Assembly (NCBI GenBank): GCA_947625645.1
Contig: CANQPE010000004.1
Span: 2,467 to 66,466, forward strand
DNA length: 64,000 nucleotides
Direction of reading: 5' to 3'
From: an uncultured Clostridia bacterium
GTDB taxonomy: Bacteria > Bacillota > Clostridia > TANB77 > CAG-508
Below, piece after piece: positions 1 through 64,000 of the stretch. Each line of letters opens with the position of its first letter. The first letter of the stretch is position 1. A program made the translations under genes and the position numbers. The notes under the pieces were generated by a model. That model did not search any database. It worked only from the letters and a program-made list of their open reading frames with translations, and had not been told where the DNA came from.

Positions 1-1921
1 AAGCAATAGAATACTTATCAAATGGAATTAAAGAAGGCAAGAAATTCCAGACGCTTCTAGGAGTTACGGGTTCTCGGAAAAACGTTTACAATGGCAAATA
101 TTATTCAAAAAGTGCAAAAACCAACACTCGTTTTAGCACACAATAAGACACTAGCTGGACAATTATATAGCGAATTCAAAGAGTTTTTCCCTCGGCAATA
201 ACGTAGAGTACTTTGTATCATATTATGATTATTACCAACCAGAAAGCTATATACCAAGCTCAGATACGTATATTGAAAAAGACGCTTCTATTAATGATGA
301 AATAGACAAGCTAAGACATTCTGCAACGTTGTCGTTATTTGAAAGCAGAGATGTTATCATAGTTGCTTCTGTTTCTTGTATTTATGGGTTAGGAGACCCA
401 GAAGACTATCAAGACATGATGCTTTCATTACGAACAGGTATGCAAAAAGGAAGAGATGAAGTGTTAAAAAAATTAATTACGATGCAATATACAAGAAACG
501 AAATAGATTTTAAAAGAGGAACGTTCCGAGCAAAAGGAGACATTGCGGAAATTTACCCATCATCTCAAAGTGAAAGTGCTGTTAGGGTAGAGTTTTGGGG
601 CGATGAAATTGAAAAAATAACAGAAATTAATCCTTTAACAGGGAAAGCCATAGGAACCAGAAAGCATATTTTAATTCCTCCCGCTTCTCAATATGTTACC
701 AATAAAGAAAAAATGGAACGAGCCATTGTTACCATTGAAAAAGAGCTAGAAGAAAGAATCCAATATTTTAAAGAAAGAGGGAAACTCATTGAAGCACAAA
801 GAATTCAAGAAAGAACTAATTTTGACATTGAAATGATGAAAGAAACAGGATTTTGCCAAGGAATTGAGAACTATTCAAGACATATTAGTGGCAGAAAACC
901 AGGTTCACCACCATATACATTATTTGATTATTTTCCAAAAGATTTCTTGCTATTGGTAGATGAATCACATGCCACATTACCACAAGTCAAAGCCATGTAT
1001 AATGGAGATAAATCTAGAAAAGATGCTTTAATTCAATATGGATTCCGCTTGCCATCTGCATATGATAACAGACCGCTCACATTTGAAGAATTTGAAAAAC
1101 GTATCCATCAAGTTGTTTTTGTTAGTGCAACGCCAGCAGAATATGAAAAACAACATAGCCAAGAAAATGTAGTTGAGCAAATTATTAGACCAACTGGCCT
1201 TTTAGACCCTAAAATAGAGGTAAGACCAGTAACAAACCAAATTGATAATTTAATTGAACAAATTCGTATCAGAGTAGAACGAAAGGAACGCGTCTTGGTA
1301 ACAACCTTAACGAAAAAAATGGCAGAAGATTTAACAGAATATTTAAAAAGCGTTGACATCAAAGTAAATTATATGCATTCTGATACAAAAGCATTGGAAA
1401 GAATGGAAATTATCCGAAATTTGCGTTTAGGAGAATTTGACGTACTTGTTGGAATTAATTTGTTAAGAGAAGGACTAGACATACCAGAAGTATCATTGGT
1501 TGCCATATTAGATGCAGATAAAGAAGGCTTTTTGCGTTCGGAAAGGTCGTTGATTCAAACAATAGGAAGAGCAGCTAGAAATACAGACGGAACTGTCATC
1601 ATGTATGCAGATGAACTAACAGAAAGCATGGAAAAAGCCATATCAGAAACCAACCGTAGACGTGGCATACAAGAAGCATATAACAAAAAACATGGCATTA
1701 CACCAAAGACAATTCAGAAATCTGTTCGAGATTCAATTCGAGCAATTAAGCAAGAAGACATTGGTGTGGAATATAAAATGGAAAACAAAGAAGACGTAAA
1801 AGACGTCATTGCAAAATTAACAGATGAAATGCTAAAATTCGCCGCAGATATGGAATTTGAAAAAGCAGCAGAAGCAAGAGATAAAATTAAAGAATTAGAA
1901 AAAATATTAGAAGAATCATAG
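1..1921 (+). pseudogene. uvrB: Excinuclease ABC subunit B (UvrB); 5' end lies outside the window; frame broken by two 1-nt insertions
   Basis: From nt 3 the frame reads [24 protein letters not shown]. An extra C at 75 shifts to [39 protein letters not shown]. An extra C at 193 shifts to [45 protein letters not shown], which runs into ORF 329..1921 (UvrB helicase motifs, C-terminal UVR coiled coil). Confidence 0.9.
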
Positions 1922-1971
1922 CGATTATAGTGAACGCCAACTAGTTTCATGAGAAAGGAAGAAGCAAAAAA

Positions 1972-4798
1972 ATGAACGATAAAATTACAATCAAAGGTGC
2001 CAAAGAGCATAATTTGAAAAATATCAATATTGAAATCCCAAGAGATAAACTTGTAGTCATTACAGGATTATCAGGTTCTGGAAAATCTTCGTTAGCATTT
2101 GATACGTTGTATGCAGAAGGGCAAAGAAGATATGTAGAAAGTTTGTCATCTTATGCAAGGCAATTCTTAGGCATTATGGAAAAGCCTGCAGTAGAGTCTA
2201 TTGAAGGGCTATCTCCCGCAATATCCATTGACCAAAAAACAACTTCTAGAAATCCACGCTCTACTGTAGGAACCGTAACAGAAATTTATGACTATATCAG
2301 GTTATTATATGCAAGAATAGGAACGCCATATTGTCCACACTGTGGGATTAAAATTGAAAGGCAAAGCATTGACCAAATTGTAGATAATGTTATGGCATGG
2401 GAAGAAGGAACCAAAATTCAAGTATTAGCACCAGTTGTTCGAGGCAAAAAAGGAGAATTTACCAAGCAATTAGAAGGGTACCAAAAAGAGGGATTTGTTA
2501 GAGTCAGAATTGATGGAGAAAATTATGAATTAACAGATGATATCACCCTAGATAGAAAAAAGAAACATGAAATTGAATTAATCGTTGACAGACTTGTGAT
2601 CAAAGAAGAAATGAGAAGTAGATTAACGGAATCCATAGAAACAGCTCTAAAACATGCAGAAAATTTAGTCTTAATTGATGTCATAGGACAAAAACCAGTA
2701 TTATACAGTACCAATTATGCATGCCCAGAATGTGGATTTAGTTTTCCAGAATTATCCCCAAGGATGTTTTCATTTAACAACCCATATGGTGCATGTCCAG
2801 AATGCATGGGAATAGGGTACCTCATGAAAATGGATGAAGATTTAATTATTCCAGACAAAAATAAAACCTTGTACGATGGTGTAAAAGCGTTTGGTTCAAG
2901 TGTTATGAAAAGGGCAGATACGATGGCAAAAATGTATTTTGAAAGTATAGGCAAACATTATGGCGTAGACATTTCTGTACCAATTAAAAAATTACCAAGA
3001 ACATTTTTAGAGAAAATTCTATATGGAACAGGAGATGAAGTGATTGATTTTGAATATGAATCTTCCATTGGAACTAGAAATTTTAAAGCACCTTTTGAAG
3101 GAGTACTGCCAACGTTAGACAGACGCCATAGAGAAACAAAATCACAAGGTATGAGAGAATTTTATGAAATGTATATGAGCGAATCGGAGTGTACCGCATG
3201 TAAAGGCGCTAGATTAAAACCAGAAATTCTTTCTATCAAAATAGGGGGCAAAAACATCAATGAAATGACAGACATGTCAATTAAACACATCAAAGAATTT
3301 TTAAGCACATTAGAGTTAACACCAACACAAGCCATGATTGCAGAAATGATATTAAAAGAGATAGACAAACGTTTACAATTTTTAATGGATGTTGGTTTGG
3401 AATATTTAACGTTATCAAGAAGTGCAGGAACACTTTCAGGAGGAGAGGCACAAAGAATTCGTTTAGCAACACAAATTGGTTCAGGGCTAACAGGGGTACT
3501 CTATATATTAGACGAACCAAGTATTGGGTTACATCAAAGAGATAATGATAAGCTGTTGGCCACCTTGAAAAAATTAAGAGATTTAGGAAATACCTTATTA
3601 GTAGTGGAACATGATGAAGATACCATGTATGCAGCAGACCAGATTATAGACATTGGTCCAGGAGCAGGAGAACATGGAGGACAAGTTATGGCACAAGGAA
3701 CAGCCGAAGAAATTAAGCAAGTACCAGAATCTATTACAGGTCAATATTTAAGTGGAAGAAAACAAATTGCTGTTCCCAAAACAAGAAGAAAAATGGTAAA
3801 AGGAAAAGTCATTGAAGTACAAGGCGCTACAGAAAATAACTTAAAGCAAATCAGCGTTAAGTTTCCACTAGGCGTATTTACATGTGTGACAGGGGTGTCT
3901 GGTTCTGGAAAATCTACCTTAGTGAATGAAGTTCTTTACAAAACCGTTGCCAAAGAATTAAACAATTCAAATGAAAAACCAGGAAAATGTAAGGGCGTGA
4001 AACGGCATTCATCAAATTGATAAAATTATCAATATAGACCAATCTCCCATTGGAAGGACACCACGTTCAAATCCTGCCACATATACAGGCGTGTTTGACC
4101 TCATTCGTGATTTATTTGCTTCCACAAATGAAGCAAAATTACGAGGCTATGAAAAAGGCAGATTTAGTTTTAACGTAGCAGGTGGAAGATGTGAAAGCTG
4201 TAATGGAGACGGCGTACATAAAATAGAAATGCACTTTTTACCAGATGTATATGTACCATGTGAAGTTTGTAAAGGCAAGAGATACAATCGCGAAACATTA
4301 GAAGTAAAATATAAAGGAAAAAGTATTGCCGATGTATTGGATATGACAGTAGAAGAAGCGCTTACCTTTTTTGATAAAATTCCAAAAATAAAGCCAAAAT
4401 TACAAACATTATATGACGTAGGACTTAGTTATATTCAATTAGGACAACCTTCCACCACTTTATCAGGCGGAGAAGCACAAAGAGTGAAACTAGCAACAGA
4501 ATTATCCAAAAGAGCAACGGGAAAAACACTATATATTTTAGATGAACCAACAACTGGGTTACACATAGCAGATGTTCATAAATTAGTCAATATTTTACAA
4601 AGACTAGTAGATGCAGGAAACACAATTATTGTCATTGAACATAATTTAGACCTAATTAAAACTTGCGATTATGTCATTGACCTAGGACCGGAAGGCGGAG
4701 ACTATGGGGGAGAAATTATTGCAGTTGGCACGCCAGAACAAATTTGTAAAAACGAAAAAAGTTATACAGGAAAATTTTTAAAAAAATATTTACAATAA
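1972..4798 (+). pseudogene. uvrA: Excinuclease ABC subunit A (UvrA); frame broken by one 1-nt insertion at 4003
   Basis: ORFs 1972..4020 and 4091..4798 together cover a full UvrA (two ABC ATPase modules, zinc fingers). Removing C4003 gives ...[47 protein letters not shown], the conserved UvrA stretch. Confidence 0.9.
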
Positions 4799-4898
4799 AT
4801 AAAAAAATCCTTGAAAAAAGTAAAAAAACTATGGCAATTCTAAAAGCAATATGGTATAATACGAATATAATAATTTTATGTCGAAAGGAATTTAGAAA

Positions 4899-5900
4899 AT
4901 GTCATTTATTGAAAAAATCAAGGAGAGAGCAAAACAAGACATTAAAACAATTGTACTTCCAGAAGCAGAAGATATCCGTACCTTACAAGCAACAGAGACA
5001 GCCTTAACGGAAGCGTATGCTAACATTATCTTGCTTGGAAATGAACACAACATAACAGAAAAGGCAAAAACAAATGGAATTAATATACAAGGGGCAACCG
5101 TGATAGACCCAACAAACGCAGAAAACAATGAAAAGTATGCCAACCTGCTATATGAATTACGAAAAGAAAAAGGCATGACTATGGAAGAAGCCAAAAAACG
5201 AGTATTAGACCCTGTATATTATGGAATGTTAATGGTAAAAGATGAGGCAACTAAGGCAGATGGATTGGTATCTGGGGCAATACATTCTACGTCAGATACG
5301 CTAAGACCAGCTTTACAAATCCTAAAAACAGCACCAGCAACAAAACTTGTTTCTGCTTTTTTTGTTATGGTAGTTCCCAATTGTCCATATGGAAGTAATG
5401 GAACGTTTCTGTTTGCAGACAGCGGACTAAACCAAAATCCAACGCCAGAAGAATTATCAGAAATTGCCATTGCCTCAAGCAGAAGTTTTCAGCAATTAAT
5501 TGGAGAAGAACCTAAAGTTGCTATGCTTTCATATTCAACTTATGGCAGTGCAAAATCAGACTTAACAGAAAAAATGATTGCAGCAACCAACTTGGTAAGA
5601 GAAAAGGCACCAGATATTTTATGTGATGGAGAATTACAAGTAGATGCAGCCATTATTCCAGAAATTGCAAAATCAAAAGCACCCGGAAGTCCATTAGAAG
5701 GAAACGCCAATATATTAATATTCCCAGATTTAAATGCAGGCAATATAGGTTATAAGTTGGTACAAAGGTTAGCAAAAGCAGAAAGCTATGGACCTCTATG
5801 CCAAGGAATTGCGAAACCAGTCAATGATTTATCACGAGGCTGTGATGCAAAAGATATTGCCGGTGTTATTGCAATCACTGCAGTACAAGCACAAATATAA
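4899..5900 (+). CDS. pta: Phosphate acetyltransferase
   Basis: 333 aa, colinear with short Pta proteins (MSFIEKIKERAK..IVLPEAED.., SGAIHSTSDTLRPALQI, PVNDLSRGC). RBS gaaagga lies upstream. Confidence 0.9.
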   Translation: MSFIEKIKERAKQDIKTIVLPEAEDIRTLQATETALTEAYANIILLGNEHNITEKAKTNGINIQGATVIDPTNAENNEKYANLLYELRKEKGMTMEEAKKRVLDPVYYGMLMVKDEATKADGLVSGAIHSTSDTLRPALQILKTAPATKLVSAFFVMVVPNCPYGSNGTFLFADSGLNQNPTPEELSEIAIASSRSFQQLIGEEPKVAMLSYSTYGSAKSDLTEKMIAATNLVREKAPDILCDGELQVDAAIIPEIAKSKAPGSPLEGNANILIFPDLNAGNIGYKLVQRLAKAESYGPLCQGIAKPVNDLSRGCDAKDIAGVIAITAVQAQI

Positions 5901-5929
5901 GAAAATAAAAAATGGAGGTGCATGCTTAT

Positions 5930-7144
5930 ATGAAAATTCTTGTACTAAATTCAGGAAGTTCGTCATTAAAATATCAAGTCATTGATATGGAAACAGAAAA
6001 AATGTTAGCAAAAGGCTACTTCGAAAGAATTGCACAAGGAAATTCGTTTTTGACGCATACAGTGAATGGAGAAAAACACAAATTTGAACACTATGCCAAA
6101 AATCATGAACAAGCCATTGAATTTGTCATCAGCAGATTACAAAATCCACATTATGGAGTTTTAACAGACTTATCAGAACTAGGAGGAATTGGACACAGGG
6201 TTGTCCACGGAGGAGAAAAATTCTCCAATCCAGTATTGATTACAGAAGAAGTCATTCAAGAGATTGAAACTTGTAGTGAATTAGCACCATTGCATAATCC
6301 AGCCGCCATATTAGGAATTCGTGCTTGCCAAAAAATTGTACCCAATATGCCAATGGTAGCAGTGTTTGATACTGCATTTCACCAAACCATTTCAAAAGAA
6401 AAATACATTTATCCAATTCCATACGAATATTACAAAAAATATGGAATTCGAAAATATGGTTTCCACGGAACCTCTCATCAGTTTGTCTCCCAACGAGTAG
6501 CAGAATTGTTAAACAAAGATATTAAAGAACTAAAAATTGTTAGTTGTCACTTAGGGCAAGGCGCCAGTGTATGTGCCATTCAAGAAGGAAAATCTATTGA
6601 AACCAGTATGGGATTAACACCATTAGGAGGAATCCCTATGGGAACAAGAAGCGGAGATATAGACCCTTCTGTTGTTACCTACATCATGAAAAAAGAAAAT
6701 CTAACCCCAGATGAAATGGAATATATTTTAAATAAACAATCAGGTGCATATGGAATATCACAAGTTTCAGTAGATTTTAGAGATATTGAAGCAGACGCTA
6801 AAGCGGGTGGAACACATGCACAACTAGCATTAGACCATTATCATTATTTAGTGGCTTGTTATATTGCAAGATGTGCCGTTGCCATGAATGGAATAGACGT
6901 CCTTACCTTTACAGCCGGGGTAGGGGAAAAAGGGCAAGATTCAAGGCAAGCCATTTGCAACCACCTAAAATTTTTAGGCGTAGAAATTGACGAAGCACGT
7001 AACCAAGCATGCAAAGGAATAGAAGAAGAAATTTCTACCAAACGTTCAAATGTCAAGGTCTTTGTTGTGCCAACAAATGAAGAGCTTATGATTGCCAAAG
7101 AAACGTTAAGAATGGTACAAGGAAAAGAGGAAACAGAAGGGTAA
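5930..7144 (+). CDS. ackA: Acetate kinase, copy 1
   Basis: MKILVLNSGSSSLKYQ start, HRVVHGG, FDTAFHQT, GFHGTSH, VPTNEELMIA. Start moved to ATG 5930, behind a ggagg RBS. Confidence 0.9.
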   Translation: MKILVLNSGSSSLKYQVIDMETEKMLAKGYFERIAQGNSFLTHTVNGEKHKFEHYAKNHEQAIEFVISRLQNPHYGVLTDLSELGGIGHRVVHGGEKFSNPVLITEEVIQEIETCSELAPLHNPAAILGIRACQKIVPNMPMVAVFDTAFHQTISKEKYIYPIPYEYYKKYGIRKYGFHGTSHQFVSQRVAELLNKDIKELKIVSCHLGQGASVCAIQEGKSIETSMGLTPLGGIPMGTRSGDIDPSVVTYIMKKENLTPDEMEYILNKQSGAYGISQVSVDFRDIEADAKAGGTHAQLALDHYHYLVACYIARCAVAMNGIDVLTFTAGVGEKGQDSRQAICNHLKFLGVEIDEARNQACKGIEEEISTKRSNVKVFVVPTNEELMIAKETLRMVQGKEETEG

Positions 7145-7183
7145 CCTCTTTCCTAACGGATATTGAGAAAGGAATGGAAAATT

Positions 7184-8380
7184 ATGAAAATACTAGTTTT
7201 AAACTGCGGTAGCTCATCATTAAAATATCAATTAATTGATATGGATACAGAAGAAGTCATTGCTTCTGGAAAATATGAAAGAATAGGAGAAAAAGAAGCA
7301 TTTTTAACACACAAAGTAGAAAAGACAGGGCAAAAAATTAAACTTGAAAATCCAGCATATAACCATACAGAAGCAATTGAATTTACGTTAAAACAATTAG
7401 TAGACACAGAATACAGAGTCATTGACACATTAGATGAAATTTCAGCAATTGGACATCGATTGGTTCATGGAGGAGAAAAAATTGCAGAGTCTGTTAAAAT
7501 TGATGACAAAGTCATAGAGGTATTAAAAGAATATACAGATTTAGCACCATTACACAATCCAGCATGTATTTTAGGGATTGAAGCATGTCAAAAAGTAATG
7601 CCAGGCAAGCCAATGGTAGGTGTATTTGATACTGCTTTTCACCAAAGTATTCCCAAAGAAAGGTATATTTACCCAATTCCATATGAATACTATAAAAAAT
7701 ACGGTCTCAGAAAATATGGTTTCCATGGCACATCCCATATGTATGTTTCACAAAGAGTACTGGAGATAGAACACAAAGCTAGCAAAGACCTAAAACTGAT
7801 TACATGCCATTTAGGGCAAGGCGCAAGTATTTGTGCCATAAAAGACGGAAAATCTGTAGACACTAGTATGGGATTAACACCATTAGGTGGAATTCCTATG
7901 GTAACAAGGTCAGGAGATTTAGATCCATCTGTGATTACGTACTTAATGAAAAAAGAATGTTTAAAACCAGAAGAAATGGAAACAATGTTGAACAAAGCCT
8001 CTGGCTTAGCAGCAATATCAGGCTTAGCACCAGATTTTAGAGAAATTGAAGATGCTTCCAATGCCGGAAATGAAATGGCAAAAATTGCAATCGATGAATT
8101 CAATTATGCAATTGCAGGGTACATTGCTAAATATGCTGTTGCATTAAATGGAGTAGACGCTATTATCTTTACGGGAGGTGTTGGAGAAAATCAAATAAAT
8201 ATCCGTAAAGGCATTTGTGAAAAGTTAGCATTTATGGGAGTAGAACTTGACTTACAAGCCAACAAAATTAGAGGAGAAGAAACCGTAATTTCTACACCAA
8301 GTTCAAAAGTGAAAGTATATGTTATCCCAACAAATGAAGAATTAATGATTGCAAAAGAAACGCAAAAATTAATAAAATGA
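7184..8380 (+). CDS. ackA: Acetate kinase, copy 2 (tandem paralog)
   Basis: MKILVLNCGSSSLKYQ start and the same catalytic motifs as copy 1. By eye about 55-65% identical to copy 1. Confidence 0.9.
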   Translation: MKILVLNCGSSSLKYQLIDMDTEEVIASGKYERIGEKEAFLTHKVEKTGQKIKLENPAYNHTEAIEFTLKQLVDTEYRVIDTLDEISAIGHRLVHGGEKIAESVKIDDKVIEVLKEYTDLAPLHNPACILGIEACQKVMPGKPMVGVFDTAFHQSIPKERYIYPIPYEYYKKYGLRKYGFHGTSHMYVSQRVLEIEHKASKDLKLITCHLGQGASICAIKDGKSVDTSMGLTPLGGIPMVTRSGDLDPSVITYLMKKECLKPEEMETMLNKASGLAAISGLAPDFREIEDASNAGNEMAKIAIDEFNYAIAGYIAKYAVALNGVDAIIFTGGVGENQINIRKGICEKLAFMGVELDLQANKIRGEETVISTPSSKVKVYVIPTNEELMIAKETQKLIK

Positions 8381-8409
8381 CTTAATAGAACCAAAAGGAG
8401 GAAATAGAA

Positions 8410-9915
8410 ATGGCAAAAATTTTAGAAGATATATCAAGAACATTAAATGAATATTTATTATTACCAAATTTAACAGATGAAAGGTGTATACCTAGTCAGG
8501 TGTCTTTAAGAACACCACTTGTAAAATTCAAAAAAGGAGAAGAAGCAAAATATTATGCAAATGTACCAATGGTATCTGCTGTTATGCAAGCTGTTTCAGG
8601 AGAAGAAATGGGAATTGCATTAGCAAGAGAAGGAGGGGTTGCGTTTATTTATGGTTCACAATCTATTGAATCACAAGCAAGAATGGTTCGCCATGTAAAA
8701 AAACATAAAGCCGGTTTTGTCATTAGTGATTCTAATGTGAAATCTGGTACACCATTAAAAGATGTCATTCGCCTAGTAGAAGAAACAGGACATTCAACAG
8801 TCATTATTACAGATGATGGAACAGCCAATGGAATTTTCTTAGGGTTAGTCACAGATAAAGATTACCGCGTATCAAGAGATGACATGGAAGCCCCAATTGA
8901 CAACTTTATGACACCAAAAGAAAAAGTGTTCTGGGCACATGAAGGAGTGAGCCTATCAGAAGCAAATGACTTAATCTGGGAGCATAAAAAAGCATGTTTA
9001 CCAATTTTAACAGAAGAAGGAAGACTAAAATATTTGGTATTCCGCAAAGACTATGAAGATAGAAAAAACAATCCAAACTCTTTATTAGACGAAAATAAAC
9101 GTTACATTGTGGGAGCAGGGATTAACACAAGAGATTATGAAGAAAGAATCCCAGCCCTAATTGAAGCAGGGGTGGACTTAATTTGCATGGACTCTTCCGA
9201 TGGATATTCTGTATGGCAAAAAAATACCATTGATTTTGTTCGTAAAAACTATGGTGATAGCGTGAAAATAGGAGCAGGAAATGTAGTTGACAGAGAAGGA
9301 TTCCGCTATTTAGCAGAAGCAGGAGCAGATTTTATCAAAATTGGTGTTGGTGGAGGTTCTATTTGCATCACGCGTGAAACGAAGGGAATTGGACGTGGTA
9401 ATGCATCTGCCTTAATTGATGTTGCAGCTGCTCGTGATGAATACTTAGCAGAAACAGGAATTTATATTCCACTATGTTTAGATGGAGGCATTGTCCATGA
9501 CCATCACATTACAATTGCTTTAGCATTAGGCGCAGATTATGTTATGATGGGAAGATATTTTGCAAGATTTGACGAAAGCCCTACAAGAGTTGTCAAAAAA
9601 GGCAATGGATATGTCAAAGAATATTGGGGCGAAGGCTCTAATAGAGCTAGAAACTGGCAGAGGTACGATATGGGAGGAGACAAAAAACTTTCTTTTGAAG
9701 AAGGGGTAGATTCTTATATTCCATATGCAGGAAAATTGAAAGACAATTTAGCCATTACATGTGCCAAAATTAAATCTACCATGTGTAATTGTGGCAGTGT
9801 CACAATTGCAGAATTACATGAAAAAGCAAGGCTAACACTTGTTTCAGAAATTAGCATTTCAGAAGGCAGTGCACATGATGTTATCTTAAAAGAAGTTGAT
9901 ACGCAATATCAGTAA
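8410..9915 (+). CDS. IMP dehydrogenase/GMP reductase family protein with CBS pair (non-canonical N-terminus)
   Basis: 501 aa. TIM-barrel motifs: [19 protein letters not shown] (catalytic Cys loop), [23 protein letters not shown]-like insert at aa ~100-210. Confidence 0.7.
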
Positions 9916-9955
9916 AAACAAGAGCGTTTGTATGAGGGAAGGCATGTGATAAACC

Positions 9956-10936
9956 ATGAACAAAACAGTTGATATATTAATGGCAACCTATGAAACCAAT
10001 CCACATTTTTTAAAACAACAAATAGACAGTATTTTACAACAAACCTATACAGACATTCATTTAATCATAAGTGATGACCATTCAACTAGCCCAGAAGTAC
10101 AAGCTATTTTACAAGAAGTTTGCCAACAAGATGATAGAGTAGAATTATATGTGCAACCTCAAAACTTAGGTTACATAAAAAACTTTGAATTTCTACTGTT
10201 GCAATCCAAGGCGGAGTATATTTGCTTTAGTGACCATGATGATGTTTGGAAACCAGAAAAAGTAGAAAAACAATTGCAAACTTTAGAGCAACAACAAGTG
10301 GACATGGTATACTGTAATTGTATGCAAATCGATGAAAAAGGGAATACTATCCAAGAAAATTATTTTCGCTATAAAAATATGCCGCTTATAAAAGGCAACC
10401 ATAAAAAATTGGGGATTTCAAGATACTTAGGGATTGGATGTTCACAAATGTTTACCAAGGCAGTCAAAGAAAAAATGCTGCCATTTAAAACAGAAGTCAT
10501 GGCACAAGATTGGCTTGTTAGTTTTATTGCAAATGAAAATAAAGGTGTATGTTATATAGAAGAACCACTGTTTTTTTATAGGTTACACACAAGCAACGTC
10601 TTTGGGGGAAGAAGTTTAGAACAAAATTTAAGGCGTTGGAAAGAAGCGCATGGGAATACCTATAAAAGTTATTTACAATATAGAACAGAAAATGTAATTC
10701 AACCAGCATATTTAGAGGGGGCCAATATGTGCCTAGCATATTGCACAGAGGAAATGACACAAAAATGGATTCAAAAATTGATTTCCTATTATAAAAGCCT
10801 CATATCGTCTCACTATGTAAATTGGCACTTTTTATCGTATTTCCGCTTCTTGGCAGGAAAAAATCTAGGAAAACAGATGGTAAAAGAGATTGTTATTTTT
10901 CATATTCCCATTTTAGGATATTTACGTTTTCGCTAA
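9956..10936 (+). CDS. Family 2 glycosyltransferase (rhamnosyltransferase-like)
   Basis: VDILMATYETNPHFLKQQIDSILQQTY..IISDDHS.. and a DHDD motif. Paralog of 14956..15990. Confidence 0.8.
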   Translation: MNKTVDILMATYETNPHFLKQQIDSILQQTYTDIHLIISDDHSTSPEVQAILQEVCQQDDRVELYVQPQNLGYIKNFEFLLLQSKAEYICFSDHDDVWKPEKVEKQLQTLEQQQVDMVYCNCMQIDEKGNTIQENYFRYKNMPLIKGNHKKLGISRYLGIGCSQMFTKAVKEKMLPFKTEVMAQDWLVSFIANENKGVCYIEEPLFFYRLHTSNVFGGRSLEQNLRRWKEAHGNTYKSYLQYRTENVIQPAYLEGANMCLAYCTEEMTQKWIQKLISYYKSLISSHYVNWHFLSYFRFLAGKNLGKQMVKEIVIFHIPILGYLRFR

Positions 10937-10970
10937 AAGATGAAAAAGATAAGAGAGGAAGGATAAAAAA

Positions 10971-13235
10971 ATGAAAAAACACATACGAAACATCATGCGT
11001 TTCATTGTCATTAGTTTGGGAATTGTGATTGGGTTTTCACAAATTCCCAAAACGGAAGCTGCTACTAACGAACAAGCAATGGTATATATAGATTTACCAA
11101 AGCAACAACAATATAAAACTTCTATGGCTGTACAAGGTTGGATGATGGCAAAAGAAGCCAATGTACAAGTAAAGGCATATGTAGATTCAACAGAAGTAAC
11201 GAGCCAATTAAAAAGAGTAGAAAGAAAAGATGTATTAAAGTCTAGTTATGCAACACAATATGGAAATGCTGCAACAAACCCAACACCTGGATTCCAGGGA
11301 ACGGTTGATTTAACACCATTTAAAGATGGAAAACATACCTTTATGGTGCAAGCAGTTTCTAGCAAAACAAAAGCCGTATTAAAACAAGAAAAAAGAGAAT
11401 TTACCATCCAAAAATATACCATGCTGTTCTGTGCAGACTTGCCAAAAGAAAATGGAACTGTAACAGGAACAAATTTGTATATTCAAGGTTGGCAAATGAG
11501 TGAAGATAAAGAGGCACAAATTAAAATTACAGTCAATAACGTAGATTACACAAGTTCTGTTGTTAGAGTACAAAGACCAGATGTTTTAAAAGCATATGGA
11601 AACAAATACGGTGGAAGCAGTAAAAACCCAACGCCTGGGTTTAAGGTCAATATTGATGTAAGTAGCTGGAAAGATGGCACATACAACGTCAAATTTGAAA
11701 CCTATTTACCAAAATCAAAAGAAATCATCTATTCTTATACAAGGAAGTTTCTAATTAAAAAATACAAATCACTATTTTGCATTGATACACCAACAGAAAA
11801 TGCCACTTTTAGGACAAATATAACCGTTCGTGGCTGGCTCATGAGTGAAGATAAAGAAGCACAAGTAAGACTTTTCGTTGGAAAAACAGATTATACGGAT
11901 AAGGTAACTAGAGTAGAGCGAGCAGACGTGTTAAAAGCCTATACAAACCAATATGGAGGTAGTAGTAAAAATCCAAGGCCTGGGTACACGGCAAACATTG
12001 ATGTAACGAAATGGAAAGATGGGACATATCCTTTAAAATTTGAGGTATATTCCCCTAAAACAAAAGAAGTCTTATTTACTTGTACACGAACAATAAAAGT
12101 ACAAAAATATGCAACTACAATTTATGTAGATGCTCCTGTGGCAAACCAAAATGTGAGAAACACATTGACGGTAAGAGGTTGGACCATGTCTACACAAAAA
12201 GATAGGACCATAAAAGTATATTTAGATCAAACAGATATGACAAGTAAAGTTACTTTAGTAGAAAGACCAGATGTCATTCAAGCAGTAAAAAATTATGGAA
12301 CACAAGCAGAAAATCCAAAACCTGGCTTTCAAGCAACCATTGATGTAAGCCAAGTAAAGGCACAACTAAAACCACATACGTTACGAATCCGTGTTATTTC
12401 AAACCCAATGCAAGAAGAAATTGCAAACATAGAAGTACCTGTTGTCATTAACAGTGTTCCTTTTGAAGAAGGAATTTATGGGTATAGTGGGTTAGCCGCA
12501 TTAGGAAATAAAAATGGTACCAATTTAACGTATTATAAAATTGGAAATGGACCAAATGTATTTTTTGGAACATTTGCTATGCATGGGTTTGAGGACCTAT
12601 GGGGATTTGACGGACAAGAATTAACCTCCATTGCCAATTACTTTAAAGACTACCTATTAAATGCCCAAGACCAATCCATTGCCTCAAAGTGGACCATTTA
12701 TCTTTTTCAACAAGTCAATCCAGATGGAACCAACCATGGTTCAACCAATAATGGACCAGGTAGAACAACATTATACAGTTGGGCTCCTAACAATAGAGGA
12801 ATTGATATTAACCGCTCTTGGCAAGTAGGAAGCCATTATACACGCTATACGGACAGCCGAAACTATAATGGAACAGAAGGATTCCAAGCATATGAAATAC
12901 GATTTTTAAGAGATTTCTTGCTAAGCCATAAATCTACTTCTGGTCAAACGGTTTTAGTCGATTTACATGGCTGGTTACAGCAATTAATAGGGGATAGTAC
13001 CGTTTGTAGTTATTACAAGACACAATTCCCAGAAAATAGCACGCGAACAGTGGGACAATATGGAGACGGCTATTTAATTAAATGGGCAAGAAATTCTTTA
13101 GGAAATGCGAAACATGCAGCCAAGGCAGCTTTAATAGAGTTACCAAGTGGGGTATCTAACCACAATCAAGTGGTACAAAGAGGATTTCCAACAAAATACG
13201 TCAATGCAACGATGGCATTATTACGAGGCATGTAA
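10971..13235 (+). CDS. Secreted protein: signal peptide, 4 x ~114-aa repeat module, C-terminal M14 zinc carboxypeptidase-like domain
   Basis: N-terminal hydrophobic signal. Repeats at aa 36-494. C-terminal domain carries HGFE (HxxE), NPDG, GIDINRSW and VDLHGW, as in M14 peptidases. Confidence 0.75.
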   Translation: MKKHIRNIMRFIVISLGIVIGFSQIPKTEAATNEQAMVYIDLPKQQQYKTSMAVQGWMMAKEANVQVKAYVDSTEVTSQLKRVERKDVLKSSYATQYGNAATNPTPGFQGTVDLTPFKDGKHTFMVQAVSSKTKAVLKQEKREFTIQKYTMLFCADLPKENGTVTGTNLYIQGWQMSEDKEAQIKITVNNVDYTSSVVRVQRPDVLKAYGNKYGGSSKNPTPGFKVNIDVSSWKDGTYNVKFETYLPKSKEIIYSYTRKFLIKKYKSLFCIDTPTENATFRTNITVRGWLMSEDKEAQVRLFVGKTDYTDKVTRVERADVLKAYTNQYGGSSKNPRPGYTANIDVTKWKDGTYPLKFEVYSPKTKEVLFTCTRTIKVQKYATTIYVDAPVANQNVRNTLTVRGWTMSTQKDRTIKVYLDQTDMTSKVTLVERPDVIQAVKNYGTQAENPKPGFQATIDVSQVKAQLKPHTLRIRVISNPMQEEIANIEVPVVINSVPFEEGIYGYSGLAALGNKNGTNLTYYKIGNGPNVFFGTFAMHGFEDLWGFDGQELTSIANYFKDYLLNAQDQSIASKWTIYLFQQVNPDGTNHGSTNNGPGRTTLYSWAPNNRGIDINRSWQVGSHYTRYTDSRNYNGTEGFQAYEIRFLRDFLLSHKSTSGQTVLVDLHGWLQQLIGDSTVCSYYKTQFPENSTRTVGQYGDGYLIKWARNSLGNAKHAAKAALIELPSGVSNHNQVVQRGFPTKYVNATMALLRGM
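11076..12452 (+). repeat. Four tandem in-frame coding repeats (~114 codons each)
   Basis: Recurring pattern: D.P....(V/I).GW.MS......(I/V)...(V/I)D......V.RV.R.DVLKA...YGGS.KNP.PG(F/Y)...(I/V)D(V/L)...KDG.(H/Y). Confidence 0.85.
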
Positions 13236-13285
13236 GAGGGACCCCTTTTCCAATCCAATTTGTGCCTGGGAAGGAATGAGAAAAA

Positions 13286-14098
13286 ATGGAAAAAAACCAG
13301 AAAATAGTATGCTTTAGTATTGTAGCAATTGTCATACTAACGTTACTTGCCGTATGGGGCATGACTTTATGGAAAAAAGATACCCAAACGGTACAAGAAC
13401 CTGAATACCAAGAACAAGAAAACGAAATACAACAGGAAGAAATACAAGAAAATGAAACAGACACAGAGAATAACACATTTGTACAACCAGAAGAAAATCA
13501 GGCAGAAACGCAAGACACACAAGCCATAGATGAACTAAAAGAAGAAACAGGAACAACCGGAAATACTGAAATTTATCAAGTAGAAGAAGAATATGATGGT
13601 AGAAAAGTACTAGCAGTAAAACCTTCTATTCAAACAAAGGTAGCATTTGCAGGAATGATGAAACATGCGCAACCAACTATGGAAGAAGCTGAAAAGATTG
13701 CAAATGAACAATTACCCAAAAATGCGGGGGTATGGATTGCGGAAAACAGTAGAACAGCATGCCTAACAATGTTACAGGAAGTATTAGAATCTACGTATAC
13801 AGTTGACGACCAAGGCTATTTGAAAGTCGTAAACAAAGAAAAACAAAACCAGTATGATAAGAAATTAGAACAAGCCATACAATCAGACAAACAATATCTT
13901 ATTGATATTTCTAGCACTTGCTATACAGTAGATCAGTTAACAGGAGAGATAGGACCATACTTATATTCAGAATTGGACCCTTATCAAACGTACCATTATT
14001 TGCAAGATTCCAATAGAATGGTCATTTTTCTAACAGAAAATGCCGGTCATAAATTAACAAATACAGAAATTATTCATAGTGTCATAGATTTAATATAA
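13286..14098 (+). CDS. Hypothetical membrane-anchored protein with acidic E/Q-rich linker
   Basis: 270-aa ORF with RBS ggaaggaatgag, one N-terminal TM helix and a low-complexity EQE region. No family recognised. Confidence 0.5.
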   Translation: MEKNQKIVCFSIVAIVILTLLAVWGMTLWKKDTQTVQEPEYQEQENEIQQEEIQENETDTENNTFVQPEENQAETQDTQAIDELKEETGTTGNTEIYQVEEEYDGRKVLAVKPSIQTKVAFAGMMKHAQPTMEEAEKIANEQLPKNAGVWIAENSRTACLTMLQEVLESTYTVDDQGYLKVVNKEKQNQYDKKLEQAIQSDKQYLIDISSTCYTVDQLTGEIGPYLYSELDPYQTYHYLQDSNRMVIFLTENAGHKLTNTEIIHSVIDLI

Positions 14099-14116
14099 GG
14101 GAAGGAACAAACTAAC

Positions 14117-14917
14117 ATGGATTTCTTAAAAGATATTTTTACAAATCGAAAGCTCATTTTACAATTAGGAAAAAATGATTTTAAAAATCGTTTTGCCAAT
14201 ACCAGTTTAGGAACAATATGGGGTTTTTTAGCCCCTTTTATCTTTATGATCATGTATGTAATCGTTTTTCAATTTATTTTTGTTACGCCTGGTCCACAAG
14301 GTGCACCTTATGTGGTGTGGTTTATGCCAGGCATGGCAATGTGGATGTGTCTCAATGATGGGATTATTGGAGCAAGTAATTCCATCCGTGGGTATAGTTA
14401 CTTAGTGAAAAAAGTAGTATTCCCCGTAGATGTCATTCCCGTCATTTCTTTAATTGCCAATGCATTTGTTGCACTGTTTTTGTTTTTGATTGCAACAGTT
14501 ACTTGCATTGCATTTGGATTTATTCCTAATGTGTTGCAACTATTGTATATCATAGTTGCTGCCTATGCATTCATTATTTCATTTACAAGGTTTACTGCAG
14601 CCGTAGCAACATTGGTTCCAGACTTTTCTAATTTACTAGGAATTTTGATGCAATTATTTTTCTGGTTTACACCAGTTGTATGGAATTTAACCCAAATTGT
14701 AGCCCATCAAACCATTACAAGAGTCATTAAATGTTCTCCATTTACGTACCTAGTTACGGGATTGCGTGATGCTTTTATGCAAAGTGATATTGGAAATATT
14801 GTTACCCAAAGCCATGGGTTATATACGATTATTTTTTGGGTGATTACGGCGGTTGTATTTCTTTGGGGAAATTATATTTTTAAGAAAAGTAAAAAGGATT
14901 TTGCTGACGTATTGTAA
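14117..14917 (+). CDS. ABC-2 type polysaccharide/teichoic-acid export permease (Wzm/TagG-like)
   Basis: 266 aa, six predicted TM segments, N-terminal ..LGKNDFKNRFANTSLGTIWGFLAPF.. typical of TagG/Wzm. Confidence 0.85.
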   Translation: MDFLKDIFTNRKLILQLGKNDFKNRFANTSLGTIWGFLAPFIFMIMYVIVFQFIFVTPGPQGAPYVVWFMPGMAMWMCLNDGIIGASNSIRGYSYLVKKVVFPVDVIPVISLIANAFVALFLFLIATVTCIAFGFIPNVLQLLYIIVAAYAFIISFTRFTAAVATLVPDFSNLLGILMQLFFWFTPVVWNLTQIVAHQTITRVIKCSPFTYLVTGLRDAFMQSDIGNIVTQSHGLYTIIFWVITAVVFLWGNYIFKKSKKDFADVL

Positions 14918-14955
14918 TTTCTTTTTTACACGAAACGGAATGAAAGGAGAGGACG

Positions 14956-15990
14956 ATGGAGCAATCAATCGATATACTTTTAGCAACTTATAACGGAGAA
15001 AAATATATACCAGAACAGTTGGACAGTATTTTAGGACAAACATACCAAACGTTTCGCTTGCTCATTTCAGATGATGGGTCAACAGATAAAACAAGAGAGA
15101 TTTTGGAGCAATATGCCAAGAAGGATTCTCGCATTGTTCTATTTCTACAAGAAAAGAATTTAGGGTACATTCGAAACTTTGAATTTTTGTTAAAGCAAGT
15201 TACGAGTGCATATTTTATGCTATCAGACCAAGATGATGTATGGTTACCAAATAAAATAGAAACTTCAATGGCGTGCTTAAACAAAGAAGGTGCAGATTTT
15301 GTGTTTGGAGATTTGCAAGTGGTTGATCAAGAGTTACATATGCAATATCCTTCTTTTGGTGCGTTTATGCAGTTAGATCGAAAAATAAAAACATGTCTCC
15401 ATAAAAAAACGTTAAATTATTTATACAATTGTGTAACAGGCTGTACGATACTTGCGAAAAGTACGTTATTAAAAAAAATGTTGCCAATTCCCAATACTTC
15501 AAAATATGTGGCACATGACCATTGGATGGGCTTAATGGCTTCTCTTTATGGAAAAATGGCATATGTACCAGAAACCTATATTTTATATAGGCAACATGGA
15601 GACAACCAAATTGGAACGGAAAAAATATCCCATGGGTTTTCAACCTTAGGGCAAGTCAGAAGGCTATTTATTGATGTTAAGCTAGGAATTTTTGAAACAT
15701 ATGTTAAACATTCTGAAGCATTTCCAAAAGAAATGCAAGAAAAAAATCAAAAAGCACTGGCATATTATGAAATGATAAATCAAAAAGAAAATTTGAATTT
15801 TAGAAAATGGCGTGTATTCCATGAATTATATAAAGAAGAAACAGTACGATATTATATATTAAACTTTATCATTATGAATTTGCCGTTATTGGGAAGACCA
15901 TTGTTTCAGTTACGTTATCATTTTTTAAGATTACGAAAAAGAAAGGGTGAAGACAGTGAGCGAACAAACAGAACCAGTCATCAAAATTGA
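14956..15990 (+). CDS. Family 2 glycosyltransferase (rhamnosyltransferase-like)
   Basis: IDILLATYNGEKYIPEQLDSILGQTY..LISDDGS.. and a SDQDD motif. Paralog of 9956..10936. Confidence 0.8.
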   Translation: MEQSIDILLATYNGEKYIPEQLDSILGQTYQTFRLLISDDGSTDKTREILEQYAKKDSRIVLFLQEKNLGYIRNFEFLLKQVTSAYFMLSDQDDVWLPNKIETSMACLNKEGADFVFGDLQVVDQELHMQYPSFGAFMQLDRKIKTCLHKKTLNYLYNCVTGCTILAKSTLLKKMLPIPNTSKYVAHDHWMGLMASLYGKMAYVPETYILYRQHGDNQIGTEKISHGFSTLGQVRRLFIDVKLGIFETYVKHSEAFPKEMQEKNQKALAYYEMINQKENLNFRKWRVFHELYKEETVRYYILNFIIMNLPLLGRPLFQLRYHFLRLRKRKGEDSERTNRTSHQN

Positions 15991-17248
15991 AAATTTAAGT
16001 AAAAACTATAAAATGTTTGCACGAAAAAAAGATAGAATGTTAGAGACCATATTTCCTATGGTAGAAAGACATGGAATTTTTACAGCCATGAATGACTTCA
16101 ATTTAGAAGTATACAAAGGGGAAGTATTAGGGGTATTAGGAAAAAACGGAGCCGGAAAATCTACTTTATTGAAGATGATAACAGGGGTAGTAACACCTTC
16201 TGGAGGAACAATTGAAATTAAGGGAAAAATCAGTTCACTGTTAGAATTAGGAACCGCTTTTAACCCAGAATTAACAGGAATTGATAACATTTATCAACAT
16301 GGACAAGTGATGGGACTTTCCAATGAAGAAATTGAACAAAAGAAACAAGAAATCATTGATTTTGCAGATATAGGAGAGCATTTATATCAACCAGTAAAAA
16401 CATATTCTTCTGGTATGTTTGCACGATTGGCATTTGCTTGTGCCATTAATGTAGACCCAGATATTTTAATTGTAGATGAAGTATTATCTGTGGGAGATAT
16501 GGCATTCCAACTAAAATGTTTTAAAAAATTTGAACAATTTAAGAAAAAAGGAAAAACCATTTTATTTGTAACACATAGTATTACAGATATTTTAAGAAAT
16601 TGTACCAGAACTATTATTATACAAAGTGGCAAAAAAATTTTTGATGGAGATGTCAAAGAAGGTGTCGAACGCTATAAAAAAATGATTGTAGGTGTTCGTG
16701 AAAAAGAAGAAAAGGAAAAAGTTCCAGCACAAGCCACCAAAACAACAATCGAAAATACAGGGGAAGGAACATGGAAAAGTCATTTTACAGAAAATCCGGA
16801 CTTAATCACATATGGAAATGGGCATGCAGAAGTAATAGATTATGGAATGTTTGATGAACATGACAACTATGTGTCTGTTTTAGAAAATGATAAGGAAGTT
16901 GTCTTAAAATCCAAAATCCATTTCCATGAAGATGTAAAAGACCCCATTTTTACGATGACAGTAAAAGATTTTAAAGGTTTGGAAATGGCAGGAACCAATA
17001 CTTTAATTGAAAAGATTGCAACAGGAGAGTTCCATAAAGGAGAAGAAGTAGAAGTTGCTTTTAAACAAAAAATTAATGTAGCACCAGGGAAATATACCTT
17101 ATCATTTAGTTGTACACACTTTAATCATCGTGGCGAATTAGAAGTGTTAAACCGAAAGTATGATGCTTTGCTGATTGAAGTATTATCTACAAAAGACACC
17201 GTGGGGCTAATGCGCTTAGATTCCGACATTACAATCACCAAAAAATAG
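15947..17248 (+). CDS. ABC export ATPase (Wzt/TagH-like) with extended C-terminal domain
   Basis: Walker A GKNGAGKST, YSSGMFARLAF signature, Walker B ILIVDE. An extra ~180 aa follows the NBD, as in glycan-cap-binding Wzt proteins. The start may be GTG 15956. Confidence 0.85.
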   Translation: MKTVSEQTEPVIKIENLSKNYKMFARKKDRMLETIFPMVERHGIFTAMNDFNLEVYKGEVLGVLGKNGAGKSTLLKMITGVVTPSGGTIEIKGKISSLLELGTAFNPELTGIDNIYQHGQVMGLSNEEIEQKKQEIIDFADIGEHLYQPVKTYSSGMFARLAFACAINVDPDILIVDEVLSVGDMAFQLKCFKKFEQFKKKGKTILFVTHSITDILRNCTRTIIIQSGKKIFDGDVKEGVERYKKMIVGVREKEEKEKVPAQATKTTIENTGEGTWKSHFTENPDLITYGNGHAEVIDYGMFDEHDNYVSVLENDKEVVLKSKIHFHEDVKDPIFTMTVKDFKGLEMAGTNTLIEKIATGEFHKGEEVEVAFKQKINVAPGKYTLSFSCTHFNHRGELEVLNRKYDALLIEVLSTKDTVGLMRLDSDITITKK

Positions 17249-17265
17249 AGAAAGGAAAGGTCGTC

Positions 17266-18913
17266 ATGGAATCAGAATTTTCTAAAAATATTGTTAACTG
17301 GTATCCTTTTCAAAAAAACATGCGTGTTTTATTCATTGCAGACGCTCCAGAAGCAATTGCCAGCTCGTTGAGGGACAATTGCAAAGAGGTTGTAGTGGTA
17401 ACAGAAAATTTAGAAAACACGTTATGTGAAGGGAACGTATTTGACTGTATGGTATTTATTGGGGTAATTGGAATTTTGCCAAGGATTATGCCAAACAACC
17501 CTACTTTAGAAGGGTTATTTCATAAAGTAACACCGTATTTAGCGGAACATCGGGAGAATTTTATTGGCAATTGACAACAAATTTGGATTACGCTATTTTT
17601 GTGGTCATCCAGAAAATATTTTACACAAAAAGTTTCCAAGTTTAATTGGGTATAGCAATGAGCCAACCAAGATAGAAACCTATACAAAAACAAGTTTAGA
17701 AACGTTTCTAAAACAACAAGGGTATTACACGAACTTTTATTATCCGCTTCCAGATTACAAATTTCCCAATGTTATTTTTTCAGAGAAAGAAATGCCAAAA
17801 TATAATAGTATAGACAAATATATTTCATACCCTACGCAGCAGTCGGATACCATTATGAATGAAATAGATGTATTTCGAGAAATTCTTAAAACAAACCCAG
17901 AAATGTTCCCTTTTTTTGCGAACTCTTTTTTGGTGGAAATGGCATTAGAACCGATAGATATTTTATACAAATATATTTCGTTTAACAATATGCGAAAGCC
18001 AGAATATCGACTCATCACAAAAATTGCAGACAATTATGTTGAAAAGCAAGTAGTGGGGGAAGAAGCGGAGAATCATTATAGGCAAATTAAAGAAAACATT
18101 CACTATTTAGAAGAGCAGGAATTGCATACAGTAGATTACATTGAAAATGGCACCATAAAAAGTCGCTATATTGACCAAAAATATTTGCTCAATGAAGTTT
18201 TAACACATGCATTAGCGCAAAATCAAACAGAGCAATTTGACAGCATTATGGCACAATATATTCAGTTGCTACAAAAAAATACCATTCATCTTGAAACAGC
18301 AGAAAATACCGTATTTGAAAAATACCATATAGCCATAGAACATCCAGAATGGATTTCAGAATTTCATTTTGCACCAATAGGGCTATGGGACATGACATTC
18401 AAAAACTGTTTTTATTTAGAAAATCAATTCTATTTCTTTGATCAAGAATGGAAAGAAGAAAACTTACCAGTAGAATTTATTTTATATCGTTCTATTCTAT
18501 ATACCATATCTTTGCGTCGATATCGCAATATTGACACATTATTTGAAACTTATGGATTACAAAAGTATAGGACGTTATTTGAAGCATTGGACAATGCCTT
18601 GCAAGAAAAAATACGAGATAGCCACATTTGGGCGTTATATAGTCAAAATACGTATTTTGACATTGATAGTACAAAACAGGAATTAGAAAATATAGGAATG
18701 AGAGACCATGCAAAACAATTGGCTCTTGAAAACTTAACCATGGAAAAAGAACAGTTGCTACAAGAAAATGAGACCTTAAAAGGGCAAAAACAGACATTGG
18801 AATTACAATGTAAAACGTTGCAAGAAGAATTGCAAATTGAGAAAAATCAGACACTGTTTGAAGTGGTGAAAAAAAAGCTTCAAAATAAAAAAGAAAGGAT
18901 TAGCAAAGAATGA
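17266..18913 (+). pseudogene. SAM-methyltransferase-like protein with C-terminal coiled coil; frame broken by a 1-nt insertion at 17551
   Basis: ORFs 17266..17574 and 17564..18913. Removing C17551 gives ..KVTPYLAEHGRILLAIDNKFGLRYFCGHPE, a typical class I MTase post-motif. The C-terminal ~70 aa form a heptad-rich coiled coil. Confidence 0.75.
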
Positions 18914-20985
18914 ATCAAAAAATCGATATTTATAAAAATCCAATGAAAAAATTAGAAATAGAACATCCAAAAAAAGTCAGTGTTATCATTCCCAACTATA
19001 ATTATGCGAATTTTATCACAGAAAGAATTGACTCTATCTTATTACAGACTTATCCCATTTATGAGCTTATTATTTTAGATGATTGTTCCACAGACAATAG
19101 TGTACAAGTCATTGAAGAAAAAATAAAAACTATACATGACATAAAAGTCCAGTTTGTCAAAAATGAAACCAATAGTGGTGGCGTATTTAAACAATGGAAA
19201 AAAGGGTTTGACTTAGCAACAGGTGATTTTATTTGGATTGCAGAAGCGGATGATACAGCTGAAAATAATTTTGTTGAAGAGTTAATAAAGCCTTTTGATG
19301 ATGAAAAAGTGGTTTTATCCTATTGCGAATCCGCTAGAATTGATGGAAAAAACAACTTAATTCGTGAAAAGTCAGACGATTTATATGACATGTGCCGAAC
19401 AGGCGAATGGAAAGACCCTTATATTTGGACAGGAAAGCATGAGAATGTTTACCATTTAAGTGTCACAAACACCATTTTAAATGTTTCTAGTGTGATGTGG
19501 CGTAAAAAAGAGTATACGGAAATTTTTGAAAAGGCAGGGGAGTTTAAAGTAGCAGGCGACTGGTATATCTATTATAATGTTCTAAAAGATGGAAATATTA
19601 GTTGGAACCCAAAACCATTAAATTACTATCGAAAACATGGAAGCTCTGTGTGTACAGATGTAAAAGCAGAGATTGAATTTCAAGAAATTTGTAGATTGCA
19701 AAAAGAAATTTCTGCCCTATATCCTATTCCAAAAGAGATCCAACAAAAACAAGAAATGAGAAGAGAACTAATGTACCCGCTTCTTCCTAAGAAAAAAATT
19801 GCATGGGTGATGCCACATCCAGGGAAAGGGTCTGGTGGGCACCGCACCATTATTCAAAATGTAAATGCCTTGTTACGAGAAGGGTATGAATGTGATATTT
19901 ACGTAGAAGAAGATGGCGTGTCTACACCAGAAATGGTAAGACAAAAGATTAATGAATGGTATGAACCTTGTTCTGCAGGTGTGTATGTAGGCTTTCAACT
20001 TCAAAAAGACTATGACTTAATGTTTGCTACAGGTTGGCAAACAGTCGACTTTGTGAGAAAACTTCCTGCTAAGAAAAAAGCCTATTTTATTCAAGATTAT
20101 GAGCCATGGTTTTTCCCAATGGGAGACCAATATTTAATCACAGAAAATTCATATAAATATGGCTTTTTACCAGTAACCATTGGAAAATGGCTTGCCCATA
20201 AAATGGCAAGTGAGTTCCATACCCCAGCAGAATACTTTGATTTTGGAGCAGATTTGAATGTTTACCGACCATTGGACAATGTAGAAAAAGAAAACGCAAT
20301 TTGTTATGTGTATCAACCAGAAAAACCTAGAAGATGTGACTATATTGGGTTAGAAGCGTTAAAATTAGTAAAAGCCATGCGACCAGATGTAAAAATCTAT
20401 TTATATGGTTCTAGTATAGATGCAAGACCCGTACCTTTTGAACATGAAAATTTACGTATTATTCCTATTGAAGCGTGCAACAAATTATATAATAGATGTA
20501 AAGTAGGGCTTTGTTTAAGTGCTTCTAATCCTTCTAGAATTCCTTTTGAGATGATGGCAGCAGGGTTACCAGTGGTAGAAATGTATAAAGAAAATAATGT
20601 ATATGACTTACCAGAAGGAGGGGTACTATTAGCAGATACAACGCCAGAAGCAATTGCAAGTGCTATTGTACACCTATTAGACCACCCAGAAATAGCCCAA
20701 AAGATGTCAGAATTTGGGGTTCAATATATGAAACAATATCCCCTAGAAAAAGGGTTTGGACAAATTGTAAATGTTGTAAAAGATATGTTAGAAACAGATT
20801 ACCAAGATATACCAAAGATTGAAAAATTATATCAAAAGCAAGCATTTACAGCATCTGAGGAATCTAAAAATGTAGTCATACAAGAAGTCCAAGCAAGACC
20901 GATTTATGAGGATAACCATGGAAGGCTATATCGTTTTTTAAGGAGATGCAAAAGATTTTTACGTGATAAATTGAAATCAAGATAG
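18910..20985 (+). CDS. Bifunctional glycosyltransferase: N-terminal GT2 plus C-terminal WsaF-like/GT-B rhamnosyltransferase domain
   Basis: VSVIIPNYNYANFITERIDSILLQTYP..ILDDCSTD (GT2). The second half starts KKIAWVMPHPGKGSGGHRTI, as remembered for WsaF-type transferases. Confidence 0.7.
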   Translation: MNQKIDIYKNPMKKLEIEHPKKVSVIIPNYNYANFITERIDSILLQTYPIYELIILDDCSTDNSVQVIEEKIKTIHDIKVQFVKNETNSGGVFKQWKKGFDLATGDFIWIAEADDTAENNFVEELIKPFDDEKVVLSYCESARIDGKNNLIREKSDDLYDMCRTGEWKDPYIWTGKHENVYHLSVTNTILNVSSVMWRKKEYTEIFEKAGEFKVAGDWYIYYNVLKDGNISWNPKPLNYYRKHGSSVCTDVKAEIEFQEICRLQKEISALYPIPKEIQQKQEMRRELMYPLLPKKKIAWVMPHPGKGSGGHRTIIQNVNALLREGYECDIYVEEDGVSTPEMVRQKINEWYEPCSAGVYVGFQLQKDYDLMFATGWQTVDFVRKLPAKKKAYFIQDYEPWFFPMGDQYLITENSYKYGFLPVTIGKWLAHKMASEFHTPAEYFDFGADLNVYRPLDNVEKENAICYVYQPEKPRRCDYIGLEALKLVKAMRPDVKIYLYGSSIDARPVPFEHENLRIIPIEACNKLYNRCKVGLCLSASNPSRIPFEMMAAGLPVVEMYKENNVYDLPEGGVLLADTTPEAIASAIVHLLDHPEIAQKMSEFGVQYMKQYPLEKGFGQIVNVVKDMLETDYQDIPKIEKLYQKQAFTASEESKNVVIQEVQARPIYEDNHGRLYRFLRRCKRFLRDKLKSR

Positions 20986-20999
20986 GAGTTATAAACAAA

Positions 21000-22688
21000 A
21001 TGGTAAGAAAATTAAAAAAACTAATCAAAGCAATAAATGTAAAAAACATAAGAGCAGTGTTTCGCTATATCAAACAAAATGGTTTTAAAGGTCTTTATAC
21101 AACTTGTGTTAATCAACTTCGTTTTGGAAAAGTGATACTAGACGAATATGCTACTTGGATTGCCAATAACGAGCCAAACCAAGAAACATTAGAAAGACAA
21201 AAGAAATATGTATCTTGTCAAGAATTAACGTTTGAAATTCTTTTAAAAGATGCTACAAGCAGTTTACGAGAGAGTGTAAAAGAACAAACCTATGCAAACA
21301 TTACGGTAACAGATGTGGCAAATCAAAAAGAATATTTAGAAAAGGTACAAAAGTCAGACAGTGACTATATTGTATTTGCAATGGGGAATATTACATTAGC
21401 ACCTTTTTGCCTATATGAAGTTGTCACTTCTATTGAATACCGTGATTCGATTATGCTATATATGGATAATGATGTTTTTACAGATGGCACGAGAAAAAAA
21501 CCTCATTTTAAGCCAGGATTTGCAAAAGATACCCTTATTTCGCAAAACTATATTGGCAATGTTTTGGTTGTCAAAACCAATTTCTTAAAAGCCCATACAG
21601 ACATTTTAGAAGATTTAGGCAATCAGGTAGTCTATGATATTGCACTTCGTGTGAGTGAAAAAACAAGAAAAATTGAGCATATTCAAAAAGTGTTATACCA
21701 TGAACAACAAGACCCTATGGAAATAGATGTAGCAGACGAAAAGCAAATTATCAAACAGCATTTAACTCGTGTGGGACTAGCAGTAGATGCCATTGAAGAA
21801 GGAAAATTTTTAGGACAATATCATGTGAAATACATACTAAACCATATGCCTAAAATTTCGATTGTGATTCCCAATAAAGATCACATTGAAGACCTAAAGA
21901 AATGTATTGCTTCTATTTTGCAGTCTACGTATCAAAATTATGAAATTATTATTGTAGAAAATAATAGTGAAGCACAAGAAACATGGGACTATTATCAAGC
22001 AATCCAAAAAGACCATTCCAATATTAAGGTAGCAAAGTATGAAATTTCATATTTTAATTATTCTGCTATTGTCAATTTTGGCGTGGAAAATGCTTCAGGG
22101 GAATATATCATTTTATTAAATAACGATATTGAAATCATTACAAAAAATTGGATGGAAGAAATGTTAATGTATGCACAACGACCAGAAGTTGGTATTTGTG
22201 GTGCAAAATTATATTTCCCAGATAGAACGATACAACATGCAGGTGTTACGATTGGAACAAGAGGATTAGCAGGGCATAGATTTCGTGAAATGAAAGAAAG
22301 CGAATATCACCCAAGAGATTATATTCAAATAGTGCAAGATTTAAGTGCAGTAACCGCAGCTTGTTTTATGGTTCGTAAACAATTGTATTTAGACTTATTG
22401 GGATTTGATGAAAAGTTAGCAGTGGCATTTAATGATGTAGATTTTTGTTTAAAAGTAAGAACGGCAAAATATTTAATTGTCTATAACCCTTTTGTGGAAG
22501 CATACCATTATGAATCAAAATCAAGAGGATTAGACACTTCGGGAGAAAAAGAAAAACGCTTTAGTAAGGAATATGAACTGTTTGTCAAACGTTGGTCAAA
22601 AGTGATTCAAAAAGGAGATCCATATTATAACCGAAACTATCGATTAGATACAGATTTGCCAAGAATTAACTATAATAAAATATGGTAG
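21000..22688 (+). CDS. Two-domain family 2 glycosyltransferase
   Basis: The C-terminal half carries ISIVIPNKDHIEDLKKCIASILQSTYQNYEIIIVENNS and LLNNDIE (DxD). The N-terminal half is a degenerate GT2-like fold. Confidence 0.75.
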   Translation: MVRKLKKLIKAINVKNIRAVFRYIKQNGFKGLYTTCVNQLRFGKVILDEYATWIANNEPNQETLERQKKYVSCQELTFEILLKDATSSLRESVKEQTYANITVTDVANQKEYLEKVQKSDSDYIVFAMGNITLAPFCLYEVVTSIEYRDSIMLYMDNDVFTDGTRKKPHFKPGFAKDTLISQNYIGNVLVVKTNFLKAHTDILEDLGNQVVYDIALRVSEKTRKIEHIQKVLYHEQQDPMEIDVADEKQIIKQHLTRVGLAVDAIEEGKFLGQYHVKYILNHMPKISIVIPNKDHIEDLKKCIASILQSTYQNYEIIIVENNSEAQETWDYYQAIQKDHSNIKVAKYEISYFNYSAIVNFGVENASGEYIILLNNDIEIITKNWMEEMLMYAQRPEVGICGAKLYFPDRTIQHAGVTIGTRGLAGHRFREMKESEYHPRDYIQIVQDLSAVTAACFMVRKQLYLDLLGFDEKLAVAFNDVDFCLKVRTAKYLIVYNPFVEAYHYESKSRGLDTSGEKEKRFSKEYELFVKRWSKVIQKGDPYYNRNYRLDTDLPRINYNKIW

Positions 22689-22755
22689 GGATATTGCAAA
22701 AAACACGGAAACATGTTAAAATTTAAGAGAAATTAGGGAAAAAGGAGTAAAAACA

Positions 22756-25176
22756 ATGAAAAAGTATATGTCTCATATTATGATTAGTTTGCTTTTTATC
22801 TGTGCAATCGTAGTATTTACCAATTGGGCTCCAGTACAAGCATCTGGCAATCAAACAATGGTTTATATGGATCAGCCACAGGGAGGAATATATAAAACAA
22901 CTATGTATGTACAAGGTTGGGTGATGTCTCAAGAAGAAAATGTACAAATTAGGGCATTTTTAAACCAAACAGAAGTAACCAATCAATTAAAACGTGTACA
23001 AAGAAATGATGTATTAAAGTCTAGTTATGCAACACAATTTGGTAGTGCAACGCTTAACCCAACACCAGGGTACCAAGGTACAATTGATTTAACGCCATTT
23101 AAAAATGGAACATATCGTTTTACCGTGCAAGCTAGGTCTAGTAAAACCGGAGCAGTATTAAAAGAAATATCTCAAACCATTACTATCAAAAAATATACAC
23201 AACTTTTATGCTTAGATTCACCAAGCAACAATCTTAGAGTCAAAGATAATGTATATGTAAGTGGATGGCTAATGTCTGACAACAGAAATGCGCAAATTAA
23301 AGTATTCATTGACAAGCAAGATGTTTCTAATAAGATTTCTCGTGTACAAAGAACAGATGTATTGAAGGCTATACCAGGGTATGGAGGTTCTACAAAAAAT
23401 CCAACCCCAGGGTATAAAGGAACAATTGATTTAAGTGGATTTGCAGATGGACAACATACGTTTACCATTCAAGTGTATGACGCGGTAGCAAAAGAAATCA
23501 TGTATAGTCATCAAGTGACATTGACCATCAAAAAATACACACAACTTTTGTGCTTAGACATGCCAAGCAATCTTGCAACAGCAAAAGATTCTGTGTATAT
23601 TAGTGGTTGGCTTATGTCAGAAGATAGGGATGCCCAAATTAGGGTATATATTGACCAAAATAATGTTTCTAGCAGTATTTCACGTGTGCAAAGGCCAGAT
23701 GTTCTAAAAGCAATATCAGGGTATGGAGGTTCTACGAAAAATCCAACCCCAGGGTATAAAGGAACAGTGGATTTAAGTGGCATAAAAGATGGTGCGCATA
23801 CGCTTACCATTCAAGTCTATCATGCCAAAACAAACGAAGTGATGTATAGCCATAAACAAACACTTAATATAAAAAAGTATACGTCACTTGTATGCTTAGA
23901 TGAACCAAAAGTAAATGGAAATACAAATTATATGCTTCATGTAAAAGGTTGGGTATTATCTGACAATCCAAATGCCAAGGTATATGTTTCAGTAGATGGA
24001 AAAGATTTTACAGCAAATGTAACTCGCGTAGAAAGGAAAGATGTCTTAAAAGCATATCCTAATAGCTATGGTGGAAGTAGCAAAAATGCCAAACCAGGTT
24101 TTGAAGCAAATGTAGATTTAGCAGGCATAAAAGATGGTACCCGTACCATTACTTTAAAAATAGTTTCCCCAAAAACAAATGAAATCTTATTCCAGACATC
24201 TAGAACAATTGTTGTAAAAAAATACACAGGGAAAGTACATATTGATGCACCATCACAAGGTGTCGTGACATCCGGAAGTTTATATGTAGAAGGATGGGAA
24301 ATGTCAGAAAGTATGAAAACGTCTGTCCAAATTTTTGTTGATAATGTGCAATTGCCTGCTACGATAACACGTAAGCAAAGAACGGATGTTTTAAAAGCTG
24401 TAACAGGGTATGGGGGAAAGGCAAGAAATGCAACACCAGGGTATACTGCAACAGTGAATGTTACTAAATATGCAGATGGAAAACATACTTTAAAAGTAAA
24501 AGTTCTTTCAGATGTAGGGGACGCCATTGCAGAAATGTCAAAAATCATTGAAATCCGCAACCACCAATATTGGGGAATTGATGTGTCTTATTGGCAAGGG
24601 ACAATAGATTATGATGCCCTTGTTGCAACAAAAGAAGTAGACTTTATGATTGCAAGAGCTGGCTATGGTAAACTTCCGGAGCAAAAAGATACGCAATTTG
24701 AAAGAAATTATGCGGAAGCGAAAAAAAGGAAAATTCCAATTGGTACGTATTTATATTCTTATGCCACAACAGTAGAAGATGCCAAAAAAGAAGCCAACAA
24801 TTTATTAACGTGGTTAAAAGGAAAAAGCTTTGAATTACCTGTGTTTTATGATGTAGAAGATGCCTCACAACAACATTTAAGTAAAGAGTTAAAAACAGAT
24901 ATTTGTTTAGCATTTTGTGAGATTATCAAAAATGCAGGCCATAAAGTTGGAATATATTCTAGCAAAAATTGGATATCTTCACAAATTGATTTAACTAGAA
25001 TTCCAGAGGATCATCATCTTTGGGTGGCATCTTATGGAGCAAATAATGCGCAAGTACCAAGCGAAGAATTTGCCTATGCAGGAGAGCATCATATTTGGCA
25101 ATATAGTTCCACCGGAAAGATGAACGGAATACAAGGAGCGGTAGATTTTAATATTTGTTACTATCAATATTTTTAA
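22756..25176 (+). CDS. Secreted protein: signal peptide, 5 x ~114-aa repeat module, C-terminal GH25 muramidase
   Basis: Signal peptide, then repeats at aa 35-603. C-terminus WGIDVSYWQGTIDYDAL..DFMIARAGYG..YLYSYA..FYDVED is a GH25 lysozyme signature. Confidence 0.85.
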   Translation: MKKYMSHIMISLLFICAIVVFTNWAPVQASGNQTMVYMDQPQGGIYKTTMYVQGWVMSQEENVQIRAFLNQTEVTNQLKRVQRNDVLKSSYATQFGSATLNPTPGYQGTIDLTPFKNGTYRFTVQARSSKTGAVLKEISQTITIKKYTQLLCLDSPSNNLRVKDNVYVSGWLMSDNRNAQIKVFIDKQDVSNKISRVQRTDVLKAIPGYGGSTKNPTPGYKGTIDLSGFADGQHTFTIQVYDAVAKEIMYSHQVTLTIKKYTQLLCLDMPSNLATAKDSVYISGWLMSEDRDAQIRVYIDQNNVSSSISRVQRPDVLKAISGYGGSTKNPTPGYKGTVDLSGIKDGAHTLTIQVYHAKTNEVMYSHKQTLNIKKYTSLVCLDEPKVNGNTNYMLHVKGWVLSDNPNAKVYVSVDGKDFTANVTRVERKDVLKAYPNSYGGSSKNAKPGFEANVDLAGIKDGTRTITLKIVSPKTNEILFQTSRTIVVKKYTGKVHIDAPSQGVVTSGSLYVEGWEMSESMKTSVQIFVDNVQLPATITRKQRTDVLKAVTGYGGKARNATPGYTATVNVTKYADGKHTLKVKVLSDVGDAIAEMSKIIEIRNHQYWGIDVSYWQGTIDYDALVATKEVDFMIARAGYGKLPEQKDTQFERNYAEAKKRKIPIGTYLYSYATTVEDAKKEANNLLTWLKGKSFELPVFYDVEDASQQHLSKELKTDICLAFCEIIKNAGHKVGIYSSKNWISSQIDLTRIPEDHHLWVASYGANNAQVPSEEFAYAGEHHIWQYSSTGKMNGIQGAVDFNICYYQYF
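22858..24564 (+). repeat. Five tandem in-frame coding repeats (342-nt period)
   Basis: Same module as in 11076..12452. Units 23200..23541 and 23542..23883 are visibly near-identical at protein level (QLLCLD.PSN...IKKYT). Confidence 0.85.
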
Positions 25177-25197
25177 AAGTAAGGAATGAAATAAAGA

Positions 25198-26127
25198 ATG
25201 GAAAAAATATCAATTATTGTACCATGTTATAATGAAGAAGAAACGGTAGCATTGTTTTACCAAGAAGCGGAGCGAGTAAAAGAACAAAATTTTCCCAATG
25301 TAGCATTTGAATATATTTTTGTAGATGATGGTTCAAAAGATAGAACACTAGAAGAAATTAAAAAATTAGCGAAAACAGATGAAACAGTGAGATTTATTTC
25401 ATTTTCTCGTAATTTTGGAAAAGAAGCGGCCATGTTGGCAGGGCTAGACAGTGCAACAGGAGATTATATAACATTAATGGATGCAGATTTGCAAGACCCG
25501 CCAGCATTGTTACGAAAAATGTATGATATGATAAAACAAGAAGGGTATGACTGTATTGCCACAAGACGTGTAACGCGCAAGGGAGAACCACCAATTCGTA
25601 GCTTTTTTGCAAAGTGTTTTTACCGCGTGATTAATCACATTTCAGATGTGCAAATGGTAGATGGTGCAAGAGATTATCGCTTAATGACGAGACAAATGGT
25701 AGATAATATTGTTTCCATGAGAGAATATAATCGATTTTCAAAAGGGCTCTTTGGTTTTGTTGGGTTTAAAACCAAATGGATTGAATATGAGAATGTAGAA
25801 AGAGTAGCTGGAAAAACAAAATGGTCATTTTGGAAATTGTTCAAATATGCTATTGAAGGCATTACCGCGTTTTCAACCACGCCGCTTCTGATTTGCTCTC
25901 TTATTGGATTATTGTTTTGTTTAATTGCCTTTTTTATCATCTTGTTTATCATTATCAAAACATTGGTATATGGAGACCCAACCAGTGGATGGCCATCTTT
26001 GGTATGTATTATCTTCTTTGTGAGTGGTGTGCAATTATTTTCTTTAGGCATTATAGGGCAATACCTATCAAAAACATATTTAGAAGTAAAGCATCGCCCA
26101 ATTTATATTGTGAAAGAAAAAAAGTAA
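25198..26127 (+). CDS. Polyprenyl-phosphate glycosyltransferase (GT2, GtrB/CsbB-like) with two C-terminal TM helices
   Basis: ISIIVPCYNEEE..VDDGSKD..MDADLQDPP.., followed by two hydrophobic helices. Confidence 0.85.
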   Translation: MEKISIIVPCYNEEETVALFYQEAERVKEQNFPNVAFEYIFVDDGSKDRTLEEIKKLAKTDETVRFISFSRNFGKEAAMLAGLDSATGDYITLMDADLQDPPALLRKMYDMIKQEGYDCIATRRVTRKGEPPIRSFFAKCFYRVINHISDVQMVDGARDYRLMTRQMVDNIVSMREYNRFSKGLFGFVGFKTKWIEYENVERVAGKTKWSFWKLFKYAIEGITAFSTTPLLICSLIGLLFCLIAFFIILFIIIKTLVYGDPTSGWPSLVCIIFFVSGVQLFSLGIIGQYLSKTYLEVKHRPIYIVKEKK

Positions 26128-26302
26128 AAAACTAGCGTTCCCCTTTTTTGAAGTGAACCCAAATTATTAGACAAAAAGTTTAATAAGGAGGGTTCATTTT
26201 TATGTCAAAATATTCAAATAAATTATAAAAAAATGTCGTTTTAACTTGTATTTTTTTCCAACTCATGATAAGATAGATATGCAAAGAAAGGAATGTGATA
26301 AT

Positions 26303-27151
26303 ATGAAGATCTTAATTACAGGTGCAAACGGAATGCTTGCAAAATCCGTAATAAAGAGAGTGCAAAAAGGAAATGAACTCATCTTAACAGATGTTGCTGA
26401 TTTAGATATTACCAATGAAGAAGCAGTGATGCAATTTGTAGAAGAAAAAAAACCAGAATATATCATAAACTGTGCTGCCTATACAGCTGTTGACAAAGCA
26501 GAAGAAGTATATGAATTAGCAGATAAAATCAATGGAGATGGACCAGGAAACTTAGCAAAAGCTGCTAAAAAAATAGGAGCCATATTAATCCATATTAGTA
26601 CAGATTATGTATTTGATGGTGAGTTAGATGTTTCAAAATTTTATCAAGAAAATGACAAAGTAGGCCCTGTTACTGTCTATGGAAAAACAAAACTACATGG
26701 AGAAGAACAAGTTCAAAACAATACAGACAAGTATTATATCTTTAGAACCGCATGGCTATATGGAGATGGAAATAATTTTGTTAGAACAATGCTAAAACTA
26801 GGAAAAGAAAATGAACCAGTGTCTGTTGTGGCTGACCAACACGGAAGCCCTACATATGCAGAAGATTTAGCAAACATCATAGGAGAAGCAATTGAAAAAC
26901 AAATTCCATATGGATTATACCATTCAACAAACCAAGGTTTTACAACATGGTATGGATTTACACAAAAAATCTTTGCATTAGCAAATGTCAACTGTGAAAT
27001 TAAACCAGTGACATCTGAACAATTTGTTAGACCAGCCAAAAGGCCTAAAAATTCTCAATTAAACAAAGATAAATTATTAGCACAAGGCATTACCATACCA
27101 ACATGGGAAGATGCATTGAAACGATATTTAGAAGTAGAGTTACATTCATAA
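26303..27151 (+). CDS. rfbD: dTDP-4-dehydrorhamnose reductase
   Basis: MKILITGANGMLA, STDYVFDG, RTAWLYG. Start set at ATG 26303, behind aaagga. Confidence 0.9.
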   Translation: MKILITGANGMLAKSVIKRVQKGNELILTDVADLDITNEEAVMQFVEEKKPEYIINCAAYTAVDKAEEVYELADKINGDGPGNLAKAAKKIGAILIHISTDYVFDGELDVSKFYQENDKVGPVTVYGKTKLHGEEQVQNNTDKYYIFRTAWLYGDGNNFVRTMLKLGKENEPVSVVADQHGSPTYAEDLANIIGEAIEKQIPYGLYHSTNQGFTTWYGFTQKIFALANVNCEIKPVTSEQFVRPAKRPKNSQLNKDKLLAQGITIPTWEDALKRYLEVELHS

Positions 27152-27268
27152 AGTACCGAGCAACAAACAAATTTTTATTTCGGTAATGACGGTTGAAAAA
27201 CACATTGTAATCCTTAAAAAGTTTGACAATCGTTGTTATAAAAGTTTTACAATCCCGATGAAACGAAT

Positions 27269-27309
27269 GGAACGCATGAGAATGACAGAGAGAAAATGGT
27301 ATGCGTTCC
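27269..27309 (+). promoter_or_regulatory. 9-bp stem hairpin in the rfbD-rfbA spacer (possible internal attenuator or processing site)
   Basis: ggaacgcat (27269-27277) pairs with atgcgttcc (27301-27309) across a 23-nt loop, followed by taaatttattt. Confidence 0.3.
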
Positions 27310-27345
27310 TAAATTTATTTAAAAAACAAAGAAATGAGGGTAAAT

Positions 27346-28218
27346 ATGAAAAACAGAAAAGGAATTATATTAGCAGGGGGAAGTGGAACAAGATTATATC
27401 CATTGACACTTGCGATATCAAAACAAATTATGCCAGTATATGACAAACCAATGATATACTATCCATTATCTGTTTTAATGGAAGCTAATATAAGGGAAGT
27501 ACTCATTATATCAACGCCAAGGGATATTGTTGTATTTCAGGAACTATTAGGAGATGGTAGTCAGTGGGGAATGCATTTTGCATATAAAATACAAGAAAAG
27601 CCAAATGGACTAGCAGAAGCCTTTATTATTGGAGAACACTTTATTGGAGAAGATAATGTTGCTATGATATTAGGAGACAATATGTTCTATGGTTCCCATC
27701 TATCTGAAATGTTAAAAAGAGCAAATGAAAGAGAAGATGAATCAACCATATTTGGTTACTATGTAAAAGATCCAAAAGCATATGGTGTGGTTGAGATAAA
27801 TGAAGAAGGAAAAGCCATTTCTATTGAAGAAAAGCCACAAAATCCAAAATCCAATTATGCAGTACCAGGGCTGTATTTCTATACAAATGATGTAGTGCAA
27901 ATAGCCAAAAATATAAAACCATCTGCTAGAGGAGAACTAGAAATTACAACGGTGAATGAAGAATATATGAAAAAAAATAAATTACATGTTGAAACCTTTG
28001 GAAGAGGTATGACATGGTTTGACACGGGCACACATGATGCGTTATTAGAGACAGCAAGTTTTGTTCAAACCATTGAAAAAAGGCAGGGAATGCAAGTTTG
28101 CTGCCCAGAAGAAATTGCCTACCAAAAAAAATGGATTACAGACCAGGAATTATTAACATTAGCTGAAAAGTACATGAAAACAGATTATGGGAAATATTTA
28201 AAAGATTTAATCAAATAA
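27346..28218 (+). CDS. rfbA: Glucose-1-phosphate thymidylyltransferase
   Basis: [24 protein letters not shown]. Colinear with RmlA. Confidence 0.92.
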
Positions 28219-28240
28219 GAGTGTAAGAAAGGAATATAAA

Positions 28241-28822
28241 ATGGGAAAATTTAAAAAAATAGAAACTTCAATAGAAGGTGTATGTATTATTGAACCAACC
28301 GTGTTTGGAGATAATAGAGGATACTTTATGGAAACTTATAGCAAAAAAGATTTTGAGGAATTAGGGTTACACTATGACTTTGTTCAAGACAACCAATCCA
28401 AATCTAAAAAAGGCGTATTAAGAGGATTGCATTTCCAAACAGAAAACACACAAGCAAAACTAGTGCGTGTGATAAAAGGGGAAGTGTTTGACGTAGCAGT
28501 AGACCTTAGACCAGGAAGCAAAACTTATGGAAAATGGGAAGGGGTTATTCTTTCAGACGAAAATAAGAAAATGTTTATGATTCCTAAGGGATTTGCACAT
28601 GGATTTTTGGTCTTGTCTGATGAAGCAGAATTTACCTATAAATGTGACGATTTCTTTAATGGAAATGCTGAAGGAGGATTGGCTTGGAATGATAAAGATG
28701 TTGCCATTCAATGGCCTTTGGGAGATATGAAAGAAGAAGACTTGCTGACTTCAGAGAAAGATGCTAAATGGCCAACACTGCAAGAATTAAAAAATACAGA
28801 TTTGTTTCAAAATTTGAAGTAG
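28241..28822 (+). CDS. rfbC: dTDP-4-dehydrorhamnose 3,5-epimerase
   Basis: FGDNRGYFMETY, LRGLHFQ, KLVRVIKGEVFDVAVDLR. Confidence 0.92.
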   Translation: MGKFKKIETSIEGVCIIEPTVFGDNRGYFMETYSKKDFEELGLHYDFVQDNQSKSKKGVLRGLHFQTENTQAKLVRVIKGEVFDVAVDLRPGSKTYGKWEGVILSDENKKMFMIPKGFAHGFLVLSDEAEFTYKCDDFFNGNAEGGLAWNDKDVAIQWPLGDMKEEDLLTSEKDAKWPTLQELKNTDLFQNLK

Positions 28823-28839
28823 AAAGGAAAGAAAGAAAA

Positions 28840-29808
28840 ATGAAAAATAATGCATTAGTAACAGGAGCAGCAGGATTTATAGGAGCAAATTTTGCAGAAT
28901 ATTTTGTCAACCACCATCCAGATTACCATGTTGTTGTCTTAGATAAATTAACATATGCGGGTAATTTAGATAACTTGAAAAAAGTTATGGACAAGATAAC
29001 ATTTGTACAAGGGGATATTTGTGACTTTGATTTGGTTTTGTCTGTATTTAAAAAGTATGAAATTAATGGTGTTATCCATTTTGCAGCAGAATCTCATGTA
29101 GACAATAGCATTAAGAATCCATTTATATTTACACATACAAATGTCATAGGAACACACACATTATTAGAGGCTGCTAAGCAAACATGGGGAGAAGGTAGCC
29201 CTAATAAATTTGTTCATATTTCTACAGATGAAGTATATGGTTCTTTAAAAGAAGAAGGCTATTTTACAGAAACGTCTCCTATTAAACCAAGTAGTCCTTA
29301 TTCTTCTTCAAAAGCAAGTTCTGATTTAATTGCGCTTGCTTACAAAGAGACATACAAAATGAATATTAATGTAACAAATTGTTCTAATAATTATGGACCA
29401 TATCAGCATAATGAGAAATTAATTCCTCATATGATAAAATTAGCGCTAAATGGTGAAAAATTACCAGTTTATGGAACAGGTAGAAATATTCGTGATTGGC
29501 TATATGTAGAAGACCATTGTGAAGCAATAGATTTAGTGTTTCATAAAGGGGTGCCAGGAGAAAGGTATAATATAGGTGGACATAACGAAAAAAGAAATAT
29601 AGAAATTGTCAAGCTAATTTTAAAGGAATTAGATAAATCTGAAGATTTAATTGAATTTGTAGAGGATAGAAAAGGGCATGATTATCGTTATGCCATTGAC
29701 CCTACAAAAATAAAAAATGAATTAGGCTGGGAACCAAAAACAAAGTTTGAGGATGGAATTATTAAGACAATTAAGTGGTATATTGGAAATCCAGAGTGGT
29801 TACGTTAG
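28840..29808 (+). CDS. rfbB: dTDP-glucose 4,6-dehydratase
   Basis: VTGAAGFIGANF, ISTDEVYG, YSSSKASSD. Start set at ATG 28840. Confidence 0.92.
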   Translation: MKNNALVTGAAGFIGANFAEYFVNHHPDYHVVVLDKLTYAGNLDNLKKVMDKITFVQGDICDFDLVLSVFKKYEINGVIHFAAESHVDNSIKNPFIFTHTNVIGTHTLLEAAKQTWGEGSPNKFVHISTDEVYGSLKEEGYFTETSPIKPSSPYSSSKASSDLIALAYKETYKMNINVTNCSNNYGPYQHNEKLIPHMIKLALNGEKLPVYGTGRNIRDWLYVEDHCEAIDLVFHKGVPGERYNIGGHNEKRNIEIVKLILKELDKSEDLIEFVEDRKGHDYRYAIDPTKIKNELGWEPKTKFEDGIIKTIKWYIGNPEWLR

Positions 29809-29844
29809 TAAAATCAGTATGCCCCGAGAAAGGAAGAGCATAGG

Positions 29845-30717
29845 ATGAGAATAGGAATTGATATTGGAGGAAGTCATATTGCTGTTGCAATTGTGGATGG
29901 ACAAACCATTGTTGAAAAAATAGAATATGTCTATGATGTAGCATTTAGAGAGCATATTCGTGACAATATAGTTACCTATTTAAAAAATACAATAGCGACA
30001 TTGTTACAAAACTATAAGATTGAAAAAATTGGTATTGCATTGGCAGGCTTTCTAAAAGGTGATACATTAGTCATTTCACCAAATTTACCAGAATTGAATG
30101 GAATCAATTTTGTTGATATTTTATTTTCAGAATTTTCAATTCCTGTTCATGTGGGTGTAGACAGTTTATGTGCAGGAAAAGCGGAGAAAGAATATGGTTG
30201 TTTAAAGCCATATCATAATGGTGTATTCCTTGTGGTAGGCACAGGAATTGGAGCAGTTTGTTTTTATGACAATGCCATGTATGTTAATGAATTTGGGCAT
30301 ATGGTATTACAACGTAATGGCAATTTGTGCCGCTGTGGTAAAAAAGGTTGCTTTGAAACCTATGGTTCTATGAAAGCATTGAAACAAACAATACAAAATG
30401 TTTTAGGAATTACAGAACATTCTGGGGAAGTCATACGAGCGTATTTACGAGAACATAGGGATGACCCAACCGTGCAAAAAGTCATTCTGGACTATGTAGA
30501 TGATTTTTGCATGGGATTAAGCAATATTATTGATATTACAATGCCAGAAGTGATAGGGTTTGGAGGCAGTTTTTCTTATTATGAAGATATATTGCTTGAT
30601 GCAATCAGGCAGAAATTAAAAGAGGAAACGTTATTTATTGAAAAAACAAATGTGCCCGCTTTGGTTATGGGAGAATTAAAAAATGATTCAGGGATGATAG
30701 GAGCAACAATATTTTAA
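29845..30717 (+). CDS. ROK family sugar kinase
   Basis: IGIDIGGSHI and the ROK zinc motif CRCGKKGCFETYGS. Confidence 0.8.
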   Translation: MRIGIDIGGSHIAVAIVDGQTIVEKIEYVYDVAFREHIRDNIVTYLKNTIATLLQNYKIEKIGIALAGFLKGDTLVISPNLPELNGINFVDILFSEFSIPVHVGVDSLCAGKAEKEYGCLKPYHNGVFLVVGTGIGAVCFYDNAMYVNEFGHMVLQRNGNLCRCGKKGCFETYGSMKALKQTIQNVLGITEHSGEVIRAYLREHRDDPTVQKVILDYVDDFCMGLSNIIDITMPEVIGFGGSFSYYEDILLDAIRQKLKEETLFIEKTNVPALVMGELKNDSGMIGATIF

Positions 30718-30780
30718 AGAATAGGTAAGCCAATAGAACATCTAAATTTAATTTTTTATATTCCAAAATTTACATAATTT

Positions 30781-30789
30781 CATATGATA
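30781..30789 (+). promoter_or_regulatory. Possible sigma-K type -10 element upstream of dpaB
   Basis: catatgata fits CATAnnnTA and lies 35 nt upstream of the TTG start. No convincing -35 AC was found. Confidence 0.25.
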
Positions 30790-30823
30790 TAGTAAGACCA
30801 TATGAAAGGAGGATATATGAATT

Positions 30824-31293
30824 TTGGATGTAAAAGGAAAGAAAATAGGATATGTACTTACAGGGTCATTTTGCACGTTTCGCAAAACAATTCCTAAAAT
30901 AAAAGAGTTAACGGAAATGGGAGCGGAAATCGTTCCTGTTATGTCTTTTCATAGTTATACATTAGATACGAAATTTGGAAAGGCACAAGAGTTTATAGAT
31001 GAAATTGAAGAAATAACAGGTAAGGAAATTATCCATACCATACAAGATGCAGAACCAATAGGACCTAAAAAATTAACAGATATTATGGTGATTGCACCTT
31101 GTTCTGGAAATACAATTTCAAAACTTGCCTATGATATAATTGATACGCCTGCTACTATGGCAGCGAAATCACACTTAAGAAACAATTTACCCATTGTAAT
31201 TGCCATTTCTACAAACAATGGCTTAGGTGCTAATGCGGAAAGTATTGGCAGATTGTTAAACAGGAGAAATTATTATTTTGTACCGTTTACACA
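30824..31293 (+). pseudogene. dpaB: Dipicolinate synthase subunit B, 5' segment of a split gene (in the integrated state the ORF runs on to a stop at 31342)
   Basis: GKKIGYVLTGSFCTF..MVIAPCSGNTISKLA..MAAKSHLRNN.PIVIAISTNN...NYYFVPF is colinear with B. subtilis SpoVFB up to the IPF|GQDDP position. It then diverges as base composition turns AT-rich. Confidence 0.85.
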
Positions 31294-31338
31294 TGTAGGA
31301 ATGTGTTATACACAAATCAATATTTCATTTCAAAACAT

Positions 31339-31367
31339 TTGACAAGAGAAAAAATATATGGTAATAT
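31339..31367 (+). promoter_or_regulatory. Sigma-A type promoter of the hisS-fusion operon
   Basis: TTGACA (31339-44), 17-nt spacer, TAATAT (31362-67) with TGn just upstream. Confidence 0.6.
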
Positions 31368-31401
31368 ATAAATATAATAAAAATTTAAAAGAGGGAAAAT
31401 T

Positions 31402-31455
31402 ATGAAGTCACAAATATTTTTAAACCAATTACATCATCATCGTAGGAGCTTGTAA
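31402..31455 (+). CDS. 17-codon leader peptide MKSQIFLNQLHHHRRSL with three consecutive His codons
   Basis: RBS agaggg 6-7 nt upstream of the ATG. cat cat cat lies at 31432-31440. The peptide sits in the 5' leader of a HisRS gene. Confidence 0.55.
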   Translation: MKSQIFLNQLHHHRRSL

Positions 31456-31472
31456 CTATATGCTGGTAAGCA

Positions 31473-38984: not shown

Positions 38985-39977
38985 TTATAAATCGGCAAGC
39001 GGGTTGTTTTCCACAGCATCTCTTACTTGTTCATTGTTAACATGAGTATAAATTTCAGTTGTAGAAATACTTTCATGGCCTAGTAATTCTTGTAAAGCCC
39101 TGATATCTACCTGTCCATACTGATACATTAAAGTAGCTGCTGTATGACGTAATTTATGGACAGAATATTTAGAAGGGTCTAAGCCAGCAGCCAATAATTT
39201 TGTGTAAACGATATGTTGAACAGTTCTTCTGCTAATTCTTTCTTTACGTTCACTTAGAAACAAGGCTTTTTGCGAATTTAGTTTATCTGTCTTGATGCCA
39301 GTTTTAGGTTTAACAGCTAAATATTCATTAATTGCTTTAATACATGCGTGATTCAAATAAATGGTTCTTTCTTTATTCCCTTTTCCAATCACCGTTAATT
39401 TATTTTCACTAAAATCAATATCGGTAACATTAATACCAACAAGTTCAGAAAGACGCATACCACAATTTAAAAATAGAGTGATAATAGCATAGTCCCTTTG
39501 ATGATTTCGATTATCTACACTGTCTGTAACTTGTAATAATTTTTTACTATCATCTAAATTGAGATATTTGGGTTGTCTTTTATCTAACTTAGGTGTTTCT
39601 AAGTTTTGAGCAGGGTTTGTCTCAATAGTATACATAGAGTCAGCTTTTTGACTTAAATATTTAAAAAATATTCGAATGGTAGAGATTTTACGCGCCCTTG
39701 TGGTTGCTTTACTTTTTTGTTCTCTTGCTAAGTAAGCAATAAAAGCATGGATATCGTTTAATTGTATTTTTCTAACGGTATCCATAGAGATATCATCAAT
39801 GGTAATTTTGTCAAAATCTGTTTCATTGGTTAATTGAAAATGGATTTTTATAAATTTAAAAAACATAGACAAGTCATAATAGTACTCTTTAATACTATTA
39901 GGGGACTTATTCAAAATAGTAGTACTGTAGTCTAAGAAGGCATTTACGCATTCTGGAACCATTTCAGAATGAATCAT
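38985..39977 (-). CDS. Tyrosine site-specific recombinase (XerC/D-like integrase)
   Basis: N-terminal SAM-like domain. NCGMRLSELVGINV, HKLRHTAAT, LLGHESISTTEIYTHV. Start set at MIHSEM, behind aaaggaaag. Confidence 0.85.
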   Translation of the reverse strand: MIHSEMVPECVNAFLDYSTTILNKSPNSIKEYYYDLSMFFKFIKIHFQLTNETDFDKITIDDISMDTVRKIQLNDIHAFIAYLAREQKSKATTRARKISTIRIFFKYLSQKADSMYTIETNPAQNLETPKLDKRQPKYLNLDDSKKLLQVTDSVDNRNHQRDYAIITLFLNCGMRLSELVGINVTDIDFSENKLTVIGKGNKERTIYLNHACIKAINEYLAVKPKTGIKTDKLNSQKALFLSERKERISRRTVQHIVYTKLLAAGLDPSKYSVHKLRHTAATLMYQYGQVDIRALQELLGHESISTTEIYTHVNNEQVRDAVENNPLADL

Positions 39978-40803
39978 ATGTATCACTTTCCTTTCATGGT
40001 ATACATTATGGGATAGGGTAGGGGGGAGCAGAGTCATGAATTCCCATAAATGTTTAATTGAATTTTACCAATAGTAAAAAATAGAGAATAGGGAATAGGG
40101 CACATGAAAAATTGAAAAAGGTAAAACAAAATTTTATTTTTTCTTTAAATATTTTTTAGCTTATGAAAATTTTTTTTTGCATTTAAAAAATTTTATAAAT
40201 TTAAAATTTGAAAATTAAAAAAATTTTGTAAATTTTTATCTTAATTCAATTTTTATTGTGTATGCATTATAAATTTTACTAAGTATCATTTTAATTAATA
40301 TTTTTATCATTTGACGCATGAAAATCCATTTTAAACAATTTTTAGTTAATAGCAATAAATTATATTAGTTAAAAAATGATTGGCATCAAATTAAAAATGA
40401 TAAACAGTATTAAAATAAAGCAATTATCCAGTAAAGCAAAAATTTGGCCAAAAAGCGACGCACGAGAATCGATTTTAAGCGATTTTTATTTTTTAGACAA
40501 CAAGTTATATGTGCGAAAATAGCTTAAAATAGCGACTTATAGACGTTTTTGCAAGGAATCAATTTTTCCCACCCTCTATTGCGCAAAACTTTGATTTTGT
40601 GCAATGTTTTATATTCAAAATTAATAAGAGATTTCCTCTCTTCCCGCCTTTTTTGTTTATTTAACTTATAAAAACAAATAATAAAAATGTATTCAATTTT
40701 TATTAATATACCATTGATTAATGATTGTGTCAATACTTTTTTAAAAAAAATTTTAAAAATTTGAAGCTTTTTTTAAATTTTCCATTACATCTCCCCTTTT
40801 TAT

Positions 40804-40994
40804 GATTGGATTTTCTTTTGCCGAAAGATTAAATTGACTTAAAATTTGTTCGTATGTGTCACGCACTAAACTAATTCTCAAACTTGCTTCTTGAGATTCA
40901 AACGCTCCCCTACCCTAATGCCACTACTTAAAAATAGACCAATAATTGCATTGTTCGGCATGTATTTTTACAATTTTGCATCGTAAAGACATTC
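40804..40994. repeat. 191-bp direct repeat, copy 1
   Basis: Identical to 41493..41683 except for 3 mismatches. The minus strand encodes an integrase-like fragment, ..NAIIGLFLSSGIRVGERLNLKKQ. Confidence 0.9.
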
Positions 40995-41171
40995 TGTATT
41001 TTTTTGGCTTCTTCGATATACAGTTGATAAATTACCATTTTCATCTCTAACTTTGCTATCTTTAAAAAATTCTTGCTGTTGTTTTGAAAGCTGTCTACCT
41101 TGATTGTCAGTTTCTATATCATTTCTATCAGATTTTTGTATTGGGTTGGTATTATTTTGATTTTTCTGCAT
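40968..41171 (-). pseudogene. Fragment resembling the N-terminus of conjugative-element or phage polyvalent proteins
   Basis: ..LSKQQQEFFKDSKVRDENGNLSTVY.. resembles the FK.WFGDSKVVDENGKPLVVYHGT start of such proteins (from memory). It is truncated by the repeat. Confidence 0.35.
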
Positions 41172-41191
41172 AGAATTATTATTAGTAGTAT

Positions 41192-41446
41192 TTACTGAGT
41201 AATTGACACTTTTATTACTCTGTGATATACTATAATAAGAGTTGATTGAACCAACTTGGGCAATTGGAGCCCTCTGTTCGTAATCAACTCTTGTAATCTT
41301 TTAGAATTAACTTGTAATATATTATTTTCTTTTATATTTTTTTCTAAAAAATTACTTAAGTTTTCTTTAGCATACATTGATGCAATTTTATTTACTTTTA
41401 AACGTTTTTCTAATTTATTAAAAATTTCCATTGTAAACTTAGCCAT
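41192..41446 (-). CDS. Hypothetical 84-aa ORF between the direct repeats, probably a gene remnant
   Basis: ORF only. No family recognised. Confidence 0.25.
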   Translation of the reverse strand: MAKFTMEIFNKLEKRLKVNKIASMYAKENLSNFLEKNIKENNILQVNSKRLQELITNRGLQLPKLVQSTLIIVYHRVIKVSITQ

Positions 41447-41492
41447 TTTAGCTTCTTGTCCATTATGTGTAGATCGTTCCTGTCTGACATTC

Positions 41493-41683
41493 GATTGGAT
41501 TTTCTTTTGCTGAAAGATTAAATTGACTTAAAATTTGTTCGTATGTGTCACGCACTAAACTAATTCTCAAACTTGCTTCTTGAGATTCAAACGCTCCCCT
41601 ACCCTAATGCCACTACTTAAAAATAGACCAATAATTGCATTGTTCGGCATGCATTTTTACTATTTTGCATCGTAAAGACATTC
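41493..41683. repeat. 191-bp direct repeat, copy 2
   Basis: See copy 1. The period is 689 bp. Confidence 0.9.
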
Positions 41684-41929
41684 CCTTTCATTTCTTATCG
41701 CCTATACGTTATGTATACTTGCAATATAGTATATCACAACAAATGCTATGATGTCAACACACAAATTTATATAACATCAAAAGAAAAAAATAAATAACCA
41801 AAAAAAACAGAATCACAAAATGCATAAACAACATCATTTACGTGGATTTCAGGACACGATATATAAAAATATTATTATATGCCAAAAATACATAAATATT
41901 ACACACACACTAGCATAAAAATATAATAT

Positions 41930-42040
41930 TTGACATATTATAAAATATGTGCTATTATAATTATAGCAATTACTTATTAGGTCAAGTAATATGTACACTA
42001 AAAAAGACTAGGAAGCTCGAACAATTTCCTAGTCTTTTTT
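41930..42040 (+). ncRNA. Candidate ~75-nt sRNA (promoter to bidirectional terminator), convergent with the small toxin-like ORF
   Basis: TTGACA (41930-35), 17 nt, TATTAT (41953-58). Internal hairpin attactt/aagtaat. Terminator agactaggaa/ttcctagtct (42005-42035) with T-run. Contains atatgtac, complementary to the gtacatat around the ORF start codon. Confidence 0.4.
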
Positions 42041-42044
42041 CTTA

Positions 42045-42113
42045 CTAATCACTCAAATGCTTTACAACTAAGTAAATTACATAGAGCTTTAGTAGCTGAA
42101 TTAGGTCTTTCAT
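42045..42113 (-). CDS. 22-aa hydrophobic peptide MKDLIQLLKLYVIYLVVKHLSD (type I toxin-like)
   Basis: Strong RBS aaaggaggg 5 nt before the ATG. Minus-strand promoter TTGACA (42182-77), 18 nt, TGtTATATT (-10 at 42158-53). A 5' hairpin cctttct/agaaagg (42123-42145) sequesters half of the SD. Ends at the bidirectional terminator. Confidence 0.5.
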   Translation of the reverse strand: MKDLIQLLKLYVIYLVVKHLSD

Positions 42114-42254
42114 ATGTACCCTCCTTTCTACCTTTTGGAGAAAGGCAACCTTAATATAACACAAATTGTTTTAATATGTCAAATAGGAATAAACAAAGCA
42201 TAAAAATATAATAATAAAATAAATGTTTTACAATTCACTTTTTTTACAAAATAC

Positions 42255-42283
42255 TTGTCGAATGAAGGAATTTATTGTATAAT
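42255..42283 (+). promoter_or_regulatory. Sigma-A type promoter of the paralogous small-ORF cassette
   Basis: TTGTCG, 17 nt, TATAAT (42278-83). Divergent from the minus-strand promoter at 42153-42182. Confidence 0.55.
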
Positions 42284-42324
42284 AAAGAAGCCTACTTTCT
42301 CAGTAGCAGAAAGTAGGGACATCA

Positions 42325-42429
42325 TTGAAAGACCTTATGAAGTTGCTTAAACTTATATTGATTTATTACATAATTTGCAATTGTTATAATTATAATAACA
42401 CATTTTTTATTACCTGTCAATATATGTAA
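42325..42429 (+). CDS. 34-aa paralog MKDLMKLLKLILIYYIICNCYNYNNTFFITCQYM (TTG start, possibly decayed)
   Basis: The nucleotide sequence tgaaagacct.a....g.t.ct.aa.ct.ta is shared with the 42045..42113 ORF. It is preceded by the 10-bp hairpin cctactttct/agaaagtagg (42291-42317). Confidence 0.35.
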   Translation: MKDLMKLLKLILIYYIICNCYNYNNTFFITCQYM

Positions 42430-42536
42430 TTTTCAAAATGTTAATTTATTTTTTTGTTTTAAAATTAAATATTTACTTAAATATAACTAGGCGAGAGATT
42501 TAATTTATGATGCTTTAGCATCTTTTTAGCAGGGAT

Positions 42537-42571
42537 ATTGACAATTGGTTTTTTCAATGCTATACTATTAT
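42537..42571 (+). promoter_or_regulatory. Consensus-like sigma-A promoter with no ORF downstream (possible sRNA)
   Basis: TTGACA, 17 nt (attggttttttcaatgc), TATACT. A T-rich stretch (ttgtcttttatttttttttg) lies ~70 nt downstream. Confidence 0.4.
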
Positions 42572-42953
42572 TAGAGACAAGATTGATACTGTTGGACAAT
42601 TGGAGTCCAGGACTATTAATAAATTGTCTTTTATTTTTTTTTTGCCTTTTTGCATAGACCGCTTATTATTAGCAGTGCTTTTATTTGAATTTGATTTGAT
42701 ATTTTGATTATAAAGAGATGTGTTGACTAGGCACATCTCGGCGAAAAGTTCATGACATCATATGAACTTATAAGTTACTGTAATAATAACATATTTTTTT
42801 TGATATTGTCAATATCTAATTTTTGTGAATTTGTCAAATTTTGATTTGTGTTTATTGTACTATATTGATTTTTTAGTAAAAATTTAGTATAATTAGGATG
42901 ATGTTATTTGTAAAGTAGTGTTTCTAAAAACAAATGTAAGGAGGCACAGATGT

Positions 42954-43154
42954 ATGGGTAAAACTAAGGAAGATTCGTTAGAACATGTGAGAAAAATTCA
43001 ACAGCTTACGGCAAAGAAGAAAGAGATACCTTCTTTCAAACCTAAACCACATCCCTTCTGGAATACAGAATGTCCAGACGACATATTCAAAGCACATCCA
43101 GATTCCGCACAATCGATTCTTTACCGGCCATATCGCAGGCAAAACAAATCCTGA
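42954..43154 (+). CDS. Hypothetical 66-aa basic protein
   Basis: RBS aaggagg 8 nt before the ATG. Promoter-like TTGATT, 17 nt, TATAAT ending ~42890. Visibly higher GC than its surroundings. No family recognised. Confidence 0.5.
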   Translation: MGKTKEDSLEHVRKIQQLTAKKKEIPSFKPKPHPFWNTECPDDIFKAHPDSAQSILYRPYRRQNKS

Positions 43155-43165
43155 AAAGTAGAACC

Positions 43166-43200
43166 CTAACCAAAAAATCCAGCTCACTAAGAGTTGGATT
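43166..43200. terminator. Bidirectional terminator shared by the 66-aa gene and rho
   Basis: aaaaaatccagc / gttggatttttt stem with flanking A and T runs. Confidence 0.7.
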
Positions 43201-43215
43201 TTTTGATTTTCACGT

Positions 43216-44574
43216 TTATTTATACAATTTTAAATATAAGTCCATTTTTTCGATAAATTCGTCATTATTTTTCGTTTCTGTCATTTTCTTAATGACTTGT
43301 TCCGTTACTTCAGCAACTGGTAAACTGTTCATTGCTTTTCTTAATGCAAAAACAGTTTCTCTTTCTTTTGGCGTTAATAATAAATCTTCACGTCTGGTTC
43401 CAGATTTATTAATATCAATTGCTGGGAAAATACGTTTCTCAGATAGTTTTCTATCTAAGTGGACTTCCATATTTCCTGTTCCTTTGAATTCTTCAAAAAT
43501 AACATCATCCATTCTGCTTCCTGTTTCTACTAATCCAGTTGCTAATATGGTTAAACTTCCACCAAATTCAATATTTCTAGCAGCTCCAAAGAATTTTTTT
43601 GGTTTATGTAATGCTGCTGGGTCAAGCCCTCCTGATAACGTTCTTCCTGAAGAAGGAATAACTAAATTATATGCTCTTGCTAGTCTTGTAATACTATCTA
43701 ATAAGATAACAACATCTTTTCCGTGCTCTACAAGTCTTTTGGCTCTTTCTAGCACCATTTCAGCTACTTTAACGTGATGATCTGGTAATTCATCAAATGT
43801 TGAATAAATAACTTGTCCCTTGATAGAACGTTTCATATCTGTTACTTCTTCTGGTCTTTCATCAATTAGTAACACGATTAATTCTACTTCTGGATTGTTG
43901 GTTGTAATGCTGTTGGCAATTTTCTTTAAAAGAGTGGTTTTTCCTACTTTTGGTTGCGCAACAATCATACCTCTTTGCCCTTTTCCAATGGGGCTCATTA
44001 AATCAATAATCCTCATAGCATATTCATTTGGTATGGTTTCTAATTTTAATTTTTCATTTGGATAAATAGGAGTAAGTTCATCAAACCTTTTTCTTCTTGC
44101 TGCTTTTTCAGGATGCTCGCCATTGACTTCTCCAACAAAGATTAAAGATGGAAATTTTTCTCCTTCACGAAATCTAGAAATACCTTTAATGACATCACCG
44201 GTATCTAAACGAAATCTTTTGATTTGAATCATTGAAATATACACGTCTTTTGGTGTGGATAGATAATTTTCGCCTCTTAAAAAGCCATATCCATCTGGTA
44301 GAATATCTAAAATTCCTTCTACAATTTCATCCCCCTCATTTGTTAATTTATAATCAACAATCGGTTCTCCATTTTCATCGTATTGGGTTTGATTAACTGG
44401 CTTTTCTTCTGTTGCCTCTTTTGGTTGTGTTTCAACTGATTTTTCTTCTGTTTTGAGAACTTGACTTAAAATCTCAATCAATTCTTCCTTTTTTAATTTA
44501 GATATATTTTTTATATTGTTTTCTTTAGCTAGTATTTTTAGTTCTGCTAAAGTTTTTTCTTTTAATTCTGGCAT
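43216..44574 (-). CDS. rho: Transcription termination factor Rho
   Basis: N-terminal SAP-like domain, an OB/RNA-binding region (GFLR), Walker [25 protein letters not shown]. Confidence 0.95.
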
Positions 44575-44766
44575 AATTTCCTCCTTCTCATGTTATATAG
44601 TATAGCATATTTTCACAAAAAATGGAATACATAAAACTAAAAAAATAAAAATATAAAAGATTTTTGTATATTTTGAATCAAATTTTGTTACTCATAATTG
44701 TATTTTGAATAAAATATATTTCCAATATTTTACAGGTTAATAAGAATTTTCACTTATTAACCTGTA

Positions 44767-45042
44767 TTAATATCCTGTGTCCATATATACTTTTTCGTTT
44801 GGCAAATACATATCTAATTTTTCTCTTGCAATGTCTTCAATATATTCTTCAGATGTGATGTCTTCTTTCTTTTTGGCAAGTTCTTCTTTATGTTCTTTTT
44901 GTTCTTCAATTTGGGTGGCTAATTGTTGGCTGGTCTTTGCATATTGGTTTAATGTTTTTTGTTGACTAGCAAAAGTAAATACTGCATAAATAAGAACGAA
45001 AACGACAAATATCCATTTAAGAAATCCTTTGGTATTTTTCAT
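44767..45042 (-). CDS. divIC: Septum formation initiator (DivIC/FtsB family)
   Basis: A single TM helix plus a coiled coil, ending EYIEDIAREKLDMYLPNEKVY. Synteny yabP-yabQ-divIC. Confidence 0.8.
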   Translation of the reverse strand: MKNTKGFLKWIFVVFVLIYAVFTFASQQKTLNQYAKTSQQLATQIEEQKEHKEELAKKKEDITSEEYIEDIAREKLDMYLPNEKVYMDTGY

Positions 45043-45112
45043 CTGTATTCCTCTCTCCACTTCAATTTATACTATTATATTATTCTTCATATTTTACAAA
45101 AATCCTTCTATT

Positions 45113-45601
45113 TTATGACATTTTTTTGTGAATTTGTTGCTTTTTTTTCAAAAGGGGTGTTTTGAATGGGATTTTCGACAAATTTTTTCTTAAGTTGATA
45201 ATGATAAATGAAATCGGCTTAAATAAGCGGTGCATACATTTATCTAAAAATTGAAACGGTATTAGCATGATGTGATAGACTTTTTTGATTGTAGATAAGA
45301 TGGTATTTAACAAAAATACATTTATTTTCACAAAGTATTTACTAATACTAAGCATGTAGATAAGTCCCCCAAATAATAAGCCAATAAATAGATAAATTCT
45401 AATTTCTCCACTATTGAAGGTAAAAATAGAATATAACAAAATAATACCTGTCATAATACAAAATAGAATGTCTTCAATGTATGTCACAATGTCGTTCGTT
45501 TTGATACTTTTTCGTAGTACTCTAAAAAAATCAAACAAAATACCAATTATCATTCCAACGATAACAAAAATGATAAAAACATAAGCTTGGTTTGTAATCA
45601 T
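45113..45601 (-). CDS. yabQ: Spore cortex biosynthesis protein YabQ
   Basis: Polytopic small membrane protein with the motif FDFFRVLRK...IEDILFC. Lies downstream of yabP. Confidence 0.8.
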   Translation of the reverse strand: MITNQAYVFIIFVIVGMIIGILFDFFRVLRKSIKTNDIVTYIEDILFCIMTGIILLYSIFTFNSGEIRIYLFIGLLFGGLIYMLSISKYFVKINVFLLNTILSTIKKVYHIMLIPFQFLDKCMHRLFKPISFIIINLRKNLSKIPFKTPLLKKKQQIHKKMS

Positions 45602-45616
45602 AGCTTGTTCACCCTT

Positions 45617-45916
45617 CTATTTGAAAATTTTGCTAAGTAAACTTGCATTCTTCATTTTTTCTTGATCTTTATCACTATAAGCAAGGTACGAAATGTCACC
45701 TTCTAAAATGACTTCAGATGTATCAATGCTTAATTTATTGACACGGATATTTTCACCTTTTATGGTTAGTAGCCCTAATTCTGTTTCCACAACAACTACT
45801 TGGTCATCAAAACTAAGTACATCATTGACGCCAGAAATGGTTAACTTCCCCCTATTCTCTAAAATTAGATTTTGGATAATATTGGTATTCATACTTTTTC
45901 TTTCTTCTATTGTCAT
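45617..45916 (-). CDS. yabP: Sporulation protein YabP
   Basis: LILENRGKLTISGVNDVLSFDDQVVVVETELGLLTIKGENIRVNKL. Confidence 0.85.
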   Translation of the reverse strand: MTIEERKSMNTNIIQNLILENRGKLTISGVNDVLSFDDQVVVVETELGLLTIKGENIRVNKLSIDTSEVILEGDISYLAYSDKDQEKMKNASLLSKIFK

Positions 45917-46002
45917 AAGCAACCTCCTAAAATTCACTATTGATATATCATATTCTAAGGTTGTCTTTTTTAGAACTAAAAAATGGAAGCAAATTTTGCT
46001 TC

Positions 46003-47400
46003 CTAGAGATTTTGTACTTTTTCTTTGAACTTCTCTCCCCTTTCGACTGCATTTTTGAACATATCAAAACTGGCACTAGCTGGTGAAAATAAAACAACTT
46101 CTTCAGGTTTGGCATATTTTTTAGCTAAAGAAATGGCGTGATCTAAATCATTTGCAATATAGATAGGAATTTGTTTTTTTTGTTGTTCCATTTCTGCTTT
46201 TACGACTTCAAAAATTTTTCCGGTAGTTTGCCCCATTAAAATCAGAGTAGAGACTTTTTCTAATATGGGCTTTGCAAGTACTGAATAGTCTAAATTTTTA
46301 TCATATCCCCCAGCAATTAAGACAATTTTTTCAGTGTCAAAGGCACGTAGCCCTGCAATTGTTCTTGTTGGAGAGGAACTTGCAGAATCATTGTACCAGC
46401 TTGTGCCGTTGATGGTTCTTACAAATTCAATTCTATGGGCAACAGGGGAAAATGTTTTTATGGTATCAATGGCTGTATCTAAGTCCACAAGTGTTTCTGT
46501 TACCGCAAGAGCAGTAGCAATGTTTTCATAATTATGTTTTCCTTTTAAAATAACATCTTCTACATTCAAAATGTGTTTTCTAATTTTGTCTTGACAGAAT
46601 TTTATTTTATTTTCATCAATCATATACCCATTTTCTAATTTTTGTGTACTACTAAAAAATATCACTTTTCCTTTTGCTTCTTGGGCACAATTTCGAGTAA
46701 TTTCATTATCGTAGTTTAATACTAAAATTCCACTCTCATCTTGATGTTGAAAAATATTTTTTTTAGCATGAATGTATTCATCATAGTTTTTATGTATGTT
46801 TAAGTGGTTTGGTGTAATATTCGTAATTGCTGCAATTTGTGGACTTACATCCATCCCCATTAGTTGAAAACTACTTAATTCTAACACAACAATATCGTCA
46901 GGTGTGATTTCAGGCAATTTCGTAAATAAAGGGGTTCCTATGTTTCCCCCTAAAAATGAGTGATAGCCTGCATCTTGCAAAATGGCATAAATTAAACTAG
47001 TTGTGGTAGTTTTCCCATCACTTCCTGTTACACCAATGATTTTAGCAGGACATAGTTTCATAAATAATTCAATTTCCGTTGTGACAATGGCACCATTTTT
47101 TGCTTCTTCTTCTAATTCTGGTTGTGTGGGAAGGCAACTTGGAGAACGAAAAATAACAGCAAAATGATGTAAGGTTTCGAGTGCTTTTTCTCCAAAGGAA
47201 TAAGAAAAACCATAATTTTTAATTTTTTCCATCATATCTGTTGGAATTTTGGCTTCTTCTCGATTATCAAAAACTGTAACAGTTGCTTGATTTAGATAGA
47301 GATAATCTAATAAAGGAATATTGCTGACGCCTAGTCCAATAACAGCTACTTTTCGAAAACGAATAAAATTGTTAAATTCTTCTAATTTTTTGTTGTTCAT
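46003..47400 (-). CDS. murD: UDP-N-acetylmuramoylalanine--D-glutamate ligase
   Basis: GLGVSN, GVTGSDGKTTTT, NITPNHLNIH, LIAGGYDKN. Confidence 0.92.
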   Translation of the reverse strand: MNNKKLEEFNNFIRFRKVAVIGLGVSNIPLLDYLYLNQATVTVFDNREEAKIPTDMMEKIKNYGFSYSFGEKALETLHHFAVIFRSPSCLPTQPELEEEAKNGAIVTTEIELFMKLCPAKIIGVTGSDGKTTTTSLIYAILQDAGYHSFLGGNIGTPLFTKLPEITPDDIVVLELSSFQLMGMDVSPQIAAITNITPNHLNIHKNYDEYIHAKKNIFQHQDESGILVLNYDNEITRNCAQEAKGKVIFFSSTQKLENGYMIDENKIKFCQDKIRKHILNVEDVILKGKHNYENIATALAVTETLVDLDTAIDTIKTFSPVAHRIEFVRTINGTSWYNDSASSSPTRTIAGLRAFDTEKIVLIAGGYDKNLDYSVLAKPILEKVSTLILMGQTTGKIFEVVKAEMEQQKKQIPIYIANDLDHAISLAKKYAKPEEVVLFSPASASFDMFKNAVERGEKFKEKVQNL

Positions 47401-47529
47401 GATTTTTCACGTTCCTTTCTAAATTTCTTTTATCTTATCATGTATCTTCTCATTTTTCAATGTATTTTATGTATAATTTTAAAAAAAGTTGACACACTAA
47501 ATATAGATAATGAAATGGAGGTGCTTTTC

Positions 47530-47634
47530 ATGTCAAACAAAGATAATAACAAAAACAATAATAACAACAACAGAAGCAACAAAAATAACAACAATAACGA
47601 AAATCAAAACAATAATCAAAATTGCAATAACTAG
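47530..47634 (+). CDS. 34-aa asparagine-rich peptide MSNKDNNKNNNNNNRSNKNNNNNENQNNNQNCNN
   Basis: RBS ggaggt 7 nt before the ATG. A strong terminator follows immediately. 22 of 34 residues are Asn. Confidence 0.45.
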   Translation: MSNKDNNKNNNNNNRSNKNNNNNENQNNNQNCNN

Positions 47635-47637
47635 TTT

Positions 47638-47675
47638 AAAAGACATGTATTATTTTACAATACATGTCTTTTTTA
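47638..47675. terminator. Bidirectional terminator (Asn-rich ORF / upp)
   Basis: aaaagacatgtat / atacatgtctttt stem with a T-run. Confidence 0.75.
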
Positions 47676-47688
47676 TGTAAACTAGATA

Positions 47689-48315
47689 TTATTTTGTTCC
47701 AAATATTCTATCTCCTGCATCCCCTAATCCAGGAACAATATACCCAACATCATTTAAACATTTGTCAATGCAGGCAGTATATAATTGTACATCTGGATGC
47801 ACTTCTGCCAATTTTTTAATTCCTTCTGGTGCGGAGATAATGGATAAAAATTTTATATGTTTTACCCCATCTTCTTTTAACATAGTAATAGCATCTACTG
47901 CAGAACCTCCTGTTGCAAGCATAGGGTCTAGCACAATGACTTCCCTATTTTGTATGTCTTTTGGCATTTTGTAGTAGTATTTTACAGGTTTTAAGGTTTG
48001 TTCATTGCGATATAGACCAATATGTCCAATTTTGGCATTAGGAATGGCATGAATTAAACCGTCTAACATACCAGTTCCTGCACGTAAAATAGGAACAAAG
48101 GCATATTGATTTTCATCTAACATTTCGGCTTCCATTTTACATAGAGGGGTTTCTATTTCCACTTTCTTTAGTTTGGCATCTTCCATGGCTTTATAACATA
48201 AAAGTGTGGCAATTTCTCCAATGGTTTCACGGAATTCTTTCGTTCCTGTGTTTTTGTTTCGTATGATGGCTAGTTTATGTTTGATTAATGGGTTTTCTAA
48301 TACAATCGGTTGCAT
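47689..48315 (-). CDS. upp: Uracil phosphoribosyltransferase
   Basis: ILRAG, VLDPMLATGGS, YIVPGLGDAGDRIFGT. Confidence 0.93.
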   Translation of the reverse strand: MQPIVLENPLIKHKLAIIRNKNTGTKEFRETIGEIATLLCYKAMEDAKLKKVEIETPLCKMEAEMLDENQYAFVPILRAGTGMLDGLIHAIPNAKIGHIGLYRNEQTLKPVKYYYKMPKDIQNREVIVLDPMLATGGSAVDAITMLKEDGVKHIKFLSIISAPEGIKKLAEVHPDVQLYTACIDKCLNDVGYIVPGLGDAGDRIFGTK

Positions 48316-48332
48316 GCTTTTCACATTCCTTT

Positions 48333-50084
48333 CTAAATTCGATATTTTTCTCTTCTTTGGTAAGTTGTATGTAATAATTTATGAGCTCTATAACTTCCTG
48401 GTTGGTCTAAAAATTCTGCATAAATTGTCTTTAATATTGGATTTTCATGTGATTTTCTAATTTGACTTTTTTCATCAATCGTATACAATGCATTTCCTCT
48501 TAATTTTTTAACATCAACTTCTTCACGGATTTTTGAACTTTTAATTGGTTGCCCACCTCCCATGATGCAACCACCTGGACATGCCATAATTTCTACAAAT
48601 TGATAATCCGCTTTTCCAGACTGTATTTCTTCTAGTATGGTTCTGGCATTTGCCAATCCACTTGCTGCGACCACTTTGATTTCTTTGCCATCAATGGTAA
48701 TGGTTGCTTTTTTGATGCCTTCTGTACCACGAACTTGTTCAAAATGAATGTTTTCCAAATCTTTTCCTGTTAAAACATCTTGGGCTGTTCTTAAGGCTGC
48801 CTCCATGACACCACCTGTTACACCAAAAATGGCACCTGCTCCTGTTGCTTCACCCATAGGATTATCAAATGAAGAATCCTCTAATTTGACAAAGTCAATG
48901 TTTGCTTGTTTTATCATTCTAGCTAATTCTCTTGTTGTAATAACATTGTCGACATCTGGTATACTATTGACTTTCATTTCTGGACGTTGCCTTTCAAATT
49001 TTTTTGCAATACATGGCATAACAGATACCACATAAATTTTACTTGGATCGATACCTTCTTTTTTTGCAAAATAGGATTTAATTAAAGCACCAAACATTTG
49101 ATGTGGTGATTTACAAGTAGAAAGATGTGGTAAAAGGTCTGGGTAATTCATTTCAATAAATCGAATCCACCCTGGAGAACAAGAGGTAATCATTGGTAAA
49201 TTTTCATTTTCTTTAAAGCGTTCTATAAATTCGTGTGCTTCTTCCATAATGGTAAAATCTGCACCTGTATTGGTATCAAAGATTTTATCAAACCCTAGCC
49301 TTTTTAAGGCTGTTACCATTTTCCCTGTTACATTGGTTCCTATTTCCATACCAAATTCTTCTCCTAGTGCCACTCTTACAGCAGGAGCTGTTTGAACGAC
49401 TACATAGCTTTCAGGGTCTTTTAGTTTTTCCCAAACTTCTTGGATAGTTTCTTTTTCATGTAATGCACCTGTTGGACAGTTTTGAATGCATTGTCCACAA
49501 AAAGTACAGTTGACATCATTTAAGCTATTGTTACCTGCGGTGGATATACAAGATTCAAACCCACGGTTAACACAAGCAAGGGCTCCAATTCCTTGTACAT
49601 TTTTACAGGTAGCAACACATCTTCTACAAAGAATGCATTTGTCAAAATCTCTTACAATAGAGGGAGAAAGGTCATCAATTTCGTGTTCAATGATTTCTCC
49701 TGGAAATTCTACATCTTGGATATTGAATTTTCTAGCCAATGCTTGCAACTCACAATTTCCCGAACGAATGCATTTTAAACAGTCTATTTTATGGTTTGAG
49801 ATAATTAAGTCTAGTACCACACGTCTTGCTTCTAAAACGTTTGGCGTGTTGGTATGAACAACCATTCCTTCTTCTACCTTTTGCACACATGAAGTTGCGA
49901 ATCCTCTTCTCCCTTCTATTTCTACAATGCACATCCTACACTCCCCTACTTCATTAATTTCTTTTAGGTAGCATAGTGTTGGAATGTCTATTCCTGCTTG
50001 TTTGGCTGCTTGTAACACGGTTGTGCCTTTTGGGACTTGAACATGTTCATTATCTATAATTAAGTTTATCATTTCTTCTTTCAC
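48333..50084 (-). CDS. hydA: [FeFe]-hydrogenase catalytic subunit
   Basis: N-terminal 2Fe-2S and 4Fe-4S domains. H-cluster motifs TSCSPGW, MPCIAKKFE, EIMACPGGCIMGGGQP. Start set at the GTG 8 nt after ggagg. Confidence 0.9.
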   Translation of the reverse strand: MKEEMINLIIDNEHVQVPKGTTVLQAAKQAGIDIPTLCYLKEINEVGECRMCIVEIEGRRGFATSCVQKVEEGMVVHTNTPNVLEARRVVLDLIISNHKIDCLKCIRSGNCELQALARKFNIQDVEFPGEIIEHEIDDLSPSIVRDFDKCILCRRCVATCKNVQGIGALACVNRGFESCISTAGNNSLNDVNCTFCGQCIQNCPTGALHEKETIQEVWEKLKDPESYVVVQTAPAVRVALGEEFGMEIGTNVTGKMVTALKRLGFDKIFDTNTGADFTIMEEAHEFIERFKENENLPMITSCSPGWIRFIEMNYPDLLPHLSTCKSPHQMFGALIKSYFAKKEGIDPSKIYVVSVMPCIAKKFERQRPEMKVNSIPDVDNVITTRELARMIKQANIDFVKLEDSSFDNPMGEATGAGAIFGVTGGVMEAALRTAQDVLTGKDLENIHFEQVRGTEGIKKATITIDGKEIKVVAASGLANARTILEEIQSGKADYQFVEIMACPGGCIMGGGQPIKSSKIREEVDVKKLRGNALYTIDEKSQIRKSHENPILKTIYAEFLDQPGSYRAHKLLHTTYQRREKYRI

Positions 50085-50097
50085 TTTCGTTTCCTCC

Positions 50098-51957
50098 TTA
50101 ATTTCCAATTGCTTTGAATGGACAAGATGTGAGACATGTACCACATTTGATACATTTGTCTTGGTTAATTGCTCTTTTTTCTCTTCCTTCTCCTTCAATG
50201 GCATTGACCGGACAATTCTTTTGGCATAAGCCACAGCCTTTACATTTTTCAGGGTCTATCATGATTTTTGCCATTGCCTTGCATTCTAGTGCACGGCAAA
50301 CTTTATCAACAGCATGTTCTTCAAATTCATCTCTAAAATATTTTAACGTACTAATGACAGGGTTTGGTGCACTTTGCCCTAGTCCACAAATACTAGATTT
50401 TTGGATGTTGATAGCTAGTTTTTCTAGTTTATCAATATCTTCTTTCGTTCCGTTTCCCTCACATAGTTTTTCTAGAATTTCTAACATTCTTTTGGTTCCA
50501 ATTCGGCAAGGTGTGCACTTTCCGCAACTTTCACTAACCGTAAATTCTAGGTAAAATTTAGCTAAACTTACCATGCATTTTGTATCATCCATAATGATAA
50601 GTCCACCTGACCCCATCATAGAGCCAATATTTTTTAGAGATTCGTAATCGATTGGTGTATCTAAATGTTCTTTTGGAATACATCCTCCAGAAGGGCCACC
50701 TGTTTGAGCAGCTTTAAAGTCCCTTCCATTTGGAATCCCACCACCAATGTCATAGACAATTTCTCGTAACGTTGTTCCCATAGGTACTTCTACTAATCCA
50801 ATGTTGTTTACGTTACCACCTAATGCGAAGACCTTAGTTCCTTTTGAGTTCTCTGTTCCAATAGAGGAATACCAGTCACTTCCTTTTAAAATAATTTGGG
50901 CAATATTGGCATATGTTTCCACATTATTAATTAAGGTTGGTTTGCCCCATAAACCTGCTTGAGCTGGATATGGAGGCTTTAGGCGTGGTTGCCCTCTTTT
51001 TCCTTCAATGGATTCTAATAGAGCTGTTTCTTCTCCACAAACAAAGGCGCCTGCTCCCAAACGGATTTCTATATCAAAGTCAAAACCGGTATTAAAAATA
51101 TTGGTTCCTAGAATTCCATATTCTTGTGCTTGGTGAATGGCAATTTTTAATCGTTGAACAGCAATAGGATATTCTGCTCTGACATAGATAAATCCTTTGT
51201 TGGCCCCAATTGTGTATCCCGCAATTGCCATAGCTTCTAATACAGCATGGGGATCTCCTTCTAAGATACTTCTATCCATAAAGGCACCTGGATCACCTTC
51301 ATCTGCGTTGCAAACTACATATTTTTGAGTACCTTCCGCAGCCCTTGTTAATTCCCATTTTTTGCCGGTAGGAAATCCGGCACCTCCCCTCCCCCTTAGT
51401 CCAGAGTCAGAGATGGTTTTGATAACATCTTCTGGTGTCCATTTTGTTAAGACTTCCTCTAAGGCTTTGTAGCCATCAAATGCTATGTATTCATCTATTT
51501 CTTCAGGATTTATCATGCCACAGTTTTTTAAGGCAATTCTCTTTTGCTTTTTATAGAAACTTAAGTTGTCTAATTTTTGTACTTTGCTACCATCTATATC
51601 TTTGGCAAGTAGTCTTTCAACAACATTTCCTTCTATAATATGCGTTTGAATAATTTCTTCGCAATCTTCTGGTCGGCAATTAGCATAAAACGTGTCTTCT
51701 GGTCGGATAATCACAATTGGTCCTTTGGCACATAGACCAAAACAACCTGTTTTAATGACTCTTACATTTTCAATGTTTTTTTCTTTTAGAATCCTTTTAA
51801 AATTTTCTAATATTTGTGGGGATTTTGAAGAGGTACATCCGGTTCCATGACAAACTAAAATATGTTTTTCACGCGTATCAGCTTTGGTGTTGGTTCTTAG
51901 GTCTAATTCTTTTCTTTTTTCTTTTCTTATTTTATGGATTTCTTCAAGAGATTTCAT
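50098..51957 (-). CDS. hydB: NuoF-like flavoprotein subunit of a bifurcating hydrogenase
   Basis: GRGGAGFPTGKKW, ESCGKCTPCR, and two C-terminal ferredoxin CxxCxxCxxxC motifs. Confidence 0.9.
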   Translation of the reverse strand: MKSLEEIHKIRKEKRKELDLRTNTKADTREKHILVCHGTGCTSSKSPQILENFKRILKEKNIENVRVIKTGCFGLCAKGPIVIIRPEDTFYANCRPEDCEEIIQTHIIEGNVVERLLAKDIDGSKVQKLDNLSFYKKQKRIALKNCGMINPEEIDEYIAFDGYKALEEVLTKWTPEDVIKTISDSGLRGRGGAGFPTGKKWELTRAAEGTQKYVVCNADEGDPGAFMDRSILEGDPHAVLEAMAIAGYTIGANKGFIYVRAEYPIAVQRLKIAIHQAQEYGILGTNIFNTGFDFDIEIRLGAGAFVCGEETALLESIEGKRGQPRLKPPYPAQAGLWGKPTLINNVETYANIAQIILKGSDWYSSIGTENSKGTKVFALGGNVNNIGLVEVPMGTTLREIVYDIGGGIPNGRDFKAAQTGGPSGGCIPKEHLDTPIDYESLKNIGSMMGSGGLIIMDDTKCMVSLAKFYLEFTVSESCGKCTPCRIGTKRMLEILEKLCEGNGTKEDIDKLEKLAINIQKSSICGLGQSAPNPVISTLKYFRDEFEEHAVDKVCRALECKAMAKIMIDPEKCKGCGLCQKNCPVNAIEGEGREKRAINQDKCIKCGTCLTSCPFKAIGN

Positions 51958-52017
51958 TACTTTCACATTCCTTTCTTTTAGGCACAAATATGGAATTTGA
52001 CACAGTCAAAATTGTAA

Positions 52018-52539
52018 TTATTTTTCAACTGTTTTTTCTTTTTCTAGAATTTCATCCAATACCGTATCTAACATTTTTACAGTCGCTTTTCCATGGACTT
52101 CCCCATTGACTGTAAACACAGGCGCTAAACCACAGGCTCCAACACATCTTGTTTCATCTATGGAAAATAAGCCGTCTTCTGTTGTTTGACCTGGCTCAAT
52201 ATTTAGTCTCTGGGTTAGTCTATCCATGATTTTGCGAGATCCTTTGACAAAACATGCTGTTCCTAAACAAACTGAAATGGCATATTTCCCTTTTGGTTCC
52301 AATGTAAATCGAGAATAAAATGTGATAACGCCATAGATTTCTGCCATGGGAATTTCTAAAAATTCTGAGATTTCTTTTTGCGCTTCTTTTGGAATATATC
52401 CAAATTTTTCTTGAACTTCTTCTAAAATAGGAATTAAATTATCTTTTTGCTTCTTATATGTATGAAAAATTTCTTGCATAAATTGCGTTATATTTGCTTG
52501 TACTTCTTGACAAGTACCGTTTTCTTTTTGGTCATGCAT
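52018..52539 (-). CDS. hydC: NuoE-like 2Fe-2S subunit of a bifurcating hydrogenase
   Basis: CLGTACFVKG...CVGACGLAPV. RBS aaggagg. Confidence 0.88.
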   Translation of the reverse strand: MHDQKENGTCQEVQANITQFMQEIFHTYKKQKDNLIPILEEVQEKFGYIPKEAQKEISEFLEIPMAEIYGVITFYSRFTLEPKGKYAISVCLGTACFVKGSRKIMDRLTQRLNIEPGQTTEDGLFSIDETRCVGACGLAPVFTVNGEVHGKATVKMLDTVLDEILEKEKTVEK

Positions 52540-52684
52540 TATTATATCCTCCTTATCATATTGATATTAGTATCATAAAAATTTATGTCCATTTTTATTA
52601 TACCAAAAGAAAAAATATTTTACTAGAGCTATTGACAAAAAAGTCGAAAAATGTCAAAATAAATTTTGAAAGGGGGAATTTCTT

Positions 52685-53155
52685 ATGTATGATTATGACA
52701 TGTCACAATATGCACGTACTTTAGAGGAACTAGAAAATTCTGAAGGCTTTTGGGCTGCTATGGGTGCTGCTTTGGGTGCATATATGGTAATCATCATGGT
52801 GGTTGCAGTAGTGCAAATTATTGCTATGTGGAGAATTTTCACAAAAGCAGGAGAAAAAGGTTGGAAATCTATTATTCCTATTTATAATGTGATTACTTTA
52901 TTCAAGATTTCTGGACTTTCACCTTGGTTAATTCTAGTTTTCTTAGCAGGTATGATTCCAATTGTTGGGTGGATTGCCATTCTAGTTCTAACCGTTTACC
53001 AAGCAAATTGCTTAGCAAAATCTTTTGGAAAAGACATTGGATATACAGTTGGCTTATTATTTTTAGCACCAATCTTTTATATGATTTTGGGATTCGGCAA
53101 TAGCGAATATGTAGGAACCATTTATGGAAGTAACTCTGGTACGCAAACAGTTTAA
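52685..53155 (+). CDS. Small polytopic membrane protein (DUF5684-like)
   Basis: IAMWRIFTKAGEKGWKSIIPIYN... and LFLAPIFYMILGFG. Confidence 0.5.
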   Translation: MYDYDMSQYARTLEELENSEGFWAAMGAALGAYMVIIMVVAVVQIIAMWRIFTKAGEKGWKSIIPIYNVITLFKISGLSPWLILVFLAGMIPIVGWIAILVLTVYQANCLAKSFGKDIGYTVGLLFLAPIFYMILGFGNSEYVGTIYGSNSGTQTV

Positions 53156-53167
53156 CATGAATAAAGA

Positions 53168-53200
53168 AACGTGAAAACCCACAGAGAACCTCTGTGGGAA
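53168..53200. terminator. Bidirectional terminator
   Basis: cccacagag aacc tctgtggg, followed by aatttt. Confidence 0.7.
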
Positions 53201-53207
53201 TTTTGGT

Positions 53208-54170
53208 TTATGATATCATTTCTGCATGAATTTCTTCTAAAATTTTATCTGGTACTTCATGTTTAAAGTCAATTGAAATTTTACTTTCGCTGACATGAAG
53301 TTCGAGAATTTCTAATTTATTTTTTGCAATAATATCTAGTATTTGTTTGATGAATTCCGTATGGCGGATGATACCTGTTCCAATGATAGAAATTCTAGAA
53401 ATTTCTTTTTTGACAACACTTTTGATGGTATTTTCTTCAATGCTGTCTGTAATGACCGTTCCAGCGTGCTGATTAAACGTTGATTTTGTAATAATGGGAA
53501 TTTTATATTTTTCTGCAATTTCAACACATCTTCCATGAAGAACTTTTGCCCCTTCACTGGATAATTCTAACATTTCTGGATAGGAAAGCGCTGGTAATTT
53601 TTTAGCACCTTCTATTTTATTGGGGTCAACCGTATATACACCATCAACATCTGAAAAAATATAACAGTTTTTAGCTTGCAAAGCTGAGGCTACTGCTACT
53701 GCAGTGGTATCTGAACCGCCTCTGCCAAATGTTGTAATATCCAAATTTTCATTATACCCTTGGAACCCTGCAATAATAACAATTTTTCCTTTTCCTAATT
53801 CTGTTTGTATGCGGTTAGTATCAATTCCTTCAATTGTAGCATTTTGGTTGGTATTGTTGGTAAAGATTCCGGCTTGCCATCCGGTTAGGGATATAGAAGG
53901 ATACCCCATTTCATTGAGTAAAATGCTTAATTTAGCAATTGAAATCTGTTCTCCTGTACTAAGTAACATATCCATTTCTCTATTTTCTGGTTGCTTCGAT
54001 AATGTATGTGCTTCTTCAATTAACTGATCTGTTGTTTTTCCTTGTGCTGATACAATGACAACAACTTTATTGCCTTTTTGGTAAAGGTCAATAATTTTTT
54101 CAGCAACCATTTTTAATCTTTGGTTATCTGCTACGGAACTTCCTCCAAATTTTAATACGATTGTGTCCAT
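53208..54170 (-). CDS. Aspartate kinase (short form, single ACT domain)
   Basis: VLKFGGSSV, VVVIVSAQGKTTD, GRGGSDTTA, DVDGVYTVDP. Confidence 0.85.
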   Translation of the reverse strand: MDTIVLKFGGSSVADNQRLKMVAEKIIDLYQKGNKVVVIVSAQGKTTDQLIEEAHTLSKQPENREMDMLLSTGEQISIAKLSILLNEMGYPSISLTGWQAGIFTNNTNQNATIEGIDTNRIQTELGKGKIVIIAGFQGYNENLDITTFGRGGSDTTAVAVASALQAKNCYIFSDVDGVYTVDPNKIEGAKKLPALSYPEMLELSSEGAKVLHGRCVEIAEKYKIPIITKSTFNQHAGTVITDSIEENTIKSVVKKEISRISIIGTGIIRHTEFIKQILDIIAKNKLEILELHVSESKISIDFKHEVPDKILEEIHAEMIS

Positions 54171-54261
54171 CTTACGTACCTTCTTTTATACAATTTCAAA
54201 AGCGATATTTAAGTTTAAATACTGCTCTTAATAGTATATGTTAAAAGGTACCAAAACGAAC

Positions 54262-55357
54262 CTAAGATTTTAAATAACTTTCCATAAATCCATTCAAATC
54301 GCCATTCATAACCGCTTCTACATTCCCCACTTCATAATTGGTTCTATGGTCTTTTACCATTGTGTAGGGGCAAAATACATAAGAACGTATTTGACTCCCC
54401 CAAGCAATGTCTTTTTGTTCTCCTTTTAAGTCTTCCATTTTTTCTTTTTGTTCTTTTTCTTTTAAATCCAATAATTTCGATTTTAACATACGCATGGCAG
54501 TTTCTCGGTTTTGTATTTGTGAACGCTCAGATTGGCAAGCAACAACAATGTTTGTTGGTATGTGCGTAATTCTTACTGCTGAAGAAGTTTTGTTAATGTG
54601 TTGCCCTCCTGCCCCTGAGGCACGATAGGTGTCAATTCGTAAATCGTCTGGGTTAATTTCAATTTCAATGTCATCTGTAATTTCTGGTAGTACTTCTACA
54701 GAGGCAAATGAGGTATGTCTTCTTCCTCCACTATCAAAAGGTGAAATTCTAACCAAGCGGTGTACGCCTTTTTCACATTTCATGTAGCCATAACTATTTT
54801 CTCCTATAATTTCAAATGTAACACTTTTTAGTCCTGCTTCATCACCTTCTAAATAATCCAGTTCTTTTACGGTAAATTCATTTTGGGTTGCCCATCTGGT
54901 ATACATGCGGTATAACATCTCTGCCCAATCTTGTGACTCTGTTCCCCCTGCGCCTGGATGAATGGTAACAATGGCGTTGTTGTTGTCATATTTACCAGAA
55001 AATAGAGTGGCAATTTCTAATTTTTCAATATTTTTTATGAGTCCCTTTGTTCCTTTTATGACTTCTTTTGCCATTGTTTCATCGTATTCTGCTTGTAATA
55101 ATTGACTGATTTCTATTAGATTATTTAATTCAGCTTCATGTTTCATATACGTATCATATTTTGTTTTTATTTTTTTCATTTCTGAGAGTACTTTTCCAGA
55201 AGTTTGGCTGTCATTCCAAAATCCAGGTTCTCCCGTTTGTTTTTCTAGTTCTTGCAATTGTAATTTTAGTTTAGCAATGTCAAAGAGATTCACCCAATTC
55301 TTGTAATTTTTTTTGTAATTGTTCTAATTGTTTTAAATTCTCTTCCAATTCTAACAT
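54262..55357 (-). CDS. prfB: Peptide chain release factor 2 with programmed +1 frameshift
   Basis: The frame-0 leader MLELEENLKQLEQLQKKLQELGESL ends at CTT TGA C (55285-55279). The +1 frame continues DIAKLKLQ... through SPF and GGQ (SGAGGQHIN). Confidence 0.93.
55279..55285 (-). promoter_or_regulatory. prfB autoregulatory frameshift site CUU UGA C
   Basis: The canonical shifty stop, preceded by the SD-like ggtgaa. Confidence 0.85.
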
Positions 55358-55415
55358 GTTATCACGCTCCTATCAAATTAATTTAGCGGAACAACTGTCG
55401 TTCCGCTAGGTTGGG

Positions 55416-55643
55416 TCATTTTTTTGTGAAATATGTGTGAAGCTTATCCAGAGCTTCATTTCTACCTTCAAAACTCAGCTCCAGGTTACTGTGGTCTGCA
55501 TGAATCCGTATAGATTCTAGACCGAGTGCAAACATCTGCTCCAGGGCGCCTTGTATTAACAATTGCCGTGACAGATTTGCTACATCTGAGAATTTAATCT
55601 CATATAAACCTTCTTCCCATTTAATTCCAGTTATTTTCACCAT
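55416..55643 (-). CDS. Hypothetical 75-aa protein, compositionally atypical (higher GC)
   Basis: Own promoter TTGAAA, 17 nt, TGgTACAAT, and RBS gaaagggg. No family recognised. Confidence 0.5.
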   Translation of the reverse strand: MVKITGIKWEEGLYEIKFSDVANLSRQLLIQGALEQMFALGLESIRIHADHSNLELSFEGRNEALDKLHTYFTKK

Positions 55644-55735
55644 AAATTAACCCCTTTCTGTATTTGTTTGATATTGCATATCTATTGTACCATATTATGG
55701 CAAGATTTTCAATATTTTTATCAATTTTAAGGCAG

Positions 55736-56755
55736 TCAAGGCATTTCTATATAACTACTATTCGGAAATATTAATTTGATTTCAGTTCCTTCATCTTGAA
55801 TAGACTGTAGTTCTATGGCAATTCCTAATTTATGGCACAATTTTTGACATAAGTATAATCCAATTCCCGTAGATTTTTGATTTAACATTCTACCATTTGT
55901 TCCAGTAAAACCTTTTTCGAAAACTCTTGAAATTTCACTTTGTTTGATCCCCATTCCATTGTCTTTGATGCATAAAATAATATTTTCTTTTCCTTTTTTT
56001 CCATAGAATTCAATTTCGGAAGGCTGCCCCTTTTTTCGATATTTGATGCTATTTTGAATGATTTGATTGATAATAAAGATAATCCATTTACTATCTGTAT
56101 GGACATCATAGTCTAAATCGTGCATTTGAATTATTATTTTTTCTCCAATCAAAACGGTTTTGTTCTTTTTAATGCAATCATTTACAATATCTTTTAAAGC
56201 ATGTTTTTTAATATAATAATCCTTAGCAACTGCATTGCTTCTTGCATAATACAAGGCTTGTTCAATATAATTTTCTATTTTATGCAATTCTTCATCAATA
56301 CTTTTGGTTGCTTCATTTTTATTATTTTCAATTATCATTTTACTTGTCGCAATTGGAATTTTAATTTCATGAATCCACATTTCAATATATTCTTTATAAT
56401 CTTCTTGTAAATATTTATATTGATTTACATGTTCAATCATTGATGTATTTACTTCTTCTATGAATTCCTTTAGGATGGTTCCTTCAACGAAATCTGGCGG
56501 TTTTATCATCTCAGCAATAAAATATTTTTCGTCTAAGGCTTGTAATATTTGATGAATATCTTGATAATATTTACGTTTTTTGAAATACTCTACTAGTAAG
56601 CCAATAAAATAGATTCCTAGTATGGTAATGGGAATATAAATTTTAATAAAATATCCGTAAGGGTATGCTAACAAAAATATTTCGATTGTTATGATTCCAA
56701 ACAGAAGAAGCACAATGGATAGGATTTTATCTTTTAGAAAACTATGTAACTTCAT
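55736..56755 (-). CDS. Sensor histidine kinase, intramembrane-sensing type (two TM helices, minimal loop)
   Basis: H-box HEIKIPIAT. ATPase motifs DNGMGI, GTNG and STGIGLYL. Confidence 0.85.
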   Translation of the reverse strand: MKLHSFLKDKILSIVLLLFGIITIEIFLLAYPYGYFIKIYIPITILGIYFIGLLVEYFKKRKYYQDIHQILQALDEKYFIAEMIKPPDFVEGTILKEFIEEVNTSMIEHVNQYKYLQEDYKEYIEMWIHEIKIPIATSKMIIENNKNEATKSIDEELHKIENYIEQALYYARSNAVAKDYYIKKHALKDIVNDCIKKNKTVLIGEKIIIQMHDLDYDVHTDSKWIIFIINQIIQNSIKYRKKGQPSEIEFYGKKGKENIILCIKDNGMGIKQSEISRVFEKGFTGTNGRMLNQKSTGIGLYLCQKLCHKLGIAIELQSIQDEGTEIKLIFPNSSYIEMP

Positions 56756-56758
56756 TTT

Positions 56759-57436
56759 TTATCTCATTCCCTTCAATAGATACCCTTGCCCTCTTTTGGT
56801 TTCTAGCAATTCTTTCAAATTTAATTCTTCTAATTTATTTCTTACTCTTGCCATATTAACTGTTAATGTATTATCATCAATAAAGCTTTCACTTTCCCAT
56901 AGATATTCCATCAGTTCTTCTCGAGAAACAATCTGATTTTGTTTCTCAGTTAGATATTTTAATATTTTTAGTTCATTTTTTGTTAACTCAATTTCTTTTT
57001 CGCCCTTGATAATCGTACTATTGGATACATTAATCGTAAAATCTGGTGTACTAATTTTGTCTTGTGCTTTTCCAAGATAACTTCTTCTTAATAAAGAGTT
57101 TGTCTTAGCAAGCAATATTTGAATGTTAAATGGTTTGGTAATATAATGGTCTGCTCCATAATTGATACTTAATAATTCGTCTAGTTCATTATCTCGACTG
57201 GTTATGATGATAATAGGAACATTAGATTGCTTTCGGATTTCTTTACAAATATATTCTCCATCTGCTTCCGGTAGGTTAATATCTAACAATATTAAATCTG
57301 CATTTGCTCTCAAAATGTCTGTAATGGTATGACGAAATTCTTTTAGAGATTCTGCTTGGTAGCCATTATGATTGAAAAAAATCTCTATTTCATTTCTTAA
57401 TTTTTCATCATCTTCAACAATTAAAATTTTTTGCAT
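56759..57436 (-). CDS. OmpR-family response regulator
   Basis: ILIVEDD, LILLDINLP, and a winged-helix C-terminus ending RGQGYLL. Confidence 0.88.
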   Translation of the reverse strand: MQKILIVEDDEKLRNEIEIFFNHNGYQAESLKEFRHTITDILRANADLILLDINLPEADGEYICKEIRKQSNVPIIIITSRDNELDELLSINYGADHYITKPFNIQILLAKTNSLLRRSYLGKAQDKISTPDFTINVSNSTIIKGEKEIELTKNELKILKYLTEKQNQIVSREELMEYLWESESFIDDNTLTVNMARVRNKLEELNLKELLETKRGQGYLLKGMR

Positions 57437-57544
57437 CGTTGCTATCAATGCCTCCTATTTCCTAGAATATGAACTTATTATACATAAATATACTTTTCTT
57501 GTCAATGAAGTTATGAATATATTATCCTTAGCGTACTCGTCAGA

Positions 57545-58048
57545 CTAATATATTCGAACTCCTTGTATATGAATCCATCTCATTTTTGCATAATCATATT
57601 CTGAAATTGGTTTGTTGTAACTGTCCAATGTATGTGAAGCGATTTTTATCCCCTGTAAACTATATGTATTTTCAATATTGACAATCATTAATGAGTGCCC
57701 AAAGGTTTTATCATCAAATGATAATTGTGCAATATCCCCTATTTCTATGTTAGTTTGAGCTACTTCTATTCCATATGGTCCTACGGATTGATTTTGTATT
57801 AAAAATTGATATAAAAATTCTACTCCACTCCAAGAAGGTGACTTGTTATTTCCATTAATATAGTACCAGCCTTTTTCTTTTGTATAATTCATGGTATTGC
57901 TACCTGCATAAATACATTGAGATATAAAACTTGTGCAATCTCCCCCAACACTATCAAAGTTATAGTATTTTGGATTTCGTGAAAATGCCCACTGTTTTGC
58001 GTATGCTACAGCTTTTTGTCTATTATATTGTATTTGTTTCATTTTCAA
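57545..58048 (-). CDS. Putative amidase-domain protein (papain-like Cys/His fold)
   Basis: ..YYNFDSVGGDCTSFISQCIYAG...GHSLMI.. Confidence 0.5.
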   Translation of the reverse strand: MKMKQIQYNRQKAVAYAKQWAFSRNPKYYNFDSVGGDCTSFISQCIYAGSNTMNYTKEKGWYYINGNNKSPSWSGVEFLYQFLIQNQSVGPYGIEVAQTNIEIGDIAQLSFDDKTFGHSLMIVNIENTYSLQGIKIASHTLDSYNKPISEYDYAKMRWIHIQGVRIY

Positions 58049-58081
58049 CCTTCTCCTTTCAAGACTAAAGATGTGCTAGAA

Positions 58082-64000: not shown

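Follow-up and report, generated by a model that had tools for sequence, protein, structure and literature searches.

A probable family of par-like type I toxin-antitoxin modules with very short peptides in uncultured gut Clostridia

In the SprA1/SprA1AS (PepA1) system of Staphylococcus aureus, the two RNAs overlap at their 3′ ends, and the non-overlapping 5′ part of SprA1AS represses by pairing with the translation-start region of the toxin; PepA1 itself belongs to the Fst family, has 30 residues and forms a full transmembrane helix. The type I systems of Clostridioides difficile, treated by Maikova and colleagues in 2018, reportedly encode toxins of ~34–53 aa, and their antitoxins would be cis-antisense RNAs in the strict sense, overlapping the toxin gene. 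To our knowledge, RNA regulation is almost uncharted in the uncultured gut Clostridia considered here. The features listed for par loci comprise convergent promoters, a common bidirectional terminator, direct repeats, intramolecular 5′ structures of the toxin mRNA and a peptide whose toxicity upon translation is neutralised by the RNA (Weaver 2020, PMC7472228). [quoted passage not shown]

The window, i.e. the whole stretch of 64,000 nucleotides analysed here, contains a 1-kb gap in which one copy of a ~260-base cassette is intact and two or three others are broken; together they form a small array of cassettes from one family. We read this family as type I toxin-antitoxin-like modules built like par of the Enterococcus plasmid pAD1, with cassettes 2 and 3 being decayed, and put the probability of this reading at roughly 0.7. 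Transcript starts and ends were predicted from promoter and terminator motifs. All four promoters that had been named in an earlier note on this DNA were found—at 41930 (+), 42182 (−), 42255 (+) and 42538 (+)—together with two more minus-strand promoters, each scoring 11/12, which that note had overlooked (from 42420 to 42392 and from 42812 to 42783). Across the 3-kb region, 30 promoter-like sites were observed, as compared to 17.3 ± 3.8 in shuffles. The promoter at 42538 (TTGACA-17-TATACT; 11/12) belongs to a unit outside the family (42538..42650, plus strand), consisting of the promoter, a predicted hairpin RNA of ~70 nt and a T-run (fold z −3.4); this unit gave no family-model match (8.6 bits) and had no relative among 60 genomes.

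Cassette 1 (41925–42185, minus strand) is the intact copy, with a toxin promoter, 5′ hairpin, ribosome-binding site (RBS), open reading frame, bidirectional terminator and convergent promoter. Its constitutive-looking toxin promoter (42153..42182, minus strand; TTGACA-18-TATATT, 11/12, with TG) would give rise to an mRNA of ~145 nt, the first bases of which are predicted to form a hairpin covering part of the RBS (42123..42147, minus strand; UGCCUUUCUCCAAAAGGUAGAAAGG). The RBS itself, AAGGAGG (42120–42126, minus strand), is overlapped in its first half by this hairpin, and in the fold of minimum energy CCUUUCU is base-paired to AGAAAGG (fold z −4.5), so that half of the RBS is predicted to be buried, as had been proposed. 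Likewise present is the claimed 22-aa ORF with its perfect Shine-Dalgarno sequence (42045..42113, minus strand; MKDLIQLLKLYVIYLVVKHLSD), the AAGGAGG lying 6 nt 5′ of the ATG. Its 22-residue product would begin with the polar residues MKD, continue with LYxIYLxV as its hydrophobic core and end in a short charged tail.

On the opposite strand, the antitoxin promoter of cassette 1 (41930..41958, plus strand; TTGACA-17-TGcTATTAT, 11/12, with TG) precedes a predicted antitoxin RNA of ~77 nt (41964..42040, plus strand; fold z −5.4), close to the convergent ~75-nt RNA that the earlier note had postulated. As also postulated, this RNA is predicted to end in a terminator common to both RNAs, namely a bidirectional intrinsic terminator at 42000..42040 (AAAAAAGACUAGGAA..UUCCUAGUCUUUUUU; both strands), which folds into a 14–16-bp stem flanked by an A-run and a T-run. 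The motif atatgtac ascribed to the convergent RNA is located at 41989–41996, and a second one, attaggtc (41976–41983), is complementary to toxin codons 3–5; in the predicted fold, attaggtc is displayed in a hairpin loop and atatgtac is single-stranded. The 5′ ~35 nt of the antitoxin RNA (41964–41999) constitute a diverged direct repeat of the toxin translation-start region and are therefore expected to pair with that region. Indeed, the computed duplex of the cassette 1 antitoxin with the toxin mRNA reaches −22.0 kcal/mol, a value as low as which was obtained with only two of 500 shuffles.

Cassette 2 (42252..42425, plus strand) is a deletion derivative and, as claimed, a true paralogue (family-model match of 81.9 bits, E 3e-11), but its homologous residues are the first 17 rather than 14, and the remainder of its 34-aa ORF is read-through. 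It retains a toxin promoter (42255–42283, plus strand; TTGTCG-17-TATAAT, 10/12), a 10-bp 5′ hairpin (42291–42317, plus strand) that looks terminator-like when read on the minus strand, a weakened RBS (AAGUAGGG, plus strand) and a TTG start at 42325 (plus strand), followed by 17 homologous codons up to ~42375. Relative to the model, 84 positions are deleted internally. ORF end, terminator and repeat are missing, and the homologous codons run straight into the palindrome of the antitoxin 5′ end and the antitoxin promoter. The latter (42392..42420, minus strand; TTGACA-17-TATTAT with TG) now directly faces the truncated toxin ORF. An inverted repeat (I1) between 41917–41982 and 42368–42433 is 76% complementary. 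What had been described as a shared tail, taataataaca..ttgtcaatat, turned out to be the antitoxin promoter seen from the opposite strand.

The third copy (42715..42812, minus strand) is equally real, but not internally deleted as the earlier note had it: it is a 3′ half, made up of an altered terminator hairpin (42715–42739, minus strand; CCUAGUC remnant in the loop), the repeat and the antitoxin promoter (from 42812 to 42783, minus strand), with a family-model match of only 21.2 bits (E 0.079) and a fold z of −3.5. Its target-recognition region (~42747–42777, minus strand) matches the translation-start region of cassette 2, and the computed duplex between the two (−25.7 kcal/mol) was equalled by one of 500 shuffles. 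Cassette 3 would thus retain the antitoxin half alone, with an RNA that could still recognize the start region of cassette 2. The idea that the core of cassette 3 is a recurrent element in its own right was dropped, the core having turned up in only one of 60 relatives. In our reading, cassettes 2 and 3 derive by decay from copies once arranged in tandem; together with the partial copies that are common in relatives, they represent the several states of decay that had been suspected. A putative fourth remnant at 42186–42262 was rejected, since its alignment score (59, as compared to a shuffle maximum of 56.5) stems mainly from a 17-nt repeat and makes for a weak case. This perfect direct repeat (AGCATAAAAATATAATA; 41912..41928 and 42197–42213) brackets cassette 1 and may be a leftover of a former tandem neighbour; a comparable flanking repeat accompanies only two of 16 family copies.

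Searched with a 271-nt cassette query, many genomes of the host genus returned near-full-length matches of 68–78% identity. A covariance model (R1) built from 16 cassette copies detected the cassette in 28 of 37 genomes of that genus, with up to six copies per genome. Beyond that genus, two of six further genera within the family carried it, in 2 and 7 copies, and 31 genomes from other families of the order gave one weak match. In the own genome of the window, blastn retrieved no further copy of cassette 1, and the family model added only cassette 2. All 27 named public records with full-length matches are metagenome-assembled genomes of uncultured gut Clostridia, Clostridium or Eubacteriales, and the carriers are uncultured small-genome gut Clostridia from hosts including rabbit, mouse, goat and people. 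Across these genomes, the cassette is a module of ~260 nt that is conserved and often multi-copy. The Metaclostridioides and Paraclostridium loci examined lacked a full-length family-model match. We also considered the terminator arms AAAGACTAGG..CCTAGTCTTTT as a homology marker and discarded them, because they likewise occur in ordinary gene terminators of Staphylococcus, Streptococcus, Liquorilactobacillus and Metaclostridioides and hence do not point to a deep homology between the cassette and other par loci.

Across the family, the toxin and the antisense RNA of the same cassette co-vary in their pairing. Among 16 copies, cognate duplexes had a mean energy of −28.1 kcal/mol as compared to −14.0 ± 4.3 kcal/mol for non-cognate ones, with the cognate antitoxin ranking first in 14 copies; a larger set of 56 copies gave −25.3 versus −12.8 ± 3.8 kcal/mol, the cognate partner being first in 39 and among the top three in 48. 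The paired stretch always covers the spacer following the RBS, the start codon and the first codons, and in every intact copy the translation-start repeat is located beyond the terminator. In an alignment of 65 copies, 95.9% of terminator cells are paired, with compensatory changes at nine of 14 pairs, although this apparent invariance is inflated, many of the named loci having been collected by their terminator pattern. A leader hairpin of −3 kcal/mol or below is predicted in 42 of 50 copies, and the RBS has a pairing probability above 0.5 in 40–42 of them; the consensus helix of the leader, derived from 16 copies, is GCCUUU/AAAGGY. Pairing of the 5′ hairpin in the model-fitted 65-copy alignment is poor (39–69%), so RBS burial is to be taken as a per-sequence prediction rather than as a co-varying helix. 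Of the two promoters, that of the antitoxin is better conserved across the family: it scores at least 10/12 in 62 of 65 copies (toxin promoter, 51/65), contains an exact TTGACA in 62/65 (toxin promoter, 38/65) and carries an extended −10 element in 46/65. The 5′ end of the antitoxin RNA is marked by a variable perfect palindrome in 56 of 63 copies, as compared to 20% of control segments.

Several lines of sequence evidence support that the cassette codes for a peptide. An ORF of 20–24 codons is retained in 58 of 65 distinct copies, ending ~9–11 nt before the terminator, and all 16 aligned copies maintain a frame of 22–23 codons devoid of indels. Entropy by codon position amounts to 0.80/0.27/1.06, and dN/dS is ~0.33 in the ORF frame, shifted frames being closed or giving 3.2; of the two alternative frames, one is closed in 40/40 and the other in 32/40 copies, and start codons vary among ATG, TTG and GTG. 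The consensus reads M-K-D-L-L-K-L-L-K-L-Y-L-I-Y-L-I-V-K-H-L-S-D. Its uninterrupted hydrophobic run spans only 8–11 residues, with a Lys being usual at position 9, and a normal membrane-spanning helix is longer than this; the charged tail measures only 4–5 residues. Seven of the peptides, compared with Pfam-A and NCBIfam at E ≤ 10, matched no family, ten looked up by exact match in a collection of 15 billion proteins were not present, and a full-text literature search with four peptide strings returned no paper. At the RNA level, Rfam 15 yielded no match at gathering score in the window and nothing relevant at E ≤ 5 within 40000–43500. The suggestion of an uncharacterised type I-like family is supported by recurrence, coding constraint, co-varying pairing and the decayed copies in a family without a match in Rfam, Pfam and NCBIfam.

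From these features, we propose the following mode of action. The stronger, opposite-strand promoter would produce the ~77-nt RNA, ending at the same bidirectional terminator as the toxin mRNA, and this RNA would pair from just past the RBS, over the start codon, to approximately codon 9, such that ribosome binding is blocked. With both RNAs being made, the peptide would remain untranslated; should the small RNA drop, the peptide would be made and would probably damage the membrane. One may go further and regard the 22-residue peptides as a new minimal class of type I effectors, too short and too interrupted (Lys9, 8–11 uncharged residues) for a classical single transmembrane helix, and the 5′ antitoxin palindrome as functional—in RNA homodimerisation, in 5′ end protection or as a recombination site—with palindrome and private repeats permitting up to seven orthogonal copies per 1.2–2 Mb genome. 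We hold this extended reading to be doubtful.

Alternatively, though we deem it unlikely, the cassette might be a small-protein gene under antisense RNA control whose peptide is no toxin and instead, e.g., a small membrane protein tuning a transporter or a complex involved in sporulation or located in the membrane, the RNA then being an ordinary regulator rather than an antidote. Neither the coding constraint nor the antisense pairing bears on toxicity, and the shortness of the hydrophobic core would suit such a role. The genomic context cuts both ways: the island location mentioned in the earlier note applies to this window alone, and the copies of other genomes are surrounded by housekeeping genes instead of being carried on mobile elements, as one might expect of a non-toxic regulator; on the other hand, the cassettes examined there have no conserved partner gene alongside, and a free-standing, multi-copy, patchily distributed and often decayed module follows the pattern of type I toxin-antitoxin systems and not that of an accessory subunit. 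The private antisense specificity of each copy also speaks against an ordinary regulator.

The size of 22 residues, a net charge of +1 to +2 and an amphipathic stretch over residues 1–11 (hydrophobic moment 0.5–0.6) are further compatible with a secreted peptide akin to phenol-soluble modulins or leaderless bacteriocins, the production of which would be limited by the antisense RNA. However, the copies examined lack any linked gene for transport, immunity or regulation, the architecture is that of par loci, and as many as seven copies in one genome, all mutually orthogonal, are unlike bacteriocins, making a secreted function very improbable. Finally, a non-coding repeat with an incidental ORF, be it a miniature mobile element or a promoter-terminator insulator, would account for multi-copy, intergenic, often tandem or fragmentary occurrence and for the ATTTGACATATTA motif at both ends in inverted orientation (I24), yet is most improbable—the mobile-element variant in particular was rejected—given that the end similarity in other copies is limited to the −35 consensus, that flanking direct repeats occur in only 2/16 copies, and that dN/dS (0.33), ORF length, start-codon switching and closed alternative frames all argue for coding.

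The large number of cognate and non-cognate pairs of putative toxins and antitoxins that these genomes provide, with orthogonality inside each genome, could serve as a ready data set for antisense specificity. Annotating the cassette would moreover keep intergenic ‘gaps’ from being misread.

As a candidate type I module, the cassette resembles par (Enterococcus faecalis pAD1, RNA I/Fst and RNA II; chromosomal par-like loci of Firmicutes) in its convergent promoters, recognized here at the level of motifs, in a single bidirectional intrinsic terminator serving both RNAs, and in direct repeats that provide the small RNA with complementarity to the toxin translation-start region. A 5′ stem-loop touching the RBS and a helix at the very start of the mRNA, both predicted, may be a further parallel. 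Its peptide, too, starts with Lys-Asp, after which come a hydrophobic stretch and then a tail of charged residues, and both kinds of loci are found on chromosomes and islands. In contrast to the 33-residue Fst, however, the peptide comprises 22 residues, has a hydrophobic run of 8–11 residues that is often broken by Lys9, and lacks the PxxxG(C) motif, the Trp (or Val) boundary residue and the long acidic tail: the boundary Trp of Fst/Ldr is absent from the consensus, and among 45 peptides of 22 residues, Pro and Gly fall outside the four commonest residues at every core position from 4 to 17. The toxin mRNA is predicted to be shorter than that of par (~145 versus ~230 nt) and the antitoxin longer (~77 versus ~40 nt; PMC7472228), with the complementarity distributed over three blocks from the RBS to codon 9 and the antitoxin RNA beginning with a variable palindrome. 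With SprA1/SprA1AS, the cassette shares the 3′ overlap of the two RNAs, as predicted here, and, as proposed, repression via the 5′ part of the antisense RNA, with no sequence relation detected between the two. As in the C. difficile type I systems, the hosts are clostridial and small hydrophobic (putative) toxins would be repressed by antisense RNAs, some of them on prophages or islands; the pairing region of the cassette differs in being a displaced repeat past the common terminator. Judged by sequence, the cassettes appear to constitute a new family of a well-known kind, which extends the par architecture to a peptide without the Fst/Ldr signature, and this combination suggests that the layout may have been put to a second use, or have been invented anew, for another and very short effector.

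The stretch 41900-42900 is free of conventional genes and contains cassette 1, an intact ~260-nt putative toxin-antitoxin module (41925-42185). On its minus strand, a promoter (TTGACA-18-TATATT, 42182→42153) precedes a predicted toxin mRNA whose 5′ hairpin overlaps the first half of AAGGAGG, followed by an ORF of 22 codons beginning with ATG at 42113 (MKDLIQLLKLYVIYLVVKHLSD) and, 9 nt past the stop codon, by a strong terminator (42040→42000). From the plus strand, a convergent promoter (TTGACA-17-TGcTATTAT, 41930-41958) would give rise to a ~77-nt antitoxin RNA, predicted to start near 41965 and to end at the terminator of the toxin mRNA. Both predicted RNAs fold far beyond shuffled sequence (z = -4.5 for the toxin mRNA and -5.4 for the antitoxin). 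Cassette 1 is flanked on both sides by a 17-nt perfect direct repeat, AGCATAAAAATATAATA (41912-41928 and 42197-42213), which is probably the remnant or end marker of a lost tandem neighbor rather than a target-site duplication; a comparable flank repeat accompanies only 2 of 16 family copies and is not a general feature.

Blastn with a 271-nt query found no further cassette copy in the window's own 1.25-Mb assembly. The same query returned near full-length matches of 68-78% identity, often several per genome, in many genomes of the genus, bearing out the recurrence in related genomes for which an earlier note had proposed a nucleotide search. Sixteen copies from 16 genomes were aligned (A3; mean column identity 70%) and served as the basis of a covariance model, R1. 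With this model, 28 of 37 genus members proved to carry the cassette (up to six copies each). Elsewhere in the family, two of six further genera had it, with 2 and 7 copies, and 31 genomes from other families of the order yielded one weak match. When 185,579 species genomes were scanned by pattern and R1 was applied to the loci obtained, full-length matches came from 27 named records, all of them uncultured Clostridia, Clostridium or Eubacteriales MAGs, whose sources include rabbit, mouse, goat and Hadza stool; none of the fetched loci gave a full-length match in a named cultured organism. Tandem arrays are common, with three copies in locus L066, two in L112 and four within 6.5 kb in genome G028. 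Like the window, L220 (G028:C1:49000-63000), L066 and L112 combine intact and low-scoring decayed cassettes, two to four within a few kb.

Judged by how it varies among copies, the 22-codon ORF is a gene. A frame of 22-23 codons is kept without indel in all 16 aligned copies, with entropies of 0.80, 0.27 and 1.06 at the three codon positions. Among 65 distinct copies, 58 have an ORF of 20-24 codons (exactly 22 in 45), and the distance from stop codon to terminator is fixed at ~9-11 nt. The start codon switches between ATG, TTG and GTG, and the peptide follows the consensus M-[KRH]-[DNE]-[LF]-[LI]-[KE]-[LV]-L-[KA]-L-[YI]-[LI]-I-Y-[LY]-I-V-K-[HN]-[LF]-x-[DKE]. Across 40 distinct 22-codon ORFs, dN/dS was 0.33, whereas the +1 frame was closed in every case and the +2 frame was open in only 8, with a dN/dS of 3.2 there.

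Directly beyond the terminator, the toxin strand carries a diverged copy of the toxin translation-start region, so that the antisense RNA is complementary to the toxin mRNA. In the window, GTACATAT..GACCTAAT occurs twice, in the start region and in the repeat, as does GTAATTCTT..ACCTAAT in genome G026; other copies likewise have repeats of their own. The predicted complementarity extends in two or three blocks from just past the ribosome-binding site, over the start codon, to approximately codon 9. In 16 cassettes, the cognate duplex energy was -28.1 kcal/mol as compared to -14.0 ± 4.3 for non-cognate combinations, with the cognate antitoxin ranked first in 14. For 56 cassettes the corresponding values were -25.3 and -12.8 ± 3.8, the cognate antitoxin ranking first in 39 and within the top three in 48. 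Toxin start and antitoxin have changed in step many times, a pattern difficult to account for unless pairing is under selection. In genomes with 2-4 copies, most non-cognate pairs lay at background (within-genome means of -11 to -16 kcal/mol; strongest single pair, -23.9 kcal/mol), and copies within a genome look largely orthogonal in their modeled pairing.

Across 65 copies, base pairing in the terminator helix reaches 95.9%, and 9 of its 14 pairs have undergone compensatory changes. For 42 of 50 copies, the toxin mRNA is predicted to open with a hairpin right at its 5′ end; the predicted pairing probability of the ribosome-binding site exceeds one half in 40-42 of the 50. The 16-copy consensus has a conserved helix, GCCUUU/AAAGGY, immediately upstream of the ribosome-binding site; the 5′ helix reported earlier, CCUUUCU/AGAAAGG, is present in the window copy as one of two competing forms. 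Of the two promoters, that of the antitoxin is more strongly conserved than that of the toxin, with exact TTGACA counts of 62 versus 38 among 65 copies and extended -10 counts of 46 versus 8, which fits an antidote produced in excess. A perfect 6-10-nt palindrome opens 56 of 63 predicted antitoxin RNAs (family alignment A6), as opposed to 20% of control segments. It differs between copies (GCAATTGC, GACGTC, CAACGTTG, GCTTAAGC and others), and in the window copy (41964-41982 region) it is imperfect (GCAATTAC, 41967-41974).

Cassette 2 (42252-42425, plus strand) matched R1 with 81.9 bits, 84 model positions being absent, in agreement with its earlier description as a paralog. Still recognizable are its promoter and 5′ hairpin, a ribosome-binding site weakened to AAGUAGGG, and 17 homologous codons read from a TTG start, after which it joins, without a terminator, directly to the antitoxin gene start and promoter (42420→42392); the 34-aa ORF once assigned to it is therefore a read-through artefact. 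The deletion junction falls on the antitoxin 5′ palindrome. Cassette 3 (only 21 bits) is real, but it is an antitoxin-only half and not the internally deleted copy described before. Its antitoxin promoter (42812→42783) survives, as do a hairpin whose loop preserves CCUAGUC as a remnant and a repeat matching the start region of cassette 2. The duplex of the predicted cassette 3 RNA with the leader of cassette 2 has a calculated energy of -25.7 kcal/mol, a typical cognate level equaled by 1 of 500 shuffles. We interpret cassettes 2 and 3 as matching remains of sister copies that shared one specificity. The cassette 3 core (42712-42777), which carries a 'MTSYELI' box, shares 88% identity with G027:C8:25142-25207, where the context differs, and occurs in only 1 of 60 relatives. 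A promoter scan recovered all four promoters named by the earlier note, together with two equally good minus-strand ones it had missed (42420→42392 and 42812→42783); its 'shared tail' is these two seen from the opposite strand.

To the left of the array lie a XerC/D-like tyrosine integrase (38985-40037, minus strand), debris of duplicated genes and part of a phage MuF-like ORF; to the right lies rho (43216-44574, minus strand). The window array borders on an AT-rich island that includes the integrase. In other genomes, the cassettes have housekeeping genes as neighbors (rsmG-soj, recR-glycosyltransferase, a CoA-enzyme activase, patatin, Tex and others), and certain neighbors recur across species, so that the family is mainly chromosomal and intergenic and not bound to mobile elements. 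Adjoining integrase and island, ~39000-42000 shows a cumulative GC skew peak and a change of gene orientation from plus to minus, a terminus-like switch. A free-standing unit at 42538-42650 (plus strand; near-consensus promoter TTGACA-17-TATACT, ~70-nt predicted hairpin RNA with z = -3.4, long T-run) is unrelated to the cassette family and had no blastn match in 60 related genomes. The segment 42451-42526 looks like a stranded gene-end remnant, being 83% identical to G041:C21:3434-3511, in a genome of another family in the order, where the hairpin GATGCTTTAGCATC stands, judged by eye, shortly after the point at which a minus-strand reading frame appears to end.

The earlier observation is hence confirmed, and its interpretation as a type I-like family supported. 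A review of Fst/Ldr systems lists five features of par: the promoters converge, the terminator is bidirectional, direct repeats make for complementarity to the toxin start, the ribosome-binding site lies under a 5′ stem-loop, and the extreme 5′ end is itself in a helix (PMC7472228). All five have a counterpart in the cassette family. The first three are firm; for the two 5′ structures, most copies give a prediction, but without clean co-variation. The family peptide differs from the Fst/Ldr toxin signature in missing the long transmembrane helix, boundary Trp, highly charged tail and PxxxG(C) motif; of its 22 residues, 8-11 form an uncharged run, and its common core residues include no Pro or Gly. 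Searches of Pfam, NCBIfam and Rfam gave no family match. We class the cassette as a new family within a known kind, as a putative type I toxin-antitoxin system of par-like architecture.
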